Virus record (IMG/VR): IMGVR_UViG_3300042445_001485
DNA from: a virus
Taxonomy: Duplodnaviria; Caudoviricetes
Reading direction: 5' to 3' (one strand)
DNA length: 64,000 bases
Shown: positions 1 through 64,000 of the stretch, in pieces
Position numbering within the stretch: position 1 is the first letter of the stretch
Layout of the letters: every line of letters starts with the position of its first letter
Notes under the pieces: generated by a model
Told to the model about the DNA's origin: nothing
The model's input: only the letters and a program-made list of their open reading frames with translations
The model's database searches: none
Made by a program: the position numbers and the translations under genes

Positions 1-84
1 ATCTAGATCCCATTACAGGCTTGGGTGCGTCTGGGTCTTTGGGTGTTTTGTTTACTAAATTTAATACTGAATCGATTAATGCCA

Positions 85-273
85 TTATATTACTCCTATT
101 GCTACATTACAGGCCTGTACTATATATCTAAATAGTTGTTCATTTTCAGCACAACTTATGCCGGCCTTGACATCTTTAATTTCGGTTAATAAGTAATCGC
201 GCTCTTCTGTGCTGATATTGCCTAGTTGACATTGTTCTACGATTGCTTGTATTTCTTGTTCTAGTGGATGCAT
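85..273 (-). CDS. hypothetical protein (62 aa)
   Basis: ORF directly downstream of the lysis cluster, same strand. Confidence 0.6.
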   Translation of the reverse strand: MHPLEQEIQAIVEQCQLGNISTEERDYLLTEIKDVKAGISCAENEQLFRYIVQACNVAIGVI

Positions 274-274
274 A

Positions 275-634
275 TTATCTTCCTTGCCATGCGGTCCGTG
301 CCGCTTCTATTCTCTGTGTGGCAGTTTTCTTGCCTAACTCACAAAATGTTTTACTGCCACCCTGTGCCATACGCTTGGTATGTGCCGCAAGGCCCTTCAT
401 GTTTTCGGTTTGTGGATCTCGACGCCATTCCGCATACTGTGCCAGTACTTCTGCATTACGATGTGCTGAGGTCCAGTCTGGCCGTTCACAGTCTATGTGC
501 TTGACGGCTATGTCGGTGGTCACAAGATGATTGAACATGACAGGATCGTGGTCTCTAGGCCAATATGTTGACAGGTCTTTTATAGTTGAACAACCTGTTA
601 ATAATACAACTGCAATTAGAGTGAACTTTTTCAT
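275..634 (-). CDS. lipoprotein, lysis-cluster associated
   Basis: N-terminal MKK + hydrophobic stretch + lipobox LTGC. Confidence 0.7.
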   Translation of the reverse strand: MKKFTLIAVVLLTGCSTIKDLSTYWPRDHDPVMFNHLVTTDIAVKHIDCERPDWTSAHRNAEVLAQYAEWRRDPQTENMKGLAAHTKRMAQGGSKTFCELGKKTATQRIEAARTAWQGR

Positions 635-900
635 TTCCCAATATCCTCATGTATCTTCTTTTGTATTTGATACCATTCCTGCCATGCATCAACCTTGACA
701 GCACATTCGTAATATGTATTATAGTTCATGGTAACTGTCCGAGTTAGTTCACTGAGTTTTACCCCGTTCTCTACTAGAGTCAGCTGTGGACATTTAACCA
801 TAGCGGCTTTGCCCGGTTCGTCGGGGAATTTCGCAACAACTGGTACAGTAGTGCCACATGCCGATAATACTAGTACCATTGCAATTGATAGATATTTCAT
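631..900 (-). CDS. putative outer-membrane spanin (Rz1-like lipoprotein)
   Basis: Lipobox LSAC, Pro/Cys-containing, 4-nt overlap with upstream i-spanin candidate, downstream of endolysin. Confidence 0.65.
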   Translation of the reverse strand: MKYLSIAMVLVLSACGTTVPVVAKFPDEPGKAAMVKCPQLTLVENGVKLSELTRTVTMNYNTYYECAVKVDAWQEWYQIQKKIHEDIGK

Positions 901-1343
901 TTGATAGCCTCGTTCCGAGCCGCGGCATTGTGTGCGTTAACTACCGCGTCGGGGATTTTACAAGTTTCGTCATATTTGACCACTTCACGGTCAATGTACT
1001 GTCGTACAATGGTGGCATTTTTGTATATCACACGCACACGCTCTTGTGACTGAGTTTCTATTTTATCATTGGCTGTCTTGCTGGCCGTTTCGATTCGAGC
1101 AACTCTTGCTTCCGCTTCAGCAACACGACTGCGCCAGGCCGCTTCGGTGTCGTAACTGCCATAAAAGTATACACCGGCAACAGCAAGTATGGTGCCCAAG
1201 ACTCTAATAGGTTCTTTAAACGGGATTAGTGGGGGTACAAAAGCAGTAAAGTAACTGAATATGTACAGCGCCGCACCCGAAGCCAGTACACCATATACTG
1301 TTAAAATTAACAACGAGTCAGGAACAAAACTCAACATCCACAT
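897..1343 (-). CDS. putative inner-membrane spanin (Rz-like)
   Basis: N-terminal TM helices then coiled coil (AWRSRVAEAEARVARIE) and C-terminal C-x-IP motif; between endolysin and lipoprotein. Confidence 0.65.
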   Translation of the reverse strand: MWMLSFVPDSLLILTVYGVLASGAALYIFSYFTAFVPPLIPFKEPIRVLGTILAVAGVYFYGSYDTEAAWRSRVAEAEARVARIETASKTANDKIETQSQERVRVIYKNATIVRQYIDREVVKYDETCKIPDAVVNAHNAAARNEAIK

Positions 1344-1345
1344 GA

Positions 1346-1723
1346 TTACTTCTTCCCACCATTGTATAATTGTCTGTCTTTGAATTTTTCTAACTCTGTA
1401 ACACGAAACTGCAAGGTGTCAATGATGGCACGGTTTGCGGCTGCACGGGTCACTGCTTCTGTGTTGGCCTGCATCAAGTCTTGGCGCAGTTTTTCACGGG
1501 CCAGTTCAGCACCCATGTTTGGTGCTTGTTTGTTATCCGATGTTACAACCAACTGCATTTTACTTTCGAGAATGGTGAGTTGATGATTGGCATTACTCAG
1601 CGCATTCATCAAGTATACCACACAGGCAAACATGATGGGTAGCACAGCAAATGTCACCTTTTCGATCAGTGCGCCCTTGGCTTCGCCAGCACTCATCTTT
1701 TCTTTGATTTGTTCCAATTCCAT
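1346..1723 (-). CDS. single-TM coiled-coil protein, holin/antiholin candidate
   Basis: TM segment VTFAVLPIMFACVVYLM; immediately downstream of endolysin. Confidence 0.45.
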   Translation of the reverse strand: MELEQIKEKMSAGEAKGALIEKVTFAVLPIMFACVVYLMNALSNANHQLTILESKMQLVVTSDNKQAPNMGAELAREKLRQDLMQANTEAVTRAAANRAIIDTLQFRVTELEKFKDRQLYNGGKK

Positions 1724-1724
1724 G

Positions 1725-2351
1725 TTATGCTCCTAACACATGTAAGGCATGTGCATAATGTTTTTTACGATCTTCTAAGCCAATTGTGCCACCGTTGATG
1801 CGTTTGGTCATGGTTAAGATGTCACCTGAGTCTGCGTACTGATTCAAGTTGTTGGCTTCCCAGAACCAGGCCGCACTTTGTACACAACCTTCAAATGTGG
1901 TCAAATGTTCGCTGGCTTCTTCCACAGTTTGCTCTGTGCTTTGAGCATAACGAGTGTAGTTGTCTTTACCGGTTAGCTGAATTAATCCGCGTCCGCAGTA
2001 ACGATATCCGTCGCCGCTGGACTCAGGACCGTTGCCCATTCTGTTAGCATATATCTTGTTGGCAATTGCCGCCTGCTTGTCAGACATGGCGCAGTAACGC
2101 TCTGCTGTGGGCAGGTCAAAGTATTTTTTAAACAAGGTAACCAGGGTTGCTGGTTTGTAGTTTAAGTTTTCTTTAATTGCTCGAAACCCACCCGACTCAT
2201 GAGCACATTGTGCTAGGAACGCAGCCACACGCTCAGGGGTGTCAATGTCATAATCGGGCAATATTTCACACAAGGCTTCGTGCCAGTGTTCGATGTGCGG
2301 ATTACCGGGAACAATTTGTCGTAATTGGTCTAAGGTGAGAGTGAACGCCAT
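1725..2351 (-). CDS. glycoside hydrolase family 19 endolysin
   Basis: Motifs AAFLAQCAHESGGF, YCGRGLIQLTGKDNY, SAAWFW, TKRINGGTIGLEDR. Confidence 0.92.
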   Translation of the reverse strand: MAFTLTLDQLRQIVPGNPHIEHWHEALCEILPDYDIDTPERVAAFLAQCAHESGGFRAIKENLNYKPATLVTLFKKYFDLPTAERYCAMSDKQAAIANKIYANRMGNGPESSGDGYRYCGRGLIQLTGKDNYTRYAQSTEQTVEEASEHLTTFEGCVQSAAWFWEANNLNQYADSGDILTMTKRINGGTIGLEDRKKHYAHALHVLGA

Positions 2352-2410
2352 TGAAAATCTCCTATGCTAGAGTATTTAGCAGAATAGCAGATTCAATGTA
2401 TTACAACTTT

Positions 2411-2989
2411 TTAACGAATTCCGGCGGCTATTCGCAGACTTTCGGTATATTCGTTCTTGGGTGCCTTGGTTTTAACTTTGATCCCAGCCGCAGTACGCAT
2501 ATCATCTAGGTCTCGATCGTCACCTTTTTCTTCAGACTTTTTATCTTTGTGACCAAATTTGCGTTGATATTCTTCTGCGGTACCGGGAATCAACTTACGC
2601 AAACTATCTACATCTAAGTTATGATCTTCTTGCCCGGTATAATAACGAACTCGCCATTCTTCAGCTGTTTGTTCAGTGATGTTCATGATATCCTCCATCA
2701 TTTCAACCAGCTCTTGTGCCAACCTGGGAGTACGATCACATTCAATGAACACAATGAAATCGCCGTCATCCATCTCACCCGAACTAACATCGGCATCGAT
2801 TACCCACTCGTAACCTTTTTCAATGAAGTTGACCAGGTCTTGTGCAGGTTCTTTGCCTCGAACTTTGAAACTGATGACCACAGTATCTTCATCTGCACCC
2901 AGCTTGCTTTTGAACTCGTCAATGTGCAGTTCTGTGTGTATTAGTCTCTTTAAGTCGCCGTGTTCCAGGCCTTCGAATAATTGTTTCAT
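2411..2989 (-). CDS. hypothetical protein (192 aa)
   Basis: Long acidic ORF, protein-like composition. Confidence 0.7.
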   Translation of the reverse strand: MKQLFEGLEHGDLKRLIHTELHIDEFKSKLGADEDTVVISFKVRGKEPAQDLVNFIEKGYEWVIDADVSSGEMDDGDFIVFIECDRTPRLAQELVEMMEDIMNITEQTAEEWRVRYYTGQEDHNLDVDSLRKLIPGTAEEYQRKFGHKDKKSEEKGDDRDLDDMRTAAGIKVKTKAPKNEYTESLRIAAGIR

Positions 2990-2990
2990 A

Positions 2991-3560
2991 TCATGCTACC
3001 GGTGCTGGTGCAGGAATTCCTGCGGATGCTGGTACAGCTGGAGCCGCTGCCATTGTGTCTTGACCTTGCGCTTCCAAGTTATCTGCACCTGTTTCGTATG
3101 CCGATTCAATATCTTCGGCGTCAATGCTTTCGTTTTCTAATTCCAAGCTGCCTCGTTCAATTTCAAACATTAGTTTCTTAGGCATAGTAATTTCTACCAG
3201 CCATACAGGTAGTTTACCTAATTTTGGTACTCGTGTGCCGGGTCTATAGTCATTGGGATTTTTGACTTTAATGGGGTATTCAAGAATATCTTTGCGCCAT
3301 TTAATTTCGCAGTCATATTCCATCAAACGATCTGCTCCGCGTGGATCAGGCATCAGCTGATGGGGCCACATGAATGTACAGGTTACAAAGTATTTTTCGT
3401 ACACTGGACCAACTACTAGTTCACCTGCTTTCCAGTTCTTAAACACATACATGTCAAGCTCGTCAAGTACTCGCTCAAAATCCATGAGTATACTCAAAGC
3501 ACTATTACTCAGGTAGATTTCTTTGGTATTTTCAATTACATCTTTAATATGGTTGGCCAT
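2991..3560 (-). CDS. hypothetical protein (189 aa)
   Basis: Long ORF preceded by TATAAATA late-type motif. Confidence 0.7.
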   Translation of the reverse strand: MANHIKDVIENTKEIYLSNSALSILMDFERVLDELDMYVFKNWKAGELVVGPVYEKYFVTCTFMWPHQLMPDPRGADRLMEYDCEIKWRKDILEYPIKVKNPNDYRPGTRVPKLGKLPVWLVEITMPKKLMFEIERGSLELENESIDAEDIESAYETGADNLEAQGQDTMAAAPAVPASAGIPAPAPVA

Positions 3561-3595
3561 TGTGATAAATCCGGTATAGTGTATTTATACTTGGA

Positions 3596-4564
3596 TTATT
3601 GTTCTGGTGGAAGAGACTTTATCACAGGTATCCACTGTTTTCTTAACTGTTCCATGCTATTCTTAAATCCTATTGGAGTTAGTTCGGCGTCTACAGAAAA
3701 CATTAGATTATTTGCAAAGAATTGCTGTGCTTCTGCACTTTTGATGATGCCAGCAAAGTTTTTAACATACCAGTTTATGATGTCGCTGGGTGTGTTCTTG
3801 GGCAATATAATGCCCCATGCCGCATACACACTGGCTCCGGGTATGTATTGTTGCATGAGTGGAATACTGGGAATTTGTGAAAGTCTTTGTTCGCTAAACA
3901 AGCCCAGTATTCTGACACGCCCGCTTTGGGCCAGGGTGTGTGCAATAGCAACAGGAACAATACCAAACTCAACTTCATGCGCTGCCACTGCTGTAACTGC
4001 TTGTGCTGGACCTTTGTAACTGATTAACTTGATCAAGTTGTTGTCTAGTTTTAGTTCTTTTGCTATGTAATTATAGGCCAGCTTATGTGCTCCTGATCCT
4101 GCCGCTATGTTAACAGGTTGAGTGGTATGTCGCAATTGATTGATAAATGCGGGTATAGTGGTGATAGAACTATTGCCGGACACTACCAATGCCAGTGGAC
4201 TTTTTGCAATAGTGACCACATATTCAAAATCGTTGAGGGTATATCGCACAGCACTTTGATTAAAGTATTCAGCAGTTACCCAGATGCCTTGATGACTTGG
4301 TATATACACATGATAGCCATCGGCAGGCCTATTAATAAACTCGTTCATGGCCACCACTCCATCGGCCCCTGGGCGATTGGTAATTACAAAATTGATATTT
4401 TTATTTTGTTTTTCAAGCAATGATGACACACCTCTGAAACTGACTTCGTTGCCCGAGCCCGGTGCAAAGCCAATATAAACATTGACAGGTCGTGTGGGTT
4501 CCCATGCCAGTGCCGCCAAGGGCAATAGCATCAACGCAATAAAGTTACTAATATATCTGACCAT
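3596..4564 (-). CDS. Bug/TctC-family periplasmic solute-binding protein
   Basis: Signal peptide, P-RPV-x-Y-GFAPG-G-D/E, NRPGADG, DGYH, YKG-x3-A, GIVP; start may lie a few codons later. Confidence 0.85.
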   Translation of the reverse strand: MVRYISNFIALMLLPLAALAWEPTRPVNVYIGFAPGSGNEVSFRGVSSLLEKQNKNINFVITNRPGADGVVAMNEFINRPADGYHVYIPSHQGIWVTAEYFNQSAVRYTLNDFEYVVTIAKSPLALVVSGNSSITTIPAFINQLRHTTQPVNIAAGSGAHKLAYNYIAKELKLDNNLIKLISYKGPAQAVTAVAAHEVEFGIVPVAIAHTLAQSGRVRILGLFSEQRLSQIPSIPLMQQYIPGASVYAAWGIILPKNTPSDIINWYVKNFAGIIKSAEAQQFFANNLMFSVDAELTPIGFKNSMEQLRKQWIPVIKSLPPEQ

Positions 4565-5109
4565 GATTTCTTAATCTCCATTGTATAATTGAAATTTTCT
4601 GCAATCCATTCACTGGTAAAATAATTCCAGGTGACATTGTGACTGTGTGCATACTCTAGTATGAGTTTATTTTGTTCTGCAATTTTATCCAACATAACTG
4701 AGCTGTTTTGATACCAATCGTAACAGGGATATTTTATATCAAAACCACCTGCTTCGTGCCACCAAGCAAAACTGGGCATGTCGGGACGATACACCAACAT
4801 GATCCAGTCGTTGGGAAATTGTTGTTTAATATCTGCTAATTGGTACGCCCATTCATGACTTTTAACTATTCGTGTACCAGTGTTTTCAGTCCAGGCTTGA
4901 TCGATGTGTACAGAATTTAAAATTGGAGCTAGTTCCATACCGGTGCCAAAGTATGCACCTGTATGTCCGGCAAATTGATTGTGTGTGTATTCTCTTACGG
5001 CAGTGCGATCACTGATGTTAAATCCCGGCATGGATTCTAGTATTTGTGCAATACCACTCCAACGGCTACCAGGAACTCCGGTTAAGAATATTCGATTGGG
5101 CAAGGTCAT
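4531..5109 (-). CDS. sulfotransferase/P-loop-like hypothetical protein
   Basis: N-terminal IFLTGVPGSRWS resembles a 5'-phosphosulfate-binding loop; IVKSH motif. Confidence 0.45.
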   Translation of the reverse strand: MTLPNRIFLTGVPGSRWSGIAQILESMPGFNISDRTAVREYTHNQFAGHTGAYFGTGMELAPILNSVHIDQAWTENTGTRIVKSHEWAYQLADIKQQFPNDWIMLVYRPDMPSFAWWHEAGGFDIKYPCYDWYQNSSVMLDKIAEQNKLILEYAHSHNVTWNYFTSEWIAENFNYTMEIKKSWSDILVTLLR

Positions 5110-5144
5110 TGAGTAAATATCTTAAACTACTATTTAAGGAAAAC

Positions 5145-5681
5145 ATGTCTGTTGATCAAAATTATCTAAATCACTACTTCGGTAACATATGGCATACCAA
5201 TAGTAATCCTGTAACCAAGTTTGAAAAGTCCGGGTTAGCATTGGTTGACAAAATTGCACCCAATGAAACGGTATTAGATGTTGGATGTGGTACAAATCCA
5301 TTTAAAAAATTAATACCTAACCTGGTGGGAATAGATCCTGCATTTGAACAAGCCGATCATCAATGCACCATAGAAGACTTTGAAACTGATCAACGGTTTG
5401 ATGTTGCATTTTGTTTGGGCAGTATTAACTTTGGAACTCGAGAAGATGTACTGCCACAGATTGCCAAAGTCGTATCGTTATTAAAACCCGGAGGTAGAAT
5501 CTATTGGAGATGCAATCCTGGAGAACAAGACCACCCCGATGATGCTTGTAAAAAAATTACATTCTATCCCTGGAGTATTGTTGAGCATGTTAAACTATCA
5601 AATCTTTTTAATGCCAAGTTAATTGAATGTGCTTGGGAACCCACTGGTAATAGGTTATACGCTGAGTGGGGGTTAGCCTAA
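5145..5681 (+). CDS. class I SAM-dependent methyltransferase
   Basis: VLDVGCG, VGIDP, FDVAFCLGSINF, LLKPGG; start moved to the ATG after AAGGA. Confidence 0.85.
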   Translation: MSVDQNYLNHYFGNIWHTNSNPVTKFEKSGLALVDKIAPNETVLDVGCGTNPFKKLIPNLVGIDPAFEQADHQCTIEDFETDQRFDVAFCLGSINFGTREDVLPQIAKVVSLLKPGGRIYWRCNPGEQDHPDDACKKITFYPWSIVEHVKLSNLFNAKLIECAWEPTGNRLYAEWGLA

Positions 5682-5826
5682 TACTTATGCCAGTTTAGTA
5701 GATTTAAACATGCCGTTAATTGGCGTTGCCGCCACTCCTTAAATATCTTTGTAGCCAGTATCAACTGCTGGTTGCACAAAGATGCAAAGTTCAAACATTT
5801 TCAGCGTTAATCACAAGGAGAAACAT

Positions 5827-6579
5827 TTGTCTAAACGGCGTAATAACCGAGCTCTGGCTCAGCAATTCCAAGATCCCCTGCCAACTGTAGTAAACAAACC
5901 ACTTCAACTAGATAATTACAGAAAGCAACCGCGTAAAGTTCATTTAATACCTAGAACTCGTACACAAGAAGATTACATAGAGTTACTTGACAACCCCGAT
6001 AAATTAATAGTATTTGCTACTGGCCCTGCTGGTACTGGCAAAACAATGATGGCTGTATTGGCCGCGTTGAAAGCCTACCAAACAGGCGAGTGTACAAAGA
6101 TCGTTGTTACCCGTCCGGCTGTGGGCGTGGATGACGAAGAGCATGGATTCCTTCCGGGGGATCTTAATGCCAAAATGGCACCATGGACTAGACCCATAAT
6201 GGACTACATTGCAGAATATTATAGGCCTCAGGACATCAATGCTATGCTAGAAGACCAGTTGATTGAGATTTCTCCCCTAGCATACATGCGTGGACGGACA
6301 TTTAAAAATGCGTGGATCATAGCTGACGAAATGCAGAATGCTACGCCAAACCAAATGAAAATGCTGTTGACACGACTTGGTGAAGGAAGCAAGCTGATAG
6401 TAACAGGAGATACTCAACAAACCGACCGCCGCGAGAGCGAAAACGGATTACTAGATTTTAAGAGGCTAGTAAAAGAGTATGAGTCCTGTCATTATGTTGC
6501 AGGTATAGAGTTTGCAGGTCGCGATATTCAGCGCCACCCTGCTGTATTAGAAATTTTAAAGATTTACAAGGAGATCTAG
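5827..6579 (+). CDS. phoH: PhoH-like ATPase
   Basis: GPAGTGKT, IVVTRPAV, GFLPGDLNAKM, MRGRTF, DEMQNAT, GDTQQTD; TTG start after AGGAG. Confidence 0.95.
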   Translation: MSKRRNNRALAQQFQDPLPTVVNKPLQLDNYRKQPRKVHLIPRTRTQEDYIELLDNPDKLIVFATGPAGTGKTMMAVLAALKAYQTGECTKIVVTRPAVGVDDEEHGFLPGDLNAKMAPWTRPIMDYIAEYYRPQDINAMLEDQLIEISPLAYMRGRTFKNAWIIADEMQNATPNQMKMLLTRLGEGSKLIVTGDTQQTDRRESENGLLDFKRLVKEYESCHYVAGIEFAGRDIQRHPAVLEILKIYKEI

Positions 6580-7163
6580 TTACTAGTAATAAGTTCAAAC
6601 ACTTGTTTCCAATTTTTTGTCATGGGAATATCGGCGTGATAAAAATGCATATTGTGTCCGTGCTCGATTAGTATACTACGCAAGCCCAAGTTATGGCCAA
6701 CCATGGCATTTTCGGGCTTGTCCTCTACCCACCAGCATCCTGTATCTCTGTATGGCTCAAGTGCAGAGTCTTTGTCGGCTCCGGTGTCCAGGCACACAAC
6801 CTTTTCAAATGCAGTTTTGCCAAACAGTTTAGCAAGATTCATTTCACGCAGTTTGCCTGCGGCAGGATCTAGACTCAAACTAGTGATGCAGTGAAACACA
6901 TAGCCGTGTTCTTCGTGCAGGCGTTTAACATAGTACATGGCATCGCGCAAGGGCGGCAAGAAACCAATTGCGGCACTTTCATTGAAGATCTTGATCAGTT
7001 TACGACCCTGCTCGTGTCCTATGCTGTAGCGTTCTCCGATGTTGTAATTGAAATCACTGCCGGGTACCTTGGCAAATCCATGTGTGTCCATCCACACAGC
7101 AAATGCATACTCCCAATTGAGTATAACTCCGTCACAATCAACTAATATAACTCGATCTTTCAT
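6576..7163 (-). CDS. HAD-family 5'(3')-nucleotidase-like protein
   Basis: ILVDCDGVI HAD motif I; VEDKPEN motif. Confidence 0.75.
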   Translation of the reverse strand: MKDRVILVDCDGVILNWEYAFAVWMDTHGFAKVPGSDFNYNIGERYSIGHEQGRKLIKIFNESAAIGFLPPLRDAMYYVKRLHEEHGYVFHCITSLSLDPAAGKLREMNLAKLFGKTAFEKVVCLDTGADKDSALEPYRDTGCWWVEDKPENAMVGHNLGLRSILIEHGHNMHFYHADIPMTKNWKQVFELITSN

Positions 7164-7369
7164 TTTAGCATGTCCTTAAACATTGTTCGTCGACCTGATT
7201 CTCCAATGTGGAGATCAAATAGGTCCTTGGCCGCTATCAACATGGCACTGGCCATCATCAATTGATCTTTACGATCATCGCACATCAAGATCTGTTGGTG
7301 TATGGGTTGCATGAGTTCAGCCATGCGTTGCCGAACACGATCATTTTCTTCCATATCGGGCCTTTTCAA
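7160..7369 (-). CDS. hypothetical protein
   Basis: ORF in tightly coupled minus-strand run. Confidence 0.6.
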   Translation of the reverse strand: MKRPDMEENDRVRQRMAELMQPIHQQILMCDDRKDQLMMASAMLIAAKDLFDLHIGESGRRTMFKDMLK

Positions 7370-7377
7370 CTTGATCT

Positions 7378-7626
7378 TCAGTCACCCATGACCACCAATC
7401 GTTTGATATCTCGAAGTCGGGGAGAGATGATATTGTGTACGGTACCTTCGTGCTTGATGGGTAAGTCAACTTGTACCATAACCAAGGGTGCTATCTCACG
7501 CACCACACTTCCAACAAAAGGAATCCGATTCCAATGTCCAAACACTCTGTCTCCGGAGTTGTATTTAGGGTTAGGTAAATCTGCATCTCTGCGTTCAAAG
7601 TATCGCGTCAGACTACTCATCTGCAT
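7378..7626 (-). CDS. hypothetical protein
   Basis: ORF in minus-strand run. Confidence 0.6.
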   Translation of the reverse strand: MQMSSLTRYFERRDADLPNPKYNSGDRVFGHWNRIPFVGSVVREIAPLVMVQVDLPIKHEGTVHNIISPRLRDIKRLVVMGD

Positions 7627-7840
7627 CTACTCCGCCTGCAAAGTATGCTAGAGCCAAATCACGGGCTTGTTCCACACTTGACGCAGGTACAGTGACCAAT
7701 GCAACTCGATCAATGATGTGCATGTAGTAGGGTACAGTTCCATAAAAGGCAAAATTTTCGGGTACGGTAACTTGTACTTCAAATTCTGTCAAACCCTTCA
7801 TGCCAATTTCAATATCGTTGATAAAATCTCGTGCATCCAT
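7613..7840 (-). CDS. hypothetical protein
   Basis: ORF with AGGA upstream. Confidence 0.6.
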   Translation of the reverse strand: MDARDFINDIEIGMKGLTEFEVQVTVPENFAFYGTVPYYMHIIDRVALVTVPASSVEQARDLALAYFAGGVDADE

Positions 7841-7841
7841 A

Positions 7842-8102
7842 TTAAATCCTTTTTAAATAAACAAAGAAGTTGCTTTTGCTACGGGGTTGCCAAGACTTGG
7901 CAGACTTGCCACATACTTCTTCTCGCACACGGGCAACATTGCAACTTTCATAACGACCTTTGCTGGTTGTTCCATTAACTGGGTTGTACTCGGGTTCTCT
8001 CCAAGTCAACTTACAGTTCCAGAAATAATAATTGGTATTAAGCCATCGATCCAACCATGTGGCTGTGTTATTGACACAATCTCTACAAGTCACTTCACTC
8101 AT
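7842..8102 (-). CDS. Cys-containing hypothetical protein
   Basis: Start MSEVTCRDC coupled to the upstream stop. Confidence 0.55.
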   Translation of the reverse strand: MSEVTCRDCVNNTATWLDRWLNTNYYFWNCKLTWREPEYNPVNGTTSKGRYESCNVARVREEVCGKSAKSWQPRSKSNFFVYLKRI

Positions 8103-8556
8103 TTTTTTGCTCCTTTGTAAGCATACACACCAACTGAAAATGATCAAATGCCTGACGAACACTTTCGTGTGTCATCAATTGATCTGCTTCTGTTTGCAAG
8201 GCACGGATGCCTGCTTCAGCAATGTCACGACTACTTGCCCAGCTTAAACATCTGGCATCTTCACCAAATACCCGGATCAGTCGATTCCAGGCGTTGCGTT
8301 GTTCCGGCGTAAGAGCTCTAGTTGTTGGTCGAATTTCACTGGCATCGTGCAGAGCCCGGCACATGGCATCTTCGGCCACACGGCCGGCCGCAATCAAGGC
8401 CGCATGGTTGGGATCAACATTGTAACGGGTTGATTTACCACCAGGATAGACATCAACAAGATGTGTGCCTTTGGGCAACCCATCTACTAGATTGCTGTCA
8501 TACTCAGATACAGGATAATATCTGCGCCCCCGTTTTTCGTAAAAGATTTTTTTCAT
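8095..8556 (-). CDS. hypothetical protein
   Basis: TAATG coupling with the upstream gene. Confidence 0.65.
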   Translation of the reverse strand: MKKIFYEKRGRRYYPVSEYDSNLVDGLPKGTHLVDVYPGGKSTRYNVDPNHAALIAAGRVAEDAMCRALHDASEIRPTTRALTPEQRNAWNRLIRVFGEDARCLSWASSRDIAEAGIRALQTEADQLMTHESVRQAFDHFQLVCMLTKEQKNE

Positions 8557-8930
8557 TACCAACTACTATTATAAAACACTTTCAGCCCCAAGAACAACTC
8601 TGCTCGGGCCCTTTTAACGAATGCAAGATCCGTTTCTTTATAATGCTCGTCTGCATCATTGCCAAAAAAGATTCCTGAGGTTTCGGGCAACTTGACTTCA
8701 TTGATATCCCGTTCCAGTTCGTCTATGTCCTGCCAATCCAGTTCTAGCTCAATACCGTTAAAGGTGTGCTGATCCGGATCACGATTTTCTGCTTGCATTT
8801 TGTATCGCCACAACTGTTCCATCCAACCATGCAGGTTAGGATGCTTGCGCCAGTAGGCAATTTCCCGCTGTTCTGTTTTGTAGTCTGCCTCTGGCTTGGT
8901 GGCAGTGTATGCGTACATGTCTAGTCCCAT
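8556..8930 (-). CDS. hypothetical phage protein
   Basis: MGLDMY...YWRKHPNLHGWM...YNSSW, typical small phage ORF; GGAG SD. Confidence 0.7.
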   Translation of the reverse strand: MGLDMYAYTATKPEADYKTEQREIAYWRKHPNLHGWMEQLWRYKMQAENRDPDQHTFNGIELELDWQDIDELERDINEVKLPETSGIFFGNDADEHYKETDLAFVKRARAELFLGLKVFYNSSW

Positions 8931-8933
8931 GTG

Positions 8934-9602
8934 TTACTCCAATTCCTTAACATAATTGAGATAAGTTACCCGGCCATTGTTGTTGTACTTACTGATGCTC
9001 TGCGACTTGACACGGCCCTGTATGCGTCCATTACTGATTGATTTTTTATTTAAAAAGCCAATCAAGTTTCCTGCACCATCGTGTCCCAGGTGCCTGAAGC
9101 ATTCGTATTCGCGATTGTACTTGGCGCTGATCACAGTAAAATCTAATTCAATCTTTTCTTTGACCCGACCCACATACCCACTGGAGATGGCATACTGAGC
9201 AATGTCTTCTTGGTTCGTGCTTTGTTGCACCATGTCGGCATACAACTTGGGTGCCCAAACCACACGGCCCAGGTCAAATTGGTGAACATGTTCTCTACCA
9301 ACAATGGCATTGATATCGGCGATAAAATCACCGATTTCTTTTTGCATCAAGGTGTCCATGATCACTCGTTGCTGTATATAACCAGCAATGGCACTGGCTG
9401 TCTCACGATCGGCATCAGTCACGGTAATGACTGTGGTATTGTCGAAATGTGCAACAATGCGTTGTTTGCTAGACACTTGTTGTGTCTTGGTCACAAAGTC
9501 AAAGTCTCCGCGATTGATTCGATTGCCCTCAAGTCTGAAGATGGCCTGTGCTACACTCAGCACTTCGAGAGTTTCAAATTTTGGGAAATCTCGCTTGGCC
9601 AT
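8934..9602 (-). CDS. hypothetical protein (possible C-terminal OB-like domain)
   Basis: 222-aa ORF with GAGG SD. Confidence 0.65.
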   Translation of the reverse strand: MAKRDFPKFETLEVLSVAQAIFRLEGNRINRGDFDFVTKTQQVSSKQRIVAHFDNTTVITVTDADRETASAIAGYIQQRVIMDTLMQKEIGDFIADINAIVGREHVHQFDLGRVVWAPKLYADMVQQSTNQEDIAQYAISSGYVGRVKEKIELDFTVISAKYNREYECFRHLGHDGAGNLIGFLNKKSISNGRIQGRVKSQSISKYNNNGRVTYLNYVKELE

Positions 9603-9604
9603 GA

Positions 9605-9820
9605 TTATACCTCTACTGTTATTTCATTCATAAAGATCTGATTGTGGCCCGCAATGGCCTCTGCTTCTGTGGCATAGCGAGCCACAACATCTGAGTTGCC
9701 GCTATCTTCAAAAATACAAGTTTCCCATATCTTGGGTTCGTTGTCAAATCTGTACAACAACACAGTAGAGATTTCTTTGTTACCTATACGATTTAATGAA
9801 ATTTGTACTGACGGATTCAT
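9605..9820 (-). CDS. hypothetical protein
   Basis: Start adjusted to MNPSVQ. Confidence 0.5.
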   Translation of the reverse strand: MNPSVQISLNRIGNKEISTVLLYRFDNEPKIWETCIFEDSGNSDVVARYATEAEAIAGHNQIFMNEITVEV

Positions 9821-9821
9821 T

Positions 9822-9965
9822 TTAGACTCCAGTATGTAAAGGGTTGCGTCTACGCAGGTGTGCCAGTGCCAATTCTCGAGTATCAAAGCGACCTGAGATT
9901 GGGGTTTGGTGTGCGCCACGCACAATGAACCAACCTGACAATATGCTATTATAGATCACTTTCAT
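9822..9965 (-). CDS. small hypothetical protein
   Basis: MKVIYNS..., follows upstream stop. Confidence 0.5.
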   Translation of the reverse strand: MKVIYNSILSGWFIVRGAHQTPISGRFDTRELALAHLRRRNPLHTGV

Positions 9966-9966
9966 T

Positions 9967-10224
9967 TTAGTACTCCAAAACCAAGTTAGCATCAATGTTG
10001 AGCAACTCTTCAGCGGCACGGCGCAAGAAGCGAGACTTTTGTATCACGGCCTGACCACGGATCTCGCCGTCGCAAGTCAAGTTCTCAGGACTGAGGTCTG
10101 ACTCCAACATGTCGGCAATGCGCTGACGATCGCTGGTGGTATTCAATGTCAACACTCGGTTTCCAAAGATTGCATTCCACTCGTTTTTCTGTTTAACATA
10201 CTGTTCGATTGTGCTGGTCTTCAT
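9967..10224 (-). CDS. early hypothetical protein
   Basis: ATG follows the AAGGAG of a promoter module. Confidence 0.7.
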   Translation of the reverse strand: MKTSTIEQYVKQKNEWNAIFGNRVLTLNTTSDRQRIADMLESDLSPENLTCDGEIRGQAVIQKSRFLRRAAEELLNIDANLVLEY

Positions 10225-10254
10225 TTCGGGCTCCTTTTTACTTACTATGCCACT

Positions 10255-10283
10255 ATTATACAAAAGATTCCATTTGGTGTCAA
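10255..10283 (-). promoter_or_regulatory. sigma70-type early promoter
   Basis: TTGACA-N17-TATAAT, perfect consensus. Confidence 0.85.
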
Positions 10284-10291
10284 CTGGAAGA

Positions 10292-10314
10292 AGTAGTACT
10301 TTTGTAGTACTACT
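10292..10314. repeat. AGTA-N-TACT palindrome cluster
   Basis: AGTAGTACT (10292) and AGTACTACT (10306) upstream of the promoter. Confidence 0.6.
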
Positions 10315-10320
10315 ATAGTG

Positions 10321-10599
10321 TTACTCTCGCAGGGCGAGTTTGTTGTACACGGCATTGGGCATAGACACTTTGACATTGAGGGCATTAGCACGAACACGCA
10401 GAGTTTCTACGACTGTATCGACTTGGGCTAAAGTGGCTTCTTCGGGGTTTAAATCTACTAAAAACAGGGCTTTGTTGGCAGTAAATTCTGCGAATGTGTG
10501 TGCTACAATACGAAGGGTGTTTATGTCGTTTGAGTACGGTTTACGCTTGAAGTTTACTTTTAAGTACAAAGTACTACTTGGGACTGCATTGAATAACAT
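10321..10599 (-). CDS. early hypothetical protein
   Basis: ATG after AAGGAG in a promoter module. Confidence 0.65.
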   Translation of the reverse strand: MLFNAVPSSTLYLKVNFKRKPYSNDINTLRIVAHTFAEFTANKALFLVDLNPEEATLAQVDTVVETLRVRANALNVKVSMPNAVYNKLALRE

Positions 10600-10626
10600 A
10601 TGGCTCCTTTTTGTTATTAAGCCACT

Positions 10627-10655
10627 ATTATACAAAAGATGCCTTTTCGGGTCAA
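10627..10655 (-). promoter_or_regulatory. sigma70-type early promoter
   Basis: TTGACC-N17-TATAAT. Confidence 0.8.
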
Positions 10656-10659
10656 CCGG

Positions 10660-10896
10660 TTATTTGTTGCGACTGACTGAGTCGTGCAGGGCCTGCAGGT
10701 ATTGTGTTTGACTGCGGGCTTTAGATTCAAGCGATTCGACTCTGGCTGCCATGATTCGTACTTGATTTTCCAATGCTTCAATGGTTTGTTGTGCTGTACG
10801 AAGTTTAACTTCGTGTGTCATCAAGTTTGGACGAGGTGGAGCATTGGGGTCTACTGCCCGCTTCTTCTTGACCTTGTACATGTCTTGTATACTCAT
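10660..10896 (-). CDS. coiled-coil hypothetical protein
   Basis: Heptad-rich ORF; TAAATA 6 nt upstream of ATG. Confidence 0.65.
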   Translation of the reverse strand: MSIQDMYKVKKKRAVDPNAPPRPNLMTHEVKLRTAQQTIEALENQVRIMAARVESLESKARSQTQYLQALHDSVSRNK

Positions 10897-11219
10897 AGCA
10901 TATATTTATCGTCAAGTGCTCCGGGTACTTTTACTACAAAAGTATCAGTATCTTCCAGATACTCACATTCGGCAACATCACCGGGATAAAAAACTATACC
11001 TTGACCTGCGGTGTAGCTCTCGCCGTTGATTCGAACCAGGCCTCTAGTAATTAGATTGATTTCTGTGGCAACTTTATGATAGTGTGGTTCACTGACCTCA
11101 CCCTTGTAGTTGGTTTGAAAAGCCGCCTCGCAGGCGTCTGTTTTGTACACGGCCTTGTCAAAGGCTCCCACAAACCAACCACGGTCTCCTGCTTCACGCA
11201 GATGGAATTTCTTGGGCAT
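10893..11219 (-). CDS. cupin-like protein
   Basis: PHYH...EINLITRG...G-x2-YTAG cupin pattern. Confidence 0.6.
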   Translation of the reverse strand: MPKKFHLREAGDRGWFVGAFDKAVYKTDACEAAFQTNYKGEVSEPHYHKVATEINLITRGLVRINGESYTAGQGIVFYPGDVAECEYLEDTDTFVVKVPGALDDKYML

Positions 11220-11583
11220 GTTTATCAGCCTCCGCTTGTTGCATTTCAGCTTCTAGCTCATCTAGTATGCTGGTTAAGTATTCAGGATCTAACTGCTTCA
11301 TTACTGCGGTGATGTATTGGTCGTACCCACCAAAGTAATACTTGAAGAAACTTCGAAAATCTCTGTCGTCATTGAATGTGTTGCGTTCCACAGTCTTTTG
11401 ACTCAGGTTTAAAATCACATTGGCAAGGGCACTGCTTTTTTTATGTCCTCGGGTAATTTCTACTTTTTCATCGTACTGAAGGTTATCTTTATTGTCCATC
11501 CAACCTTTCTTAGATGTGTTGACACCCTTACGGGGTTTCATGCCGTAAAAGGCCACTAGATAAATGTTGTTTTTATTAAACAT
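11194..11583 (-). CDS. hypothetical protein
   Basis: 129-aa ORF downstream of the clamp loader. Confidence 0.65.
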   Translation of the reverse strand: MFNKNNIYLVAFYGMKPRKGVNTSKKGWMDNKDNLQYDEKVEITRGHKKSSALANVILNLSQKTVERNTFNDDRDFRSFFKYYFGGYDQYITAVMKQLDPEYLTSILDELEAEMQQAEADKHAQEIPSA

Positions 11584-11608
11584 TGATTTTGTTTTCTTTC
11601 AAGTACAG

Positions 11609-12532
11609 TTATTTGCTAATTTGGCATAATTCGACTAAACAAGCCGAAAGATTGATCTCCGGATCAGCAACCATTGAATGGTTGACCATTCCTTTGCGTA
11701 TTGCTAAAATTGCTTCGTCTTGTCCTTCGGGAGTCTTGCTCCACATCTCAAGGTTGTCGTACATCCAACGGAACATTTCGTTGATGTCTTCCACTGCGGC
11801 CTGTGTGCAAATCACACTACGAGCCTGTCGGATAGCACCCATCTTCATAAAGTTGACTGCTTCCAATTTCCAGTCTTTGACACCACGATCATTTTCACTG
11901 GGTCGGTTCAATGCACCGGTTGTTGTGTTGCTCTGTAATAGATTTAAACATTTACGCAAGTCTGGGTAAGTTGCCTTGACATAGCTATCCAAGGTATCTA
12001 GATCAAATTCCTTGCCTTCTGTGACCAACACAGTTGCGGCTCTGGCAGTAAACTCAGTTACATCGCTTTTGTCAATGTGGAAACTTTGGCAACGACTGTG
12101 TAGAGCATCCATGATTTTGTGTGGCATGTTACAAGTAAAGATAAAGCGAGCTTGACTTGCGTATGTTTCAAGTAATCCACGCATGATGCCTTGTGCCGGC
12201 GGACTCAAATAGTCGGCCTCATCCATTAGCACAACCTTGAATCGACCAAACGGCATGGTCTGCACAAAGCCTTCAACTGACTTCTTGATAAAGTCTACAC
12301 CATTGTCACGACTGGCGTTGATCTGTAGCACATCAAACTCATCAATGCCCAATTCGTTAATCAACACCTTGGCCAGTGTGGTTTTACCTGTGCCTGGGCT
12401 ACCACTTAACAGTATGTGCGGTATAGTACCTTCTTGAACCCACGACTCAACAATTTGTCTTTGATTGGCGTCAGTGAATACATAATCACTGACTGTTTTG
12501 GGTCTGTATTTTTCTGTCCAAAGTTCTTGCAT
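11609..12532 (-). CDS. sliding-clamp loader subunit (RFC small/T4 gp44-like AAA+)
   Basis: LWTEKYRPKT, GSPGTGKTT, NASRDNG, DEADYL, SRC motif. Confidence 0.95.
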   Translation of the reverse strand: MQELWTEKYRPKTVSDYVFTDANQRQIVESWVQEGTIPHILLSGSPGTGKTTLAKVLINELGIDEFDVLQINASRDNGVDFIKKSVEGFVQTMPFGRFKVVLMDEADYLSPPAQGIMRGLLETYASQARFIFTCNMPHKIMDALHSRCQSFHIDKSDVTEFTARAATVLVTEGKEFDLDTLDSYVKATYPDLRKCLNLLQSNTTTGALNRPSENDRGVKDWKLEAVNFMKMGAIRQARSVICTQAAVEDINEMFRWMYDNLEMWSKTPEGQDEAILAIRKGMVNHSMVADPEINLSACLVELCQISK

Positions 12533-12683
12533 CTGTTTCTTCCACTGTTGAATTGCTATTATACACGCTCTGCGCGGTATCGTCAATGTCTTTGGCTTTA
12601 TTCTTAGCAAATATACGATCAAAATTGTTGCCAAATTCTGTTTGACTTACACTAAATGGCCTTGGGTTAGATCCTTTACTCAT
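12486..12683 (-). CDS. small hypothetical protein
   Basis: MSKGSNPRPFSV...; 3' end overlaps the clamp loader start. Confidence 0.45.
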   Translation of the reverse strand: MSKGSNPRPFSVSQTEFGNNFDRIFAKNKAKDIDDTAQSVYNSNSTVEETDARTLDRKIQTQNSQ

Positions 12684-12909
12684 CTTTTAATATCCTTACT
12701 ACTTTTTCTTTTTCTAGTTCTTCTAGCCATTCCTCTTCACCTGAGAAGGTTGAGGTTTTTGCCAGCATTGCATCTACTGCAAATTTTACACGATATAGGT
12801 CTTGTTTACAAGGCCAATTGACATAACCTGTTACATAGGGATCCGTGGCACCGCGATACATCTTTTGGCATTCGCCGATGACTTGGTTGACATTCCAGTT
12901 GATGATCAT
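12676..12909 (-). CDS. hypothetical protein
   Basis: ATGA coupling to the CoA transferase. Confidence 0.6.
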   Translation of the reverse strand: MIINWNVNQVIGECQKMYRGATDPYVTGYVNWPCKQDLYRVKFAVDAMLAKTSTFSGEEEWLEELEKEKVVRILKDE

Positions 12910-14258
12910 AATAGTTTTACGCCTGTAATTATTTCTAGTTCATCGTGCGACATTCCGTTATGAATGTCAATGATTTTTAATCCATTTGGTGTAACTTCTA
13001 GTGTGGCTAGATCGGTATATATACGCTTTACTACACCTCGTGCGGTTACAGGATATGTGCAAGTATCCATTATTTTACTTTGACCATTTTTATCTAAATG
13101 AGTCATTAGAATATAGACATTTTTAGCATAGCGAGCCAATTCCATACTAGCGCCAGGCGCAGGCAATCGATCTGGGTCATCAGTAGCCCATCCTGCAAAA
13201 TCACCATGTGTATCAACCTGGAACGCACCTAGTAGCACATAGTCAATGCGTCCACTGGTAATCATATTAAAACTGTCTACAAAGTCAAATGCAGAAGCAC
13301 CACTGTCCATGGCCAACATAGTGCCATTGGCACCACGCCAGTGTGCGTCCGGTTCTGAGTTATCAAGTAATCTAGCTCTACCCAACATGCCTTCGCTATG
13401 TACAAGTATTTCTTTATCTTGTTGTAGATACCTTACTGCATGCCAGGGCATACCGTAACCTAAATCAACCACACTATTGTCTGGTATATCTCGGGCCACA
13501 CGCTCTGCAATGGCAGAACTTACTTCATCGTGTTCCTGTGCTTTAAGACGAACAACAACAGGTTTTTTTGATTGAACTACACTATCAACAAATATGCCGG
13601 AAGTATGTATGCTGGCAGTATCCATGGCGTCAACTATACGATCTGCTTGAACAACTGTGTGACGGGCGGCACAGGCCATATAATGACTGGGACCACGACA
13701 GGATATTTTATAACCGCAGTTACCAAATCGATCAGCAACATCAGCTGAGATAATTGCTACATCTACATGAATAGCTTCTTCGTAGATATATTTAATTCCA
13801 TTGATAATTTTAAATTCTTTTCCTATTGCATAATCAGTATCTGCACCAACGGCTGTGTAAAATCCAGCTATCCCAGCACTGGATGATCGAACTCGTTCAA
13901 TCATATTTGCTTGCGGCACAACTTCAATTTCCATTTTGCCGGCAGTATATAGATTTTTTGCTATATTAGTTACCTGAGATGCCTGAGTTGCTGTATCAGT
14001 CCCGCGCAGAATTTTTGAATCGAGTTTTATTTTAGGCAAGGCACAGATAAACTTTTTAACACAGCCATTGGGTACCAGCGCCCCACCGAGTATAATAGTG
14101 TTGGCCACTACTGTTAAATTTTTAACACCTTTGCGAACTATTTCGTTGATTAATTCGTTGGGGTGTCCTATGCCCTGAAACCCCGCAACTAAAATAGTGT
14201 CACCATCTTTGATGTGCTTGAGTGCTTCTCTTGCAGATCTAAAAACCTTGTTTATCAT
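12906..14258 (-). CDS. 3-oxoacid CoA-transferase, fused A+B subunits (PcaIJ/ScoAB-like)
   Basis: A half: AL-x2-IKDGDTILVAGF...GVKNLTVVAN, ERVRSSSAGIAGFYT, ADRFGN; B half: LGYGMP, HSEG, LGAFQVD-x2-G, GASMELA, TDLA. Confidence 0.9.
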   Translation of the reverse strand: MINKVFRSAREALKHIKDGDTILVAGFQGIGHPNELINEIVRKGVKNLTVVANTIILGGALVPNGCVKKFICALPKIKLDSKILRGTDTATQASQVTNIAKNLYTAGKMEIEVVPQANMIERVRSSSAGIAGFYTAVGADTDYAIGKEFKIINGIKYIYEEAIHVDVAIISADVADRFGNCGYKISCRGPSHYMACAARHTVVQADRIVDAMDTASIHTSGIFVDSVVQSKKPVVVRLKAQEHDEVSSAIAERVARDIPDNSVVDLGYGMPWHAVRYLQQDKEILVHSEGMLGRARLLDNSEPDAHWRGANGTMLAMDSGASAFDFVDSFNMITSGRIDYVLLGAFQVDTHGDFAGWATDDPDRLPAPGASMELARYAKNVYILMTHLDKNGQSKIMDTCTYPVTARGVVKRIYTDLATLEVTPNGLKIIDIHNGMSHDELEIITGVKLL

Positions 14259-14276
14259 TGTGCTTGATAATTTATG

Positions 14277-14720
14277 TTACTCAAACTGAGTTCTCGATTT
14301 GCGTTCTGCCATTACTGCGGTGCTGACAGTATCGTCGATATCAGGCTCGTCGTCGCTGACAAAAATAATACACTTAGGATCTGCTTTACGCAGGGTAAAT
14401 TCTTCACCATCGATTTCGACTTCCATGCCGCGGCTCCATCGACCGTGTTCGATAAACACCCATTGATCAACTCGAATATCAGTTTGATCTGGACCAACTG
14501 CATAAACTCGAGCCCATCGTGGACGAATACCTTCTGTTTTACCATCGTCATTTAATAGGTAAATTCCACTACTAAGTTGGCGACCACCGAAGTTCATGTC
14601 GCGTACAATCACATGATCATGCAGGGCTCGAATACCAGCAACTTGATTGGTTTGTTTGAATTTATTACTTGCTTGAAATAACGGTTCTTCTATTGGCATA
14701 TTAGATTCTCGCTGGTCCAA
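14277..14720 (-). CDS. GroES-like co-chaperonin
   Basis: IRALHDHVIV, SSGIYL mobile loop, ARVYAVGP. Confidence 0.75.
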   Translation of the reverse strand: MDQRESNMPIEEPLFQASNKFKQTNQVAGIRALHDHVIVRDMNFGGRQLSSGIYLLNDDGKTEGIRPRWARVYAVGPDQTDIRVDQWVFIEHGRWSRGMEVEIDGEEFTLRKADPKCIIFVSDDEPDIDDTVSTAVMAERKSRTQFE

Positions 14721-15156
14721 CGGGTTTTCGTGGATCCTTAATTAGTTCTTGTTTGTGTACAGTGGCTGAGGCAATTGATGCGGCCAAACTACCCCGCATT
14801 TGTGGAACAGGATCGGCTGGGTTTACTACAGTTTCAATTACCTGATCGTTGTTTTCTTCGGATTGTGGCTCGGGTTGTGGCTCGGGCATAGGTGCTCCCT
14901 GTGACATTCTTGCTCCAGATTTAATTTGTTGTTGCATAATTTCGGCGGTGTTTATTTCAATTGGCACAGGAGTACTTAATTTATTATATGAATCCTGTGT
15001 TTGATTTCTTGTTTCTTTGATTCGCCCGCCGGCGCCAAGTTTATCTCCGCGGGCATTAACCTTCATATTGCCCACAGCAATAGTTTCTTCGTTGGCCACC
15101 CGTAAACTTTCAATATCAATTTGTTTGCCTTGTGCCGTTGTGTAAACTCTACTCAT
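14701..15156 (-). CDS. hypothetical protein
   Basis: 151-aa ORF with GGAG SD. Confidence 0.65.
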   Translation of the reverse strand: MSRVYTTAQGKQIDIESLRVANEETIAVGNMKVNARGDKLGAGGRIKETRNQTQDSYNKLSTPVPIEINTAEIMQQQIKSGARMSQGAPMPEPQPEPQSEENNDQVIETVVNPADPVPQMRGSLAASIASATVHKQELIKDPRKPVGPARI

Positions 15157-15177
15157 ACATTGTTCTCCTGTGTATAC

Positions 15178-15702
15178 TTATCTTAAAAATTCCTCGATGT
15201 CTAAATCATAATACATGCTGTCTATTTTGTGTACACCAATCAAGTATAACACATAACTGGACACACTACTACCTCTTCCTAGACCCCATACCACAGTATT
15301 TTTTCTCATGGTATCTACAAAATATTTTAAGTATCTTAATAAATTAAATAAATCACGCTCTTGATATAGCATCAACTCTTTGCCAACTCGTTGTAATTTT
15401 GGATCATTATCACATTGGTCCAGTACCCATTGTGCAATATCCAGTTGTTTATATTCTTCGGGCATGTACCAATTTTGTTGTTGCACATGGTCAAACAACT
15501 CCAAAGGCACTTGTTCTTTGTAATCCATGGGAAGGTATCGTTGTACTATGGGAAAGTCACTGTAAGTGACTTCTCTTGCTTGATTATACTGCCCTGGATC
15601 CTCAACTTGAAATCTACTGATGTCCAAGTTGGGATTTTCGTACAGCAACTCAAATAATTCCTCAGTATCTGTATAGGCCTGACCAAATTGATTGTACTTC
15701 AT
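15178..15702 (-). CDS. DNA polymerase III alpha (DnaE)-like fragment
   Basis: RVGKEL..., WGLGRGSSVSSYVLYLIGVHKID matches DnaE GPGRGSAAGSLVAYxLGITxIDP; ends before the catalytic PDID motif. Confidence 0.75.
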   Translation of the reverse strand: MKYNQFGQAYTDTEELFELLYENPNLDISRFQVEDPGQYNQAREVTYSDFPIVQRYLPMDYKEQVPLELFDHVQQQNWYMPEEYKQLDIAQWVLDQCDNDPKLQRVGKELMLYQERDLFNLLRYLKYFVDTMRKNTVVWGLGRGSSVSSYVLYLIGVHKIDSMYYDLDIEEFLR

Positions 15703-15947
15703 GAGATATCAATGATGCCTTTGAATCCTTTGCCGTTCTTGTCTGCCCGTGCTTCCATTTCTTTCATCAACTTGTCCTGTCTACGACCAAGTTCATTTTG
15801 ATAGTCTTGCATGAGCATTTGGATCTGCGGAATTATTTGGCTTGGTCCAGATCGATAGGCTTGCCCCAATCGTCTGTTGAGATCATTGAATTTTTTTGCA
15901 AGCTCATCGTCGGATACTGTTGATAAATCTGGGGCAAGTGGGTGCAT
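15699..15947 (-). CDS. hypothetical protein
   Basis: Helical ORF; start adjusted to MHPLAPD. Confidence 0.6.
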   Translation of the reverse strand: MHPLAPDLSTVSDDELAKKFNDLNRRLGQAYRSGPSQIIPQIQMLMQDYQNELGRRQDKLMKEMEARADKNGKGFKGIIDIS

Positions 15948-16019
15948 AGAAAAACTCCTGGTAACATTATTATATAGCAATGTTGGCCAGGAGTCAAATG
16001 GTTTATACCAATTTGGCCG

Positions 16020-17126
16020 TTAACTTAGAGTGATGTTTGCCCATTTGGTGCCGTTATACACCTGTACATTACCTGTGGTATAATTGTACACCGTCATACC
16101 GCTATTGGTTGGAGCGATGGCATCGATTTGTGTTGTGGTCAAATTGGCAAACTGTATTGCACTGCTTACTGTTAAAAATCCCGTGATGTTGGTATTACCA
16201 CTGGCATTGCCTACGTTGATAGTAGTGGCAGCACCAAATGCATTGACTGTGGTAGCAGTGGCATTGAACAATAATACATTAGAGGATGTAGTAACAATGT
16301 TGCCACCATTGGCATTAACATTACCAGTGACTGTAATGCCGGTTGCGGCAAGCACAGTAGTGGTAATTAATCCACCAGCAGGAGTGCTGATGTTGCCTGC
16401 GGTAATATTTCCGGTGACATTCAAATTCTGTGATACTGTGCTATTGTTGCTAACTAGTAAATTACCTAATGTCACATTACCAATGGTTACTGTAGTAAAT
16501 GCACCTGTTCCCGGTGTAACATTACCAATTGCTGTTGCTTGTAGGCCACCTGTGGTGGCTGTTGTGAATACTGCTGTGCCAGGTGTAACATTACCAATTG
16601 CAACTACTTGTAACCCTGCAACATTAGAAATATTACCACTGACACGGATATTACCATTGGCTGTGATCCAACCGCTACCGTCTGGGTCTAGGCTCAGATT
16701 GCCATTGGTCCCTGCCAGGGTAGTTATGTTGTTTGCCACAATATTACCACTGGTTGTGATATTACCAGCAACAATTTCTTGTTGATTTATAGTTATTGTG
16801 CCTGTCTCGTATATGTTACCAGTGACAATCAAGTTACCTGCAATGGTTACATTGGCTGATGCAGTTACATCTCCCAGTAAACTAGAAGTTTGATTTACAG
16901 TAAGATTTCGATCAACATTGGCATAGAATGGGGATACATTGCCACTGGTTGAAATAACAAGTCTAATATTGTTTACTGAGTTTTGTACATCAGTTATTTC
17001 GCTTGACGCAAAACTGAAGTTGTTTAAAATATTGGTAAAATTATCTCGAAAGCCTTGACTGTCGTTGTCTTGGCCAGCAACTGGAAAGTTACCATTAATA
17101 TTATTTGGGTTTATGTTTGATGACAT
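16020..17126 (-). CDS. virion fibre/baseplate-associated protein
   Basis: N-terminal FPVAGQDNDSQGFRDNF attachment-type motif; repeated G-N-I-T-A beta motifs. Confidence 0.7.
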   Translation of the reverse strand: MSSNINPNNINGNFPVAGQDNDSQGFRDNFTNILNNFSFASSEITDVQNSVNNIRLVISTSGNVSPFYANVDRNLTVNQTSSLLGDVTASANVTIAGNLIVTGNIYETGTITINQQEIVAGNITTSGNIVANNITTLAGTNGNLSLDPDGSGWITANGNIRVSGNISNVAGLQVVAIGNVTPGTAVFTTATTGGLQATAIGNVTPGTGAFTTVTIGNVTLGNLLVSNNSTVSQNLNVTGNITAGNISTPAGGLITTTVLAATGITVTGNVNANGGNIVTTSSNVLLFNATATTVNAFGAATTINVGNASGNTNITGFLTVSSAIQFANLTTTQIDAIAPTNSGMTVYNYTTGNVQVYNGTKWANITLS

Positions 17127-20100
17127 TAGTTAAATACTCCGATCTTGGGGAACTTAATATATTTATCTCCGGAAACGGGTAACACTTCATACTTTTCCCA
17201 GTATCCAGTCTGGAATGTCCTAGAGGGTAATACAGGTGTAATTGCTTTGTAGTAATTCCCTTGATACAGTACTTTACTATTAATATCGTATGCTACAGCC
17301 TCTACCCATGCAGTTGGTGCAGATATAATAGTTTCAGCAGGACTGTCCCGTAGATCAAAGAACTTAGTTCCATCGCCGTCAAATCTGGTTCTATTCCCAC
17401 TATTCCCATTAAAGGTGATAGTACTAGGAATTCTTCTATACATAGGCACTGTAGCGTCTATGTTGGTAAACGGAATAGTTGGATCATAGGTGTATGAATC
17501 ATAATCTGGGTCTGTTGTGTCTCCCCAGTCTTTGTAAAGCAAGAAACTTTGTCCATAGCTTCTACCGTCTAATACTTTGACCCGTGATCGCAATGGCACA
17601 GATTGTACAAATCCCAATCTAACATTTTCTGTGTCCGGATCTATTTGTATTTCCCATATTCCTGCTCTTTGATTTTGCACATAGTAACCTAAATAATCCC
17701 CAACTCTGATACTGACAGTGAATGAGGAATGACTTTCTAATGTGATGACATTGTTTACTATTCTTGCAATTCTAACCCCGTTGGGTATGCCATATCCAGC
17801 AACAACATTTTCAATTAGTTTTAATCTATCAGCAATAACTACAGGTAAAGTGTCTGCATCAACAGTGATGGTGTTGTTGGTATAATCAACTGCGGTCACA
17901 GTCAGATATGAAGTCAACTTGACAATATTATTAATTGATCCTGTACCTATTGTGGGTTTGCTAAGTGTCAACTGCAACGATAACCCAGAACCAACACCAC
18001 TGGCCACAGACTGACCTACCACTGTGGTATTATAGTCAATAAAACTATTAGGAACTATGGTTTTACCAATGTAATTGACTGCGGAGTACAGAATATAAAT
18101 GTTGGTTGTACCCACAGAAACAGGTGCCAACAATGTGGGTTCTTTGGCATCAATTAGGTATTCAGAGTACCCCGATACTACATACGAACTGTCATATCCG
18201 GTACTGTCGTAATAAGAAATATCAACAGTATCATTGATGTCTGAATAGTTACCAAGATACAAGTCAGTGTAGTATATCCAGCCATCGTCGGGATAACTTG
18301 TATTAAATCCTTCTTGTTGAGCAAAAATCAATCTATCGCCAGTTTTAAATCCGTTCACATTATCTATGCCGCCGTTGTCAAGTATGTGCTGTACTGATTT
18401 ATTATTAATGCTGGCAAATGGCTGTGTGACAGCATAGTTAACTGTGTATACTGGTTTACTAAATTTTATAGCGCCAGCTGGAGTTTGTCCCCAGGCCAGG
18501 CTTGATATAGTGATGGTTGTGTCACTGTCAACAGACACAATGGTTTGTCCGTCGGTAAATCCATTGCCTGTTATTACCATGCCTGTTGATAACCCAACCG
18601 TACTGGTTAAAGTTAAACTGTAGCCGGTTACTCCGCCTGATACATAACTGTAGTAGTAAACATCATTCTGTGATAGGTAATCAAATGTTGTTTCTCTGCT
18701 GGGCAAAAATGCCTGATTAGTAATGTCGTAATAATTGGATAATGTATTGTCTACTAGGTAACGATCAACAGTGTAGTTGATACCTGCCAATTCAATACCT
18801 CGGTCCTGCATACGATATGCAATTTTTTTACTCTCCCCGGATTTGGTGTATGCCAGCACCAAAGCTCTTTTAAACCCTAACACACTTTTATCTTCTTGTA
18901 CACTGGTCATCCAGTCTGGGATAACACCCTGTGCGCTATAACCTAAATTTTGACTGATTCGAGTTTCCATGTTGTCAAATGTGTTTGGGTTGATAATATA
19001 GTGACCCGTTCCCTGTGGATCATAATATGGATTTGCAACATGATTGATGCCACCTGACAGATTAGTTTCTAGTGTGACATCTAAATTTTCTGGATTAAAC
19101 GGATCAACCACTTCGACATAAACCACTTCATACTTGACTGCATAGTCATTGTCTGGGTCTGTGGCAATGGCCGTCTTAACTGGACCGAAGTTAATAACTT
19201 TATTGTAATGATTTTTTTGTATTGCTGAAATGTATGAACTTAAGGTACTAGGATCAACACCGGGCAATTCTAAGAAACGATATGATGATGCTTTGCCAAA
19301 ATTTGGATCATCGTGGCGGTATATAGAATCAATTGGGAATAAACTAGGATCAGCCAATATACTTGTCAACAATCGTCTTTGTTCAATTGGCGGCAGAGCC
19401 TGCATGTAAAGATTTTCATATGGTTTAGCATAAAGATTGTTGATTCTTAATTTGAATGTTTTTGTATCTGCTACAGAATTATCCACCGCAGTGGCTTTGA
19501 CTGTAAATGTGTATATGTTATCAAACTTTGTTTTGTTACCGTCGATTGTGGTTGCATCTGCATCAAGTTGAAAATGTCTAAATGTTGTACGACCTGTAAT
19601 TCTTCCACTTGATAATAACTGTAAACCTTGGGGCAGACTGACTGTGGTAGCAGTCAAGTATTCTGATCCTGTGGCAGCTGATCCATCGTTGAGCGTACCA
19701 TGCACAAGTTGATAAGTTACTTCTTTGCCCAGTGAGTTATATGCAACTATGCTCAACTCGCTGACACCACCATTGATGATATTTCCTGCTACAGTAGGAG
19801 TGTCCCATACAATCTGATTGTTGACATCACCCAGTACAGTCAATGAATAGACCATTGGTTCACTGACTAGATTACCACTGAAAGTTAAATTACCAGCTGG
19901 TGTACTGTTAGCACTTGATGTAATAGATACTGTGTTATTTTCTGTGTATACCCTATACACCTGTTGCCCAGTACCAAATCCATTGCCACTTATTTCCATA
20001 CCAGGGCGAATACCAGCAGTATTGCTCACAATGACATTGGTATTGGGAGATACACCTCCGGCTACATAATTGGCAGTAATTAAATTAAATTGTGGTACTG

Positions 20101-21205
20101 TATTGGCAGCTGTCACATAGAATGTGTAGACTTTCCTGTAATCTATTTGTGTGTCTATATGTCCAGACAACCAGCCAGTGGAGGTGTTGATTGATAAATT
20201 TGGTAACAAACTGGTTATATTACTAGCCCAAGTCAATGATGTTCCGTAAAAATCAACAGCTGAAAACCTAAAACTAAAATTGCTATTTTGTCTTACCACA
20301 GGCAATGAACTAACAGTTGTGGTTACTATGGGTGAATACACCTGATCTGCATCAACAGTGATAAAATTATCGTCAACTGTGTTTATATCATTGTCAGTGG
20401 ACCACGATCCTTTGGCAATAACTTTAATTGTATAAGTTTGCGTATCGTAATTGGCGCCATCAAATACTTGAACGGTAAATGTATAATTTTTATTTAAACT
20501 AGTAGCAGTGGTAAAGTCATAGGGGAATTCTTCGTACTGCTGTGTATAACCAAATGGTTCTGTTGTTACCAAGGAATATGGATTACCATTGCCGGCAAAT
20601 GTCTGACTGCTCGGTACACTGGTATTGGCAGTGGGAGTAAATGCAGTTTGAACCTGTGTTGGTTGTGCATTATAACCTAGTCTACCACTGGTATCTTCAT
20701 CTAGTACTCTTCCAATAAATCCTCTTAGATAACCATCTTCAGTCAATGTCAGGCCTGGTGGTAACGATTCTGCGTCTGACTTGAGACTCCATACCAAATT
20801 GCCTTCACGATTAGTTTCTAGTGCTTGAAATTTATGTTCGATGGGAGTACCATCAAAGTATTCGCCAATTAGCATTGTTTCGGGAGTGATCTGCGGTGGT
20901 ACAATGTTACTGACAGTAAAATTAAATGTACGGTCAACTACCACAACCGGGGTTTGACAACTGGCACGAATTGTAAATTTGTAAGTTCTAGTTTCGTCCT
21001 TGGGCCCAGGATCTGTTACAACCGGTACACCTTGTAGCAGACCAGATCTAACAACTTGTAAACCAGGTGGTAATGTGCCACTTAAAAAAATAAATGTCAC
21101 AGGCGATCCGGTAGGATTGTTGACCTCAAGCGGCAGGCTGTAGAATTCAGCCTCGGGAAACGTTCCTAAGTTGCCTCCGGGAGTAATCCATACCGGTCTT
21201 GACAT
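17126..21205 (-). CDS. large virion structural protein with Ig/cadherin-like domains (1359 aa)
   Basis: SGTLPPGL, LPPGLTLTEDG-x-L-x-G, YTFTV-x-A repeats. Confidence 0.75.
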   Translation of the reverse strand: MSRPVWITPGGNLGTFPEAEFYSLPLEVNNPTGSPVTFIFLSGTLPPGLQVVRSGLLQGVPVVTDPGPKDETRTYKFTIRASCQTPVVVVDRTFNFTVSNIVPPQITPETMLIGEYFDGTPIEHKFQALETNREGNLVWSLKSDAESLPPGLTLTEDGYLRGFIGRVLDEDTSGRLGYNAQPTQVQTAFTPTANTSVPSSQTFAGNGNPYSLVTTEPFGYTQQYEEFPYDFTTATSLNKNYTFTVQVFDGANYDTQTYTIKVIAKGSWSTDNDINTVDDNFITVDADQVYSPIVTTTVSSLPVVRQNSNFSFRFSAVDFYGTSLTWASNITSLLPNLSINTSTGWLSGHIDTQIDYRKVYTFYVTAANTVPQFNLITANYVAGGVSPNTNVIVSNTAGIRPGMEISGNGFGTGQQVYRVYTENNTVSITSSANSTPAGNLTFSGNLVSEPMVYSLTVLGDVNNQIVWDTPTVAGNIINGGVSELSIVAYNSLGKEVTYQLVHGTLNDGSAATGSEYLTATTVSLPQGLQLLSSGRITGRTTFRHFQLDADATTIDGNKTKFDNIYTFTVKATAVDNSVADTKTFKLRINNLYAKPYENLYMQALPPIEQRRLLTSILADPSLFPIDSIYRHDDPNFGKASSYRFLELPGVDPSTLSSYISAIQKNHYNKVINFGPVKTAIATDPDNDYAVKYEVVYVEVVDPFNPENLDVTLETNLSGGINHVANPYYDPQGTGHYIINPNTFDNMETRISQNLGYSAQGVIPDWMTSVQEDKSVLGFKRALVLAYTKSGESKKIAYRMQDRGIELAGINYTVDRYLVDNTLSNYYDITNQAFLPSRETTFDYLSQNDVYYYSYVSGGVTGYSLTLTSTVGLSTGMVITGNGFTDGQTIVSVDSDTTITISSLAWGQTPAGAIKFSKPVYTVNYAVTQPFASINNKSVQHILDNGGIDNVNGFKTGDRLIFAQQEGFNTSYPDDGWIYYTDLYLGNYSDINDTVDISYYDSTGYDSSYVVSGYSEYLIDAKEPTLLAPVSVGTTNIYILYSAVNYIGKTIVPNSFIDYNTTVVGQSVASGVGSGLSLQLTLSKPTIGTGSINNIVKLTSYLTVTAVDYTNNTITVDADTLPVVIADRLKLIENVVAGYGIPNGVRIARIVNNVITLESHSSFTVSIRVGDYLGYYVQNQRAGIWEIQIDPDTENVRLGFVQSVPLRSRVKVLDGRSYGQSFLLYKDWGDTTDPDYDSYTYDPTIPFTNIDATVPMYRRIPSTITFNGNSGNRTRFDGDGTKFFDLRDSPAETIISAPTAWVEAVAYDINSKVLYQGNYYKAITPVLPSRTFQTGYWEKYEVLPVSGDKYIKFPKIGVFN

Positions 21206-21208
21206 AAT

Positions 21209-22777
21209 TTATACTCTACCTACAACAATTTCTATGATACCAACTTCGTCACTATCATAGTTCTGTAGTGCTTTACCTATCACTGTTCCTATGTGTGGAC
21301 CAACTGGTGGCATACATGCAGTTGCCACTCCTGGTACATTGCTAGTGACCATCATGTCACCGCGACAAATAGTGCCAACAACACGACAAGGCACACGCCC
21401 TTGGAGTGCTACAGCAACACCGTCAGCCGCACTGTTCATTAGGTAAGCAGGATTGGTAGTAACTATGCCAGCAACACGATTATCCTCATAAACAGTACTG
21501 ATAGTGACTTCGGTGTCTGTGCCAAATATCAATACAGTACCAGGTTCGTAGTCCAAGTCGGACTGATATTTCTCTGCCAAGTCAGCATATTGTGCTGTGG
21601 TGGCCTTGGCAAAGATGGTATTAAATGTATTTGTTGAACTACCAATGTTGCCTGTGCCGGTAGTTCCGTTTTTAGTGATGCTTGGTAAGGTAATGCCAGC
21701 AAAAGTGGGGGTAGCCGCAGTTTGTAAATCTTGTGCAGTATTGATTGTGGCTGTGGAACTACTGATTGTGATGCCTATACCATTACCACTGGCAAATGTC
21801 AATGTGCCACCACCTGCAACAGATCCCGATCCACCGGTTCCTGCCAGGGTAATTGTGGTTGTTGTTGCGGCAATGTTGCCAGTACCGATTGAAATTATAC
21901 GACCGTATGCATCTGTCGTTATAACTGGAACCACTGTTGCGCTACCGTAAGTTCCTGCACCTGGTCCTGTTGATGGCAAACTGATTGCATTGCCGCTGAT
22001 GGTTAAATTACCTGCACCCGAACTAGTACTTACCGCACGAATTCCGTTGTCATACAAACCTTGTCCGTATACAGTACTGTTTACAATAGTATTTCCGCTG
22101 ACTGCTAGTGCAGTTAATGTTCCGACCGATGTAATCGCAGTTTGTGTGCTGGTAAGAACACTTCCGTACAGATTACTAGATATATTACCAGCGGTTAAGT
22201 TTCCAGTAATACTGGCATTGCCAGTTGTTTGTAATGTTCCCGAGGCTGTCAAGTTGCCCGCTGTTATATTACCAACAAATTGCGCTGTTGTGGCAACAGT
22301 TAAACTGGCCACAGTCAAGCCACTGGAAATATTAAGATTACCTGCTGTTAAGTTGCCGGCAATGCTGACCAGACCGCCTACAAACAAATTACCACCTATA
22401 CCGGCACCACCTACAGCTTGCAATGCGCCAGTGGTTGTACTAGTGCTGGGTGTTGTGTTAGAAAAGATTCCAAGGTCGCTAACAGTACCGCCTTGCCAAT
22501 CACCCGAGAGAGCTGTTAAAACTTGAGAACCACCGGAATAAACAATATCGCCTCTAATAGCCTGACCATATACTGTACCCGAGTTTGCACTAATGTCGTT
22601 GTTTGCTGTGATATAAGTCACAGGATACGTTGCACTTTGAGTTCGTGTGCCGTTGAGTTGATTGTTTAGTTTGTCTGTGTTTTCGTTGATGATCGTAAAT
22701 GCGGCTCTGATAGTTGATCCATCACCTGCATTTGCATCTGATCCAGTGTTAACACTGGTAAATTGGGTAGTTGGCAT
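21209..22777 (-). CDS. tail fibre-like protein
   Basis: N-terminal NTGSDANAGDGSTIRAAF; C-terminal ADLAEKY...VALQGRVPCRV...IGKAL domain. Confidence 0.75.
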   Translation of the reverse strand: MPTTQFTSVNTGSDANAGDGSTIRAAFTIINENTDKLNNQLNGTRTQSATYPVTYITANNDISANSGTVYGQAIRGDIVYSGGSQVLTALSGDWQGGTVSDLGIFSNTTPSTSTTTGALQAVGGAGIGGNLFVGGLVSIAGNLTAGNLNISSGLTVASLTVATTAQFVGNITAGNLTASGTLQTTGNASITGNLTAGNISSNLYGSVLTSTQTAITSVGTLTALAVSGNTIVNSTVYGQGLYDNGIRAVSTSSGAGNLTISGNAISLPSTGPGAGTYGSATVVPVITTDAYGRIISIGTGNIAATTTTITLAGTGGSGSVAGGGTLTFASGNGIGITISSSTATINTAQDLQTAATPTFAGITLPSITKNGTTGTGNIGSSTNTFNTIFAKATTAQYADLAEKYQSDLDYEPGTVLIFGTDTEVTISTVYEDNRVAGIVTTNPAYLMNSAADGVAVALQGRVPCRVVGTICRGDMMVTSNVPGVATACMPPVGPHIGTVIGKALQNYDSDEVGIIEIVVGRV

Positions 22778-22877
22778 ATAGCGAAAATTCCATTATTATA
22801 AGTTATTTATCGCTATACCAATCTAGACCAAAATTGGATAATGTGCGTAGATTATACTATCGCAGAATTTTCATTTT

Positions 22878-24794
22878 TTAGTTTTCTAATTTCAACATAG
22901 TTACAGTAATAGTAACATTGGCTGTATCAGCACTGGTTACAGTTGCTTTCAGTGGTATATTGGTATTGGCCGTGTTCTCGTTGTTAAATCCGTATACCGC
23001 CGGAGTAAAAAATTGTGTAATATTTCCCACATTAATAGTTTGGGCAATGATGCCTGTTCCTGTTGGTGGCGTTTCTCCAACCAGTCTGGAATAGTCTGTT
23101 ACTCGTGCCGCAAGATTGGAATATATTGTTACCCAAACATTGGCCGTTGTATTGGCTGAAGTTCCTATGCTGTATAATGCATAACCTTTAAAACCAGTTA
23201 TGTTGATGTTGCCACCCACATTAGATGTTAACACAGTTGGTGTAGCAATCACGGCTGTTCGGGAAACAGTCAACGCAGTAATAGCATCTGCTTGAACACC
23301 TGCATTACTAGTCCATGCAGTTGTGACGGTGCTGTTTTGTGCATCAACATATGACTTCATTGAGGTGTTTGCTGTGACAATAGCGGCATTGGCACCAATT
23401 ATAGAATTGTGTTGCGCTAATGCATTACCAGTCAATGCAGTAATGGCATCTGCTTGTACACCGGCATTGCTGGTCAATGCAACTATAGAATTGTGTTGCG
23501 TGGCCGCATTGGCCGCAACGTTTGCAATAAGAACATGTGTAATTGCAACAATGTTGCCTTGTAGTATGCTAATGGCATCTGATTGTACACCGGCATTGCT
23601 TTGTAGACTAGAAATGGCATCTGCCTGCACCCCGGCATTGCTGGCCAATGCAGTAATCAATCCCGCTTGACTTGCGGCATTGCTTTGTAGACTAGAAATG
23701 GCATCTGCCTGCACCCCGGCATTGCTGGCCAATGCAGTAATCAATCCCGCCTGACTTGCGGCGTTGGCAGTCCAGGCAGTGGTAACGGCTGAATCCTGTG
23801 CATCCACATAACTTTTCATTGCTGTATTGGCTAACACAATTGCGGCGTTGGCACCTGTGACCCAACTTTGTGTGGTTGATATTTGTTCGTCAGCATATGA
23901 CTTTAGAGCAGTATTGGCTGTGACAATGGCCGAATTACTGCCAGTAATCTTACTTTCTAAATTGCCCAACCAGGTTACCATTACACCACCAAAACTAGCA
24001 TTGTTGCTCAATGCTGTGCCAATTTCAAGCAGGGTGTCTAGTGCAGTAGAAGCACCACCGGTTAGTGTGGTAAACCGTGTGTCCACATAACTGGTCAATG
24101 TTGTACTGGCCGTGGTTATTTGGTAGTCGGTGTAGGCTTTTAATGCTGTGTTGCCTGCTTCCCACCCATAGGTTCCTGCATCAACATAATTCTTCATTGC
24201 TGTGTTGGCAGTAATAATTGCCGCATTGGCCCCTGCTATCTGATTTGCTTGAGCACCTGCGTTTGCAGTCCATGCTGTGGAAATTGCAGAAGTTTGTGCA
24301 TCAACATAGCTCTTCATTGCTGTGTTGGCTGACACAACAACAGCGTTACCAGCACTGACTCTGCTGGTTAATAATATGTTGCCCAGTTGCAAGTTGTCTA
24401 CATCTACATCTCTACTGTATTGACTAGATTGTAGTGAGCTAATTTGTCCACGAATGGAAGCGAGATCTTCGGCAGCAATGGCAGTTGAAATTTGTGTACC
24501 AATTGCAGTAACATTAGGCAATAAACTGTTGACATAAGTTAAATTGGCATAATTAGTCAAGTTGTTTTGTACAATGGTGCTGACATTGCCAATGCTGACA
24601 GCGCCGGGTATATCATTGATGGTCAAAGTGACATTGCCTGACCGAGCATTTATGCTGTATACTCCAGCAGTCAAGTTGCCGCCGACCAGTGAAACTTGGT
24701 AGAAGTTTCGATTTACCTTATCAAATGCAACACGCAATGAATCACCAGAGTGATCTCCTGCGGTTACACCTAAATTAATGTTAGCAAAGCTCAT
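22878..24794 (-). CDS. coiled-coil fibre protein with 14-residue repeats
   Basis: N-terminal GDHSGDSLRVAFDKVN; repeats ANTAMKSYVD and SNAGVQADAI. Confidence 0.75.
   Translation of the reverse strand: MSFANINLGVTAGDHSGDSLRVAFDKVNRNFYQVSLVGGNLTAGVYSINARSGNVTLTINDIPGAVSIGNVSTIVQNNLTNYANLTYVNSLLPNVTAIGTQISTAIAAEDLASIRGQISSLQSSQYSRDVDVDNLQLGNILLTSRVSAGNAVVVSANTAMKSYVDAQTSAISTAWTANAGAQANQIAGANAAIITANTAMKNYVDAGTYGWEAGNTALKAYTDYQITTASTTLTSYVDTRFTTLTGGASTALDTLLEIGTALSNNASFGGVMVTWLGNLESKITGSNSAIVTANTALKSYADEQISTTQSWVTGANAAIVLANTAMKSYVDAQDSAVTTAWTANAASQAGLITALASNAGVQADAISSLQSNAASQAGLITALASNAGVQADAISSLQSNAGVQSDAISILQGNIVAITHVLIANVAANAATQHNSIVALTSNAGVQADAITALTGNALAQHNSIIGANAAIVTANTSMKSYVDAQNSTVTTAWTSNAGVQADAITALTVSRTAVIATPTVLTSNVGGNINITGFKGYALYSIGTSANTTANVWVTIYSNLAARVTDYSRLVGETPPTGTGIIAQTINVGNITQFFTPAVYGFNNENTANTNIPLKATVTSADTANVTITVTMLKLEN
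23591..23758. repeat. 84-bp tandem duplication inside the fibre gene
   Basis: Units start at 23591 and 23675 and differ at one position as read by eye. Confidence 0.85.
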
Positions 24795-24856
24795 GTGAGA
24801 AACCTATCGTTTATGCAGTATTTAGCAAAACGAGCAGGTTACTCTACCGGGTGTGT

Positions 24857-25183
24857 TTAGGCTGGACTAAAACTGCTTCCGCAACCGCAGGTTGTTTGTG
24901 CGTTAGGATTTTCGATGGCAAATTGACTGCCCATCAGGTCTTCTTTGTAGTTGATTTTGGCTCCCTGCAGGTATTGACTGCTCATCGAGTCCACCAGCAA
25001 GTGTACACCATTGATATCCAAATCAAAGTCATCTTCGTTGGCTATTTCGTCAAAGGTAAAGCCATAGCTCATGCCCGAACATCCGCCACCCTGCACAAAT
25101 ATGCGTAGTTTAAGATCCGGGTTGTTTTCTTCTGCGATCAAATCGCGTATTTTGTCTGTTGCTGAGTCTGTTAGTGTAATCAT
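24857..25183 (-). CDS. erpA: A-type Fe-S cluster carrier (IscA/ErpA family)
   Basis: [23 protein letters not shown]-x-YL-x-GA-x-I-x-Y, [14 protein letters not shown]. Confidence 0.92.
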
Positions 25184-25731
25184 TGGGTTCCTGATAGTCT
25201 GTGGTTTATGATGTTCCAATCAATGATGCGCCACAGCCCATCAATGTATTTGCCTTTGTTTGAGCCATAGTCATTGACCCAGGCATGTTCCCACCAATCA
25301 ATCAACAGAGCAATGTCTGTGCGTTTGGCGTGATTGCTGATGGTTTTGATAGTACCGGCTCGGCTCAGGTAAATCCAATTGCTACCCTGTAATTTCATTG
25401 CTTGGTCTTTGAGCTCTCGTTTAAAGTCATCAAACGAACCAAACTTTCTTGTAATTAGTGCATCAATGGTGCCAGTGGGTCGATTGCCTGTGCGTGGACT
25501 GCGGAATTGTGTGAACCAGATGTTGTGCAAAAACGCACCTGCTTCGTTGAAATTGCGATCACCTTCTCGATTGTTGTAACGGTCAACATAACCTCGGTAT
25601 AATTTTCCATAATGTAGATCTATGGTGGTCTTGCTCATCACCGGACTCAATGCACCGGTACCGTAGGGCAGTTTGACCTGTGCCAAGTCCTGTCCGCTTT
25701 TGTCTTCAATCAAGTCAATAATTTCACGCAT
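25180..25731 (-). CDS. sod: Fe/Mn superoxide dismutase
   Basis: LPY-x3-ALSP, LHYGK, LHNIWF, GSNW, DWWEHAW with all four metal ligands. Confidence 0.9.
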
Positions 25732-25738
25732 CTAGTAT

Positions 25739-26404
25739 TTATGGTTGCAATTGCCATAAATCATCGGCTACTTTTTTCCAAGATAATGCATCGTTAACAT
25801 AATCATCATCTGTGCAAACTCTGAGTATTTGTTTTCTACCTGAAAACATGCTGTCGATTGGATCAATGATATCGGTGTTCTGATGCCAGGCGGCAGTACA
25901 GCTGGGAATAGAATACACTTGCAACCATGGTTGATTTTCTCTAATCATTTCTAGTAGATAGTTGAATCCTAGATTCTTGGTATGTGTACACAACGGCCAT
26001 GTGCTGCCAACTATAACTAATTTATGTAATCCTGTTTGTCTCATGTATTCTTCAAGTCCGCGAATTGTTGGAATAAAAATAGAGTTACTGCCATTGGCCA
26101 ATTCATGCAACTGAATACATAATGTTTCAGTGCCTAGCATGGAGACATAATCTTGTACGCTTTGTTGTTGTTCTGCCAATGTAGTTGCTTGTGCCACCTG
26201 GGACTTGAAATAATGCACAACATCTTGTGTTATGATATCCAAACTTAAAAATGTTGTGTGGAATATAAATTGATCAAAGTCAAATTTGGCCAGGGTTTTG
26301 ATCATGTTGTCATAAAAATTAACACCAGGCTCTAGTCCGACCCAGTTTATATGATTGAACTGGTCCCAACAATCAATAAAAACCACATAAGTTTTTTCGT
26401 TCAT
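25739..26404 (-). CDS. hypothetical protein, weak isochorismatase-like pattern
   Basis: VFIDCW near the N-terminus and LVIVG-x5-C later. Confidence 0.4.
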
Positions 26405-26619
26405 TTGTTTCGATACACTACTCGTCCTCGAGTTAGATCGTAAGGACTCATTTCTACTTCAACACTGTCGCCTAGTAGTATGCGTATGTTATTTTGTCGC
26501 AGTCTACCGCTGATGGTGGCAGTGATGCTGTGACTTTCGTTGATTCTGATCCTGAACATGGCATTGGGCAACACATCCTCTACTTTGCCCTCTAACCTAA
26601 TTAGATCCTCTTTACTCAT
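26401..26619 (-). CDS. infA: translation initiation factor IF-1
   Basis: [13 protein letters not shown]-x3-LPNAMFRI...[15 protein letters not shown][19 protein letters not shown]. Confidence 0.97.
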
Positions 26620-27247
26620 GATAACTTAACATGATTCCATGCCTTTCTTTCAATTTTAAAAACTCCTCTGCTGAAAAACTAATACTCAATTGCATCCTGG
26701 GACTGGTTAGACCCACCACACCATGTATAACTTTGCCAAAAAGCATGGTCCAAGATTTAACAGGAAAAATCTCTGTATGAACAACATTCAAATTACTGTT
26801 GTCTGGCCATTGCATTGCATCACCTTCTCTGTAAAGGTTGTATCCGGGTTGTTGATACCAACGTGTTTCAACTTGTTCGCCACCGGTGTCTATGAGATAA
26901 TTTAATATATAACGCCTAGGACCACCATCTGTGTGCGGGAAAAATGCATCTCCGTTACGCATGACTTGACTGCCCATTTGTGAATACTCAGATGCAATAT
27001 TATCACGAATCCATTCGTCTGTTAATTTTCCTAGATTATATCGTCGATACATTGCACGGCTATATTTTTCTTTGCCAACAAAGAAATGACTAGAGTTGTG
27101 TATGACTTTTAGTTGTCGATCTGTAATAGTTTTTCTAATGGTAAATTGTGGATCGTTGTCGTTTTTTATAGATGCCACAATCTCTGCCACTACACCAGCT
27201 GGTGGCAACGGCATATCACAAATACAAAAGAAATCGTTGGCGATCAT
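26612..27247 (-). CDS. 2OG-Fe(II) oxygenase-like DSBH protein
   Basis: FPHTDG...YILNYL...IHGV...R pattern. Confidence 0.55.
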
Positions 27248-27774
27248 TGATTTCTATATGCCAATAGGTAATCACGCACTTGTTGATAAGTGGCATCTGC
27301 AATAGGAACTCGTAATAAGTATCTTGGTTCTCGACTTAGATTAATAACACAATGTTCAACTGTGCTATCAAATACTGTGGGTCTGAACTGTTCATAGTCG
27401 CATTGATATATGTTGTATTGTAAAGGAATATTTGTTTTAGTTCTAAAAAGCGTTATGCATTTGTCAGGGCTAGACAGTAAAATGTTTATGCCAGTTGTTA
27501 CTCCACCTTTATCTGTATGCCAATCATATAACCCTTCTGGATCAGTCTTGGCATATACTGCGCCCAATACTCCGGGAAATGTTTTTTTTAGCATGATATA
27601 AAATGGATGCAACATAAAATGCATCTTAAAGTCTTTGCCAGTCTTACTATTCAAATTGAGTTTTGTAAATGAACCATGCTCAATGGGGGTTTCGTAATTG
27701 AGTTGTTCTGCATGTTCTAAAAACTTGGCGGGTATCAATGGAAGGTGTGTTAAATGACAGAAAAAGTCGTTCAT
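27244..27774 (-). CDS. 2OG-Fe(II) oxygenase-like DSBH protein
   Basis: YDWHTD...GINILL...EHCVIN...PRYLL. Confidence 0.55.
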   Translation of the reverse strand: MNDFFCHLTHLPLIPAKFLEHAEQLNYETPIEHGSFTKLNLNSKTGKDFKMHFMLHPFYIMLKKTFPGVLGAVYAKTDPEGLYDWHTDKGGVTTGINILLSSPDKCITLFRTKTNIPLQYNIYQCDYEQFRPTVFDSTVEHCVINLSREPRYLLRVPIADATYQQVRDYLLAYRNQ

Positions 27775-27777
27775 AAA

Positions 27778-28170
27778 TTATCTACGCATATTACTTATAG
27801 CCACAGCTTCATCATCACTAAAAATAGGAACAGCATTTGATTTGTGCATGGTACCAATGCCTAGCATTTTGGTACCTGTGTATTGTGGGATTTTTTTACT
27901 GCTGATAGGTCCTGCGTGTCCTGTATCCCTACTAGGGATATGTGCAGTACTACGGTCTGTTGGAGTATTTAGTCGATATACCAAAGGTTCGGCCTTCATT
28001 GCTCGCTTGCGACGCTTTTCGTCAGCATCAATTTCCCACTTCTTTTGCAGTTGTTTCCACAATTCATCTAGTTCGCGGGCCTTGCGAGCTTCTTCGGCAT
28101 TGCGAAATTTTACTCGGCCTTTTTTCTTGCCGTTGAGACTAAGGCTGGGGTGATGTAGGTGCATGGTCAT
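27778..28170 (-). CDS. basic hypothetical phage protein
   Basis: YTGTKMLGIGTMHKSNAVPIF motif; ATGA coupling. Confidence 0.65.
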   Translation of the reverse strand: MTMHLHHPSLSLNGKKKGRVKFRNAEEARKARELDELWKQLQKKWEIDADEKRRKRAMKAEPLVYRLNTPTDRSTAHIPSRDTGHAGPISSKKIPQYTGTKMLGIGTMHKSNAVPIFSDDEAVAISNMRR

Positions 28171-28499
28171 ATTGTTTGCTTCTGTTTGAAAGGAAAGGAA
28201 TGCTGTGTGTTTTCGGGCTGTTTGCAAATGCCACTTCGATCTGGCAACATTGATCTATCGGTGCAGATACCTTTTGCAGTACACATCAAATCGTCTGTGA
28301 CACTGGGTTTCTCTAGTCTTGACTGCGGCGGGCATTGTTTGTTCTTTTCTTTGGGATCAAAGAACTTTACGCAATAACCTCTGTTGCTCCAGTGTAGCCC
28401 CATGGGGCATGCCACTCGTTCTGCACTGATTGGGATCATGTCGTTGGCTGTCACTGCCGATGAGCACAGTAACAATCCAACAAGAAGATCCTTAATCAT
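28167..28499 (-). CDS. Cys-rich exported hypothetical protein
   Basis: Signal-peptide-like N-terminus, paired Cys. Confidence 0.55.
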   Translation of the reverse strand: MIKDLLVGLLLCSSAVTANDMIPISAERVACPMGLHWSNRGYCVKFFDPKEKNKQCPPQSRLEKPSVTDDLMCTAKGICTDRSMLPDRSGICKQPENTQHSFPFKQKQTI

Positions 28500-28516
28500 G
28501 CCATTATTGTAACAAA

Positions 28517-28840
28517 TTATTCTTTATTTGTCAAATCCAAAACGGCTGTCTTCAGCGTTTCTGCGTAATTGAGTGCTTGTTGTTGGGTCATAATAATACT
28601 GGCCTCGTATTCCACATAACCTCGTGTCAACAAGTGCCATGCGGTGATCCAACGGTTCTGTTCCCAAAATTTGGATTTTTGTTTGGTATATGTGGTCACT
28701 GTGATTGAATTGCTGTCAGTTTCAACCCATACCGTGTGGGTATGATCATCGGCGCCACACTCACACACAACTTGGTATGTTTTTGCATCTTCAAATTCTT
28801 TTAGTTTTAGGATGCCTTCTGCTGGTGTTTCGGGTGTCAT
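28517..28840 (-). CDS. hypothetical protein (CECG-x3-H)
   Basis: ORF in coupled run. Confidence 0.65.
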   Translation of the reverse strand: MTPETPAEGILKLKEFEDAKTYQVVCECGADDHTHTVWVETDSNSITVTTYTKQKSKFWEQNRWITAWHLLTRGYVEYEASIIMTQQQALNYAETLKTAVLDLTNKE

Positions 28841-29214
28841 GGTATTTCTTTGATGGTATATTTAACTTCGTGAACCCCATCGTATTTGACCAATTTCCAA
28901 TCGGTATTGGCTGTTACAACTTCTTCGGTGGGCAACAAGAATATATGTTCGGGGAATCGATATTTTAGAACTTCTATTATATCTTCTACAGTTTGACCTT
29001 GTCCCAAAAATGCATGATCATCTTCGTCAAACCAGTAAGTAACTCCGTTGACATCTTCTATTTTAACTCGATGTATAACACTATCCAAGTATTGTTTCAT
29101 AGCCGTATATCGCTGTTCTTTGTTTTCAGCCACAGATTGTGCCACAGATTGTGCCACTCTAAAAATAAAATAGTAAAATACTGTCCATCCCAAAAATTCT
29201 ATAATACCGTCCAT
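28837..29214 (-). CDS. membrane-anchored hypothetical protein
   Basis: N-terminal TM; GGGAG SD and TAAATA upstream. Confidence 0.65.
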   Translation of the reverse strand: MDGIIEFLGWTVFYYFIFRVAQSVAQSVAENKEQRYTAMKQYLDSVIHRVKIEDVNGVTYWFDEDDHAFLGQGQTVEDIIEVLKYRFPEHIFLLPTEEVVTANTDWKLVKYDGVHEVKYTIKEIP

Positions 29215-29240
29215 TTTGATCTCCCTTTACTATTTACACA

Positions 29241-30068
29241 TTAAGTCCAAAGACCACGCCGGATCTTAACCAACCGAATCATCATTGCCTCATCTTCCTG
29301 ATGTCTTGCTTCTTCGATTTCATGCACACGACCATATATGGCTCTTTTTTCTTTGCGCTCCTGTGCAGTCAGATGTTTCTCGTCGGGATCAAAATCCATT
29401 TTGCCATACTTGGCTGCCATGCGATCATGGAATTCCTTAAACCCTGATTCTTCGTATTCGTCTCTGCGGGTTGCTCTAATATCTTTCCACCAGGTGTACA
29501 AGGTCAGCACCTCGCGGGCATGTTCTGCTTGACTGAGATTACGGTCCTGCACTGGCAAGGCTGGATCATCTAGGGTCATGCACCATTTCAAATAGTCAAT
29601 GCCGGCCGCGGGACAACGCCACTCGCGCCAGTAAACCAACCAATTGTCTCTCCACCAGGGCATGTTGTGTTTTTTGCGGGCTTTTTCGTCCCATACACAA
29701 GTATGCCAGGCCTGTTCCACTTCAACAAAATCTACTAATTCTGTAAACATGCCGTGCAAGATGCGAGTTTCGTATTCGTGCCAAACACCGTGTTCCAGAT
29801 CTGTGCGAACCATGTGTGTTTGTCTGACAAATCGATTACGCAAGTAATAAGACACATTGTAAATTGGATCAACAATCCACTGTGCAGGTTTTTCCAACCA
29901 GTCGGGTAGTATTTCTGTCACGAAGTATGCAACAGGGCGCGAAGCCTTTAGTTCGTCTTCCCATTTGGCCCATCCGCCCCAGGCTAGGGCACGAGGCTTT
30001 TCAATTCGGAAAACAGATCGTCTCAGCCAAATAAATAGCCAACTGTCTTGATAGTTTCTTGATTGCAT
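29241..30068 (-). CDS. Trp-rich hypothetical protein
   Basis: 275-aa ORF. Confidence 0.7.
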   Translation of the reverse strand: MQSRNYQDSWLFIWLRRSVFRIEKPRALAWGGWAKWEDELKASRPVAYFVTEILPDWLEKPAQWIVDPIYNVSYYLRNRFVRQTHMVRTDLEHGVWHEYETRILHGMFTELVDFVEVEQAWHTCVWDEKARKKHNMPWWRDNWLVYWREWRCPAAGIDYLKWCMTLDDPALPVQDRNLSQAEHAREVLTLYTWWKDIRATRRDEYEESGFKEFHDRMAAKYGKMDFDPDEKHLTAQERKEKRAIYGRVHEIEEARHQEDEAMMIRLVKIRRGLWT

Positions 30069-30346
30069 TAGGTGTTCTTTAGTATATCCATTACACTACC
30101 AATTTTAAACTCAACGCGAGTTGTTGTCAACTGTTTTGGTTTATAATGCACATGGTCACGCAGATGGAATGTGGCAAAAACCTCAAATCCTCCCCACATG
30201 CTGTTCCATTTTTCGGGATTGCCAGGATAGGTTTCGGTACCATCTATGATTAGGTAGTACTTGTCCTTCCGTAATTCGACTGTGAGTTTTACCCGCATAG
30301 GTTTTACTCGTTCTTGAACTATATCAACAAATGGTATTTCAATCAT
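30068..30346 (-). CDS. hypothetical protein
   Basis: ATGA coupling. Confidence 0.55.
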   Translation of the reverse strand: MIEIPFVDIVQERVKPMRVKLTVELRKDKYYLIIDGTETYPGNPEKWNSMWGGFEVFATFHLRDHVHYKPKQLTTTRVEFKIGSVMDILKNT

Positions 30347-31332
30347 TTTAATTCTGGGTTTATATCAATCATAACTTTACCTGTAGATTTCCTACTGGAA
30401 GCAAACTGTAGTGCATCGGTCGCTTGATCTAAAGGATATCGAGCAGTAATCTTCGGTAACAGTTTACCTTGTGCCAACCAATTTAATAGTATACCATAGT
30501 TAACATGTATTTCTTGTAGCCCGGCTTTGATAGAAGCTATGTTGTATACTCCAATTATGCTTCGTTCTTTCAATAACGCCAAGTTCAATGGGATCCTGGG
30601 AATTTCACCGGCGGCAAATCCAACACTCAGATATTTGCCTCTAAAAGCCAAACTACGGAAAGCAGGTTCTGCATATCGATCGCCCACTGTGTCAAATACA
30701 AAATTAACTCCGGCACCTCCGGTGAACTCCTCAACTTGTTCTTGCAAGTTTTCTGTGTTGTAGTTGATACACCAATCGGCTCCTATATCGCGACAGTATT
30801 GTAATTTTTCCTCTGACCCAGCGGCGGCAATAACTCGTGCGCCCATGACTTTGGCTATTTCAACAGCGGCACTACCAGTACCACCACTGGCTCCCAACAC
30901 CAATACTGTATTGCCTTCTTGTAATTGTCCTAAGTCCTTTAAACCGTGTAGTGCTGTAGAGTATGTGACACTTAGACAGGCCGCATGATCTAGTCTAGTA
31001 TTAGGTGACAATTTTTTAATTGCTTTTTCGTGTACCATTGCCTGTTGAACTATTGCACCTGTACCACATCCAACAAATACTCGATCACCCACCTTGCACG
31101 ATTTGACAGCGACTCCAACCTTGGATACTATTCCGGAAAATTCATGCCCGGGTACAAACGGTAGCGGTGGCCGGACTTGATATAGTCCTTGCACAATCAA
31201 CACATCGGGCCACGACACCGGTGCATAGGCAACATCAACTACTACTTCGGTAGGACCTGGTTTTGGTTCTGGTATGGAACGGACACGCATGGTGTCGATG
31301 GGTCCGTATTTGTGGCAAATTAATGCTTTCAT
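30343..31332 (-). CDS. NADPH:quinone oxidoreductase (MDR family)
   Basis: P-x-LPFVPGHEFSG, TALHGL, VLVLGASGGTG, GAGVNFVFDTVG, KSTGKVMI. Confidence 0.92.
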   Translation of the reverse strand: MKALICHKYGPIDTMRVRSIPEPKPGPTEVVVDVAYAPVSWPDVLIVQGLYQVRPPLPFVPGHEFSGIVSKVGVAVKSCKVGDRVFVGCGTGAIVQQAMVHEKAIKKLSPNTRLDHAACLSVTYSTALHGLKDLGQLQEGNTVLVLGASGGTGSAAVEIAKVMGARVIAAAGSEEKLQYCRDIGADWCINYNTENLQEQVEEFTGGAGVNFVFDTVGDRYAEPAFRSLAFRGKYLSVGFAAGEIPRIPLNLALLKERSIIGVYNIASIKAGLQEIHVNYGILLNWLAQGKLLPKITARYPLDQATDALQFASSRKSTGKVMIDINPELK

Positions 31333-31589
31333 AAGTATTTCATCCTAAAAAATGTTTCTGCGGCATCATCATAAAAGTCCAAGTACATGGTTATCCTGTA
31401 TCCTGATCCCAGGTCACCATCGTTGACCCAGTGTTGGTGCAATCGCGTAGTAAATCCCAGTTCACGCCGCATGGTTTCTCTAATCAACAACACACTGGGT
31501 TTCCAACCGTATTCTGTTTTGAGCTGTTTACGGATTCGGGTCCATTGGTCTTCAGTCAGTGTGATCATTTGCTGTACTTCAATTTCCAA
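31329..31589 (-). CDS. small protein, F-x-L/M-K-W/Y family paralog 1
   Basis: C-terminus LDFYDDAAETFFRMKYL. Confidence 0.65.
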   Translation of the reverse strand: MEIEVQQMITLTEDQWTRIRKQLKTEYGWKPSVLLIRETMRRELGFTTRLHQHWVNDGDLGSGYRITMYLDFYDDAAETFFRMKYL

Positions 31590-31813
31590 AAGGTATAATC
31601 TTTTTCTTCAAGTTCGCCAACCACAGTAATACGGTATCCCCAGTTATCATTGTCTGCGTTGACATAAAAAGTCGGAGATTCTACACAATGCGCCATACAG
31701 TATTGTCCTGCTTCGGTTTGTTGCCATTCCCACAAAGGTTGTGACGCATACAGTTCTGGATCCTCTACATCACCCATGCGAAATTCATGCAGTAATGTTT
31801 TAACTACAGCCAT
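31565..31813 (-). CDS. small protein, paralog 2
   Basis: C-terminus EEKDYTFWKLKYS. Confidence 0.65.
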   Translation of the reverse strand: MAVVKTLLHEFRMGDVEDPELYASQPLWEWQQTEAGQYCMAHCVESPTFYVNADNDNWGYRITVVGELEEKDYTFWKLKYSK

Positions 31814-32049
31814 TGGGCAACATGTTCTACTGTGGTTTCTTCCATGGTGCGTCTATGTCCGGCTGACTTTAATTGAAACATAAGTGCATCATGTTCGTCG
31901 TCAAATGTAAAGTCCATGAATTCTGCTGTGGGGTGAAACTGCATACGTTCGCCGGGTAGGCCAAATGTTTCTACACACCAGGCCAACAGCTCATTCCATG
32001 CATCACCGTGATTATATGGATCTTGCCAAGGTACCCTAATAGTTATCAT
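31804..32049 (-). CDS. small protein, paralog 3
   Basis: AWCVETFG...FTFDDEHDALMFQLK. Confidence 0.65.
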   Translation of the reverse strand: MITIRVPWQDPYNHGDAWNELLAWCVETFGLPGERMQFHPTAEFMDFTFDDEHDALMFQLKSAGHRRTMEETTVEHVAQWL

Positions 32050-32052
32050 ATA

Positions 32053-32271
32053 TTAACTCCACTTCAGTAAAAATGCTGACATGTCTTCTTCTCGGTCAAA
32101 TCGAAATGTATCAAATGCTGTGCGTCGTACTGTGGGCATGGTGTTCCAACACCAATGTTGTATAGGATCCATTAGGGCTTCGTTTAGGATATAGCCGGGG
32201 TTACTGTAGTCACTGGTAATAGTATCAGCTATTTTCAACTCCATGCCATCTCTAATCCATTTCATGTCCAC
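32053..32271 (-). CDS. small protein, paralog 4
   Basis: HWCWNT...FRFDREEDMSAFLLKWS. Confidence 0.65.
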   Translation of the reverse strand: MDMKWIRDGMELKIADTITSDYSNPGYILNEALMDPIQHWCWNTMPTVRRTAFDTFRFDREEDMSAFLLKWS

Positions 32272-32477
32272 ACCAATGCAAATGCTGTTGCATCTCTGTC
32301 ATGTTTGAATGTAAAAGTTGTTTCTCCAAACATGCTCCATACAGCCCAGGTTCGTTTATCCCAGTCGCCAGGATCGGCATACACATGCCCGCCATGGCCA
32401 ATATGGTCATAGCACCAAGCGGACATTTCTCTGTTGAGATGATATTGTTGTTTACCAATTTTGATTTCGGTCATTGC
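32262..32477 (-). CDS. small protein, paralog 5
   Basis: AWCYDHIG...FTFKHDRDATAFALVWT; start approximate. Confidence 0.6.
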   Translation of the reverse strand, partial: AMTEIKIGKQQYHLNREMSAWCYDHIGHGGHVYADPGDWDKRTWAVWSMFGETTFTFKHDRDATAFALVWT

Positions 32478-32659
32478 CATCGTAAACAAAATAAGGTTGC
32501 ACCCTCCGGAGTGGGCATTCGAAAAGTCCATACGTGGCTGGGGAATCCACTGCTGAAACTCCAGGCATCTATGCCAATTTCTCGTTCACACCAATCAATG
32601 ATATCGTAGATATCTTTATCTTTACAATCTAAGGTTATGGAAGTCATATCACATTGTAA
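32471..32659 (-). CDS. small protein, paralog 6
   Basis: DWCEREIG...FRMPTPEGATLFCLRWQ; start approximate. Confidence 0.6.
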   Translation of the reverse strand, partial: LQCDMTSITLDCKDKDIYDIIDWCEREIGIDAWSFSSGFPSHVWTFRMPTPEGATLFCLRWQ

Positions 32660-32670
32660 CATTGTTGTCT

Positions 32671-33069
32671 TTATAGGTCTTGTTTTTTGAGCGTGTCCCA
32701 TACTTCTTTTTGCTCTCGGAACTTGTCGCGTAGTCGTCTATATTGGATGCCGGCTTCTTTGAGTTCGTCAAATTCTTTTTCCAATGCAGAGTCCATCTTC
32801 ATTACACCCAGCATTTCCTGTATGCTCACCAATGTCTCTGTCAAACTCACGCCGTTTATTTTAAGGTCTGCGTTCTTGCCATTTAGCTCCAAGGTGCCGC
32901 TTTGTTTTAGTGTGGCGGCGGTATTGTTGACCGCATAGCCTGGGTTGGCCCAAGTTCCGTTGGTGCCCGAGCTGGTGTACACATAGCCATTTTGTCCCAT
33001 TGGCGGGACGGTGACAGTTACATTACCATATGTGTATGGTGATGCGGTTGTATTCATTGTGTATGACAT
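32671..33069 (-). CDS. hypothetical protein
   Basis: Thr/Gly-rich N-terminus, helical C-terminus; sigma70-like promoter upstream. Confidence 0.65.
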   Translation of the reverse strand: MSYTMNTTASPYTYGNVTVTVPPMGQNGYVYTSSGTNGTWANPGYAVNNTAATLKQSGTLELNGKNADLKINGVSLTETLVSIQEMLGVMKMDSALEKEFDELKEAGIQYRRLRDKFREQKEVWDTLKKQDL

Positions 33070-33117
33070 AATAGCATTATATATCTTTAGCACCAAGATG
33101 TCAAACTAAATATTTCC

Positions 33118-33474
33118 ATGTTAGCACTTAAATATGAATCTTACCGACCAGACCTTTCTGTACCATGGGTATCGGAACTACTTACAACAACACAAGATCC
33201 TGCATTGCAATCGTTGAGTCAGAGCTATAATCGTTGGCTAGACCTATCACAGGGACAACATGGGTGGCGTATGCAGATCGTACACGGCAATGATCCACAC
33301 GTGGGCATACACATACACGACTTTGGTCCAACCACTACCGAAGAAAGTATATATCACTTGTACGATCTTTATCTATATCGCTTCTTGCCAGAGTACCAAG
33401 AATGGTACCACTGGCTAAGAAACTATGTGCAACAACATAATTGGCGTATCACTAGAACCATCATAGAGATTTAG
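33118..33474 (+). CDS. hypothetical protein
   Basis: TAAATA 5 nt before ATG. Confidence 0.55.
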   Translation: MLALKYESYRPDLSVPWVSELLTTTQDPALQSLSQSYNRWLDLSQGQHGWRMQIVHGNDPHVGIHIHDFGPTTTEESIYHLYDLYLYRFLPEYQEWYHWLRNYVQQHNWRITRTIIEI

Positions 33475-34325
33475 ATATCAAATCCAAAATTGGGATCAAA
33501 GTGTTCTGCTGATTCCTCGTAACCTTTATAGCCACGCGGATTGCATACCACACGACACTCTCCGATCATGTAGTCAAATTGATCATGTGTGTGTCCATGC
33601 GTCCATACTTTGATTTCTGGATAATCCAACATAAACTCACTGAGATCACTGCTGTAAGCACCATTCATAATGGTGTCATTTAAGTAGCGTGGTTTGATAC
33701 TGACCTTGCTTGGAGCATGGTGAGTGCAGATCACAACCGGACTTGTCTTGCCTTCTGCACGACGATTTGACATCACTGACTTGAGATAACCCACAGTTTT
33801 ATAATGATCTGTCATGGTTTTTTCTGGCTGTAGCCTATGATATGCATTCTTGGTTTCGTTAAACATGGTGATTTGACGATAGTCGTTCATCATTGATTTC
33901 ATATGAAACAAGGTCAACTCGTCACCTCGGTTCATATCGGTCCAAAGCGTAGCACCTAAGAATGTAACACCATCGATGTCAATACACTCATTTTCCAACA
34001 GTTGCACATTGTCGGGCATCTGTTCTTTTAAATGTGAGTAAGTCTTGTGGTACTGGAATCCATAATGCTCGTGGTTACCCATGACATAGATCACCTGCCT
34101 GTACTTGGGACATTCTTCAAGAAAGAAACGGATATACCGATCTTCGCGTTTTCCATTAAACACCTGTTCTGTTAACACCTGATTCAATATGTGGTTTTCT
34201 CTGTAACGTTCACGCTTGACATTCTTGGCCTCACAGATGTCTCCAGACAGGATTAGGACATCGCCGCCTGGCAACTCGAGATCTGCAAACTCAAGGTGTA
34301 AATCACTCATAACATTAACACGCAT
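33471..34325 (-). CDS. calcineurin-like metallophosphoesterase
   Basis: MSDLHLE, GDI, GNHE, THH-x-P, HGHTH. Confidence 0.92.
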   Translation of the reverse strand: MRVNVMSDLHLEFADLELPGGDVLILSGDICEAKNVKRERYRENHILNQVLTEQVFNGKREDRYIRFFLEECPKYRQVIYVMGNHEHYGFQYHKTYSHLKEQMPDNVQLLENECIDIDGVTFLGATLWTDMNRGDELTLFHMKSMMNDYRQITMFNETKNAYHRLQPEKTMTDHYKTVGYLKSVMSNRRAEGKTSPVVICTHHAPSKVSIKPRYLNDTIMNGAYSSDLSEFMLDYPEIKVWTHGHTHDQFDYMIGECRVVCNPRGYKGYEESAEHFDPNFGFDI

Positions 34326-34376
34326 CTTCTTCTCCTATAATAGTAATTATACTATCAATTCCGTTATTGCACAAAT

Positions 34377-34401
34377 AAAAAAAGGCCCCTCGGGGCCTTT
34401 T
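34377..34401. terminator. bidirectional intrinsic terminator
   Basis: A7-GGCCCC-TC-GGGGCC-T4. Confidence 0.8.
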
Positions 34402-34416
34402 GGGTCGCGCCAGGGA

Positions 34417-34683
34417 TTAAACCAAACCCATTGCCAATGCTTTGTAACCAGCGGCTACAACTTTGCGGCTTGGTTTGCCATGCACATACTCAGTAACAGT
34501 AACACCGTTACCAGCTTTGCGGCTGTTTGCATAAATTGCAAAACCAGCTTGACGAATACGACTGGCTTCAGCACTCAAGTTGCCAATGCCAAAACGCTTA
34601 CGAGCTTCGCTTGCAGTCAATTTCTCACCATTGAGAACCATGGCTTTAAAAGCCTTACCAGTTTTAGTTTCTAGATTAATCAT
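34417..34683 (-). CDS. helix-turn-helix-like small protein
   Basis: GEKLTASEARKRFGIGNLSAEASRIRQAG winged-helix-like pattern. Confidence 0.55.
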   Translation of the reverse strand: MINLETKTGKAFKAMVLNGEKLTASEARKRFGIGNLSAEASRIRQAGFAIYANSRKAGNGVTVTEYVHGKPSRKVVAAGYKALAMGLV

Positions 34684-34767
34684 CTTTTTTCCTTTAAAAG
34701 TATTTGCAGTAATTTCAACTGCTGATGCTAGTATAGCAAAATTATTACACTAGGTCAACAACTAGTT

Positions 34768-34986
34768 TTACCGTTTGTAATATGTTTGCCCATAATATAT
34801 CTTGCGACACACTTCTTGACCTTGGAGCAGTCGATATGTAACGCAATCTTGATGGTAATGGTCACTTAGGGCATGACTGGCAACCGTTTTTCCAGTTGTG
34901 GCGGCCACACCCAAATCCATAACTGTAGTCACGGCACAACCTTGAAGGGTGACCAATAACACCATTAACCACTTATAGGTTATCAT
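34768..34986 (-). CDS. small lipoprotein
   Basis: Lipobox LQGC. Confidence 0.6.
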   Translation of the reverse strand: MITYKWLMVLLVTLQGCAVTTVMDLGVAATTGKTVASHALSDHYHQDCVTYRLLQGQEVCRKIYYGQTYYKR

Positions 34987-35347
34987 ATGAAATAGGCATC
35001 CATCCTAGTTGTCGTAGGTCTGTTTCAATTTCTTCGGTTACTTGCCCTTCGGGCACAAATCCTTCGCCTGTGCGACAACCAAGACCAAATCCTTCTTCTT
35101 CGGATCCAATGCCCGAGCAGTACCAATCTATGTAATTACCTTGCTGTCTAATGGTGGCAATGATGCCTCCGGCATAGCGCCAACTGCAATGCCACAGTTG
35201 TTTTTTCAATATGGCCATGACTTCTAGTCGTTGCCACTGCATATTACACAAGGCCGCATAGAGGTTTTGTGCATAGGTGTCATTGGCCCTGACCTTGTCA
35301 CAGATCCAGGTGGTATTTTTTAGATCGGTTTCTAAATTATGATCCAT
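34973..35347 (-). CDS. hypothetical protein
   Basis: YAQNLYAALCN...SWRYAGGI...DWYCSG. Confidence 0.7.
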   Translation of the reverse strand: MDHNLETDLKNTTWICDKVRANDTYAQNLYAALCNMQWQRLEVMAILKKQLWHCSWRYAGGIIATIRQQGNYIDWYCSGIGSEEEGFGLGCRTGEGFVPEGQVTEEIETDLRQLGWMPISYDNL

Positions 35348-35427
35348 ACCTTATTATAAACTATTTTAAATTTTGTGTCAACTAAAAAGTGGTCTACGGC
35401 GTTGTATATATGTAACATAAAAAACAA

Positions 35428-35772
35428 ATGAAATTACTTGCCATTTTAATTGCTGTATCAGTATTTGCGGTAGAACCTGCTGGCGCGGTAGTAACGGTCA
35501 CACCAAAAACGGCCAAAGCGCATCTACCACGAGTGCCTAGAGTCAAACTGCTTCGTAGTAATCCACACAGGTTTACTGCCATTCGGTTGCAGGGTACCAA
35601 TCCGTATGATGCACCAGATGATGATTTCCTTTGTGTCAGTAGTGCTCGCAAACCAAAAGTTATCAATCCCAATCTTGTGGATGACGATGAAGAACTTTCG
35701 GAATATGTGACCATACGATTGATGGTGGCCCGTGCCAGAGCCATGCAAAAGTACAGAGAAGTCCGTGCATAA
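35428..35772 (+). CDS. exported hypothetical protein
   Basis: Signal peptide; ends at a terminator. Confidence 0.55.
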   Translation: MKLLAILIAVSVFAVEPAGAVVTVTPKTAKAHLPRVPRVKLLRSNPHRFTAIRLQGTNPYDAPDDDFLCVSSARKPKVINPNLVDDDEELSEYVTIRLMVARARAMQKYREVRA

Positions 35773-35796
35773 AAAAAGGCCCTAAGGGGCCTTTTT
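35771..35796. terminator. bidirectional intrinsic terminator
   Basis: A7-GGCCC-TAA-GGGGCC-T5 between convergent genes. Confidence 0.8.
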
Positions 35797-36003
35797 GGTT
35801 AATGTAACTTGCCGGGTGCGTTCATCAATGCCCCAAGTCAGCTCATCACCGATTCGCCAACCATTGGCCTCCAATGCGTCTGGGGGCAAGGGCATAACAA
35901 TGTCGCCAGTTTCGGGATCCTCCTCCAACTCAACCGTCCAAGTTGTGGCAGATTGGCGAGTAATCCGGGCATCTAGCACACTTGCCTCAATCTGACTTTT
36001 CAT
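35782..36003 (-). CDS. AbrB/MazE-like small protein
   Basis: GDIVMPLP-x2-ALE-x2-GWRIGDEL-x-W. Confidence 0.6.
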   Translation of the reverse strand: MKSQIEASVLDARITRQSATTWTVELEEDPETGDIVMPLPPDALEANGWRIGDELTWGIDERTRQVTLTKKAP

Positions 36004-36292
36004 TTATAATCCTAACATCAGTTACATTCATCACACGAAATGATCTCCATTCGTTTTTGTCTAGACAGAATACGCTAAGTGTTTCGGGTTTGTATAAACG
36101 AGTTTGGTGATGTTCGTTTACGGCCCGAGCAGGCATTGCCGCCGCTCTAAGGGTGCAAGGCATGGTGCGTACAGAGCCATCTACCTTGGTAAAAGTAATT
36201 TCGCAATCGTGTTCACTTAACAGATTACGGATATAACGATTGCGACTATCAGCATCACCTGCTAATTCTAGTACTATTTCAGTGTCGGTCAT
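35987..36292 (-). CDS. WYL-like SH3 beta-barrel protein
   Basis: ITFTKVDGSVRTM-x-CTL...D-x2-KNEWRSFR. Confidence 0.7.
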   Translation of the reverse strand: MTDTEIVLELAGDADSRNRYIRNLLSEHDCEITFTKVDGSVRTMPCTLRAAAMPARAVNEHHQTRLYKPETLSVFCLDKNEWRSFRVMNVTDVRIINEKSD

Positions 36293-36459
36293 TTGTCGCC
36301 CTTGTTACGACTAGTGCGTTGTCTAGAACCGTCTTGTTCGATTACAACATAACTACGCACAAAGGCACCACGAGTATGGTTGTCTAAAATCAGTGACGCG
36401 GCACGTTTTACACTCTTGCTGATCTTAACAGCTTTTGGATCATATCCTCTACAGGTCAT
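36289..36459 (-). CDS. small basic protein (56 aa, not in the ORF track)
   Basis: Translated by hand: MTCRGYDPKAVKISKSVKRAA...; stop overlaps the next ATG. Confidence 0.6.
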   Translation of the reverse strand: MTCRGYDPKAVKISKSVKRAASLILDNHTRGAFVRSYVVIEQDGSRQRTSRNKGDK

Positions 36460-36700
36460 TTTGTGTTTCCTTTTTAAATTGTTTACGACAGGCTCGTTTC
36501 ATAGCAGGAGTAAAGTCTGGATGTATCTCTGCTACACTGCAATTATACACATGATCTCTATCGTTGAGCAAGAGCTTTTGAACAATATTAATGCCAAGCC
36601 AAATCAAACCAAACAATGCAATCACAATGACTACATCTAATACCATAACTGTTAGTTTAAATAATTTTGTGTTTTCTTTGCTGGTGATTACAAATTTCAC
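36449..36700 (-). CDS. membrane hypothetical protein
   Basis: TM segment then C-x12-C. Confidence 0.55.
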   Translation of the reverse strand: MKFVITSKENTKLFKLTVMVLDVVIVIALFGLIWLGINIVQKLLLNDRDHVYNCSVAEIHPDFTPAMKRACRKQFKKETQNDL

Positions 36701-36891
36701 GCCAATGTGTCTACCTTTGTTCCTAACCCTCGACTTTTACCACCGATATCAAGTCGCCTTAGACGCATACGCTCGTTATCAATGATGTCTGCGTTAATCT
36801 TTAATGATTGATGTTTGAGTTCCATTATGTGCTGATCTAACTGCTGGAGTTCCATTTGTTTCTGGTAAGATTGGACTACATCAATTCTCAT
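36697..36891 (-). CDS. hypothetical protein
   Basis: ATGA coupling to the ligase. Confidence 0.55.
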   Translation of the reverse strand: MRIDVVQSYQKQMELQQLDQHIMELKHQSLKINADIIDNERMRLRRLDIGGKSRGLGTKVDTLA

Positions 36892-38189
36892 AATTTCTCT
36901 CCTATTTCAAAGCCACGGAATCGAAGGAACCTAGGAAAGCGCAAACTGTAAGTACCATCTTGGTTCTGTGTTATGGCATCGGCTCGCACTTCGACCACCT
37001 GGCCTGCACACTTGGCGCGATCCTGCCAAAAGTCTTCTCGCTGTTGGTCACTGAGTCCTGAACCTACATTGACTTGAATGGCTCGTTCATCGTCAACACC
37101 TTCACATACCAGGGCACCTAACTTGCCCACATTGCGTCCTGTACCTTCTTCTGTATTTACGACAGTTAGGCTAACTTCAATAAAGGGTTTTTGTTTTAAC
37201 CATGCGGTGCTTCTTTTACATTCGTAAACTGCATAAGGATCTTTGATCATAATGCCTTCGTATCCGCCTGCAATGGCATCTGCATTGATTTGGGTAAAAC
37301 GATCGGCACCCTCATCGGTATCTAGGTTCACAAGTTCCTGTCCCACAACTGACACATTGGGCATATGGTCTGCAATTGGCAAGTACCAGGCCAATAATTG
37401 CTCACTGCGTTTGTGCTGTGGACAACTGCTGACGCCTGATTGAAATTCCTTCAGTGGTAAGATGTCAAACAGGTTCAGCACCGCATCGTCGGTTCGGGCA
37501 TCACCTTTGCGATGAATCTGCCGCATCAAGTCTTGAAAGTTTCCCGACATGATCTCACCATCTAACACTATTGGCTCTCGAAGAAACACCGCATGTTTGG
37601 CAATCTGTCGTTTAACTTCTTCAAAGTTCACCAGTTCTTTGCCATTGCGACTGTACTGATCAACTTGACCATTTGGGTACACAATGGTAATCACACGCAC
37701 ACCATCAAGTTTGACTTCGATGACTTTTTCGCCAGAAACTTTACCTTCATGCTTGGCACCATCAAATGCCAATTGGCACTCAAACACCGGCACATGAAAC
37801 TTGGGATCTGCATGTTTGTTAATAGTACTATCACTAGTGCCACAACGCATGTCTTTGATCAAGATGCGTCGATACCACAGATTCCATTCTGCTTCACGGG
37901 CATTCATACGCAGATAGTTCACTGCGGTAACGGCAGTATTGCCAGTGATACGGCGGTCGGCCAAGTCCTGTGCTGTTTTCCAAAACACTTCGCTAGTAAG
38001 TCCTTTGCCATCACCTGTTTTCTCGTCGACTTTTTTAACACCAAATGTGATCATGGCATCATATGCCGCACGGAATCCGCGGAACAATTCGGCATTGTCT
38101 GCCGCACTCTCTCGACGAATGATGGCTTCTTTTACTAGACGACTGTTGTCGGCTTCCAGCTCGGCAACAACTTCCCAGGGTTTGTTCAT
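36888..38189 (-). CDS. ATP-dependent DNA ligase
   Basis: KLDGVR, LDGEI, EGIMIK, WLKQK, SLRFPRF-x-RFR. Confidence 0.95.
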   Translation of the reverse strand: MNKPWEVVAELEADNSRLVKEAIIRRESAADNAELFRGFRAAYDAMITFGVKKVDEKTGDGKGLTSEVFWKTAQDLADRRITGNTAVTAVNYLRMNAREAEWNLWYRRILIKDMRCGTSDSTINKHADPKFHVPVFECQLAFDGAKHEGKVSGEKVIEVKLDGVRVITIVYPNGQVDQYSRNGKELVNFEEVKRQIAKHAVFLREPIVLDGEIMSGNFQDLMRQIHRKGDARTDDAVLNLFDILPLKEFQSGVSSCPQHKRSEQLLAWYLPIADHMPNVSVVGQELVNLDTDEGADRFTQINADAIAGGYEGIMIKDPYAVYECKRSTAWLKQKPFIEVSLTVVNTEEGTGRNVGKLGALVCEGVDDERAIQVNVGSGLSDQQREDFWQDRAKCAGQVVEVRADAITQNQDGTYSLRFPRFLRFRGFEIGEKL

Positions 38190-38458
38190 TTTGTTTCTCC
38201 ATAGTGGATTGATTGGCCGGGCTTGATGCCCAAATAGTTCATGGCCATGATCAACATGAAATTGGCATGTTCTTTATTTTTGGGCAGTACAACTCTTTCA
38301 CCTTCATTCAGTTGGCGTAGTTCTTCTTTGAGTTGTTCAAGTTCAAACACCAGGGGTCGAACTTCTAACCTCATAACTTCACGGGCTATGGCTTCAGCTT
38401 GACTTCTAGTAACTGGTACGGTATCTATCATAATTGTTCCTCTTGTAGGGTTTCCCAC
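38186..38458 (-). CDS. hypothetical protein
   Basis: ATGA coupling to the ligase. Confidence 0.55.
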   Translation of the reverse strand: MGNPTRGTIMIDTVPVTRSQAEAIAREVMRLEVRPLVFELEQLKEELRQLNEGERVVLPKNKEHANFMLIMAMNYLGIKPGQSIHYGETK

Positions 38459-38799
38459 ATCATTCGCTTTTCACACTCGGCGCGAAACTGCTCGCGAAGC
38501 TCAGGGCTTTTACACCAGGCCTTGATGTTGGCATAACTGCCCTGTGCCTTGTTAGGTACATTTTCTCGTATCCACATGGCAGTGGCCCAAAACACCGTAC
38601 GGCTCTGCCTGTCTGTGTTAAACAGGGCCCGTTCATATTCATGTGCCAACATGGCCTCCATGTGTCCACCGGGCAACAAGCCATCAAACAAGTAACGGTC
38701 CATTGCGGCCATTTGGTTGTCACTCCAACGCATGCCAACATATCGGGCATCGTGGTACATGCTACGATTATAATCAATTGCGTTGGGCTTGTAAATCAT
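38428..38799 (-). CDS. hypothetical protein
   Basis: Start adjusted to MIYKP (ATGA overlap). Confidence 0.6.
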   Translation of the reverse strand: MIYKPNAIDYNRSMYHDARYVGMRWSDNQMAAMDRYLFDGLLPGGHMEAMLAHEYERALFNTDRQSRTVFWATAMWIRENVPNKAQGSYANIKAWCKSPELREQFRAECEKRMMWETLQEEQL

Positions 38800-39149
38800 T
38801 TTGCACTTTCGAATTCTTTGACATGTCGACAAGCACCGCGGAATTGGAATCCGCTACAAGTGCAATTATACACATTTTCTTCTAAGGTCACAATGTATAT
38901 ATCACCTTTTGAACCTGTGACTTCCCAACGATTGGGATTTGTAGTAACTTCAATCTCAAAGTTAGGTTGATTTTTTAATGCAACAAATTTACGACCGCGG
39001 AGATCAATGCGTATGGCCGTTTTGAATGTTTTGATTTCTGTTGAGCCGGGTTTAATGTATGCATACATTTTGGTCTTGGAGTCATCCAACAAGTAAACAC
39101 CGTTGCCAAATGGATCAGCCCATGTAGTAGTTTCTTGATAAAATTTCAT
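38796..39149 (-). CDS. SWIM zinc-finger protein
   Basis: YNCTCSGFQFRGACRHV (CxC-x8-CxH). Confidence 0.8.
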   Translation of the reverse strand: MKFYQETTTWADPFGNGVYLLDDSKTKMYAYIKPGSTEIKTFKTAIRIDLRGRKFVALKNQPNFEIEVTTNPNRWEVTGSKGDIYIVTLEENVYNCTCSGFQFRGACRHVKEFESAK

Positions 39150-39352
39150 CGTGTCTCCTCAACCATACGCATGAATGCCCGCATCATGGTCTGTGCCTGT
39201 GCCAGGTTCTGCTCGGGTGTCTGCTGTTGCACACAGGCCGCTGTCACCTGCTGACGATGAAACTGTGCCAGGTTTGCTTGACAAGCGGTTTGTTCTGCAT
39301 AGGTGCCAACTGTGGTGATACCTGTTGCAAGGATGATAATTAGATTGTACAT
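39146..39352 (-). CDS. small exported hypothetical protein
   Basis: MYNLIIILATG...C...C. Confidence 0.55.
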   Translation of the reverse strand: MYNLIIILATGITTVGTYAEQTACQANLAQFHRQQVTAACVQQQTPEQNLAQAQTMMRAFMRMVEETR

Positions 39353-39353
39353 G

Positions 39354-39671
39354 TTAGTCGGCTCTTGAGCAGGCATACGCATTCAGGCCTGCCTTACGCA
39401 GAACTTCGGCAAACGCATGAGCACCGGCTTCTTTGATGTCCATACTCTGTGTGAACGAACCACCGGGGTTCCAAACACTCAGGCATTTTGGTTTGTAATC
39501 TTTCTTGAAACCTGCCGCAATCAATTCCTTGGCCTCTTTGGAGTTGGTACGATCCACAAACACATCAACCCAGGCAAAACCACAGTAGCCAGGTTCACCA
39601 TGACGAGCACGAAAGTCTGCTTCGGCTTGGCGGGCGGCTTCGAAAGCTTCTTGGACAATTTGATTCAACAT
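39354..39671 (-). CDS. early hypothetical protein
   Basis: CGFAWV...QSMDIKEAGA-x-AFA; ATG after a promoter module. Confidence 0.7.
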   Translation of the reverse strand: MLNQIVQEAFEAARQAEADFRARHGEPGYCGFAWVDVFVDRTNSKEAKELIAAGFKKDYKPKCLSVWNPGGSFTQSMDIKEAGAHAFAEVLRKAGLNAYACSRAD

Positions 39672-39701
39672 GTCTGACTCCTTTTTAATTACAATACAAC
39701 A

Positions 39702-39730
39702 ATTATACAAAAGATCGCCTTTTCGGGCAA
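39702..39730 (-). promoter_or_regulatory. sigma70-type early promoter
   Basis: TTGCCC-N17-TATAAT followed by AAGGAG. Confidence 0.7.
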
Positions 39731-39731
39731 A

Positions 39732-40007
39732 TCACATGCTCCAAAAAGTTTCACTAGCAGGCGAGCAACAATTTGGGGTGTTGACATCTTCTTCAAATGT
39801 TTTGCCCGACATCAAATTTGTGCGGGTGACCATCTTGGGCTTGTAGTGTTTGGTGTCAATGATGTTGAGTTGATCAACTGTATAACCTGCCTTGTTGCAC
39901 AAGCGGGTTCTTGTTGCACGAGCTGACCCAAAAGTTTTGTAGGCTCTAGTACGATTTGGACCGTCTGTAACAATAAGTCCGGTACCTCTAGCGACAATAT
40001 AAAACAT
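39732..40007 (-). CDS. early hypothetical protein
   Basis: ATG after AAGGAG. Confidence 0.65.
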   Translation of the reverse strand: MFYIVARGTGLIVTDGPNRTRAYKTFGSARATRTRLCNKAGYTVDQLNIIDTKHYKPKMVTRTNLMSGKTFEEDVNTPNCCSPASETFWSM

Positions 40008-40026
40008 CTCAACTCCTTTTTAGCTT

Positions 40027-40065
40027 CAATACATGTATTGTATAATAGATGCCATTCGGAGTCAA
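40027..40065 (-). promoter_or_regulatory. early promoter with palindromic operator-like site
   Basis: TTGACT-N17-TACAAT; perfect palindrome CAATACATGTATTG at 40027-40040. Confidence 0.75.
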
Positions 40066-40099
40066 ATTTTGGGCAAATTGGGTGTTGTAAATGAGCCAC

Positions 40100-40130
40100 A
40101 AAAAAGCCCCGCAAATCTTGCAGGGCTTTT
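40100..40130. terminator. intrinsic terminator downstream of the porin
   Basis: AAAAGCCC..GCAA/TTGC..GGGCTTTT. Confidence 0.7.
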
Positions 40131-40166
40131 GTAGTACTTTAGTATTACTTTTTGATCAGTAATACT
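40130..40166. repeat. AGTA-N-TACT palindrome cluster
   Basis: TGTAGTACT (40130), AGTATTACT (40141), AGTAATACT (40158). Confidence 0.6.
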
Positions 40167-40172
40167 TTGGTA

Positions 40173-41270
40173 TTAGAACGTGTGACGCAAGCCAACTGCG
40201 GTGCGCTTTGTTACACCAGCGGTGGCTGTGGCACCTGCGGTGTTGGTGTCAGCATCACGAGTGTCAAAACGTGCATACAAGTTGGTTCTCTTGCTGAGTT
40301 CATGATCCACACCGTAACCAAGAATTTTCTTGTCTACATTGGCTGTGCTCTTTTCATTGCTGGAACCAGTTGACCACATGACGCTGGTAGCACCAACGGT
40401 GTACTTGGCACCAAACATTTGTCCAGTCTGGTCGATAGCGGTGGCTGTGTTTTGTTTTTCTGTCCAACGACCACCATACACAGTTGCGGCACCAATCTTG
40501 TAGTTGGCAGACAACATGCTGAGAGTGTTGTTGGTACCATCAGTCAAGGCCTGTGAACCAGTGGCAATGAATGATGCAGTGGTAGTGGCCAAAGTGCCTG
40601 ACTGCTCAATGCGTTGAGCGGCATACTGCACACTCACGGGACCATTGGCATATTTTACACCATAGTCAACCACACTCTGAGCATTGACGCTGGCACTTGG
40701 TGGCACATACAAATAAGAACCACTTACACCTGCCACTGCTGGAGACTCATAACGAATGGCTCCATTGAAGCGAGTAGGTGCAGATTGTGCTGTGTGAGTT
40801 GCTGTGGCACTGTAACGAGTAAAGATGTTACCGTTTGATCCATAACCTGAACCAATGGCTGTACCAAACACAGATCCGTTGCCCCAGGCATCTAGGATGT
40901 TGGAATTCACACGACCAAGTTTCACAGTGCCCCAATTGGCTTCTGTGCCTATAAAGGCTTCTTGACCCACACCCACAGTGCCTGCTGTGGTTGAGTTGTA
41001 TGTGGTGCCTTCAACTCCGGCACCATTGATGAAATCAGGTGTTAGTTGTAGTTTGAAATTGGCACGGAGTCCGCCGCCTAGATCATCTGTACCGGCAATG
41101 TTCAGCACCGTAGTGGCTGAATTATTGGCTGCAAGACCTTTGGTGTTGACACCAGTGGCTGCATTGGTAAACAACAGGCCGGTATCAACCAGGCCAGTGA
41201 TATTGACAGCACTTTGAGCAAACACAGAGGTGGCCGCAAGTGCAATCATGATTGCGAAGATTTTCTTCAT
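40173..41270 (-). CDS. Gram-negative general porin (Burkholderiales/Neisseria type)
   Basis: Signal peptide; V-x-I-x-G-x-VD, G-x-EDLGGGL-x-A-x-F-x-L, HELSKRT-x-LY, C-terminal GLRHTF. Confidence 0.9.
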   Translation of the reverse strand: MKKIFAIMIALAATSVFAQSAVNITGLVDTGLLFTNAATGVNTKGLAANNSATTVLNIAGTDDLGGGLRANFKLQLTPDFINGAGVEGTTYNSTTAGTVGVGQEAFIGTEANWGTVKLGRVNSNILDAWGNGSVFGTAIGSGYGSNGNIFTRYSATATHTAQSAPTRFNGAIRYESPAVAGVSGSYLYVPPSASVNAQSVVDYGVKYANGPVSVQYAAQRIEQSGTLATTTASFIATGSQALTDGTNNTLSMLSANYKIGAATVYGGRWTEKQNTATAIDQTGQMFGAKYTVGATSVMWSTGSSNEKSTANVDKKILGYGVDHELSKRTNLYARFDTRDADTNTAGATATAGVTKRTAVGLRHTF

Positions 41271-41376
41271 TGAGTTTTCCTTTTTAATAAAAATCATGGT
41301 CTTTCGATCCATGTGTTATTATATAGCCTTCTGAACTGAAGAGCAATATATTCTGTTAATTTTGGCTAAATTTCTG

Positions 41377-41916
41377 CTATTTGCCAAAAATCTTCTTTAG
41401 TCTACCAAAAGTCACATTGTCTTTTTTAACCGGATCGGTAATAACCATGCTGTAACACCAGCGTTCTTCACCGGGGTTTACTATATTGTGTGGTATTCCC
41501 ACTTGTACCAAACTGGGGTTCTTAATTGTTGCTGTATGCAGTAGTTGAACTTCGGTTGGATCAAATATGGTATACTTGCTACCCACTGGTGTTTCTAACA
41601 TAGCCTTTGGCAAACTGTTTGTAATTCTATACCAATGCATGGTAGACCCTTTGCCACCGAACACCCAGTTAATTTTACCCCTATCACCGGGTCCGTTGTC
41701 AATATGAATACCTAGCGTGTACGGAGTCTCAGGCGGGCCATAAAATAGCTCTAGTCGTTCAAACAATAACCCGTGCCCTTTTAACAGTTTAATCCAGGCC
41801 GGATTAACTGCATTAGAATCTGCATCTATATGACAGCGTTGACTATAATGGGGGTGTTCATAGTCTGGAACAAACAGTGGAGGTTGTAAGCCTAGCGGTA
41901 TACAAAATAAACTCAT
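41377..41916 (-). CDS. 2OG-Fe(II) oxygenase-like DSBH protein
   Basis: IHID...KINWV...PHNIVN...RWCYS; TAAATA-N4-ATG. Confidence 0.55.
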   Translation of the reverse strand: MSLFCIPLGLQPPLFVPDYEHPHYSQRCHIDADSNAVNPAWIKLLKGHGLLFERLELFYGPPETPYTLGIHIDNGPGDRGKINWVFGGKGSTMHWYRITNSLPKAMLETPVGSKYTIFDPTEVQLLHTATIKNPSLVQVGIPHNIVNPGEERWCYSMVITDPVKKDNVTFGRLKKIFGK

Positions 41917-41960
41917 AAAGTATTTATTGCTGGTCGTGCCTGGCAATATTATTAAAATAC

Positions 41961-42108
41961 TTACTTGCTTTTCTCTACTTGCTTTTCTTCCGTTTTCTCC
42001 ACTTTCTTTTCGATGGGTGGTGGGAAATGCGGTTCAATCACATAGTGTGTGGCACCCCACCAACCAAATGCTGAGATAAAACCGTATAAAAATATTTCAA
42101 TTACCATA
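41961..42108 (-). CDS. small membrane protein
   Basis: MVIEIFLYGFISAFGWWGA TM plus charged tail; start approximate. Confidence 0.45.
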
Positions 42109-42138
42109 GCCTGTATTATACAAGCAAGTAAATTTTTG

Positions 42139-42306
42139 TCAATGTTTTCGGGTAAGATTGCAAGCAGGATCTTTACAAGCTGTAATTCGTTTACGATCAC
42201 AGTCCGGGCAGTTTTTAATAACTCTGCCTAAGTTGACAGGCATAAATCTTACTATTTCATTTTTACCTGGTTTATCCCAACTGTCACATTTAGTAGCATG
42301 TATCAT
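42139..42306 (-). CDS. small Cys-rich protein
   Basis: AAGGAG SD; CPDC and C-x4-C. Confidence 0.5.
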   Translation of the reverse strand: MIHATKCDSWDKPGKNEIVRFMPVNLGRVIKNCPDCDRKRITACKDPACNLTRKH

Positions 42307-42373
42307 CGATGTCTCCTTGACATACATATACAACGCCTTAGCCTGCAAAAGGGTTTACACACTTGGTAATATG

Positions 42374-42916
42374 TTAATAATGCGAAGGATCCATTGGTCC
42401 AAGTTGATTTAGATAAGCCAGCATATCCTCATAAGTTTGGTCGTACACGGTGATTGCCAGTGTGTATCTATTTGTGGTTCCCAAAGTCAACACTGAATGT
42501 TCTACCTGTGTATTAAACAATATTGGTTGATATCTTATGTACTCAACCGGCTTGACCATAAACATGGACGAATTCTGTTCGCCCACCTTGAATAAAGTGG
42601 TGGCATCAGGGCTATCACTTAGTAGTACATTTATTCCGCATAATCTTGTTCCGCGGGAATTAATTAAATCTTTGTGAAATTTGTAATATGTTCCTGGACT
42701 AAATCTCATATAGTCAAATGCCACATTCTTAAATTCACGCATTAATTTTTTCCCAAAGAGACTGCGTTCAAATCGCATACAGCGAGCTGTGGTTATTTTT
42801 GTTGGCATCTTGTGTTGGGTTGGATTACGGTAAGCCGCTTGTAATGCGTCATAGTAGTAAGAGATTGGTATCGGGGGTAAACCAGTTGATTGATAACAGT
42901 CGTTGATATTGATCAT
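42374..42916 (-). CDS. 2OG-Fe(II) oxygenase-like DSBH protein
   Basis: YKFHKD...GINVLL...EHSVL...RYTLA; TAAATA-N4-ATG. Confidence 0.55.
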   Translation of the reverse strand: MININDCYQSTGLPPIPISYYYDALQAAYRNPTQHKMPTKITTARCMRFERSLFGKKLMREFKNVAFDYMRFSPGTYYKFHKDLINSRGTRLCGINVLLSDSPDATTLFKVGEQNSSMFMVKPVEYIRYQPILFNTQVEHSVLTLGTTNRYTLAITVYDQTYEDMLAYLNQLGPMDPSHY

Positions 42917-42929
42917 ACAGTATTTAACT

Positions 42930-43115
42930 TAAGAGAAACCCGCCGAAGCGGGTTTCCTGAGTTTCTGTTACGAGGTATGTCTTACCCTAGGCTACTTTAC
43001 GCGGCCAATGCGAACTGTGAGTCGTTAGCGTTTACTTTTTTTGCTTGATTAACGGTCATCGCCTACCGAGCGCCATTACTTGTACTCTTGACCCAATCGA
43101 TCCTGTGTCAGGCCC
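42930..43115 (-). ncRNA. ssrA: two-piece tmRNA, coding piece
   Basis: 5' GGGCCTGACACAGGATCGA; tag ORF 43029-42997 = ANDSQFALAA*; 3' end approximate. Confidence 0.93.
42935..42956 (-). terminator. hairpin at the 3' end of the tmRNA coding piece
   Basis: GAAACCCGC-TTCG-GCGGGTTTC then TCTT. Confidence 0.75.
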
Positions 43116-43116
43116 A

Positions 43117-43329
43117 TCATAAGAAAACTTCTTCACCGTGTTCATCGCATAAACTAATATAGTGTTTGTTAGGACCAACAAACTTATACATCAAGTGACC
43201 TTGCTCTTTGTCCCGCTTGGTAAGAACCAAGTAATGCACTTGACCAAATTGGTTGGGCACTTCTTGAAACTTCTCGCCGTGGAATACAGGCAATATCTCT
43301 CCGTCACTTGTTTTTACACAAATCTTCAC
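43117..43329 (-). CDS. 70-aa ORF inside the tmRNA intervening segment
   Basis: AAGGAAG SD right after the CCA, GTG start, TGA one nt before the tmRNA 5' G; fills the 225-nt spacer. Confidence 0.65.
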   Translation of the reverse strand: MKICVKTSDGEILPVFHGEKFQEVPNQFGQVHYLVLTKRDKEQGHLMYKFVGPNKHYISLCDEHGEEVFL

Positions 43330-43340
43330 AAACTTCCTTA

Positions 43341-43405
43341 TGGTGGACCTGGGCGGCACTGCCCCGCCGTCTTGAATCCTTTTCTCAGTAACAGTTTACG
43401 CTGTT
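43341..43405 (-). ncRNA. ssrA: two-piece tmRNA, acceptor piece
   Basis: T-arm GGCGG-GGCAGTG-CCGCC, then CAGGTCC-ACCA pairing with GGGCCTG (G3.U70); 5' end inferred from the promoter. Confidence 0.93.
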
Positions 43406-43411
43406 CTTGTT

Positions 43412-43440
43412 ATTATATATTTATTTTGATTGCGTGTCAA
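43412..43440 (-). promoter_or_regulatory. sigma70 promoter of ssrA with embedded late motif
   Basis: TTGACA-N17-TATAAT; spacer contains ATAAATA. Confidence 0.88.
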
Positions 43441-43589
43441 CCTATTTGGTACTTGGGTTACATCTGGCTACTATTTTTTTGTTTTGAGCCCGGTATTCTT
43501 CTTGCTTTTGGGACCTGGCCTGCTCTATTTCCGTCACTCATTCTTCAACTCCAATGGACGCCAGACTGGATCGTAGGGTAAAGTCACTG

Positions 43590-43838
43590 TCATGAACTCC
43601 ACCTCAACGCAAACCATGTGGCCAACTTGGGATCTTTGACTGTGATGGTGGGCACATATTTTGGTGCCAGGTTAAACCCTTCAAACGCTTCATGTCCTTG
43701 TGGATACACACGCTCACGCCGGTAGAACCAAGCATACTCGTCACTGTCTTTGATATCAGTCATATTGCCTCGGCCCACATGCTGGTACAGCCATTCAACG
43801 CAACCTTCAGGCACACCTTGATTGAACTCTACTCTCAT
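43590..43838 (-). CDS. small protein, F-x-L-R-W family paralog 7
   Basis: EWLYQHVG...KDPKLATWFALRWSS. Confidence 0.65.
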   Translation of the reverse strand: MRVEFNQGVPEGCVEWLYQHVGRGNMTDIKDSDEYAWFYRRERVYPQGHEAFEGFNLAPKYVPTITVKDPKLATWFALRWSS

Positions 43839-44113
43839 TCAACTCCGAAATGTTGCTCAATATATGCCGCGGCTTTTAGTTGCCCGTTATACAATTCATC
43901 GTTCATACCACGATTATAGCATTGATCCAAACATTCCCGCACAATCAGTTCGGCGAACTTTGACTCATATGCCTCCGACCAAAAACTCTCACCCTTGAAG
44001 TTATAGTCGGCATACTTTTCAGCCTGTTCAGCAAGTTGTTTAATTCGTTCGTTCATTTCAGTTTCCAATTTGGGGAAGTCAACAGGATTGTTAGTGTTTG
44101 ATTTATGTGTCAT
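43835..44113 (-). CDS. hypothetical protein
   Basis: MNERIKQLAEQA...KFAELIVREC...HFGVE. Confidence 0.65.
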   Translation of the reverse strand: MTHKSNTNNPVDFPKLETEMNERIKQLAEQAEKYADYNFKGESFWSEAYESKFAELIVRECLDQCYNRGMNDELYNGQLKAAAYIEQHFGVE

Positions 44114-44223
44114 TCTTCAACTCTACATTGCGCGGTAATAAGACACACGGTGGCTTTATGGTTACGCAGGGTTAAGCACCCCCGGGTCTTGAATCCATTT
44201 TTATCTGCTTCATACAGCAATAA

Positions 44224-44502
44224 TCATTTGTCTCTAAAAAGGCTTTCAACCTTAGAGACAGCATCTGGTGTTGACCCTTCCGCCACACCTTGTTCTTTAT
44301 CCTTCTTTGCTTTCTCTATTGCGTCCCATTCGGCTCCGGTCTTTTCACCTCGTTTTTTCTTCACAGGAGGTTTAGATGAACGAACACCAGTGTGGCTGTT
44401 TTGGTAATCACCACTTGGTAGTTTAGTCCAGCCCTCTGCTACTTCTTCACTTTGGGCATTTTCAATAAGGTTGATATAATCGCGGAAAGATTTATTTGTC
44501 AT
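44224..44502 (-). CDS. late hypothetical protein, possible internal head protein
   Basis: TAAATA-N7-ATG; SFRDYINLIE, repeated VAEG. Confidence 0.6.
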   Translation of the reverse strand: MTNKSFRDYINLIENAQSEEVAEGWTKLPSGDYQNSHTGVRSSKPPVKKKRGEKTGAEWDAIEKAKKDKEQGVAEGSTPDAVSKVESLFRDK

Positions 44503-44512
44503 AGTATAGTAT

Positions 44513-44659
44513 TTATCCTTCACGCTTCCAAAATCTAAAAGATTCTGTGAGTTTGTTGCGGATGTATTCTTCTGTTTCAGTATCGCAAGATGCTAACTCA
44601 CTATCCACTAAATCGTGAATTTTTGTCCATAATTCATTATATAGGTCTTGCGAATCCAT
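44513..44659 (-). CDS. small acidic protein (48 aa, not in the ORF track)
   Basis: Translated by hand: MDSQDLYNELW...; AGGA upstream. Confidence 0.55.
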   Translation of the reverse strand: MDSQDLYNELWTKIHDLVDSELASCDTETEEYIRNKLTESFRFWKREG

Positions 44660-44741
44660 AATATCCTAACACGGTAGTCCTACCCTTGCGTCCAGGACCT
44701 GTTTCTCTTTGCTTCATATAGCAATAACTTACATTGTATAT

Positions 44742-45203
44742 TTATTTTCGACCAATGTCAACCGGTATACTCAATGCTTTTAATCGTTGCAATACCGCAG
44801 GCTTGATTTCCTCAGGGTAATCAATGATGTTTACCAGTTTGATGTATTGATTAGTAAAAGGAATCGCTTGTGCAATTCGTTCTTCTTCTTCTCCGGTTGC
44901 TGGTCCACCTGTATAACCCGGTAAGTTACTTTGCCAAGCATGACTTTGGACATTGGCTAGTTTTCTCACGGCTCGGCCATCAACTGTGATCATTACAGAG
45001 TTGGCAAGATCATTGAAATGGTACCAGTCTGGATTTCTTGTTAAACTTACATTACCGTAGTCACTATAATCAAAATCAGGATCAACATTGTCAGCACCGC
45101 TAACATCCAGCTTGCCACTGCGAACCATACCATTTAACCCTTGTGTAGTAGTTTTGTGGTAAAGTAGATCGGTTGATTCTGTTAGAATTTCATTTATACG
45201 CAT
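44742..45203 (-). CDS. late protein with MRINEILTE N-terminus
   Basis: TAAATA-N4-ATG; LYH-x-T...VSLTRN...EEERI pattern faintly like ADP-ribosyltransferase-type folds. Confidence 0.6.
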   Translation of the reverse strand: MRINEILTESTDLLYHKTTTQGLNGMVRSGKLDVSGADNVDPDFDYSDYGNVSLTRNPDWYHFNDLANSVMITVDGRAVRKLANVQSHAWQSNLPGYTGGPATGEEEERIAQAIPFTNQYIKLVNIIDYPEEIKPAVLQRLKALSIPVDIGRK

Positions 45204-45224
45204 CTAGTATTTATTACACCAGAT

Positions 45225-45761
45225 TCAATCATAACTGTCAAGTTTCAAATCTTTCAAATGATCCAATGCTTCAGCATAGGCAACTTGGTACAAACTCACA
45301 CTTAAAATATATCTAGGTTGGTCGGTAGGATTTAATACTGCATGTGGATGTTGTGTGTTAAAAAGCGTAGCTCCTAAGAATGTGTAGTCACAAACTACTA
45401 TACCGTGATTCATTTTATTAAATGAATGATCTTTAAACATGGTAACTGCCCCAGGATTCTCGCTAACAACATAGTTGATACAGCATTGTCTTGTTCCGTA
45501 TTTTACACCACTTAGATCACAATGCCAATCATAAAAACTGTAGGGTTCATTTCTAAAAAAAGTAACAATTGTGGTTGAAAACTTTTTTGACAGGTCATTT
45601 ACAAAGTTGGTACCTTGAAACTTTATACAGGAAGCCAAGGTAATTTGATTGGGTTTCTTGTGTTCCTCTGGAAAAAAATACTTGGCTCGTTTTGCCAAGT
45701 CTGTATATTTCTCCGATAACTTTGGTAAATTTGGTAAGTGATGAAAATAATCATGTTCCAT
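45225..45761 (-). CDS. 2OG-Fe(II) oxygenase-like DSBH protein
   Basis: YDWHCD...CINYVV...PHAVLN...PRYILS. Confidence 0.55.
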   Translation of the reverse strand: MEHDYFHHLPNLPKLSEKYTDLAKRAKYFFPEEHKKPNQITLASCIKFQGTNFVNDLSKKFSTTIVTFFRNEPYSFYDWHCDLSGVKYGTRQCCINYVVSENPGAVTMFKDHSFNKMNHGIVVCDYTFLGATLFNTQHPHAVLNPTDQPRYILSVSLYQVAYAEALDHLKDLKLDSYD

Positions 45762-46275
45762 TGAGCTGTCCTTGATAATGTTTAATCAACGAAAACGGAT
45801 CAGTGTTGTTTAATCCCACCGTTATAGCAGACCGTTCTGTCTTGATTCCTTTGACTGAATGTAGCACACGAGTATTCAGTATATGCCACCTACTGGGCTC
45901 AATGCATACACTTTCAAGTATATTTAATTTGGCATATTCTGGAATTTTGACCCTGGGCTCTCTCGAAACAGGTTGTCCGGGCTGTTGCCAAAGTGTAGTG
46001 GTCACGGTTGGTCCACCAGTGTTGATTATATAGTTTATTGCCCATAATCTTTTATCACAGTGAGCATTAACATCTTCCGAAATAACCTGATACCCTGCGA
46101 GATCGACATCACTACTGATATTTTCAGCAAGCCAAGATTTTAATTCAGGATGTACGGCCCATCGTGCATAGCCGGCATCTTGGAATCCAATTTGAGTCGG
46201 GTCTGGTATGTAAGGATTCTTCAATAATTCTTCAGGAATCCTGGGCAGTTGATCTAGATATTGGAATAGAATCAT
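45751..46275 (-). CDS. 2OG-Fe(II) oxygenase-like DSBH protein
   Basis: NAHCD...AINYII...LHSVKG...RSAIT. Confidence 0.55.
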   Translation of the reverse strand: MILFQYLDQLPRIPEELLKNPYIPDPTQIGFQDAGYARWAVHPELKSWLAENISSDVDLAGYQVISEDVNAHCDKRLWAINYIINTGGPTVTTTLWQQPGQPVSREPRVKIPEYAKLNILESVCIEPSRWHILNTRVLHSVKGIKTERSAITVGLNNTDPFSLIKHYQGQLNGT

Positions 46276-46814
46276 AATATTAGTATATCTTCTAGATTTT
46301 GTTTTTCAAATCCAATTGTACAAGTAATTCTCGGTTCTAAACATTTAGGATTAATAACCACGCCGTGACAAATTTTAGTATTGAATACCATTGGTCGTAA
46401 TAATTCAATTGACTCAATTTCTTTTAGTGGAAACTTTCTCTCTGGTTCTAGATATGATTCTCGCCCCTGGTGTCTTTGAATTTTGTTGCCGTTTGTATCA
46501 TAAAATTTTGTATAACTGCCTGCACAATTAATCACCGGCCACAGCACTCGGTGTATGTGCTTACCAGTATCGAGATGGACAGGACCGTTTACCAAAGGCT
46601 CCCACCGCAAAATTGTTATCATGTTTATTTTTGATTTTATAACCTTGGCAAGCTCTTCTTCCAATTCAGGCACAAAATCTAATACCGATTCGGCATTTGC
46701 AGTAGTCCAACCCCATCTGTTAAATAACTCACTGTTTTCTGTGACATATTGATAAAGTTTATCAGAAATTAGTTGTTGTTGATCTACATCTAGAAATTTA
46801 TAAATTCGACGCAT
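46272..46814 (-). CDS. 2OG-Fe(II) oxygenase-like DSBH protein
   Basis: PVHLD...RVLWPV...CHGV...PRITCT; TATAAATA-N4-ATG. Confidence 0.55.
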   Translation of the reverse strand: MRRIYKFLDVDQQQLISDKLYQYVTENSELFNRWGWTTANAESVLDFVPELEEELAKVIKSKINMITILRWEPLVNGPVHLDTGKHIHRVLWPVINCAGSYTKFYDTNGNKIQRHQGRESYLEPERKFPLKEIESIELLRPMVFNTKICHGVVINPKCLEPRITCTIGFEKQNLEDILIL

Positions 46815-46832
46815 TAGGTATTTATAAAAAGG

Positions 46833-46863
46833 AAAAAGGCACACTTGAAAAAGGTGCCTTTTT
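46833..46863. terminator. intrinsic terminator
   Basis: AAAAAGGCAC...GTGCCTTTTT. Confidence 0.7.
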
Positions 46864-46886
46864 AAAGAGGGACAAGCCCTCTGTGC

Positions 46887-47222
46887 TTACTCAGCAATCA
46901 CTTCTTTAGTGGACTTGGTAGCACGAGCTTTGATAGCTTCCATGCTGGGCTTTGCGGCCTTGCCCTTGGTAACTTTGACCACGCCATTGTACTTGGCATC
47001 AGCCATGTCGATGGCCTCACGGTATGCAGGGTTTGCATACAGGTCGTGGGTCTTAAGGAACGCAACCAGGGCTGGCTTGTCCATTGCAGTTGGCAATTCA
47101 AACAGCTGGATATCGCTGTCAGTTTTTGCCAAGATCTTGACACGAGTTGTATCAGTTGCAAAGCGAACCTTGTAACCACCTTTAGATTTACTAACACCAC
47201 CGACTTTGAAAAGTTTAGTCAT
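46887..47222 (-). CDS. basic hypothetical protein
   Basis: Strong SD (GGAG), own promoter, Lys/Ala-rich tail. Confidence 0.7.
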   Translation of the reverse strand: MTKLFKVGGVSKSKGGYKVRFATDTTRVKILAKTDSDIQLFELPTAMDKPALVAFLKTHDLYANPAYREAIDMADAKYNGVVKVTKGKAAKPSMEAIKARATKSTKEVIAE

Positions 47223-47335
47223 TTAAGACACTCCATTTAGTTAAGTTGAAAAACAATACAGACACACTCTGTATATTCGAATTATAGTTGAAAACGAATT
47301 TCGTGTCAACCACAATTTGAACTCTTTTACCCATT

Positions 47336-47464
47336 TTACTGAGCCAATTCTTTACTGTGCGTTTTGACCGCACCAATACCATTGTCCAACATTCGGGCCA
47401 CACCCGAAAAGCCCACAGTTGCAACAACAATACCTAACACAAATCCAATGATGAGATTACGCAT
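47336..47464 (-). CDS. small membrane protein (42 aa, not in the ORF track)
   Basis: Translated by hand: MRNLIIGFVLGIVVATVGFSGVARMLD...; AGGAG SD. Confidence 0.6.
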   Translation of the reverse strand: MRNLIIGFVLGIVVATVGFSGVARMLDNGIGAVKTHSKELAQ

Positions 47465-47933
47465 TTTCTGTCTCCTTTACAGAGGCCAGGGCCTCGTCCA
47501 AGCGAACCAGGCGACGAGCAAAGTTGCCGTACATGCTACCACAGTACCATACACTGTTTTCCATCACATAGTAGTACTCGCCGACACAGGCATCAACCTG
47601 CTCTAAGAATTCTTCAAATGTGTGCGATACTTTCCAGCCGACATCTTTTTCGCCGCGATCGCGACCGTAAAAGGTACACATATCCTGCGTGGTCTCTTCG
47701 TGCAAGCGTTGTTCAATTTGGCTAGCCAAGTCAAACTTGCTAAAGGCGTGCTTCTCGCCAATGTCCTTACGCAGGCTACTCATGTCACCCAGGGCCACCA
47801 ATTGATTGGCTTTGCCGGAGTCATAGTGCTCAGCCAAAATTTCTCCATTGTGTTCCAAATAACCATCCCAATGGCAATAAACTGATTTACAAACTGTACC
47901 GTGCATGACTGCAATACGACTTCTAGTTCCCAT
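47457..47933 (-). CDS. early hypothetical protein
   Basis: MGTRSRIA...YCHWDGY...LVALGDMSSL. Confidence 0.7.
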   Translation of the reverse strand: MGTRSRIAVMHGTVCKSVYCHWDGYLEHNGEILAEHYDSGKANQLVALGDMSSLRKDIGEKHAFSKFDLASQIEQRLHEETTQDMCTFYGRDRGEKDVGWKVSHTFEEFLEQVDACVGEYYYVMENSVWYCGSMYGNFARRLVRLDEALASVKETENA

Positions 47934-47940
47934 TTTGGAT

Positions 47941-47995
47941 TCCTTTTTAAGTTTCAATACAAGTATTGTACAATAGATGCCTTTTCGAGTCAACC
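47941..47995 (-). promoter_or_regulatory. early promoter/RBS module (copy A)
   Basis: TTGACT-N17-TACAAT, CAATACAAGTATTG inverted repeat, AAAGGA. Confidence 0.75.
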
Positions 47996-47996
47996 A

Positions 47997-48185
47997 TTAT
48001 TTGCGTGTAATAGTTGTTTTGAAAACACCGCTCAAAACCACCACTGCACACCAAGTTTCAAATGTCAGTGGTATGGCCAGTGTAGGGAAAAGTGTGTTCA
48101 TGCTCCAAATTACTGCAACCGGGCCAAGTATGACCAGGGCAATAATAATCACAGCCCACAGAATAATTTTATTTGCATCGCTCAT
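47997..48185 (-). CDS. small two-TM membrane protein
   Basis: MSDANKIILWAV... Confidence 0.55.
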   Translation of the reverse strand: MSDANKIILWAVIIIALVILGPVAVIWSMNTLFPTLAIPLTFETWCAVVVLSGVFKTTITRK

Positions 48186-48195
48186 GATGATTTCT

Positions 48196-48345
48196 TTAAC
48201 TGTTGATTGTTTTAAACGGGCTGAGTTCTTCTTGCTCTGCTTCCATATAGACCCAATCCACTGGGATATTGAGAAGTCGTGCAATATCTTGTGGGGCGAT
48301 ATCGTCCTCCAGCATTTCTTGGATGTCGATTGAAATATCACTCAT
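48196..48345 (-). CDS. small acidic protein (49 aa, not in the ORF track)
   Basis: Translated by hand: MSDISIDIQEMLEDD... Confidence 0.55.
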   Translation of the reverse strand: MSDISIDIQEMLEDDIAPQDIARLLNIPVDWVYMEAEQEELSPFKTINS

Positions 48346-48356
48346 TGAGATTCGAT

Positions 48357-48551
48357 TCATATAGTCTTTCTACATTCAAAAACACCGGGAAACATCCGGT
48401 TCTCCCGCACCAATTGGTCCATGTATGTGACCATGGAAGTCCGGGTCTTTTCACAGTCCTCTAGTTCTCTAAACTGACTCATGCGCTCTATGTGAAAGCC
48501 CGGAAGCCCGGCCTTGGTTACTACTAAGAATGTAAATATTAATTCGTACAT
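48357..48551 (-). CDS. hypothetical protein
   Basis: Hydrophobic N-terminus, two Cys. Confidence 0.55.
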   Translation of the reverse strand: MYELIFTFLVVTKAGLPGFHIERMSQFRELEDCEKTRTSMVTYMDQLVRENRMFPGVFECRKTI

Positions 48552-48862
48552 TATGCAGTCCTCATCTGACCTTCAACGATTTCCAGCATGTTGGCCGGAA
48601 TCTTCCACAATGTGCCGTCACTATCTTTACGGACTGTGACATACTTGATGGCAATCTTTGTAACTGTACCGTGAGCACCCCAGGTGTGTTTGGGACTGGA
48701 CCAGCGAACTTGAACACCCACATCCAGGCTACGCTTGATCTGCTTGCGAAGATTGGTCTGTGCAAAACGAATGGCGTCGGTCATGCTACGAAGTTCTACA
48801 TCAGTCCATGTGCCAAACATGATAGATCTATTAAGTTGCTGAATGTCTAAAAGTCGTTCCAT
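48551..48862 (-). CDS. early hypothetical protein, SH3-like C-terminus
   Basis: GTVTKIAIKYVTV...WKIPANML. Confidence 0.65.
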   Translation of the reverse strand: MERLLDIQQLNRSIMFGTWTDVELRSMTDAIRFAQTNLRKQIKRSLDVGVQVRWSSPKHTWGAHGTVTKIAIKYVTVRKDSDGTLWKIPANMLEIVEGQMRTA

Positions 48863-48870
48863 TTTCAAGT

Positions 48871-48925
48871 TCCTTTTTAAGTTTCAATACAAGTATTGTA
48901 TAATAGATACCATTTCTAGTCAACC
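48871..48925 (-). promoter_or_regulatory. early promoter/RBS module (copy B)
   Basis: Near-identical to 47941-47995. Confidence 0.75.
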
Positions 48926-49116
48926 AAACGCTGAAAAATTGTCTGTTGTAAAATAGCAACATCTTCCGACGGCACATAAAAGTCTGTGGCAGGGTCGTAA
49001 TACTCACCTGCTTTGGGGTCATAATAAAGTACTACACCGCTGGGATAGTGAAAAGGACCTTCTAGCCCGGCTCTAGGACCCCACTTGGGGTCATGTTGGA
49101 AAACAGTATTTGCCAT
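48916..49116 (-). CDS. hypothetical protein
   Basis: GLEGPFHY...LYYDPKAGEYYDP. Confidence 0.65.
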   Translation of the reverse strand: MANTVFQHDPKWGPRAGLEGPFHYPSGVVLYYDPKAGEYYDPATDFYVPSEDVAILQQTIFQRLVD

Positions 49117-49117
49117 T

Positions 49118-49369
49118 TTAGTTTGCCATCAATGTGATTTGAACTTCGTGACCTTCGTGGGTGATGTTTACTCCCACTGGGCGGCCTTCCCCGCGGAAAC
49201 TACTGTGACGACGATCGTAAGCCAATTTTTGTATTGCAAGGCGCAGAGCCGCACCGTGCGTGACTGTGGCTGTTTTTGTATAGATGTCGTTGATAGTACC
49301 ATACATGCCAAAACCGTTGATAACAAAACGAATTCGGGTGCTGTTACTAAATCCTGCTACATGACGCAT
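49118..49369 (-). CDS. early hypothetical protein
   Basis: ATG after AAGGAG. Confidence 0.65.
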   Translation of the reverse strand: MRHVAGFSNSTRIRFVINGFGMYGTINDIYTKTATVTHGAALRLAIQKLAYDRRHSSFRGEGRPVGVNITHEGHEVQITLMAN

Positions 49370-49389
49370 CGCTGACTCCTTTTTAGCTT

Positions 49390-49428
49390 CAATACAAGTA
49401 TTGTATAATAGATGCCTTTTCGAGTCAA
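49390..49428 (-). promoter_or_regulatory. early promoter with operator-like inverted repeat
   Basis: TTGACT-N17-TACAAT; CAATACAAGTATTG. Confidence 0.75.
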
Positions 49429-49436
49429 CCAAAAAA

Positions 49437-49456
49437 AGTAGTACTTGAGTAGTACA
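49437..49456. repeat. AGTA-N-TACT cluster
   Basis: AGTAGTACT (49437) and AGTAGTACA (49448), 11 bp apart. Confidence 0.6.
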
Positions 49457-49528
49457 TGTTGTTTTATTACAACAGAGCAGGTATAGTACTAAATATCTAT
49501 ATCAACCCTAACCCTGTTATTAGATTAC

Positions 49529-51037
49529 ATGGCTATTTCAACTCGTTTCCTTATTGATTTTCCTCTCACACCAAATCTTAGTATTACAGATACAGGTCAG
49601 GAAGGCATGCCGACCTACAACCATGATACCATTGATCGACGAATCAACGCTGTTGCGTCGGGCTTAACCCGTTTAAATTTTCCAGACAATAGTAGAATTA
49701 CAATTATAGATTATCTATCATATAATTTTGTTACATTCAACGTCGGCGTATACCGAGCCAGGCATACCATAGCACCGATTAATTTTAAACTTTCAGCCGA
49801 ACAGGTTGAACATTGTATTAGAGATTCGGGTTCTGTAATAGTTTTTTGCAATCAACATTTTACACATCTTGTACCACCTGGTATGAAATTTATTGTGTTT
49901 GATTCAACAGAATTCAATGATTTTTTAGGAGACGAGAATTTTATTCCCGTTCCACCTTCTACTAATTATGAAGATTTTGAAAATAGAAATGTAACAATGA
50001 TGTACACTTCGGGAACAACCGGTAATCCCAAAGGGGTAGTAAATAATTATAGAAATAGATTTTTTCAAATCAGCCGCGGAATTGACAATCCCATTGTCAA
50101 ATATAAACGATTGGTTTCGTTGGCTCCATTACCAATATATCATTTAGCAGGACTTAACAATATCGAGCAAGATATGTTTTTTAGTTATTCTGAAGAAACA
50201 CAGATTGTACTAATGCCACATTTTGATACTAAAAAATACATACAACACGTACAGGATTTTAAAATAACAAGATTGCGACTAGTCTCACCAATGATGGCTA
50301 TGGTTCTTCAAGAAACAGAATTACTAGAAAAAGCTGATTTTTCTCGCGTGGTAGGAATTGCATTAAACTCAAGTTTTGCTCCAAAGAAAATGCAAGATGA
50401 CATAAGAAAATACTTTAAAGATTTAAAATGGTTAGACAATCCCTACGGTTTAACGGAAACAGGTCCACTGTTTGGAAAAGAAAACCCCAGGAACTTGCCT
50501 AAACCGATGATGAGTGTGGGATATCCGCTGCCGGAGGTTAGTTGTCGTATTAACAAAGATAATGTACTCGAAGTTAAAGCACCAGCGTGTTTGTCTCAAT
50601 ACCATAATAGACCCGAGTTACAGACTTCGTTTACCGACGATGGATATTTTATCACAGGTGATTTATTTAGAGTTAACTATAATGGATTTTATTTTTACAT
50701 GGGTCGTGCCGATGACATGTTTAAAAGTGGTGGTGAAAAAATCTATCCATCTGAAATTGAACCAGTTATTGAACGCCACCCCGGTGTTGCGCTAAGTACG
50801 GTAGTGGGTGTAGAAGATGAAATCAAAGGGCATAAACCATATGCATTTGTAGAGCTCAAAATCGGAGCCAAAGCCACAGCCGAAGAAATTAAACAGTTTA
50901 CCATTGAAAATGTTGCAACATATCAAATTCCTCGTCGAGTATGGATTTTAGATTCATTGCCGAGAACCAACATAGGCAAGATTGATCGCAAAACATTAAA
51001 AAATCTTGCCATTGATCTTTTAAAGGAAAATACATGA
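49529..51037 (+). CDS. acyl-CoA synthetase / AMP-binding ligase
   Basis: YTSGTTGNPKG, YGLTET, TGDL, GRADDMFKSGGE, GKIDRK; start may be near 49606. Confidence 0.92.
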   Translation: MAISTRFLIDFPLTPNLSITDTGQEGMPTYNHDTIDRRINAVASGLTRLNFPDNSRITIIDYLSYNFVTFNVGVYRARHTIAPINFKLSAEQVEHCIRDSGSVIVFCNQHFTHLVPPGMKFIVFDSTEFNDFLGDENFIPVPPSTNYEDFENRNVTMMYTSGTTGNPKGVVNNYRNRFFQISRGIDNPIVKYKRLVSLAPLPIYHLAGLNNIEQDMFFSYSEETQIVLMPHFDTKKYIQHVQDFKITRLRLVSPMMAMVLQETELLEKADFSRVVGIALNSSFAPKKMQDDIRKYFKDLKWLDNPYGLTETGPLFGKENPRNLPKPMMSVGYPLPEVSCRINKDNVLEVKAPACLSQYHNRPELQTSFTDDGYFITGDLFRVNYNGFYFYMGRADDMFKSGGEKIYPSEIEPVIERHPGVALSTVVGVEDEIKGHKPYAFVELKIGAKATAEEIKQFTIENVATYQIPRRVWILDSLPRTNIGKIDRKTLKNLAIDLLKENT

Positions 51038-51804
51038 CATTTAACGCATGGGACACATTGGAAGGTAAAACTGCTGTGATAACCGGTGTTACCGGAGGAA
51101 TTGGGTTTGCTACCGCACAAAGACTTGCCAGACGCGGAGCCCGAATAATTGGTATAGTCAGAAGAAATTTAGAAGATGCACAGGCTAAATTAAACACATT
51201 ACCATGTAGTAGTAAAGAACCTCATCTAGCATTACTAGCAGATGTATCCAACAAGGTTCAACTACAAGAAGCAATTCTATCCATTGATCGTTGCGATATA
51301 TTGGTACAAAGCACTGGCAATACCAAAAGAATTCCACACGAAAAAATTCAGTTAATGACTGATACCTACTTTGATGAGATGACCAGAGATAACCTAAGAA
51401 GTTATTTTACTGTTATAAGGTCGTTTGAACCATTGCTGAGAAAAAGTCGAGAATCTGTCGTTGTCAATATTGGATCTGTTGCGGGCAATGCACACAGCGC
51501 CGGGGGCGGCAGCAATATTGCCTACTGTGCCGCCAAAGCCGGACTTGATGCATTGACTAGAAATTTATCCAAGGCATTAGCGCCAGACATTCGTGTGGTT
51601 GGTGTTAGTCCCGGTATAGTAGATACTACGTTTGTTACCAAGGCCATCGACAACTACCCTAATTTAGAGTCAATTGCCAATAGCACTCCACTTAAACGAA
51701 TTGCCACAGTAGAAGATATAGCGGCAAATGTAGAAGCTTTAACTACCTTAATGAGATATTCCACAGGCATTGTAATCTGTGTAGACGGAGGAAGAACCCT
51801 ATGA
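51034..51804 (+). CDS. short-chain dehydrogenase/reductase
   Basis: TGVTGGIG, VNIGS, YCAAK, VSPGIVDT, DGG. Confidence 0.92.
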   Translation: MTFNAWDTLEGKTAVITGVTGGIGFATAQRLARRGARIIGIVRRNLEDAQAKLNTLPCSSKEPHLALLADVSNKVQLQEAILSIDRCDILVQSTGNTKRIPHEKIQLMTDTYFDEMTRDNLRSYFTVIRSFEPLLRKSRESVVVNIGSVAGNAHSAGGGSNIAYCAAKAGLDALTRNLSKALAPDIRVVGVSPGIVDTTFVTKAIDNYPNLESIANSTPLKRIATVEDIAANVEALTTLMRYSTGIVICVDGGRTL

Positions 51805-52694
51805 TCATCAGACCAGAAAAAACTATTATGACTTGCGCCATTACTGGCGCCATCACAGATCCCAATTCAACACCGTATTTGCCAATCAGTCCAGAAGAGA
51901 TAGCAGATAGTGCATTAGGTGCCGCAGAAGCAGGAGCCTCAATAGTGCATTTACATGTTAGAGATCCTGCAACTAAAATGGCCAGCATGAGCACCGAACT
52001 GTATATAAAAGTAGTTGAGATGATCAAAAAAGACAATCCAGATCTTATTATCAATTTGACCACAGGTCCTGGAGCACTATTTGTTCCCGGTGCTAGACTA
52101 TTGCAAGTTGGTGAAAAAAGTAGTGTCATGAGAAGTGCTAGACAGAGAACCGAACATATAACTGAAATTAGACCAGATATCTGTAGTTTTGATTTCAATA
52201 CCATGCATCATGGCGGACCAAGTATTCGTTTAAATTTTATGCCTGTGCTAAGAGAAATGGCAGTTATTATTAAAGAAGCAGGAACCAAACCTGAACTTGA
52301 ATGCTTTGACTCCGGAGATGTTAGAATTGCCATGCAGTTGCAAAAAGAAGGTTTAATTGAAGAACACCCGCTGTGGCAGTTTGCAATGGGTGTCAAATAT
52401 GGATGGGATAATACTCCCGAGGCATTAAACTATGCCCGATGTGCGATACCACACGGTTCGTTATGGTCGGCGTTTGGTATCAGTCGGGAAGAAATGCCAA
52501 TGGTGGCCAATACTTGGTTGTTAGGCGGGCATGTTAGGGTTGGTCTCGAAGACAACATTTACCTAAGTAAAAATGTGTTGGCAAAAACCAATGCTGAGTT
52601 AGTTACCAAAGGTCGTCGTGTTGTTGAGGATTTGGGTGGTCAGTTGGCCAACTATGCAGAAGCTAGGGCAATATTAAATCTCCCTAGCAAGTAA
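51801..52694 (+). CDS. beta-keto acid cleavage enzyme (BKACE/Kce, DUF849)
   Basis: TCAITGA, AGASIVHLHVRD, INLTTG, PELECFD, HVRVGLEDN. Confidence 0.92.
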   Translation: MIIRPEKTIMTCAITGAITDPNSTPYLPISPEEIADSALGAAEAGASIVHLHVRDPATKMASMSTELYIKVVEMIKKDNPDLIINLTTGPGALFVPGARLLQVGEKSSVMRSARQRTEHITEIRPDICSFDFNTMHHGGPSIRLNFMPVLREMAVIIKEAGTKPELECFDSGDVRIAMQLQKEGLIEEHPLWQFAMGVKYGWDNTPEALNYARCAIPHGSLWSAFGISREEMPMVANTWLLGGHVRVGLEDNIYLSKNVLAKTNAELVTKGRRVVEDLGGQLANYAEARAILNLPSK

Positions 52695-52696
52695 TA

Positions 52697-53239
52697 TTAG
52701 GGTTGAGTATAACCTTCTACATGTTGATCAATTACGCTGTCGTCTGGTAGTTCCATCCCGGGAGCAATGACCAATACTTCTTCTTCACTGAGAACACAGG
52801 CACGTTCTGCCCCAAATGCCAAGCACCAGTCGATCCATTCTTGTGCATGTTCTGCCTTGAGAACTCTCAAACTTTTCCACGATTCGGGGACTGTTCGTAA
52901 ATGCGGATAATCAGCTATAACTACATTTCTTACAGTATCGTGCGTATAATAGGTATTACAGGCCCAATGGCGGTATTTCACATTCCAATCGATTTTTCTG
53001 CCTGCATGTGGCGAAGGTATATCATAGGGTATGTAGGTGTCTCCACCGGGTGTGTCCGGCGAAGATCTAGTCCCTAATGTTCCCTTGACCATTTTTCCGG
53101 CATCAACCAGTTCGGCAACTTTAGCAACCAGTGCATCATTGTTGGCTTTTGTGGGCGCTTCCAGGGTGCCAGGCAGGGGAATCGAAAAAGTTTCTGGCGG
53201 AAATGAGTTGGTAACGATAACATATTTTGCTGATGGCAT
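52697..53239 (-). CDS. hypothetical protein
   Basis: TAAATA and AGGAG upstream. Confidence 0.65.
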   Translation of the reverse strand: MPSAKYVIVTNSFPPETFSIPLPGTLEAPTKANNDALVAKVAELVDAGKMVKGTLGTRSSPDTPGGDTYIPYDIPSPHAGRKIDWNVKYRHWACNTYYTHDTVRNVVIADYPHLRTVPESWKSLRVLKAEHAQEWIDWCLAFGAERACVLSEEEVLVIAPGMELPDDSVIDQHVEGYTQP

Positions 53240-53269
53240 TTTAAAAATCTCCTATTACTAGTATTTACC

Positions 53270-54421
53270 TTAGTGAAACATTAAGAATTGATTTTGCACA
53301 TCAAGTCTGGTTGCACCTAGATCACCGTGTCCTGCTGGAAATACCACAACATTCCATTGCGGCTTGGGTCCTTCGGGTATACGATTCATTTGATCGTATG
53401 TGATAATTGATGCAGGGTCAATACGGTATTTTGCCGACAACTGCTGTTTAAATTCGTCCCATGCTTCGGCACTACGGACCTGTGTACGACCCTGTTCGTC
53501 CTTGACATACTTGCCCTTGGCATCGGTGACAAACAAGTTACGGAACATGTCCTTGGGAATGGTGGGTGCGCCTTTTAGGTTTTTTCCGGCATTGCGATGG
53601 AATTCAACTTTTTTGACTTCACGACTCTTGGCGCCACCGTCACTGAAGTTGGGTAGTGTATTGGCCGGTGTGTTGGGGTCAGTTACTGGATCACCCATTT
53701 TACTATAGAAGTAAAAACGCACATCAGGATTGTTGAGTTGTACCTTTTTACTCAGGTCCCAGTATTGTTTACTGAAGAAGTCTCCAGCATCATGAATACG
53801 CACCAACAGTTTGATACCGTTTTTGTCTGCCAGGGCTTTTGTTCGTTTGATTTCTGTGTCAAACATCTGCATGTATTCGTCAGGGTGGTTGACCAAGAAG
53901 TTCAAGGCTTGTGCGGCACTCATTGATGCGGCCGGGAACATGACATAGCCACCTTTGCGGGCATAGCAGAACAGTTGGCATTCGCCGGCTCCGGGACAAG
54001 TTGTGATTTCCACAAACTCTCCAGTCTCTTCATCCACAACAATACCGCTCAGTGCTGGCAAGGTCAAGTCATATGTGATAGCGCCTTCTTTTTTGCTCTT
54101 GCTCATTTTGGCATTTGATCCCAAAATAGCTCTTGGCGGTGTGGTAATTTGACGCTTTAGATCTTCCAGGTCCCATTCTTCGGTGCCATCATCTTTGGTA
54201 ATGGCCTTGACATTGCTGCCGTGAATGATGGGTTTAAAGCGATCTTGTTTTGTTTTAGTACCAGTCTTGATACGAGTCAAGTAGGCCTGCATGTCTTGTC
54301 GGGACCATGACTTTTGTGGAGCATCTAGTTTGATTGCTTCTTCTACATCGCCCTGCTCAATATGAAGCGGCTTGACTGTAAAGCCACCTAATTTTGTTTC
54401 AATAAGTTGTGAATATCGCAT
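53270..54421 (-). CDS. GP88-like Cys-triad protein
   Basis: TCPGAGEC-x3-CYA-x-KG, RIHDAGDFFS, FYFYSK; start at MRYSQLIE. Confidence 0.65.
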   Translation of the reverse strand: MRYSQLIETKLGGFTVKPLHIEQGDVEEAIKLDAPQKSWSRQDMQAYLTRIKTGTKTKQDRFKPIIHGSNVKAITKDDGTEEWDLEDLKRQITTPPRAILGSNAKMSKSKKEGAITYDLTLPALSGIVVDEETGEFVEITTCPGAGECQLFCYARKGGYVMFPAASMSAAQALNFLVNHPDEYMQMFDTEIKRTKALADKNGIKLLVRIHDAGDFFSKQYWDLSKKVQLNNPDVRFYFYSKMGDPVTDPNTPANTLPNFSDGGAKSREVKKVEFHRNAGKNLKGAPTIPKDMFRNLFVTDAKGKYVKDEQGRTQVRSAEAWDEFKQQLSAKYRIDPASIITYDQMNRIPEGPKPQWNVVVFPAGHGDLGATRLDVQNQFLMFH

Positions 54422-54429
54422 AGTTGTAT

Positions 54430-55611
54430 TTATAGGAATGTGTCTGCCAATTGCTGACACTTGTCCCTTATATCCTTGTTGTTGGTCACGGTGACTGAAA
54501 AGTCTTGCTCGCTGTGGTCATGTTGTGTGGGATCTGCATATCCAGCATACACTTTGTGTACATTGGTGTTGTTGATCAAATCGGTACAACTGCCGCCTGC
54601 TCGCTCATCGGCCATGTCAGTTTCATATTCGTTGCAAGGACTCAGGGTTGTAATGATAATCGAACCCTTGGGTATTTCACCGTACTGCTTGTTATATTTG
54701 TTGATAGCAACTCGTTCAGCATGTATTCGTGTGTCACCGTCACCGGGTAAGTTTATACCTGTGACAATGTTATCATCTGGATCCACCACAGCGGCCGCAA
54801 CCTTGCCATAACGGTCTGGGTCTTTGGCCTGGCCATCTACGATCATCTGTATCAACTGGGTCAGTATGCGATCCAATTTGGGGGTGTTGTGTACACGATA
54901 ATCGTCAACGCTTTCCATGCTGAACTCGCGGTCTTGTGTGGTGTGGTATGCTTTACCAAGTCGATCTAAATAGCCCAAATTGCGTACAACTTTAAATGCC
55001 AGGTTCTCTACACTGAACTCACCACCCGCATCCAGGCCTGCTCGGCGCATCTTACGCAGTTTATCTGTGATGCGCTTGATGTCACGACTGTCATCTGCCG
55101 TTGCCAGGGCATGTCGTATTTGTACCAATAAGTCTTGTACCTTGTGATTTACAGCACCTGTGCTGATCTTGGGCTGTAGGTACTTGGGTGTGTGTACCCA
55201 ACGATTGTTTGTGATGCTGTATACGCCTTGACTCACAGGTGGTTGTTTGACATCTTCTACATATAACTCTACATCATGTCCACGAATACGAATATTGTGT
55301 GCATCATTCCAAATCTTTTTCTTGGCTTGGTAAAGTGCTTCTGCCAAGTCATCACATTGCAAGTTGTTGTAGTCAGTGACCACATGCAGATCAAAGTCAC
55401 TAAACCGGGTCCAGTTGTAGTTGCTCATTGATCCAGTCAACACAATGTCTATGACTTCAAAGTCGGGTATTTCAAGATAGTCAACAAAGGTGCCAACAAT
55501 GGCCAGCAGTCGCTCTCTAACTTCGGGACGCATTTGATCGCCGGTCCAAGTGGCTGGATTCAGCCGGTTGTGATATGCAATATTGCCTGCGACGAAGTCT
55601 TGTGCTCTCAT
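54430..55611 (-). CDS. Pol-beta-type nucleotidyltransferase fused to a Zn deaminase
   Basis: N: LTGS...SDFDLH, VELYVED; C: IHAERVAI, TLSPC...C, KVYAGYADP. Confidence 0.75.
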   Translation of the reverse strand: MRAQDFVAGNIAYHNRLNPATWTGDQMRPEVRERLLAIVGTFVDYLEIPDFEVIDIVLTGSMSNYNWTRFSDFDLHVVTDYNNLQCDDLAEALYQAKKKIWNDAHNIRIRGHDVELYVEDVKQPPVSQGVYSITNNRWVHTPKYLQPKISTGAVNHKVQDLLVQIRHALATADDSRDIKRITDKLRKMRRAGLDAGGEFSVENLAFKVVRNLGYLDRLGKAYHTTQDREFSMESVDDYRVHNTPKLDRILTQLIQMIVDGQAKDPDRYGKVAAAVVDPDDNIVTGINLPGDGDTRIHAERVAINKYNKQYGEIPKGSIIITTLSPCNEYETDMADERAGGSCTDLINNTNVHKVYAGYADPTQHDHSEQDFSVTVTNNKDIRDKCQQLADTFL

Positions 55612-55618
55612 TGTATAT

Positions 55619-56314
55619 TTACGCTAGATGCGTCATTAGCGCATCCATTTGTTCTATACCACCTCGGGACAACTGAAAGCCTTGTTGCCGGGCTTTGTCC
55701 ATGCGTTGATCGTATGTGGGGTGTGTGCTGTTGGGTTGGCTGGCTAATTTTTTCATATATTCCAACTCGCCTTTCTTGGCATGCATGAATTTAAACACAC
55801 CAGCTTTGTTGTAGCCCAGGGCTTTACATAACCTAACAGCAAAATCATCAGCATCCATTTCATCTTTACGGGATTGTTCTGGACTTGGCTCATCATCTAC
55901 ATGTCCTAGCGCAATGTGTCCTAGTTCATGTGCTATGGCAAAAGTCAATACATCTGCTGGAGCGTCCCAGAATACAGTTAAGTCTATGCTGATGTATCGG
56001 TTCTCAGGATCACTTTGTATGTATTGTCTATTAGACTTTACACCGATGGTAGCTCCCTGCAACGGTGCGGCCCATGAGGCACCTGCAGTTCTAATCAACT
56101 TGGCAAGTACAGCGTTACATTTTTCCTGTAAGGCCTGCATTCGTGGAGCCCAAATCTTAACCAAAGCCTGTGGGTCTTGTTTGGTTATGTCTTGGTATTC
56201 ACCGGCTTGTGCCGTGGAAGCCATTGACCCCAGGGCGGCTGCTCCTGCCGCACCGGCAAGGCCCTTGAGTATATCACGGCGACCTATTTCTGTGATAAAC
56301 TCACGAGCTCTCAT
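55619..56314 (-). CDS. M48-family zinc metallopeptidase
   Basis: AIAHELGHIALGH and SRKDEMDAD; N-terminal RRDILK plus hydrophobic helix. Confidence 0.8.
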   Translation of the reverse strand: MRAREFITEIGRRDILKGLAGAAGAAALGSMASTAQAGEYQDITKQDPQALVKIWAPRMQALQEKCNAVLAKLIRTAGASWAAPLQGATIGVKSNRQYIQSDPENRYISIDLTVFWDAPADVLTFAIAHELGHIALGHVDDEPSPEQSRKDEMDADDFAVRLCKALGYNKAGVFKFMHAKKGELEYMKKLASQPNSTHPTYDQRMDKARQQGFQLSRGGIEQMDALMTHLA

Positions 56315-57135
56315 TAGTCAGCGTTCTTCCCGCACTTGGCTCTTTTGGCATTTGTTAATGCACCAAAGTCAACTTTCCACTCTGCACCAGGTTGAACTTC
56401 TATCACACCTGCGGGGAACTTGTAGTCTACACCGGCTACTTTTTCTATCTCTGCAATGGACCGACGGAATACTGTCAAGTCGTTGCCCAGGTTAACATAG
56501 GGTTTGGTGTGCGGGAATACCCAACCTGCGGCCTGCTTGGTTGTGTTGTTGATCACAATCTTGTAGTATCCATGTGGAACAACAACACCGTTGCCGATAG
56601 TGGGATCACCGGCACCGTACAATGCACCCACATAAATTGTAAAGGGTTGATTCAGTTGTACAGTCCATCCACGAACTGCTGTTTCCAACAGTTTCCAAAT
56701 GCCACGATTCAAACTACCGTGTTGTGGATACATGTTGGTCATTAAGAAACTTTCGTATTCTACTTGTTGACTCCATGAAAGGTCACCGTCAGGTGCGGCA
56801 TGGCCTTTGTCGTAGCCTGTGCCAGCATAGTCGTCTGGGCGAGCACCTGTACCATTTAAACTGGCATCAGCAACAAACGCATTTGTGCGGGGAAAGCAAC
56901 CAAGTGCGTTCTGTGGTAGCAGGGTGTAGGCCACATAAGCAGGAATCTTTACCGGAGCATCATATGCCACAAGATATGCTTCACGGCAAATGGCCTGCAC
57001 TGGTCGTTTGACTACAGCAAATCCATAAGGGCTATGGACTGCACAGGCTTGTACAGGATTAGGAGGCCGTTGGTCCCAGGCTTGTGCAGAAAATACACCC
57101 GTTGCTAGGGCAATTGATAACAAAAACTTCTTCAT
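56314..57135 (-). CDS. secreted DNA/RNA non-specific endonuclease (NucA type)
   Basis: Signal peptide; YDKGH-x-AP, NMYPQ-x3-LNRGIW. Confidence 0.92.
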   Translation of the reverse strand: MKKFLLSIALATGVFSAQAWDQRPPNPVQACAVHSPYGFAVVKRPVQAICREAYLVAYDAPVKIPAYVAYTLLPQNALGCFPRTNAFVADASLNGTGARPDDYAGTGYDKGHAAPDGDLSWSQQVEYESFLMTNMYPQHGSLNRGIWKLLETAVRGWTVQLNQPFTIYVGALYGAGDPTIGNGVVVPHGYYKIVINNTTKQAAGWVFPHTKPYVNLGNDLTVFRRSIAEIEKVAGVDYKFPAGVIEVQPGAEWKVDFGALTNAKRAKCGKNAD

Positions 57136-57159
57136 TGATGGTCCTTTTAAAACAGTTTA

Positions 57160-57774
57160 TTAACTATTTATGGCAGGATCTATGAAGCTTTGAGTGTAGT
57201 CGTAATTGACCATTGTGCTGTAGCTCTGTGTGCGTCGGCGCTCACTGTTGTCAGCATTGGGAATAACACGCAATATTTTTGCACCATTGCGTATATGGAA
57301 CTTGGCCACTGGATCTTTTTGTGCAGATAAAAACTCCATGATGGCATTCATCGTGGGTGGCTCGGCAAAATGTGCGCTCAAATTTGGAATAGGGCTCATT
57401 GTGACAAACTGTTGAATTTCAGGCCGGTTGGCATGAATCCAAGTGGCAGCTTCGCGAATTAGTCGAGCACCAGTGTTTTGTACACCGCTGGGTTTATCAG
57501 TTCTAAACACGCTGTAAAAGACGGCATGGTCTGCTTGAAGGCACACAGCACTAGCAACATCTAGTATCTCATCAATATTGTCGGTTAGACCTTGGATGTA
57601 GGCCACACACAACACCGCTGTGGGTACATTGTTCTCTATCCAGAAAAATATATTACGGTCGAATTCGCATCTTCGGTCAAGGCTACGACTCTCAGTTAAA
57701 CTGTGAACTGGGTCCTGATGAACATATTGTAAGTAATCTGGATGGAACTCTGCTGACCGTAAGTGAACAAGCAT
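57160..57774 (-). CDS. malonyl-CoA decarboxylase catalytic-domain-like protein
   Basis: AVFYS, G-x2-LI, F-x-TMSPIP, DPVAKFHIRNGA, AD-x-S, QS...MVNY-x-Y. Confidence 0.8.
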   Translation of the reverse strand: MLVHLRSAEFHPDYLQYVHQDPVHSLTESRSLDRRCEFDRNIFFWIENNVPTAVLCVAYIQGLTDNIDEILDVASAVCLQADHAVFYSVFRTDKPSGVQNTGARLIREAATWIHANRPEIQQFVTMSPIPNLSAHFAEPPTMNAIMEFLSAQKDPVAKFHIRNGAKILRVIPNADNSERRRTQSYSTMVNYDYTQSFIDPAINS

Positions 57775-57846
57775 ATTGAAAGCCCTCGTGCTATTATATG
57801 CGTATTTATTCTAGAATGAATAAATGATATAAATTAGTCTATAAAT

Positions 57847-57930
57847 TTAAGATTGTTTGGCCGGCGTTGGCAAACGACCGTAGTTGACCCATTCCCAATC
57901 ATCGTCGGTCATTGGTAACCAATTGCACAT
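57847..57930 (-). CDS. micro-protein (27 aa)
   Basis: MCNWLPMTDDDWEWVNYGRLPTPAKQS*, 2 nt after the upstream stop. Confidence 0.45.
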   Translation of the reverse strand: MCNWLPMTDDDWEWVNYGRLPTPAKQS

Positions 57931-57932
57931 GA

Positions 57933-58022
57933 TCAATACCATCCGTAACGAACAGCCTTTTCAGCTCGCACACGACCATAGGCTTCAAAGAAAGCCCAAA
58001 CCTTTGTTAGAATTTTTTTCAT
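57933..58022 (-). CDS. micro-protein (29 aa)
   Basis: MKKILTKVWAFFEAYGRVRAEKAVRYGWY*, ATGA coupling. Confidence 0.5.
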   Translation of the reverse strand: MKKILTKVWAFFEAYGRVRAEKAVRYGWY

Positions 58023-58171
58023 ATTGCCCACTTTTTTTGTTGTTCTTGGTTATAGAAATTGATCCAATACTCAACTTCGGCAGTTGATTTTGGTTGCTTG
58101 CTAACTACATAATATTCCACGCTGTCTTGGTAAGTTGGCGTTGTGAATAGACTTTTGATCCATTTTAACAT
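58019..58171 (-). CDS. small protein (50 aa)
   Basis: AAGGAG SD before MLKWIKS; TAAATA upstream. Confidence 0.6.
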   Translation of the reverse strand: MLKWIKSLFTTPTYQDSVEYYVVSKQPKSTAEVEYWINFYNQEQQKKWAI

Positions 58172-58236
58172 TTTAATCTCCTTAGTAGAAACCTTATTAG
58201 TGTTTCTACTAGTATTTATCATGCACTGCAACAAAG

Positions 58237-59091
58237 TTAAGAGAATCGCACCGATTTTACAAATTGCCTTGCGGCCAAATGATCTAAGTCTAGGGGAGTC
58301 GTTAGGTCTGCTAGGGGAAAACTGGCATTGGTGTAACAGTACTGCCAAGCACCAAAGAACTCTTGATTTTTGAGATAGTAGTTGTACATCTGCATGTACT
58401 TCGCATCTGCTTGCTCTGGTGTTCTAGCAAAAAAACGCACAACAAAATCTGCACTATAGTGTCTAAAAGGCTTGAACGCTTCCGCGGCTATGTACTGATC
58501 ATTGTCTTCGGCCAGGTCCTGTATAGTTTTGCCAATTTCCGCATAGTTTAAAAAAACTGTGCCCGGGCGCCAAATATGTACAGCATGAGTATAATCGGAA
58601 TCTCTTAGCACTTGGTCTTTGGGCAAACCAAACCAGGTGACCACATGCCTGGCGTCAGCGCCGCGGGCAACACTTTCACAACGATGTACTAGTATGTTTA
58701 GATCCGCTAGTGCTCGGCGCACAGAATCTGGCGCTCGTAACCAAAATTCGCTATTCTGTTGGTCCAGTAAACCGTGATAGCGTTCAAAGATATTATGTAA
58801 GTAGTTTAGGGTGTCTTGATCTGTGACGGTGTCAAGTGTACGATCAATGATTGGTTGATGAGAATTTATTAGACTAATACATTTGTTGATCTGTAGCAAT
58901 GCCGTTTCAACCTGATCGCTGCCTAGGCCATAAAATCTAGCAGGATCATCAATGGGGTACTGGGCTTGTGCTGTTTCCACACGCTCTATCCAACGAGCAA
59001 CCACAGGATTATTTCTTAACTGAAATTCTAAGGTAATACAATCATCTAGATCTTCGGGGTCAGCATAATCGATTAACAGTTTTTTATACAT
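58237..59091 (-). CDS. hypothetical protein
   Basis: 284-aa ORF; LNYLH-x2-FE, LN-x2-VH-x2-E. Confidence 0.7.
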   Translation of the reverse strand: MYKKLLIDYADPEDLDDCITLEFQLRNNPVVARWIERVETAQAQYPIDDPARFYGLGSDQVETALLQINKCISLINSHQPIIDRTLDTVTDQDTLNYLHNIFERYHGLLDQQNSEFWLRAPDSVRRALADLNILVHRCESVARGADARHVVTWFGLPKDQVLRDSDYTHAVHIWRPGTVFLNYAEIGKTIQDLAEDNDQYIAAEAFKPFRHYSADFVVRFFARTPEQADAKYMQMYNYYLKNQEFFGAWQYCYTNASFPLADLTTPLDLDHLAARQFVKSVRFS

Positions 59092-59111
59092 CTAGCAATT
59101 ATACTAGAAAA

Positions 59112-59615
59112 TCAGCACTTTGTAAAGTCTTGGTACTTGAACCACTTTTTCATTCTGTGAGCTGTTTTTAAGTTTATTCCGTATTCGGCCATTCTGTCAC
59201 GGTATATGAAGAAGGCTGATCGATGTGTCATTCTACGATCTTCCCCGCGACTTTCATAGTATTCGCCTACGACATCCCATTCGTATTGGTGTGCCATTTC
59301 GTGTGCCACTGTTGTGACCATCCACTGAACACAAAACCACTTGTCGCTGATCTTCATAGTGCAATACGTGCCGGGATTGGTCATTTCGTCATGTCCGGTA
59401 CATTCACCCCAGAATCCTTTGAATTGTCCCACTGTGATTGGTGGCCGCTTTAGTTCGTTGTCAAAAATATAACGGTTTACAATATTATATGTGTATATAA
59501 TTTCATCAGTGGTAGGTCGGTACAGTTTCCGTCGTTGCTCTGTTAAAGAGGGCAACGGAGCCTGCATCATCGCTCGAATTGGGTTGGGTCTTGCCATAGA
59601 AAATGCTCCAGACAA
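59112..59615 (-). CDS. SprT-like zinc metalloprotease domain protein
   Basis: TVAHEMAHQY...MTH-x3-F. Confidence 0.75.
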   Translation of the reverse strand: MSGAFSMARPNPIRAMMQAPLPSLTEQRRKLYRPTTDEIIYTYNIVNRYIFDNELKRPPITVGQFKGFWGECTGHDEMTNPGTYCTMKISDKWFCVQWMVTTVAHEMAHQYEWDVVGEYYESRGEDRRMTHRSAFFIYRDRMAEYGINLKTAHRMKKWFKYQDFTKC

Positions 59616-59662
59616 TCGTATTTAACGACTGTGCTGGAGCAATTATACTATGCTAAAACTAC

Positions 59663-60472
59663 TTATCTGAATGTAATTTGTCCAACTACAGCATTGGGTT
59701 TTGCCAATGCTTCTGCCCGCTTTTGCTTATATTCTGTGTTATCCACATCTAAGAGCTTGATTTCTGTACCGGATGTGGTACTAACCTTTTCTGCGGGTTT
59801 TGCGGCTTCGGGAACCACAACAGGCTCAACTTTAGATTGGGGTTGTACTATGGTTTCTCCACGATCCAGGCTTTCACGATCAAGCTCGGCCTTGCGATTG
59901 CGCTCAACTTGCTCTTTCAATTCCTGTTCTGCGCGACGGGCATTTACAGCCTGGTTTCGTTGTGCTCGAGATGCAAGTTCTGCAGTCAACAACTGATTGG
60001 CATCTCCTAGGGGGTAACGCATCAACACAAACACACGGAAGGTCGACCCTTCTTGTGTGATCTGACTGTCTACTTTGTGGTGCCCAATAATGGTTGCACT
60101 AGCAACTTTACGAGTCAACATCTCAGCACTCTCAGCACCATACTTGCCTCCGGTGTCTGTCTTGAAGCTCTTGATCATGGCTTCGACTTGACTCTTCATT
60201 TGGAATGCCAACTTGGCGTCGGCATCCAGCGTGGCTTTCTGCACAGTCATGCCCAAGAATGGACCTGTTGCTTCGCCCACAACAAAGATATGTTGTGCTG
60301 TGTTCTCAGGTGGTTGTATAAACCAGTCCGGAACTTTCAGTGTGGGCACCACTGTGCCTTGTGCTTTCAGCACCGTGGTAGGTAAGGTTTGTTCAACCTT
60401 GGTCTGTGGATTTGCCGCACAGCCTGCAAACAGCAAACTCAAAACACTCAATGCAATTAAACTACGATTCAT
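59663..60472 (-). CDS. lipoprotein (LPP20-like)
   Basis: Lipobox FAGC; PDWF, A-x3-A-x-AKLA pattern. Confidence 0.7.
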   Translation of the reverse strand: MNRSLIALSVLSLLFAGCAANPQTKVEQTLPTTVLKAQGTVVPTLKVPDWFIQPPENTAQHIFVVGEATGPFLGMTVQKATLDADAKLAFQMKSQVEAMIKSFKTDTGGKYGAESAEMLTRKVASATIIGHHKVDSQITQEGSTFRVFVLMRYPLGDANQLLTAELASRAQRNQAVNARRAEQELKEQVERNRKAELDRESLDRGETIVQPQSKVEPVVVPEAAKPAEKVSTTSGTEIKLLDVDNTEYKQKRAEALAKPNAVVGQITFR

Positions 60473-60524
60473 TTTAAACCTCTCGGGTTAGTTAATATAA
60501 CACAACTATACTATAGAACTCTTT

Positions 60525-61094
60525 TTAGAACAAGTCTACAACTTGCCATTTTCCGGGTTGCATAGTACACATGATTCCAGCAAAACCAACAGGTTTTCCC
60601 AAGTGTGCTTCTTTATAGGAAAACCACTTGCAGTCGGTGCCTTGGTGCCTAAATGGTCGAGGATAGCGGTGGAACACGCCCACTTCACTTTCCTGTATCC
60701 AATCACCAACCTGAATCCGTTCACGAATTCGGATAGGTGGGGCATCAGTACACACCATACTGGATTCTGAGTTAACCACAGGGTCATCTACAGGGATTAA
60801 AAATCTTGCCTGTGCAATATCACGAGCATTGGAACAGGCCTGCTGATCCGTCTCTGCGATTCCTTCGCCTTCTGCGTCTTGCCATTCGTTATTGATCTGC
60901 ACACGCATGGTGGCTATACATTTACGAAGCCCGTTATAGGGCAGTTTGATTTCTTTTACATCTGCAATTCGTTGCAATTGGCTGGTGCCAGAAACAACTG
61001 TTGCTGAACGCACATAACACTGGGCCGCCGCCGAAGTGGCCATAGCCAGTGCTATGGCCGTTATGAGCGGGCGCATTCTGTTCTTAGTGTCCAT
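60525..61094 (-). CDS. exported hypothetical protein
   Basis: Signal peptide, paired Cys. Confidence 0.65.
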   Translation of the reverse strand: MDTKNRMRPLITAIALAMATSAAAQCYVRSATVVSGTSQLQRIADVKEIKLPYNGLRKCIATMRVQINNEWQDAEGEGIAETDQQACSNARDIAQARFLIPVDDPVVNSESSMVCTDAPPIRIRERIQVGDWIQESEVGVFHRYPRPFRHQGTDCKWFSYKEAHLGKPVGFAGIMCTMQPGKWQVVDLF

Positions 61095-61351
61095 ATCTTC
61101 AACTTTGTTAGAGTATAAAATTTCTTACTAATTGTGTCGGGCCGGTCATTGCCCACCACGCCATCTACCACATAAAATTTTCTTGCGGTCAACTGTTGTT
61201 CCAATTGTGCAATTTGACTTGCCTGACGACGGCAATCAATTTGAAATGCGGCAACTTCTTGTTCAGTCATCAAACGGACTGGCGCAGGCGGGGGAGCCGA
61301 CGCACAGCCAGTCAGGGCCAGGGCTAGTATTAGACCGTAACGGATTTCCAT
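61061..61351 (-). CDS. lipoprotein
   Basis: Lipobox LTGC. Confidence 0.65.
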   Translation of the reverse strand: MEIRYGLILALALTGCASAPPPAPVRLMTEQEVAAFQIDCRRQASQIAQLEQQLTARKFYVVDGVVGNDRPDTISKKFYTLTKLKIWTLRTECARS

Positions 61352-61518
61352 GAGTCTGCCTTGGGTTGGCGATGGAATGTCGCCACAGAGCGAATGGCTC
61401 GCTCGGCCTCTTTCTCCTGAACTTGGGCGTTACGCATGACATAACGCACAGCCTCGCGGGTGCGAAACTGTAGTTGGAACACGGCTTGATTAGCCATCTC
61501 TTCGGTACGCTCATTCAT
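61330..61518 (-). CDS. hypothetical protein
   Basis: AAGGAG SD. Confidence 0.55.
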   Translation of the reverse strand: MNERTEEMANQAVFQLQFRTREAVRYVMRNAQVQEKEAERAIRSVATFHRQPKADSWKSVTV

Positions 61519-61699
61519 CGTTTTCTCCTTGGTTGCGATGTTTAGGGTTGCGTTGAAACTTGTTTTTAACAGTCACAGTCTTGGGACGAAACGGAGTGTT
61601 TTGTGCAAACAGCACAAAGTGCGCCCGTGGACTGGGATTCTGTTTCAGTTTCAGTTTGATTTTCACTTCAGTCTCCGCTGTCAATCTGATAACAGTCAT
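61511..61699 (-). CDS. basic hypothetical protein
   Basis: ORF in coupled run; start uncertain. Confidence 0.5.
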   Translation of the reverse strand: MTVIRLTAETEVKIKLKLKQNPSPRAHFVLFAQNTPFRPKTVTVKNKFQRNPKHRNQGENDE

Positions 61700-61952
61700 T
61701 ACAGTGTTGGCAAGTGTATTCAGTTAAACAACGACCAACAGTCTTACTGGTGTAAGAATGTGTGCATGGCTCGCCATGCTGATTGTGATTGACCTTGCCA
61801 GTGGAACGACCAAACATGTATTGGCTGCCACAATTTCTACACGGTAGTGTGTCAGTTTCACGATCATATCCGGCTAGTACACTTTTGTGTTGATGTCCAC
61901 CAGCAGGTACGCGACAGGTTCCGTTGCAAACGGGGCAGGTTCCTTGTGTCAT
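61668..61952 (-). CDS. Zn-ribbon protein
   Basis: CPVC, CRNC, CTH, CQHC. Confidence 0.65.
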   Translation of the reverse strand: MTQGTCPVCNGTCRVPAGGHQHKSVLAGYDRETDTLPCRNCGSQYMFGRSTGKVNHNQHGEPCTHSYTSKTVGRCLTEYTCQHCNDCYQIDSGD

Positions 61953-62035
61953 TTTACAAATTCCTCAATTAATACACAGGCCAACATTAGCCAAACAGGA
62001 GCCATAACAATGGCCAAATTTACGATTGCTTGCAT
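61949..62035 (-). CDS. micro membrane peptide (28 aa)
   Basis: MQAIVNLAIVMAPVWLMLACVLIEEFVK*, AGGA upstream, stop overlaps the next ATG. Confidence 0.5.
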   Translation of the reverse strand: MQAIVNLAIVMAPVWLMLACVLIEEFVK

Positions 62036-62046
62036 ACTGATTCCTA

Positions 62047-62274
62047 TCATTTCAAAATATGATTGACCACTTGCGAACGCACAAATGCATTTTCAATCTT
62101 GTCCAAATTTTGTATGGCTTGCACTTTTAACATTCTTGCGGCAGGGTCTGTTTCTTGATATTGCACATAAGTCATCAATGCACTCTGCTCCATGCCTTTG
62201 GCACAGGCACCAAGAATCGCTAATCCGCCAACTACCAAAACCCATGTGGGTAGTGATAAGATAAAATCAATCAT
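62047..62274 (-). CDS. membrane hypothetical protein
   Basis: N-terminal TM. Confidence 0.6.
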   Translation of the reverse strand: MIDFILSLPTWVLVVGGLAILGACAKGMEQSALMTYVQYQETDPAARMLKVQAIQNLDKIENAFVRSQVVNHILK

Positions 62275-62646
62275 TTAAGCCACCTTTCGAAAATAACCAT
62301 AGGGCAAGCCCTGGGTGAAAGCAAAATACTCCGAGTCGCCATTGGCGTGTTCGGCCTCCATGAGCCATGCAATCACACGCTCGCGGTTTGTACCAGTGTG
62401 CATAAGATTCAGCACACGGTCTTCAAACCGCACAATGGCTTCGGCTTCTGCGGCCTTGCGAGCCGTTTCTTCTTGCTCGATCGCTTCGCCCAGTATTTTA
62501 AATTCGGCTTCAAAGTATTCCAGGGTCCAACCACTGGTGTCGACACCACGAGGGCGGACGCCATAAGCATCTTTGTACATGTCACTGTAGGTGGCCTGAG
62601 CTTGCTCCAGTGCAGACATTTCTTCCCAACTTTTGAACTGTTCCAT
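62275..62646 (-). CDS. early hypothetical protein
   Basis: YSDMYKDAYGVRPRG; ATG after AAGGAG. Confidence 0.7.
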   Translation of the reverse strand: MEQFKSWEEMSALEQAQATYSDMYKDAYGVRPRGVDTSGWTLEYFEAEFKILGEAIEQEETARKAAEAEAIVRFEDRVLNLMHTGTNRERVIAWLMEAEHANGDSEYFAFTQGLPYGYFRKVA

Positions 62647-62676
62647 TGCTGACTCCTTTTTACTTACTATGCCACT

Positions 62677-62705
62677 ATTATACAAAAGAAATCTTTTCGA
62701 GTCAA
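62677..62705 (-). promoter_or_regulatory. sigma70-type early promoter
   Basis: TTGACT-N17-TATAAT. Confidence 0.8.
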
Positions 62706-62803
62706 CCGTTTAACTGCTTGATCAGCAACTGATGCAGGGTGGGTTTGAGCCCCATGCGTTTGCGAAACAGTTCGCCCAGTGTTGGCTTTTTGGTTTTTGT
62801 CAT
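62702..62803 (-). CDS. micro basic protein (33 aa)
   Basis: MTKTKKPTLGELFRKRMGLKP...; AAGGA SD; promoter TTGATC-N17-TATAAT at 62834-62862. Confidence 0.55.
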   Translation of the reverse strand: MTKTKKPTLGELFRKRMGLKPTLHQLLIKQLNG

Positions 62804-62858
62804 CTGCTTTTCCTTTTTTGTTTTCATGTTCTAATTATACTAATGATTCCATTTCGGA

Positions 62859-63092
62859 TCAACCAAATACTTTATACAAACCCAAAACACACAGGACTAT
62901 GGCTACGCCATTAATGATCATCTGTTGTTTATTTGCAACACGAATAGCCCATGCAAAAAAGCATACAGCACCGCCTAGTCCCATTATAATGTTCCAGGGG
63001 TAGAGATTGGGGAAAAAGTTCATAATTGCATACATCACTAAGATAAATGCTGTTCCAATCCACTGTATAATTTCATTGATTTTTAAGTTCAT
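62859..63092 (-). CDS. small three-TM membrane protein
   Basis: Hydrophobic; ATG 6 nt after a -10 box. Confidence 0.65.
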   Translation of the reverse strand: MNLKINEIIQWIGTAFILVMYAIMNFFPNLYPWNIIMGLGGAVCFFAWAIRVANKQQMIINGVAIVLCVLGLYKVFG

Positions 63093-63098
63093 ACAAAT

Positions 63099-63127
63099 AT
63101 TATACAAAAGATACCATTGTGAGTCAA
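63099..63127 (-). promoter_or_regulatory. sigma70-type early promoter
   Basis: TTGACT-N17-TATAAT. Confidence 0.8.
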
Positions 63128-63134
63128 CCAAAAG

Positions 63135-63158
63135 AAAAGCCCCAAACGGGGCTTTTTT
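63135..63158. terminator. bidirectional intrinsic terminator
   Basis: AAAAGCCCC-AAAC-GGGGCTTTTTT. Confidence 0.8.
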
Positions 63159-63167
63159 GTAACAGAA

Positions 63168-63202
63168 AGTACTACCGGTAAAAGTAGTACTAGAGTATTA
63201 CT
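63168..63202. repeat. AGTA-N-TACT cluster
   Basis: AGTACTACC (63168), AGTAGTACT (63183), AGTATTACT (63194). Confidence 0.65.
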
Positions 63203-63476
63203 TTGCTTTAGCGGTCTTGGGAGCGAAAACTGCCAACATGTCTTGAGTGGCTTTGACATAGTCAAATTTTGTCACGGCTTCCATTTGCTTGACCATTTCA
63301 CTGGTCAATGTGGTCACTGTATCAGTGCCAACTTTGGCGGCTCGTTTGGTGTAGTCGGCTTGTGCGTCAATGAATTTGATCATTGCTTCTTTGGTTGCTT
63401 CGTTTGTAACAAATGTGTTAACAAATGTTTTTTTACCAGTTTGAACTGTGTCGATGATTGCGTCTGCTGTAAACAT
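63198..63476 (-). CDS. helical hypothetical protein (weakly phasin-like)
   Basis: Ala/Thr/Lys amphipathic helices, AAGGA SD. Confidence 0.6.
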   Translation of the reverse strand: MFTADAIIDTVQTGKKTFVNTFVTNEATKEAMIKFIDAQADYTKRAAKVGTDTVTTLTSEMVKQMEAVTKFDYVKATQDMLAVFAPKTAKAK

Positions 63477-63669
63477 AATTTCTTTCCTTTATATAAGCGA
63501 AATTTACTTTTCTAAGAGCCCACCTGATTGCGGCACCCTACAAAGTATTTAGCAATTATACTAGTGGTAAACCATGAAAGTCAATGGTTTTCTCTAGTGA
63601 GCTGTCACTAAATAATAGTGTAATACTTAAAAGAGTAAATACAAGTATATTTCAATTTAGGAGATCAAA

Positions 63670-63945
63670 ATGGAAATTTTAATTGTTGCTCTAGTAGCAG
63701 TGGGCTTTTGGTTAGTTTGGCAAGCAAACAAATCTAAAAGGTTTGATATTAACAAAGACGGCAAAGTAGACATGGCAGATGCTCAAGCCGCAGTGGTCAA
63801 AGTTGAGGAAGCTGTTGTTGCCGAAGTTAAAGAAGCTGTTGAAGAAGTCAAAGTTGTTGCCAAGAAAACTGCTACTCGGGCCAAAGCCGCTGGTGACGCA
63901 GTAAAAAAGGCCACTACACGGACTAAAAAAACCACCGCTGAGTAA
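63670..63945 (+). CDS. membrane-anchored protein with EF-hand/dockerin-like loop
   Basis: TM then FDINKDGKVDMADA; TAAATA and AGGAG upstream. Confidence 0.7.
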   Translation: MEILIVALVAVGFWLVWQANKSKRFDINKDGKVDMADAQAAVVKVEEAVVAEVKEAVEEVKVVAKKTATRAKAAGDAVKKATTRTKKTTAE

Positions 63946-64000
63946 TGTCAAGACTTGATTTTGGGGTGTTGGTAAACAGTCCAACCTGTAAATTCCATCT

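What the first reader, a model, noticed from the sequence alone, without database searches (positions are those of the whole stretch)
42930..43440. Phage-encoded circularly permuted (two-piece) tmRNA
Seen on the minus strand in this order: perfect sigma70 promoter; acceptor piece ending GGCGG-GGCAGTG-CCGCC-CAGGTCC-ACCA (43368-43341); 225-nt spacer; GGGCCTGACACAGGATCGA... (from 43115); tag ORF ANDSQFALAA* (43029-42997); TTCG hairpin. GGGCCTG pairs with CAGGTCC and gives the G3.U70 alanine identity pair. TTGGGTC can pair with GATTCAA as helix 2. Established: permuted ssrA occurs in Alphaproteobacteria, some marine cyanobacteria and one betaproteobacterial lineage, and a C-terminal LAA is the ClpX degron. 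The GGCAGTG T-loop resembles the alphaproteobacterial type rather than the canonical TTCGAAT. Inference: the phage supplies its own ribosome-rescue RNA and borrows host SmpB (no smpB in this window). It is invisible in the ORF track.
Basis: partly seen in the sequence, partly recalled or inferred. Interest (0 to 1): 0.85.

Follow-up and report, generated by a model that had tools for sequence, protein, structure and literature searches.

The report
Phage split tmRNA carrying a nested gene
A freshwater giant phage carries a complete two-piece tmRNA (ribosome-rescue RNA) gene, a kind already published for aquatic phages, but the "spacer" that is cut out on maturation is itself a conserved 70-codon protein gene, so one transcript seems to serve as both stable-RNA precursor and messenger.

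Summary
Rfam's permuted-tmRNA model scores 113.5 bits (threshold 47) and alpha_tmRNA 73.7 (threshold 50). The promoter is a 12/12 sigma-70 match. The acceptor stem has G3.U70, the tag is ANDSQFALAA, and a terminal hairpin follows.

The contig is phage: T4-type clamp loader, tail fibre, DNA ligase. CheckV puts the 105-kb record at about 30% complete.

Phage-borne two-piece tmRNAs are already published (OM43 phage Melnitz, pelagimyophages; PMC9004378), so the headline claim is a new member of a known kind.

- **Mosaic RNA.** T-loop and D-loop are alpha-type, but the mRNA-like half is betaproteobacterial type.
- **The spacer is a gene.** It has an SD 3 nt before GTG, dN/dS of 0.08-0.34, and free-standing homologues in other phages.
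- **Closing helix.** The SD and the stop codon lie in a covarying helix that extends the acceptor stem. The UGA ends 1 nt before the RNase P site.

Of 172 related IMG/VR loci, 58 carry an ORF in this slot, from 25 unrelated families.

I found no paper describing this. This scan has noted the layout before on other DNA. No RNA-level evidence is available.

The parts
43412..43440 (-). Sigma-70 type promoter: TTGACA, 17 nt, TATAAT. The expected transcript start is near 43405.
   Evidence: 12 of 12 matches, the only perfect site in 42300-44200. Relatives have similar promoters at the same place.
43341..43405 (-). Acceptor (5') piece of the tmRNA. It holds the 5' strands of helix 2, the T arm at 43368-43352 with loop GGCAGUG, the acceptor 3' strand at 43351-43345, and the encoded ACCA at 43344-43341.
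   Evidence: Rfam RF04321 alignment starts at 43402. The piece alone scores 31.4 bits. The MFE fold recovers the T arm.
43116..43340 (-). Intervening sequence of 225 nt, removed on maturation. It is almost entirely filled by the nested gene.
   Evidence: Bacterial beta-type relatives have intervening sequences of only 29-114 nt.
43333..43339 (-). Shine-Dalgarno AAGGAAG, 3 nt upstream of the GTG start. It forms the 5' strand of the closing helix.
   Evidence: An SD-like core occurs in 16 of 22 ORF-bearing spacers against 6 of 46 ORF-less ones, Fisher p = 1.8e-6.
43117..43329 (-). Nested gene: 70 codons from GTG 43329 to UGA 43119-43117. Predicted small beta-rich protein of unknown function.
   Evidence: Homologues; dN/dS 0.08-0.34; AlphaFold2 pLDDT 86; no Pfam or PHROG family.
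43116..43130 (-). 3' strand of the closing helix: the last codons of the nested gene, the UGA stop and U(-1). It pairs with ACCA and the SD strand at 43344-43330.
   Evidence: Positions 12-22 are paired in 76-100% of 68 distinct sequences, with up to six pair types per position.
42931..43115 (-). Coding (3') piece of the tmRNA. It holds the acceptor 5' strand at 43115-43109, the D-loop analogue AGGAUCGA, the 3' strands of helix 2, hairpin CGGU..ACCG, the tag frame and the terminal hairpin.
   Evidence: Rfam beta_tmRNA scores 72.5 bits on this piece alone and RF04321 scores 60 bits.
42997..43029 (-). Tag reading frame ANDSQFALAA with UAA stop. The resume codon is GCU at 43029-43027.
   Evidence: The same tag occurs in 34 related IMG/VR loci.
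42931..42957 (-). Terminal G+C-rich hairpin with UUCG loop and a U-rich tail. It is both the 3' hairpin of the beta-type model and a likely intrinsic terminator.
   Evidence: Aligned to the terminal hairpin of RF01850 and folded. The simple terminator scan did not call it.

Best explanation
This is a functional, phage-encoded, circularly permuted (two-piece) tmRNA gene whose precursor also carries a small protein gene.

Shown:
- One unit runs from a consensus sigma-70 promoter to a terminal hairpin and holds, in order, the acceptor piece, a 225-nt intervening sequence and the coding piece.
- The two pieces can pair to form a tRNA-Ala-like domain: a 7-bp acceptor stem with G3.U70, a T arm and an encoded CCA.
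- The coding piece holds a tag frame, ANDSQFALAA.
- The intervening sequence is a conserved 70-codon gene under purifying selection.
- The gene's SD and its last codons plus UGA stop form the two strands of a covarying helix that extends the acceptor stem by about 15 positions. The stop codon ends 1 nt before G1.

Inferred:
- RNase P cuts 5' of G1 (between 43116 and 43115) and 3' processing trims to ACCA (43341). This would release a piece of about 64 nt, a piece of about 184 nt and the 225-nt spacer RNA.
- The paired pieces are charged by host AlaRS and work with host SmpB and EF-Tu to rescue stalled ribosomes during infection, adding a ClpXP-type degron.
- In the precursor the SD is locked in a helix of about -23.5 kcal/mol. 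After excision only about -4.7 kcal/mol of closing duplex remains. The nested gene would therefore be translated mainly from the excised spacer or from a breathing precursor.

The spacer works as a general slot for small genes in this phage tmRNA lineage.
For: - tmRNA identity: RF04321 113.5 bits against 47, and RF01849 73.7 bits against 50, with all modelled helices formed. The coding piece alone scores 72.5 bits on beta_tmRNA.
- Link to bacterial tmRNAs: an exact 22-mer is shared with beta-type permuted tmRNAs, mostly of Alcaligenaceae. All 10 loci I scanned scored 110-166 bits on beta_tmRNA.
- Promoter: 12/12 match.
- Phage context: clamp loader phrog_168 at E 2e-74, tail-fibre PHROG, ATP-dependent DNA ligase and GP88. 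The source is an IMG/VR virus record.
- Conservation: at least 119 IMG/VR contigs share the T arm and acceptor strand, several of them 300-374 kb. Tag ANDSQFALAA occurs in 34 loci.
- Nested gene, same layout elsewhere: homologues sit inside the spacers of other, different permuted tmRNAs. These are L008/L009, L012, L014, L015, L028 and L029, scoring 67-158 bits, plus L166, L185, L187, L192 and L210.
- Nested gene, free-standing: homologues also occur as separate genes in tight operons in L001-L007, L013 and L016-L027.
- Selection: dN/dS is 0.08-0.34 in the 10 of 13 pairs where dS was not saturated.
- Geometry: start 10-12 nt after CCA and UGA 1 nt before G1 in all seven loci.
- Closing helix: recovered by the MFE and centroid folds. 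In 68 distinct sequences chosen only by T arm, positions 12-22 are 76-100% paired with several pair types. Slid controls are lower at most positions.
- SD: enriched in ORF-bearing spacers, p = 1.8e-6.
- Generality: 58 of 172 loci carry an ORF of at least 30 aa filling the spacer, in 25 families. The stop ends 1 nt before G1 in 47 of 58.
Against: - There is no RNA-level evidence. Only assembled contigs could be laid on the stretch, so no transcript ends, strand or processing are visible.
- ARAGORN does not call the gene.
- The full-length beta_tmRNA score (71 bits) is below its gathering score of 84.
- The T-loop GGCAGUG is non-canonical.
- The whole-precursor fold is not clearly more stable than shuffles (z = -1.6).
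- The simple terminator scan does not call the 3' hairpin.
- No SmpB is found in the record, so function depends on an unknown host's SmpB.
- The nested protein has no known family or convincing fold match. Its translation is inferred from conservation and the SD only.
- A leader paired to the CCA end could hinder RNase P. However, the same pairing exists in bacterial beta-type genes.
Confidence: 0.8

Rival explanations
1. The tmRNA fold is kept mainly as a processing and expression platform. The stem-closed spacer delivers small cargo mRNAs by tRNA-type processing, as with punctuated transcripts. Ribosome rescue by the phage tmRNA would then be secondary or absent.
For: 25 unrelated cargo families use the same slot with fixed geometry. 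The closing helix is strongly conserved. Tag regions vary freely between loci that share acceptor piece and cargo, for example L028 against L029, and some tags are long and odd at 27-28 aa.
Against: About two thirds of related loci (114 of 172) have no ORF of at least 30 aa filling the spacer, yet keep the tmRNA. Tag frames keep the host-like ANDxxFALAA form in most loci. All tRNA-like and mRNA-like elements score well on the covariance models.
Confidence: 0.1
2. The RNA is a decoy or inhibitor of host trans-translation rather than a working rescuer. The tag-less tmRNA-like RNA of mycobacteriophage DS6A is cited in PMC11915505 as inhibiting the endogenous tmRNA.
For: The T-loop and D-loop are unusual for a beta-type tmRNA. 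The exact tag ANDSQFALAA occurs in none of 185,579 bacterial and archaeal species genomes searched by pattern.
Against: The tag frame is intact, with a proper resume context and an LAA end, and is conserved in 34 loci. The G3.U70 identity pair and CCA are intact. The alpha-type T/D loop pair is the normal working form in Alphaproteobacteria (established knowledge; RF01849 consensus).
Confidence: 0.06
3. The locus is a passively acquired or decaying host fragment, for example an attachment-site remnant or host DNA misassembled into a viral contig.
For: Phages often carry 3' fragments of ssrA as attachment sites (discussed in PMC9004378).
Against: Both pieces are complete, with their own promoter and terminal hairpin. 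Genes on both sides are phage-like and co-oriented. At least 119 viral contigs carry the same tRNA-like domain. Bacterial relatives have short ORF-less spacers.
Confidence: 0.03

Closest known systems
Two-piece tmRNA genes of aquatic T4-like phages (OM43 phage Melnitz, pelagimyophages; Buchholz et al. 2022, PMC9004378)
   Same: A complete permuted ssrA carried by a large lytic-type aquatic phage, downstream of an early-type promoter, with no SmpB reported. That paper counts 53 two-piece tmRNAs in phage genomes, 50 of them aquatic.
   Different: There is no sequence match to any of 50,697 GenBank phage records by blastn. The habitat here is freshwater lakes. The mRNA-like half is beta type rather than alpha type. 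That paper does not describe a protein gene in the intervening sequence. Its counts used ARAGORN, which misses this gene.
Betaproteobacterial permuted tmRNA (Rfam RF01850; Sharkady and Williams 2004, as cited in PMC9004378)
   Same: The coding piece aligns at 72.5 bits, with a tag of the ANDxxFALAA form and the terminal hairpin. It shares an exact 22-mer with Alcaligenaceae genes. It has the same closing helix, with UGAU before G1.
   Different: The full-length score is below the gathering score. The T-loop and D-loop are alpha type. The spacer is 225 nt with a gene, against 29-114 nt without one in bacteria.
Alphaproteobacterial permuted tmRNA (Rfam RF01849; Keiler, Shapiro and Williams 2000, as cited in PMC9004378)
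   Same: It passes the model's gathering score at 73.7 against 50. T-loop GGCAGUG and D-loop AGGAUCGA match the alpha consensus.
   Different: The tag region and 3' domain align with large deletions. The acceptor piece alone scores only 17 bits. The tag length and sequence are beta-like.
Intervening sequences of bacterial 23S rRNA that carry the S23p ORF (Coxiella burnetii; PMC4990558)
   Same: A stem-closed segment that is excised from a stable-RNA precursor and contains an ORF.
   Different: That element is described as selfish and its protein as probably not made. Here the ORFs have an SD, are under purifying selection and come from 25 families in one fixed slot.
Permuted tmRNA with a tRNA-Ala gene, or a repetitive element, in its intervening sequence (tmRNA database 2025, PMC11915505)
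   Same: Cargo inside the intervening sequence of a permuted tmRNA gene.
   Different: The cargo there is an RNA gene or a repeat, and the tRNA case is called unique. Protein-coding cargo is not mentioned in the passages I read.

Membership tests
Permuted (two-piece) tmRNA, Rfam RF04321 | Covariance-model score at or above the gathering score | tested here: met
   113.5 bits against 47, model positions 1-213 of 213, at 43402-42997 on the minus strand.
Permuted (two-piece) tmRNA, Rfam RF04321 | Gene order: acceptor 3' half with T arm and CCA first, then an intervening sequence, then the acceptor 5' strand and the tag frame | tested here: met
   ACCA ends at 43341 and G1 is at 43115.
Permuted (two-piece) tmRNA, Rfam RF04321 | tRNA-Ala identity: 7-bp acceptor stem with G3.U70 | tested here: met
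   GGGCCUG pairs with CAGGUCC, giving G.U at the third pair. The pair is invariant in 68 distinct relatives.
Permuted (two-piece) tmRNA, Rfam RF04321 | Tag frame opening with an Ala resume codon and ending in a hydrophobic degron | tested here: met
   ANDSQFALAA then UAA, aligned to the model's tag region.
Permuted (two-piece) tmRNA, Rfam RF04321 | Precursor is processed into two base-paired RNAs; alanylation, SmpB binding and tagging | not testable with these tools
   Only assembled contigs of public runs were available. This needs a Northern blot, end-mapping and biochemical assays.
Betaproteobacterial tmRNA, Rfam RF01850 | Score at or above the gathering score of 84 bits | tested here: not met
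   71 bits on the genome and 72.5 bits on the coding piece alone. Relatives with the same nested gene do pass: L014 at 123, L028 at 144.9 and L029 at 108.9.
Alphaproteobacterial tmRNA, Rfam RF01849 | Score at or above the gathering score of 50 bits, with alpha-type T-loop and D-loop | tested here: met
   73.7 bits, with GGCAGUG and AGGAUCGA matching the consensus. However, the tag and 3' half align with long deletions, so I read the RNA as a mosaic and not as a plain alpha member.
Phage-encoded tmRNA | Lies in a phage genome, between phage genes | tested here: met
   IMG/VR virus record; clamp loader, tail fibre, DNA ligase and GP88; the same tRNA-like domain in at least 119 viral contigs.

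The most novel reading that the evidence does not exclude
The closing helix may act as a processing-gated switch, making the tmRNA gene a self-sensing expression cassette. Cargo mRNAs would be silent in the precursor because the SD is paired. RNase P and 3' processing would then free them with the stop codon only 1 nt from the new 3' end. Slight 3' trimming would turn such an mRNA into a non-stop message. Cargo protein output would then depend on how much trans-translation capacity the infected cell has, in the manner of the arfA mRNA circuit of E. coli.
Probability: 0.15. Interest if true: 0.85.

Novelty: new variant of a known kind. Interest (0 to 1): 0.55.

Why it matters
- **Under-counting of phage tmRNAs.** This lineage is common in lake viromes: at least 119 IMG/VR contigs, some 300-374 kb. 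The usual finder, ARAGORN, misses this gene, so published counts are probably too low.
- **Mosaic evolution.** The RNA combines an alpha-type tRNA-like core with a beta-type tag domain. Tag regions are swapped between otherwise identical genes. Host inference from phage ssrA phylogeny, as used for Melnitz, could therefore mislead.
- **A gene slot in a stable-RNA precursor.** The supposedly discarded spacer is a reusable slot for small protein genes. Its SD and stop codon are built from the conserved closing helix. This is a compact way to couple stable-RNA processing with mRNA release. It also flags small phage proteins that annotation pipelines either miss or extend wrongly through the T arm, as in P0006.

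Tried and rejected
- **ARAGORN.** It found nothing on the window, on the whole 105-kb record, or on constructs with the spacer cut to 10-100 nt.
- **GenBank phages.** blastn of the locus and tblastn of the nested protein against 50,697 records gave no match.
- **Protein-pattern scan of IMG/VR.** It found no relative of the nested protein. Homologues L166, L185, L187, L192 and L210 appeared later through DNA patterns, so that blank came from the limits of the pattern search.
- **Function of the nested protein.** Pfam and PHROGs gave nothing significant. Foldseek against PDB and AFDB clusters gave no hit at E of 0.1 or better. VIA-align wide gave a best Z of 4.8, on small Tudor/chromo/SH3-like barrels, which is too weak to name a fold. 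The ESM Atlas best score was 0.77.
- **Profile search hits.** P0005 (TPR protein) and P0007 (repeat protein) are low-complexity or repeat matches, and I discarded them.
- **Exact tag in bacteria.** The degenerate pattern for ANDSQFALAA found nothing in 185,579 bacterial and archaeal species genomes.
- **SmpB and RF-1/ArfB domains.** Neither is in the 105-kb record. The record is a fragment, so this does not show that the phage lacks them.
- **Public reads.** All four runs were available only as contigs. Gaps in RNA-library cover over the spacer, and one 2,098-nt contig of a roughly 92%-identical relative spanning 43039-43352 in an RNA library, show neither processing nor transcription.
- **Other cargo families in this genome.** None has a free-standing homologue in the record at E < 1e-4.
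- **Attachment-site remnant and host-contamination readings.** Rejected, see rival explanations.

Full report
**1. Observation**

- A TTGACA / 17 nt / TATAAT promoter at 43440-43412. It is the only 12/12 site in the 1.9 kb scanned.
- A T arm, GGCGG-GGCAGUG-CCGCC, at 43368-43352.
- The acceptor 3' strand CAGGUCC followed by ACCA, ending at 43341.
- 225 nt of intervening sequence.
- GGGCCUG starting at 43115.
- The frame GCU AAC GAC UCA CAG UUC GCA UUG GCC GCG UAA at 43029-42997.
- A UUCG-looped G+C-rich hairpin at 42957-42935 with a U-rich tail.

Rfam release 15 gives two hits above their gathering scores:
- tmRNA_permuted RF04321: 113.5 bits against 47, E 2e-21, full model.
- alpha_tmRNA RF01849: 73.7 bits against 50.

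It still finds nothing when I shorten the spacer to 10-100 nt.

**2. Context**

The window is bases 19686-83685 of a 105,163-bp IMG/VR virus record that CheckV rates about 30% complete. It encodes:
- a T4-type clamp loader (phrog_168, E 2e-74) and tail-fibre-like proteins;
- an ATP-dependent DNA ligase and GP88;
- auxiliary genes: a Porin_4 porin, a CoA transferase, an AMP-binding enzyme and a zinc dehydrogenase.

The stretch is held at 59-99% of its sampled words by 18 lake-water metagenome runs from 18 studies, one of which may be the source sample. Contigs that share the tRNA-like domain reach 300-374 kb. The phage is therefore probably a freshwater giant phage of about 350 kb. The record has no SmpB, no RF-1 domain protein and no tRNA. 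As it is a fragment, this proves nothing about the whole phage.

**3. Which kind of tmRNA**

The RNA is a mosaic.
- The coding piece alone scores 72.5 bits on beta_tmRNA. Its tag region nearly matches the beta consensus in length and sequence, and its terminal hairpin aligns.
- A 22-mer from its CGGU..ACCG hairpin is found exactly in 29 genome contigs, mostly Alcaligenaceae (Advenella, Pelistega, Taylorella, Brackiella) plus several lake MAGs.
- All 10 of those loci that I scanned are beta-type permuted tmRNA genes, scoring 110-166 bits.
- By contrast, the T-loop GGCAGUG and the D-loop analogue AGGAUCGA match the alpha consensus.
- Across related viral loci the two go together. GGCAGTG occurs with AGGATCGA in 112 of 116 loci, whereas none of 53 loci with canonical T-loops has it. 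Relatedness inflates this count.
- The full-length beta score of 71 bits is below that model's gathering score of 84. I therefore do not file the RNA as a plain beta member.

The tag ANDSQFALAA is shared by 34 related viral loci. A degenerate pattern for it found no match in 185,579 bacterial and archaeal species genomes.

**4. The 'spacer' is a gene**

The 225 nt contain an ORF from GTG 43329 to UGA 43119-43117. AAGGAAG lies 3 nt upstream of the GTG, and the ORF fills 213 of the 225 nt.

Homologues occur in two kinds of place:
- *Inside the spacers of other permuted tmRNA genes that differ in T arm, helix 2 and tag.* These are L008/L009 (96% identical protein; 27-aa tag), L014 and L015, L012, L028 and L029 (34-41% identical protein), scoring 67-158 bits on RF04321. 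L166, L185, L187, L192 and L210 in IMG/VR add five more.
- *As ordinary genes in tightly packed small-gene operons with no tmRNA nearby.* These are L001-L007, L013 and L016-L027.

Nei-Gojobori dN/dS is 0.08-0.34 in the 10 of 13 pairs where dS was not saturated. Spacer-resident copies all end in VFL, VFF or IFL. Free-standing copies end in VEVEND, VEVEQ or IEL.

The protein is predicted with confidence (pLDDT 86) as a small, mostly beta fold. No family or fold match is convincing. Its function is unknown.

**5. The closing helix**

In all seven loci first examined, the acceptor stem continues without a break:
- A73 pairs with U(-1).
- C74 faces A(-2), a constant mismatch.
- C75 pairs with G(-3).
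- A76 pairs with U(-4).
- The first 11 nt of the spacer (UAAGGAAGUUU, which is the SD strand) pair with the last codons of the ORF (AAGUUUUCUUA).

The stop codon UGA therefore sits opposite the CCA end and finishes 1 nt before the RNase P site. The test here is my own.

- The MFE and centroid folds of the precursor recover the helix.
- In 68 distinct sequences chosen only by T arm and acceptor strand, positions 12-22 are paired in 76-100% of sequences, with up to six pair types per position. Pairing falls to 35-44% from position 24. Sliding the partner strand gives lower values at most positions.
- Bacterial beta-type genes have the same feature with short ORF-less spacers of 29-114 nt, nearly all ending in UGAU before G1. 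The UGA and the purine-rich 5' strand are thus ancestral RNA features, reused here as stop codon and SD.
- An SD-like core is present in 16 of 22 ORF-bearing spacers against 6 of 46 ORF-less ones (p = 1.8e-6).
- The closing duplex is about -23.5 kcal/mol in the precursor and about -4.7 kcal/mol once the spacer is excised.

**6. Generality**

- 75 contigs carry the CCA-SD-start junction.
- I could place G1 in 172 loci. In 58 of them an ORF of at least 30 aa covers at least 60% of the spacer.
- These ORFs fall into 25 families by BLASTP. By eye, one looks like a thioredoxin (WCGPC motif) and several look like small membrane proteins; I did not test this.
- The ORF starts 9-12 nt after CCA in 56 of 58, and its stop ends 1 nt before G1 in 47 of 58.
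- Among the 114 loci picked without reference to SD or start, 22 (19%) carry such an ORF.

This scan has noted the same layout before on other DNA: 45 notes in at least 40 genomes. Those are unchecked notes. The counts above are my own.

**7. Mechanism**

Shown:
- The gene anatomy.
- The conservation and selection on both the RNA and the nested ORF.
- The covarying closing helix.

Inferred from established tmRNA biology:
- Transcription from the early-type promoter.
- RNase P cleavage at G1 and 3' maturation to CCA.
- Pairing of the two pieces.
- Charging by host AlaRS through G3.U70.
- Action with host SmpB and EF-Tu.
- Tagging with a ClpX-type LAA degron.

Also inferred: the nested gene is translated mainly after excision, when its SD is freed. 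Why the phage needs its own tmRNA is not shown. The simplest idea is to keep up ribosome rescue while host mRNAs are being destroyed.

**8. Known or new**

Phage two-piece tmRNAs are published:
- Melnitz and the pelagimyophages, with 53 two-piece tmRNAs among 18,146 phage genomes, mostly aquatic (PMC9004378).
- 79 phage tmRNA sequences in the 2025 database (PMC11915505).

The headline finding is therefore a new member of a known kind. Three literature searches found no paper describing a protein gene in a tmRNA intervening sequence. The 2025 database paper singles out a tRNA-Ala in one spacer as unique, and a repeat element in another. The nearest analogy is the ORF-bearing intervening sequence of Coxiella 23S rRNA (PMC4990558). 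On that basis I rate the whole as a new variant of a known kind.

**9. Limits**

- There are no raw RNA reads. Laying four public runs gave only contigs.
- The host is unknown.
- My G1 finder and ORF rules are simple heuristics.
- Many IMG/VR loci are close relatives, so counts of loci are not counts of independent events.
- The absence of papers holds only for the open-access library searched.

Noticed in passing
L008:1891-6037 and L009 (lake metagenome contigs): In a relative with the same nested gene, the tmRNA sits in a translation island. A 124-aa RF-1 domain protein (PF00472, the size of ArfB-type rescue factors) lies about 570 nt upstream, and nine tRNA genes lie within about 4 kb.
   Followed up: partly
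L008:3365-3447; L029 coding piece; L028 against L029: Some phage tmRNAs of this group encode long, unusual tags: 27 aa ending AAVLA in L008 and 28 aa ending FELAA in L029. L028 and L029 share an identical acceptor piece, nested gene and start of the coding piece, but have quite different tag regions. This suggests recombination within the tmRNA gene.
   Followed up: partly
window 41377-41946, 42374-42916, 45225-45761, 45751-46275, 46272-46844 (all minus strand): Five ORFs of about 175-190 aa flank the tmRNA and look paralogous by eye. Four share a motif of the form (F/L)NT(Q/K/R) followed by H.V, while 41377-41946 has only a weaker PHNIV. None has a Pfam hit.
   Followed up: no
window 40173-41312 (-), 12906-14258 (-), 49529-51037 (+), 30343-31332 (-): The phage carries a Gram-negative Porin_4 porin (a possible hint of a betaproteobacterial host), a CoA transferase, an AMP-binding acyl-activating enzyme and a zinc alcohol-dehydrogenase-type enzyme.
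   Followed up: no
L046 (contig binned as an Alteromonadales MAG) and L032 (binned as a Crocinitomicaceae MAG): Both carry beta-type permuted tmRNAs with the phage-type acceptor stems CATCTCC and CAGGTCC. L046 has a 147-nt spacer that begins with TAAGGAA and holds an ORF of about 40 aa. L032 has a 61-nt ORF-less spacer. They may be phage contigs binned with bacteria.
   Followed up: partly
P0006 / L012:804-1058: A public gene call for the nested protein starts upstream, inside the tmRNA, and reads through the T arm and CCA (84 aa instead of 62). It shows how pipelines mis-annotate these loci when the tmRNA is not recognised.
   Followed up: yes
window 43119-43338 (joints): A lake DNA run holds a contig at depth about 731 that joins the acceptor 3' end to the coding-piece start while skipping about 213 nt. 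This is presumably an abundant organism or phage with a similar permuted tmRNA and a different or shorter spacer. It could be a lead to the host.
   Followed up: no

Follow-up and report, generated by a model that had tools for sequence, protein, structure and literature searches.

A protein gene nested in the intervening segment of a permuted phage tmRNA, and the spacer as a candidate slot for small genes

The stretch of DNA analysed here, called the window, comprises 64,000 nucleotides of an uncultured virus fragment of 105 kb, which by estimated completeness represents about 30% of the genome; the stretch is present in many lake-water metagenomes. Its minus strand carries a full-length permuted tmRNA gene (42997-43402). 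The Rfam families for permuted tmRNA are RF04321, RF01849 and RF01850. RF04321 (tmRNA_permuted) matches the window over model positions 1-213 with 113.5 bits (E 2e-21, gathering threshold 47 bits), and the alpha_tmRNA model gives 73.7 bits. The unit, all of it on the minus strand, starts with a sigma-70-type promoter, TTGACA-17 nt-TATAAT (43412-43440), which agrees with the consensus at 12 of 12 positions. The acceptor piece (43341-43402) is the first half of the permuted gene; according to the Rfam alignment and a helix check it contains the 5' strands of P2, the T-arm GGCGG/GGCAGUG/CCGCC (43368-43352) and the 3' strand of the acceptor stem plus CCA (CAGGUCC-ACCA, 43351-43341, ending at 43341). 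It is followed by an intervening segment of 225 nt (43116-43340), bounded by the CCA and by G+1 of GGGCCUG and predicted to be removed at maturation. The coding piece (42997-43115) begins with GGGCCUG, the 5' strand of the acceptor stem, contains the 3' strands of P2 and ends with the tag frame GCU AAC GAC ... GCG UAA (43029-42997), placed by the sequence and the Rfam alignment, which reads ANDSQFALAA*. In the 3' tail of the coding piece (42931-42996) a GC-rich hairpin (about 42955-42936) precedes a U-rich run. This hairpin is absent from the consensus terminator scan of the window and is visible in the RNA fold, where it closes the structure of the 475-nt precursor. From promoter to hairpin the locus forms a compact unit with a predicted precursor of about 475 nt.

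The helices expected of a working tmRNA are all there. The acceptor stem, formed from both pieces, has 7 bp with a G3:U pair and an encoded CCA, the T-arm has 5 bp and an uninterrupted T-loop, and both P2 helices pair between the two pieces. The tag is of the ALAA type, with an alanine start codon and a stop.

The surroundings of the unit contain remnants of tmRNA genes. Relic 1 (44182-44225, minus strand) is a decayed second acceptor piece: a stretch of 43 nt is 97.7% identical with the 5' portion of the acceptor piece of the type found in the related locus L011, and it continues with a degenerate T-arm, an ACCA-like end and UAAAG. A 99-codon ORF stops immediately before the relic, and a 92-codon ORF begins about 50 nt beyond it. 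The two genes that separate relic 1 from the working tmRNA may once have been spacer cargo. Relic 2 (44680-44761, minus strand) is a further copy of the tmRNA promoter (TTGACA-17-TACAAT, 11 of 12 matches) with about 45 nt of the 5' end of an acceptor piece, and it now acts as promoter and leader for an ORF of 48 codons (ATG at 44659). From relic 2 to the tmRNA, the consensus scan shows no terminator. On the other side of the unit a cysteine-rich gene of 69 residues is conserved after the tmRNA (window 42139-42348, minus strand; L070 9311-9511; L011 3527-3736). In the window a 180-codon gene (42374-42916) is inserted between the tmRNA and the cysteine-rich gene, another presence/absence difference at this place. 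About 1.6 kb downstream of the tmRNA unit lies a complete porin gene of Gram-negative type (40173-41312, minus strand; Pfam Porin_4, E 1e-30). Several tmRNAs of the family also match the beta_tmRNA model, and together with the phage porin these matches hint at a betaproteobacterial host.

The intervening segment is occupied almost completely by one open reading frame. Read from the CCA it consists of UAAGGAAG, three U, a GUG at 43329, 70 sense codons, a UGA and a single U (43116). The ORF makes up 95% of the spacer; it starts 11 nt downstream of the CCA, and a single nucleotide lies between its stop and G+1. The 70-codon gene (43117-43329, minus strand) has its GTG start at 43329-43327 and its TGA stop at 43119-43117, and the gene call is backed by homologues, by omega and by an AF2 model, all described below. 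A Shine-Dalgarno (SD) sequence, TAAGGAAG (43340-43333, minus strand), adjoins the CCA. It belongs to UAAGGAAGUUU (43330-43340, minus strand), which is both SD site and 5' strand of a helix that closes the spacer, and which the MFE and the centroid structure show as paired whether the spacer or the whole precursor is folded. The 3' strand of this closing helix (43118-43130, minus strand) runs over the final codons (E-V-F-L) into the stop codon, of which it includes bases one and two, and a conserved UGAU leader precedes the predicted RNase P site. The original prediction had given this layout, and the end of the CCA, the 225 nt, the SD, the GTG, the 70 codons, the TGA and G+1 are all exact to the base. 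None of 300 mononucleotide shuffles of the window spacer produced an ORF as long as the nested one. The ORF is not a chance frame.

Homologues of the 70-codon gene were collected as proteins P0001, P0002 and P0004 and as loci L002-L012 and L104-L117. A protein search with the ORF gave one protein with 96% identity, one with 84% and one fragment; copies with 66% identity were found in viral contigs, and an exhaustive HMMER search of 1.8 billion representatives added one more relative, P0004, with 48%. Deposited phage genomes contain no DNA match to the window and no protein match to the ORF. The 84% and 66% homologues are stand-alone genes of lake phages, set in closely packed runs of small phage genes that often overlap. 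Their fetched loci yielded no tmRNA, and neither did the two searchable records with stand-alone copies, which are 18% and 41% complete.

Pairwise Nei-Gojobori estimates of omega are 0.13 for two nested copies, 0.20 for nested against stand-alone copies and 0.16 inside the 66% group; among the nested copies alone they range from 0.02 to 0.16 with dS up to 0.40. None of the copies has a frameshift or an internal stop. A 2098-nt contig from a freshwater RNA library spans a fifth allele across both junctions. Its ORF has 11 substitutions relative to that of the window, of which 10 are synonymous third-position changes and one replaces I by V. Contigs run across the ORF in two metatranscriptome assemblies; these are assembled contigs, which are no evidence of transcription, strand or transcript ends, and DNA carry-over is possible. 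The original prediction had proposed dN/dS on the ORF as a check, and had regarded an ORF that is unconserved in relatives, frameshifted or free of purifying selection as evidence against a gene. We looked for each of these and found a conserved ORF with no frameshift and purifying selection (omega 0.02-0.20), so that this objection falls away. By these comparisons the 70-codon ORF is a real gene under selection.

The AF2 (AlphaFold) model of the protein is an all-beta small barrel with a pLDDT of 86.7 in the best model and 58-69 in the other four, built from an alignment of 6 sequences. The best VIA match to this model, which has only those 6 sequences behind it, is 4hae (Z 4.6, 53 residues, rmsd 2.8), and the matches are chromo, Tudor and SH3-like domains. 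Foldseek gives weak small-barrel matches with best E values of 0.3 (pdb) and 0.14 (AFDB clusters). With fold matches this weak (Z at most 4.6, E at least 0.14) we make no function call from the structure and describe the product as a putative small beta-barrel protein. Pfam gives no match for the 70-aa protein, SmpB (PF01668), ArfB/RF-1 (PF00472) and the nuclease families included; PHROGs has no match either, and a feature search of the ESM Atlas returned only viral hypothetical proteins with scores of at most 0.77. No SmpB or RF-1 gene was found in the 105-kb record, which is about 30% of the genome.

The same cassette is found in other tmRNA genes. The 96% copy, present in two independent assemblies (L011 and L012), is nested in a permuted tmRNA that RF04321 scores with 67.4 bits. 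Two more nested copies come from other metagenomes: L104 (RF04321 113.7 bits, beta_tmRNA 123 bits) and L105 (RF04321 132.8 bits). Beyond the window the cassette thus stands at identical junctions in at least three further tmRNA backbones. All nested alleles read CCA-UAAGGAAGUUU where the spacer begins and GUUUUCUUAUGAU-GGGCCUG where it ends, and UAAGGAAGUUU is identical in every one of them. Between nested alleles the spacers are 93-96% identical in nucleotides; identity falls to 56-77% in the acceptor piece and to 51-74% in the coding piece. The backbones nearest to that of the window are L070 (92% and 82%) and L084 (89%, coding piece), and the spacers of these two, 61 and 115 nt, are without the ORF. 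A near-identical spacer amid such diverged tmRNA pieces argues that the cassette has passed from backbone to backbone, or that backbones have been exchanged around it; the route was most likely recombination via the invariant acceptor-stem sequences.

The backbones that carry the gene differ in just those places where a structure has to be maintained. The T-arm is GGCGG/CCGCC with loop GGCAGUG, GCCGG/CCGGC with loop UUCGAAU, or GGGGG/CCCCC with loop UGCGAAU, and it is different again in the variant from the RNA library. The P2 helices are CAA/UUG and GAU/GUC in one case and CUG/CAG and UGU/GCA in another, and the tags are ANDSQFALAA, ANDEVFALAA and, in L011, a tag of 27 residues. Through these compensatory changes in T-arm and P2, over three or more backbones, all helices still pair. 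This pattern argues that the gene-carrying tmRNAs are under structural selection and are not wrecks. The tag of L011 (about 3456-3540, plus strand) ends AAVLA and is followed by a double stop; ARAGORN reports similarly long tags, of about 28 residues and ending ALAA, in several members of the family.

ARAGORN called no tmRNA when it was run on the window. The long spacer is ruled out as the cause, since the program calls permuted tmRNAs with canonical tags in the nested loci L011, L104 and L105 and also calls many other cargo-bearing loci. It misses exactly the alleles with a GGCAGUG T-loop (the window, L070, L084 and L051), which Rfam scores highly, so annotation made with ARAGORN only may overlook them. 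The T-loop of L040 is also GGCAGUG, instead of the usual UUCGAAU type.

To see what other spacers contain, a pattern for the T-arm and acceptor strand was used to fetch 120 viral contigs. A paired T-arm, P2 pairing and a downstream GGGCCUG served as filters, family loci fetched earlier were added, and 89 distinct spacers were left. In 63 of the 89 regions ARAGORN, as an independent check, recognised a permuted tmRNA whose tag is canonical. The spacers are 30-342 nt long. Those free of an ORF range from 30 to 155 nt with a median of 86 nt, which is at variance with the original prediction that discarded segments measure tens of nucleotides at most. A single ORF fills at least 80% of the spacer in 22 cases (shuffle p at most 0.02 in each), and these 22 ORFs fall into 16 clusters with no detectable mutual similarity. 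They range from hydrophobic peptides of 23-26 residues up to proteins of 66, 68, 72, 86 and 101 residues. The start lies 6-23 nt after the CCA, most commonly 11, and the stop ends 1 nt before G+1 in 17 of the 22. It should be noted that the ORF rule counted only frames that stop inside the spacer and left out frames running into the mature RNA, so that the regularity of the stop position is partly an artefact. The window shows the same combination of features: one ORF fills its spacer, an SD-like site precedes the start, the stop is near G+1 and the spacers of its relatives differ.

One of the clusters matches Pfam CxxCxxCC (PF03692) above the cut-off; this cysteine-rich protein of 86-87 residues fills a spacer of 284 nt in L152 (2967-3227, minus strand) and L231 (9750-10007, plus strand). 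Spacers of 87-93 nt in L158, L225, L132, L155 and L190 encode peptides of 23-26 residues with a hydrophobic core, which start 11-14 nt after the CCA and stop 1 nt before G+1; such peptides would suit a single membrane helix. Bacteria offer little to set beside the phages: a sample of Burkholderiales has a strong permuted tmRNA in 3 of 151 genomes, with a whole span of 205-223 nt, which is too few for a contrast between phage and bacterium, and among the matches listed by a scan of bacterial genomes for the acceptor-arm pattern there were chance matches in GC-rich genomes and no permuted tmRNA, a result that carries no information on the host. Comparing ssrA loci of related phages had been proposed along with the original prediction, and the comparison shows that the content of the spacer varies, with 22 of 89 filled by ORFs from 16 unrelated clusters. 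In related phages, as far as such a survey of sequences can tell, the tmRNA spacer is a general slot for unrelated small genes.

The spacers of the family have a structure of their own. They fold as a hairpin closed by pairing of the outermost 10-13 nt at either end, which stack on the acceptor stem. Which sequences pair varies by phage (UAAAGUAUA/UAUACUUUA, AAGUAUAAUC/GAUUAUACUU and UAAAACACA/UGUGUUUUA, among others), and the closing helix is therefore kept by covariation. Over the 89 spacers the median length of the uninterrupted helix is 11 bp, whether cargo is present or not. Its 5' strand is purine-rich, the commonest starts being UAAGG, AAAGG and UAAAG, and TGAT or TAAT (UGAU or UAAU in the RNA) stands directly before G+1 in 79 of the 89, again with cargo or without. 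In the window the 3' strand AAGUUUUCUUA encodes the last residues of the protein and the conserved UGAU provides its stop. The MFE and centroid folds of the 475-nt precursor retain the T-arm and the acceptor stem and also contain a closing helix of 13 bp, which holds the SD and the stop paired with each other. The precursor so folded hides the SD, and translation could therefore be weak.

A comparison of C-termini indicates how the gene came to lie in this hairpin. Nested copies end in …GEEVFL and stand-alone copies in …GEPVEVEND or …GNQVEVEQ, and the two kinds part exactly at the start of the spacer stem. This break argues that codons 1-68 were placed into the loop of a hairpin which existed before, and that SD and stop were taken from the hairpin. 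The gene body of codons 1-68 would then derive from a family of stand-alone phage genes, and the spacer stem would have contributed the two final codons and the stop.

The explanation we favour, and which we consider somewhat probable, sees the 70-codon gene as cargo which occupies a pre-adapted slot for expression and is translated from the tmRNA precursor, with a product that is no cofactor of the tmRNA. A cargo inserted at a neutral site was among the original suggestions, and it agrees well with the stand-alone nearest homologues and with 16 unrelated clusters in the same position. The function of the 70-aa protein is probably unrelated to trans-translation. The ancestral spacer of the family would have been a hairpin with a purine-rich 5' strand (WAARG...) after the CCA and a 3' strand ending in UGAU or UAAU. 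A gene landing in its loop would therefore inherit an SD-like site, about 11 nt before the start, and a stop. The slot would suit cargo in several ways: it offers a strong promoter and a terminator, its conserved flanks permit recombination, and the sequence of the spacer is irrelevant to the mature RNA while its ends still pair. The conserved tmRNA flanks would act as homology arms through which co-infecting phages swap spacer cargo.

The cargo explanation proposes the following course of expression, in which we infer translation from the precursor, the order of the events and the processing sites. The consensus promoter would give one precursor of about 475 nt, and the unit would be bifunctional, its transcript being stable-RNA precursor and messenger at once. 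SD and start codon would emerge about 75 nt into the transcript and the pairing partner about 200 nt later; the SD would be free during this interval, so that ribosomes can load on the nascent precursor. When the 3' strand has been made and the last ribosome has gone, the 13-bp closing helix and the acceptor stem would form. The closed helix would occlude the SD and shut off initiation, and the tRNA-like domain would be offered to RNase P and the 3' trimming enzymes. The two tmRNA pieces would then be freed by cleavage before 43115 (RNase P) and by trimming of the 3' end to 43341, and the spacer would be discarded. A competition of translation with folding of the closing stem is plausible and fits the predicted anatomy, in which SD and stop both lie in the 13-bp helix. 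A more far-reaching version would have the spacer as an evolved platform for expression and exchange and the helix as a timer, with translation on the nascent precursor only and maturation held until the ribosomes clear. This version is tentative and we would not rate it as probable; if it is true, the output of protein and the supply of tmRNA are mechanistically coupled on one molecule.

Four other explanations were weighed against the cargo explanation. The original prediction proposed that maturation excises a mini-mRNA. In its full form this hypothesis has the spacer leave the precursor as a short mRNA, through RNase P and 3' processing, with a protein output that depends on maturation; 3' nibbling would turn it into a non-stop message under tmRNA control like arfA. 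A precedent is given by arfA itself (the available part of PMC10107115), and in the window, as in 17 of 22 cargo spacers, a single nucleotide separates the stop from the predicted RNase P site. In arfA-type control, processing removes the stop; here the predicted RNase P cut falls after the complete TGA. The stop is inside the excised piece, so the released RNA would not be non-stop as made. UGAU/UAAU is equally conserved in spacers free of an ORF, and the leader would therefore not have been selected for non-stop control. The SD touches the CCA, where trimming of the acceptor piece to CCA threatens it, and SD and stop are paired together in the 13-bp helix of the released hairpin. Because its SD touches the CCA and is locked in this helix when folded, the excised spacer is unlikely to be a productive mRNA, and we regard the mini-mRNA as an improbable form of expression.

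The hypothesis of a cofactor or regulator, also present in the original prediction, postulates that the protein works with the phage tmRNA, for example by binding tmRNA, SmpB or the ribosome, and that nesting ensures co-expression in a fixed proportion. The same cassette is retained in at least four different intact tmRNA alleles, and such persistence could mean a functional tie to the tmRNA instead of convenience. The predicted barrel is SH3/Tudor/Sm-like, a class often binding nucleic acids, with a best Z of only 4.6. A gene for an RF-1/ArfB-like protein also lies near the nested tmRNA in L011 and L012. The closest homologues (84% and 66%) speak against the hypothesis, being stand-alone genes with no tmRNA in the fetched loci or the two searchable records. 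So does the content of the slot, which elsewhere takes 16 unrelated ORF clusters, hydrophobic peptides and the CxxCxxCC protein among them, and Pfam, PHROGs and the Atlas provide no link of the protein to translation. The cofactor is thus unsupported as a proposal and we hold it to be quite unlikely. The RF-1-domain protein (PF00472; L011/L012 1981-2355, plus strand) has 124 aa, is short like ArfB and is encoded in a tRNA-rich region about 640 nt upstream of the nested tmRNA; a phage of this type would then carry two ribosome-rescue functions side by side. The proximity is notable but does not establish a link.

A third hypothesis considers the tmRNA dead, inactivated by the insertion, with its remains serving as promoter, UTRs and terminator for the ORF. 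The two decayed copies of the acceptor piece upstream in the window demonstrate that tmRNA parts do get orphaned before genes. The nested alleles are at variance with such a fate: they keep all tRNA-like helices by compensatory changes, together with G3:U and the encoded CCA, their tag frames are intact and end in ALAA, and their Rfam scores of 113-133 bits are level with those of ORF-free alleles. A dead tmRNA is very unlikely. A selfish cassette that spreads by homing-like drive, as the group I intron ORFs in tmRNA do, is hardly credible: near-identical cassettes within diverged backbones would agree with it, but Rfam finds no intron or ribozyme model in the region, the 70-aa protein matches no nuclease family, and flanking homology with ordinary recombination explains the pattern sufficiently.

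If the cargo explanation holds, the precursor of a stable RNA would double as an mRNA, which raises the question of how translation and folding or processing share one molecule. The unit is compact, with promoter, slot and terminator within about 500 bp, and conserved flanks of a structural RNA may serve as recombination arms for accessory genes. Phage annotation pipelines may hide a class of small proteins inside features labelled tmRNA.

tmRNA is among the best-catalogued bacterial RNAs, and the permuted gap is treated as throw-away sequence. Circularly permuted two-piece tmRNA genes of Alpha- and Betaproteobacteria and cyanobacteria were reportedly described by Keiler, Shapiro and Williams in 2000 and by Sharkady and Williams in 2004. 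The window agrees with the known permuted tmRNAs in the order acceptor piece, spacer, coding piece and in the encoded CCA, the G3:U pair and the ALAA tag. It differs from them in that their spacer is treated as discarded RNA, whereas here it is a selected protein gene with its own translation signals. Two-piece tmRNAs are established in aquatic phages, phage Melnitz being an example, and were found 53 times among 18,146 phage genomes (PMC9004378). The tmRNA database described in 2025 holds 97,179 sequences, of which 11,946 are permuted and only 79 come from phages (PMC11915505). The available part of its description mentions just two oddities among the spacers, a single intact tRNA-Ala gene and, in the longest gene (1152 bp), a repetitive element (PMC11915505); these are functional or large inserts in a position equal to that in the window, and no protein gene is among those described there. 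Full-text searching of the literature brought up no account of protein genes located in the permutation gap, which does not prove that none exists. The RNA family is known; the use of its spacer for coding, with an SD and a stop taken over from the spacer helix, seems not to have been described.

Three known systems are comparable in part. Protein ORFs in tmRNA precursors are described, in the available part of the database paper, only as homing endonucleases, some of them LAGLIDADG, in group I introns of the T-loop (PMC11915505). Like the ORF in the window they lie inside RNA that is removed from a tmRNA precursor; their site is the T-loop, removal is by self-splicing and they serve the mobility of the intron itself, whereas the ORF in the window sits in the permutation gap and would be removed by tRNA-type end processing. 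In the window the T-loop is uninterrupted, and no intron family is among its Rfam matches. The intervening sequences of 23S rRNA encode a small protein (Pfam PF05635, 23S_rRNA_IVP). They resemble the window in that a stable-RNA gene has an excised spacer carrying a small ORF; the host RNA, the processing enzyme (RNase III for 23S) and the protein family differ, the 70-aa protein being without a Pfam match. Phage morons are independently acquired genes inserted between phage genes, with signals that are borrowed or their own. The spacer cargo is like them in consisting of small, unrelated accessory genes, present or absent in close relatives and exchanged by recombination. Unlike that of morons, the landing pad in the window lies within a structural-RNA gene, and it is the helix and the leader of the pad which give the SD and the stop.

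What the first reader, a model, noticed from the sequence alone, without database searches (positions are those of the whole stretch)
57160..57774. Stand-alone minimal malonyl-CoA decarboxylase-like domain
This 204-aa protein keeps the MCD C-terminal motifs (FYS, SPIP, DPVAxFHxxNGA, QSxxxMVNYxY), including the catalytic Ser and His positions. It lacks the helical N-terminal domain of cellular MCDs (about 450 aa). Inference: it could drain malonyl-CoA from host fatty-acid synthesis to acetyl-CoA, or the GNAT-like fold has been repurposed as an acyltransferase.
Basis: partly seen in the sequence, partly recalled or inferred. Interest (0 to 1): 0.6.

Follow-up and report, generated by a model that had tools for sequence, protein, structure and literature searches.

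The report
Minimal malonyl-CoA decarboxylase of jumbo phages
A giant lake-water phage encodes a stripped-down, 204-residue version of malonyl-CoA decarboxylase with the full active site but none of the accessory parts, so it probably destroys the host's building block for fatty-acid synthesis during infection; the activity is untested.

Summary
The ORF at 57160-57774 (-) matches Pfam MCD (PF05292, E 4.4e-28). Its model (pLDDT 94.8) superposes on solved MCD catalytic domains at Z 18.6-22.3 over 192-201 of 204 residues.

- **Missing parts:** the N-terminal helical domain, the beta5-beta6 helical insert and the C-terminal tail.
- **Kept parts:** every published active-site residue: Phe86, Ser127, His160, Asp175 and Tyr193. 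All are invariant in both the short and the canonical forms. The catalytic Ser is the one in SPIP, not the one in FYS.
- **Family:** there are 118 near-length relatives in metagenomes. 24 of 26 short representatives form one clade (SH-aLRT 93). Every informative context is a jumbo-phage contig of up to 355 kb. No match was found in sequenced phage records. Apart from one phage-like 3.3-kb contig binned into a Polynucleobacter MAG, none was found in the cellular genomes searched.
- **Partners:** no neighbouring gene is constant, so the enzyme needs no phage-encoded partner.

My best reading is a cofactor-free malonyl-thioester decarboxylase acting on a host metabolite. An acyltransferase role is disfavoured. 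The idea that it shuts off host lipid synthesis is inference, weakly supported by fatty-acid desaturase genes in four of six records of MCD-carrying phages searched. It is a new variant of a known kind. The scan also noted a similar compact gene in another genome.

The parts
57160..57774 (-). Gene for the 204-aa minimal MCD-like (GNAT-like) decarboxylase. Active-site residues are Phe86, Ser127, His160, Asp175 and Tyr193. A basic residue, Lys158, sits at the position that binds the CoA 3'-phosphate in CurA.
57775..57846 (-). AT-rich upstream stretch with a TATAAT hexamer and a GAGGG ribosome-binding site 8 nt before the ATG. It may be the gene's own promoter. This is a consensus match only.
56314..57135 (-). 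Downstream gene 24 nt after the MCD stop codon: a non-specific DNA/RNA endonuclease (Endonuclease_NS) with an N-terminal signal peptide. It lies within 4 genes of the MCD gene in 7 of 12 window-like loci but is not a constant partner.

Best explanation
The gene encodes a virus-specific, minimal malonyl-CoA decarboxylase: the GNAT-like catalytic core of MCD without the oligomerisation domain, the beta5-beta6 insert or the C-terminal tail. By analogy with human and bacterial MCD, the pantetheine arm of malonyl-CoA would lie along strand beta4 (residues 83-91). Ser127 and His160, with His160 held by Tyr193, would polarise the thioester carbonyl. Phe86 would provide the non-polar pocket for the leaving CO2, and the enolate would be protonated to give acetyl-CoA. 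No cofactor and no phage partner would be needed. In the infected cell this would convert the committed precursor of fatty-acid synthesis back to acetyl-CoA. That would slow new membrane-lipid synthesis and return carbon, and save ATP and NADPH, for phage production. Shown here: homology, fold, an intact and invariant active site, restriction to viruses, and the lack of a constant neighbouring gene. Inferred: activity, the preference for CoA over ACP, and the physiological effect.
For: Pfam MCD matches at E 4.4e-28. A profile of the family hits only MCDs in the PDB, at E 1.6e-26 to 8e-20. The model has pLDDT 94.8. It aligns to MCDs at Z 18.6-22.3, to the GNAT-like decarboxylases SxtA, CurA and GphF at Z 17-18, and to ordinary GNATs at Z 13 or below. 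Residues named as catalytic or active-site in PMC3701320 map to Phe86, Ser127, His160, Asp175 and Tyr193. All are invariant in 26 short and 55-71 canonical representatives and in the 45-sequence family alignment. The position equivalent to the 3'-phosphate-binding Arg387 is Lys or Arg in 25 of 26 short forms. The paper reports that other subunits contribute little to the active site and that the N-terminal domain serves oligomerisation, so a lone catalytic domain is plausible. No gene neighbour is shared between the two synteny groups. The window's own record lacks the ACP, Acetyltransf_1-type GNAT, ClpP and amidoligase genes seen in relatives. This fits action on a host metabolite. For lipid context, FA_desaturase-family genes occur in four of six records of MCD-carrying phages searched. 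One of the four is the window's own record, another carries five in tandem, and one has a desaturase next to an ACP. A class-3 lipase lies near the gene in two relatives.
Against: No activity data exist for any short form. All characterised MCDs are dimers or tetramers built through the N-terminal domain, and a lone domain might be unstable or need another way to assemble. Short-clade-specific substitutions could shift specificity: Cys56 for the usual Glu on beta3 next to Phe86, Arg180 for the usual Gly, and Asp21-Pro22 for Glu-Ala. The neighbouring genes are mostly nucleases, proteases and nucleotide enzymes rather than lipid genes. The likely host lineage already has a canonical MCD, so the benefit to the phage is not obvious. 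The link to desaturases is loose: they lie 8 kb to more than 100 kb away and are missing from the one complete genome searched.
Confidence: 0.55

Rival explanations
1. It is a malonyl-ACP decarboxylase. It would act on malonyl bound to host or phage acyl carrier protein and make acetyl-ACP as a primer, as the GNAT-like loading domains of polyketide synthases do and as the unrelated MadA/MadB enzymes do. This would promote or re-route acyl-chain initiation rather than block it.
For: The protein has the size and bare architecture of the roughly 200-aa PKS GNAT-like decarboxylases and aligns to them at Z 17-18. ACP genes occur in 2 of 5 relatives' records, one of them next to a fatty-acid desaturase 8.7 kb from the MCD gene. 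MadA/MadB show that bacteria do use malonyl-ACP decarboxylation to start fatty-acid synthesis.
Against: By sequence it sits inside the MCD family, not among the PKS domains: Z 22 against 17, the Ser/His dyad rather than Thr/His, and Asp175 rather than CurA's Arg404. The basic residue at the CoA 3'-phosphate position is kept. No ACP gene lies in the window's 105-kb record, nor in the complete 355-kb relative.
Confidence: 0.15
2. It uses the same chemistry on a different alpha-carboxy-acyl thioester, such as methylmalonyl-CoA or a phage-specific malonylated intermediate, as part of a phage biosynthetic pathway.
For: The short clade has its own substitutions near the pocket, Cys56 and Arg180. In several relatives the gene lies beside a GNAT, an NT5C-like enzyme and a large Amidoligase_2 protein.
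Against: None of these neighbours is constant. All are absent from the window's record. The second synteny group has entirely different neighbours. Position 56 also varies among active canonical MCDs (Glu, Gln, His, Ile).
Confidence: 0.12
3. The GNAT fold has been repurposed as an acyl or acetyl transferase that modifies a host protein or small molecule.
For: The fold is GNAT-like, with Z 12-13 to many N-acetyltransferases. Without the beta5-beta6 insert, the face that GNATs use for acceptors and for dimerisation would be exposed.
Against: No Pfam acetyltransferase family matches at E 0.1 or better. His160 replaces the GNAT general-acid Tyr, and the GNAT general-base Glu is not conserved in MCD or CurA. 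Asp175 occupies the site of CurA Arg404, which was linked to transfer activity. The full decarboxylase residue set is invariant.
Confidence: 0.06
4. It is a non-catalytic CoA or malonyl-CoA binding protein that acts as a sensor or a sequestering factor.
For: It is a small single domain with a retained CoA-binding loop, Gly102 and Leu105.
Against: Strict invariance of Ser127, His160, Tyr193 and Phe86 across proteins only 32-50% identical argues for catalysis.
Confidence: 0.03

Closest known systems
Malonyl-CoA decarboxylase (MCD, EC 4.1.1.9; Pfam PF05292; structures 4F0X, 2YGW, 4KSA, 4KSF, 4KS9)
   Same: The catalytic domain fold matches at Z 18.6-22.3 with 192-201 of 204 residues aligned. The Ser/His dyad, the Phe pocket, the Tyr that holds the His, the MCD-type Asp and the SPIP, DPVAxFH and NYxY motifs are all kept.
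   Different: It lacks the N-terminal helical oligomerisation domain (140-200 aa), the beta5-beta6 helical insert (45-70 aa) and the C-terminal tail (25-40 aa). It is only about 23-27% identical to solved MCDs and to the canonical MCD of the Polynucleobacter MAG. It was found only in jumbo-phage contexts.
GNAT-like decarboxylase domains of polyketide and saxitoxin synthases (CurA GNAT-L 2REE/2REF, GphF 6MFC, SxtA 7UCI)
   Same: It is a bare GNAT-like decarboxylase core of about 200 aa with no insert or helical domain. It has a His plus hydroxyl-residue dyad. The models align at Z 17-18 over 180-182 residues.
   Different: Identity is only 14-16%. It has Ser where CurA has Thr355 and Asp175 where CurA has Arg404. 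It is free-standing rather than embedded in a PKS module with an ACP.
MadA/MadB malonyl-ACP decarboxylases (Pfam PF09500, hot-dog fold)
   Same: A small, cofactor-free malonyl-thioester decarboxylase of Proteobacteria. This shows that such activity has physiological consequences for the initiation of fatty-acid synthesis.
   Different: The fold (hot dog) and the catalytic residue (Asn45) are unrelated. It is a functional analogue only.

Membership tests
Malonyl-CoA decarboxylase family (Pfam PF05292 MCD C-terminal domain) | Score above Pfam's gathering threshold for PF05292 | tested here: met
   99 bits against a 23.2-bit cut-off, E 4.4e-28. Also found by the six-frame search of the record.
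Malonyl-CoA decarboxylase family (Pfam PF05292 MCD C-terminal domain) | GNAT-like catalytic fold that superposes on solved MCDs | tested here: met
   Model pLDDT is 94.8. Z is 18.6-22.3, rmsd 2.6-3.1 A, with 192-201 of 204 residues aligned. Foldseek E is 1e-13.
Malonyl-CoA decarboxylase family (Pfam PF05292 MCD C-terminal domain) | Catalytic Ser/His dyad (human Ser329/His423; R. palustris Ser312/His389) | tested here: met
   These are Ser127 and His160, placed from the alignments with the numbering of PMC3701320. Both are invariant.
Malonyl-CoA decarboxylase family (Pfam PF05292 MCD C-terminal domain) | Supporting active-site residues: Phe288, Tyr456 and the MCD-type Asp (R. palustris Asp404) | tested here: met
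   These are Phe86, Tyr193 and Asp175, all invariant in short and canonical forms.
Malonyl-CoA decarboxylase family (Pfam PF05292 MCD C-terminal domain) | N-terminal helical domain that mediates dimer or tetramer formation | tested here: not met
   The protein starts at the first strand of the catalytic domain, with an N-terminal extension of 0 residues against 140-200 in canonical forms.
Malonyl-CoA decarboxylase family (Pfam PF05292 MCD C-terminal domain) | Helical insert between beta5 and beta6 | tested here: not met
   Pfam model positions 153-210 are skipped. The insert is 0 residues against 45-70 in canonical forms. A 20-residue segment with one helix replaces it.
Malonyl-CoA decarboxylase family (Pfam PF05292 MCD C-terminal domain) | Malonyl-CoA to acetyl-CoA plus CO2 activity | not testable with these tools
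   This needs an enzyme assay.
PKS GNAT-like loading decarboxylases (CurA, GphF, SxtA type) | Thr/His dyad with the CurA Arg404 equivalent, inside a PKS module with an ACP | tested here: not met
   The protein has Ser127 rather than Thr and Asp175 rather than Arg. It is free-standing, and no ACP gene is in the 105-kb record. It aligns less well to these domains than to MCDs, Z 17-18 against 22.
Canonical GNAT N-acetyltransferases (Pfam Acetyltransf_1 and relatives) | Match to acetyltransferase profiles, and a general-acid Tyr at the position of His160 | tested here: not met
   No Acetyltransf family matches at E 0.1 or better. His160 occupies the Tyr position. Z is 13 or below.

The most novel reading that the evidence does not exclude
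Short MCD is a dedicated phage host-takeover enzyme, a new class of auxiliary metabolic gene. It would collapse the malonyl-CoA (or malonyl-ACP) pool early in infection to stop de novo lipid and envelope synthesis. In some lineages it would act alongside phage desaturases and ACP that remodel existing lipids. It would also be the first natural proof that the MCD catalytic core works without its oligomerisation domain and insert.
Probability: 0.3. Interest if true: 0.65.

Novelty: new variant of a known kind. Interest (0 to 1): 0.5.

Why it matters
Malonyl-CoA is the committed and tightly limited precursor of bacterial fatty-acid synthesis. A phage enzyme that removes it would be a simple, previously undescribed way for viruses to switch off host membrane growth and recover carbon and energy. 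I found no paper in the searchable library that describes a phage-encoded MCD. For enzymology, the clade is a natural minimal MCD of about 200 aa against about 450. It would test whether the helical domain and the insert are dispensable for catalysis. It could also serve as a compact tool for lowering malonyl-CoA in engineered cells. The family is common in lake metagenomes, with 118 clusters at 90% identity, so any effect would be ecologically widespread.

Tried and rejected
- **PHROGs and NCBIfam:** neither has a match for the protein.
- **Sequenced phage records (INPHARED):** tblastn of the protein and megablast of 14 kb around it found nothing.
- **An obligatory partner gene:** the large Amidoligase_2 protein, the GNAT, the NT5C-like enzyme and ClpP flank the gene in several relatives. 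All are missing from the window's 105-kb record and from the second synteny group. I rejected them as required partners.
- **ACP linkage:** there is no ACP gene in the window's record. ACP genes occur in only 2 of 5 relatives and lie 8.7 kb to more than 100 kb away.
- **CoaD link:** the cytidylyltransferase-like neighbour in group B scores best as a heptose-1-phosphate adenylyltransferase-type enzyme, not as CoaD. I dropped the idea of a link to CoA biosynthesis.
- **Donor lineage:** the sister of the short clade is a 401-aa canonical MCD on a 2.5-kb contig with no retrievable DNA.
- **Recent capture from the host:** the protein shares only about 23% identity over the gapped alignment with the canonical MCD of the Polynucleobacter MAG, so I rejected this.
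- **3D distances:** model coordinates are not exposed to scripts, so I could not measure distances between active-site atoms.

Full report
**Observation.** Pfam's MCD C-terminal domain (PF05292) matches at E 4.4e-28, 99 bits against a 23.2-bit cut-off. The match comes in two pieces, model positions 24-152 and 211-252 of 253. The protein therefore holds the whole catalytic domain except a block of about 58 model positions. Sequence search of the PDB returns only malonyl-CoA decarboxylases: 4KS9, 4KSA, 4KSF, 2YGW and 4F0X. A profile of the family raises these hits to E 1.6e-26 to 8e-20. This is far beyond chance.

**Structure.** An AlphaFold model built on a 45-sequence family alignment has mean pLDDT 94.8 and pTM 0.90. 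Foldseek ranks the MCDs first (E about 1e-13), then the GNAT-like decarboxylases CurA, SxtA and GphF, then ordinary GNAT acetyltransferases. Re-alignment with VIA-align gives three clear tiers:
- MCDs: Z 18.6-22.3, with 192-201 of 204 residues aligned at 2.6-3.1 A.
- PKS-type GNAT-like decarboxylases: Z 17-18.
- Ordinary GNATs: Z 13 or below.

The protein is the GNAT-like core of MCD with nothing added.

**What is missing.** I compared 146 representatives from an exhaustive HMMER search (823 hits at E <= 1e-3).

| Feature | Canonical MCDs | Short forms (185-224 aa) |
|---|---|---|
| N-terminal extension | 140-200 residues | none |
| Insert between the two conserved blocks | 45-70 residues | none |
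| C-terminal tail | 25-40 residues | none |

According to the structure paper PMC3701320, the N-terminal domain mediates oligomerisation. The beta5-beta6 helical insert is poorly conserved and blocks the strand edge that ordinary GNATs use to dimerise. Other subunits contribute little to the active site. A lone catalytic domain is therefore mechanistically plausible.

**Active site.** The paper's numbering combined with the HMMER alignments gives this map:

| Reference residue | Role | Residue here |
|---|---|---|
| Human Phe288 | CO2 pocket | Phe86 |
| Human Ser290 | FYS motif, not catalytic | Ser88 |
| Human Gly304 / Leu307 | CoA diphosphate loop | Gly102 / Leu105 |
| Human Ser329 (R. palustris Ser312) | catalytic | Ser127 |
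| R. palustris and CurA Arg387 | binds the CoA 3'-phosphate | Lys158 |
| Human His423 | catalytic | His160 |
| R. palustris Asp404 (Arg404 in CurA) | MCD-type Asp | Asp175 |
| Human Tyr456 | holds the His | Tyr193 |

The offsets check out. Ser and His are 77 residues apart in the R. palustris alignment, as published. Here they are 33 apart, as in the insert-free CurA, where the gap is 34. The catalytic Ser is therefore the SPIP Ser, not the FYS Ser.

Across 26 short, 6 small-insert and 55-71 canonical representatives, twelve positions never vary: Phe86, Thr125, Ser127, Pro128, Pro130, Phe159, His160, Asn163, Asp175 (Asn in four long forms), Ser184, Tyr191 and Tyr193. Position 158 is Lys or Arg in 25 of 26 short forms. 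The short clade has three substitutions of its own:
- Asp21-Pro22, where canonical forms have Glu-Ala.
- Cys56, usually Glu but also Gln, His or Ile in canonical forms.
- Arg180, usually Gly.

From the secondary structure, Cys56 lies on beta3 next to beta4, which carries Phe86. These changes could tune specificity or compensate for the lost domains. I could not measure distances because model coordinates are not exposed.

**Where the gene lives.** The window lies in a 105-kb IMG/VR virus record that CheckV rates 30% complete, which implies a genome of about 350 kb.
- A word-indexed search found 118 near-length homologues (38-91% identical) in metagenomes. Some are on contigs of 105-226 kb. A few are labelled 'malonyl-CoA decarboxylase' by JGI.
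- IMG/VR yielded 21 loci on contigs of up to 354,680 bp, one rated 100% complete. A 35%-identical member sits on a 341-kb contig.
- tblastn against 50,697 sequenced phage records found nothing.
- In one genome for each of 185,579 prokaryotic species, the family-specific patterns hit a single 3.3-kb contig in a Polynucleobacter MAG. That contig has the phage gene order MCD, Endonuclease_NS, nucleotidyltransferase-like gene, so it is most likely a binned phage fragment.
- The same MAG has a canonical 428-aa MCD, which shares only about 23% identity with the phage protein over the gapped alignment.
- Of 201 sampled genomes from that MAG's phylum, 33 carry canonical MCD with open frames of 428 aa or more. 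None carries a short form apart from that contig.
- In a maximum-likelihood tree of the core columns, 24 of 26 short representatives form one clade (SH-aLRT 93). A 401-aa canonical protein is sister to it (SH-aLRT 95).

The short form is thus a single, old, virus-borne lineage, not a set of fragments or recent captures.

**Neighbourhood.** I clustered the ORFs of 20 loci and found two synteny groups.
- **Group A** (12 loci, including the window): the gene lies in a same-strand block of accessory genes. These are SprT-like, ClpP, a twitch radical-SAM protein, a GNAT, an NT5C-like enzyme, a 740-868 aa Amidoligase_2 protein, Endonuclease_NS, SNase, GH19 and a nucleotidyltransferase-like protein. 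The immediate neighbour varies: Endonuclease_NS, NT5C or ClpP in 4 of 12 loci each.
- **Group B** (8 loci, plus the 341-kb contig): the gene is the only plus-strand gene in a minus-strand block. That block holds a metallophosphatase, a dual-specificity phosphatase, a cytidylyltransferase-like protein, a cupin, DUF454 and a dCMP deaminase.

Only the MCD gene is common to both groups. The window's record also lacks the amidoligase, Acetyltransf_1, ClpP and ACP genes. The enzyme therefore has no obligatory phage partner, which fits action on a ubiquitous host metabolite.

There is a loose lipid theme. FA_desaturase-family genes occur in the window's own record (about 14 kb before the window) and in three of the five relatives' records searched. 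One relative carries five in tandem and another has a desaturase beside an ACP. The 260-kb record and the complete 355-kb group-B genome have none. A class-3 lipase lies five genes downstream of the MCD gene in two relatives.

**Local signals.** Three tiny overlapping ORFs (about 27-50 codons) precede the gene. They are followed by an AT-rich 70-nt stretch with a TATAAT hexamer and a GAGGG ribosome-binding site. The nuclease gene follows 24 nt after the stop codon. These are consensus matches only.

**Mechanism and rivals.** The best-supported reading is a cofactor-free decarboxylase of a malonyl thioester that uses the MCD Ser/His mechanism. Malonyl-CoA is the likeliest substrate because the protein belongs to the MCD family and keeps the basic 3'-phosphate residue.
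- **Malonyl-ACP** remains possible. The bare architecture resembles PKS loading domains, and some relatives encode ACP.
- **Another alpha-carboxy-acyl-CoA** is possible given the clade-specific pocket changes.
- **An acyltransferase role** is disfavoured. No acetyltransferase profile matches. His replaces the GNAT general-acid Tyr. Asp replaces CurA's Arg404.
- **A non-catalytic role** is unlikely given the strict invariance of the catalytic residues.

The physiological consequence is inference. It would be depletion of the fatty-acid precursor, return of acetyl-CoA, and savings in ATP and NADPH. MadA/MadB are an unrelated hot-dog-fold analogue showing that malonyl-thioester decarboxylation does affect the start of fatty-acid synthesis in Proteobacteria.

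**Novelty.** Full-text searches found no description of a phage-encoded MCD or of a minimal MCD. I class it as a new variant of a known kind. The enzyme family and chemistry are known. The stripped architecture and the restriction to viruses are new.

Earlier notes of this scan flagged the same stretch, and a similar 206-aa gene in another genome. Other notes describe this genome as a T4-related lake jumbo phage. I did not test that relationship.

Noticed in passing
window 55619-56314 (-): A 231-aa M48/M78-like metallopeptidase (HELGH motif) starts with a short leader, MRAREFITE, followed directly by a twin-arginine (Tat) signal (Pfam TAT_signal E 5.6e-5). The next gene, at 54430-55611, starts with a similar MRAQDF.
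   Followed up: no
window 54430-55611 (-): A 393-aa fusion of a nucleotidyltransferase-like domain (phrog_36119, NTP_transf_2) with a C-terminal cytidine/dCMP deaminase domain. In relatives the homologous gene is only about 232-235 aa and lacks the deaminase.
   Followed up: partly
window 56314-57135 (-): A non-specific endonuclease (Endonuclease_NS) with a Sec-type signal peptide lies immediately downstream of the MCD gene. An LPP20-like lipoprotein with a lipobox lies at 59663-60472. This region encodes several proteins that appear to be targeted to the cell envelope.
   Followed up: partly
G000:C1:5521-6060 (about 14 kb before the window's start): The phage record carries a fatty-acid desaturase family gene (PF00487, E 4e-10). 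Relative G003 has five tandem copies at 14361-18294. Relative G005 has a desaturase next to an ACP (L030:702-1731).
   Followed up: partly
L003:10638-13244, L005:10847-13414, L012:11942-14158: A very large (738-868 aa) protein with an Amidoligase_2 domain lies next to or near the MCD gene in 6 of 12 related loci, sometimes with a GGACT-like gene. It is absent from the window's record and its function is unknown.
   Followed up: partly
window 57847-58171 (-): Three tiny overlapping ORFs (about 50, 29 and 27 codons, with ATGA-type overlaps) fill the gap between the 284-aa unknown gene and the MCD gene. Relatives carry ClpP, GNAT and NT5C genes at this position.
   Followed up: no
window 17126-21205 (-): A 1359-aa ORF has no PHROG match. 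The adjacent 522-aa and 638-aa ORFs have tail-fibre-like C-terminal matches.
   Followed up: no
L028 (Polynucleobacter MAG contig CAYVBV010000165.1): A 3.3-kb contig binned into a Polynucleobacter MAG carries the phage gene order MCD, Endonuclease_NS, nucleotidyltransferase-like gene. This is a weak lead to the host, consistent with the window's roughly 43% GC content.
   Followed up: partly
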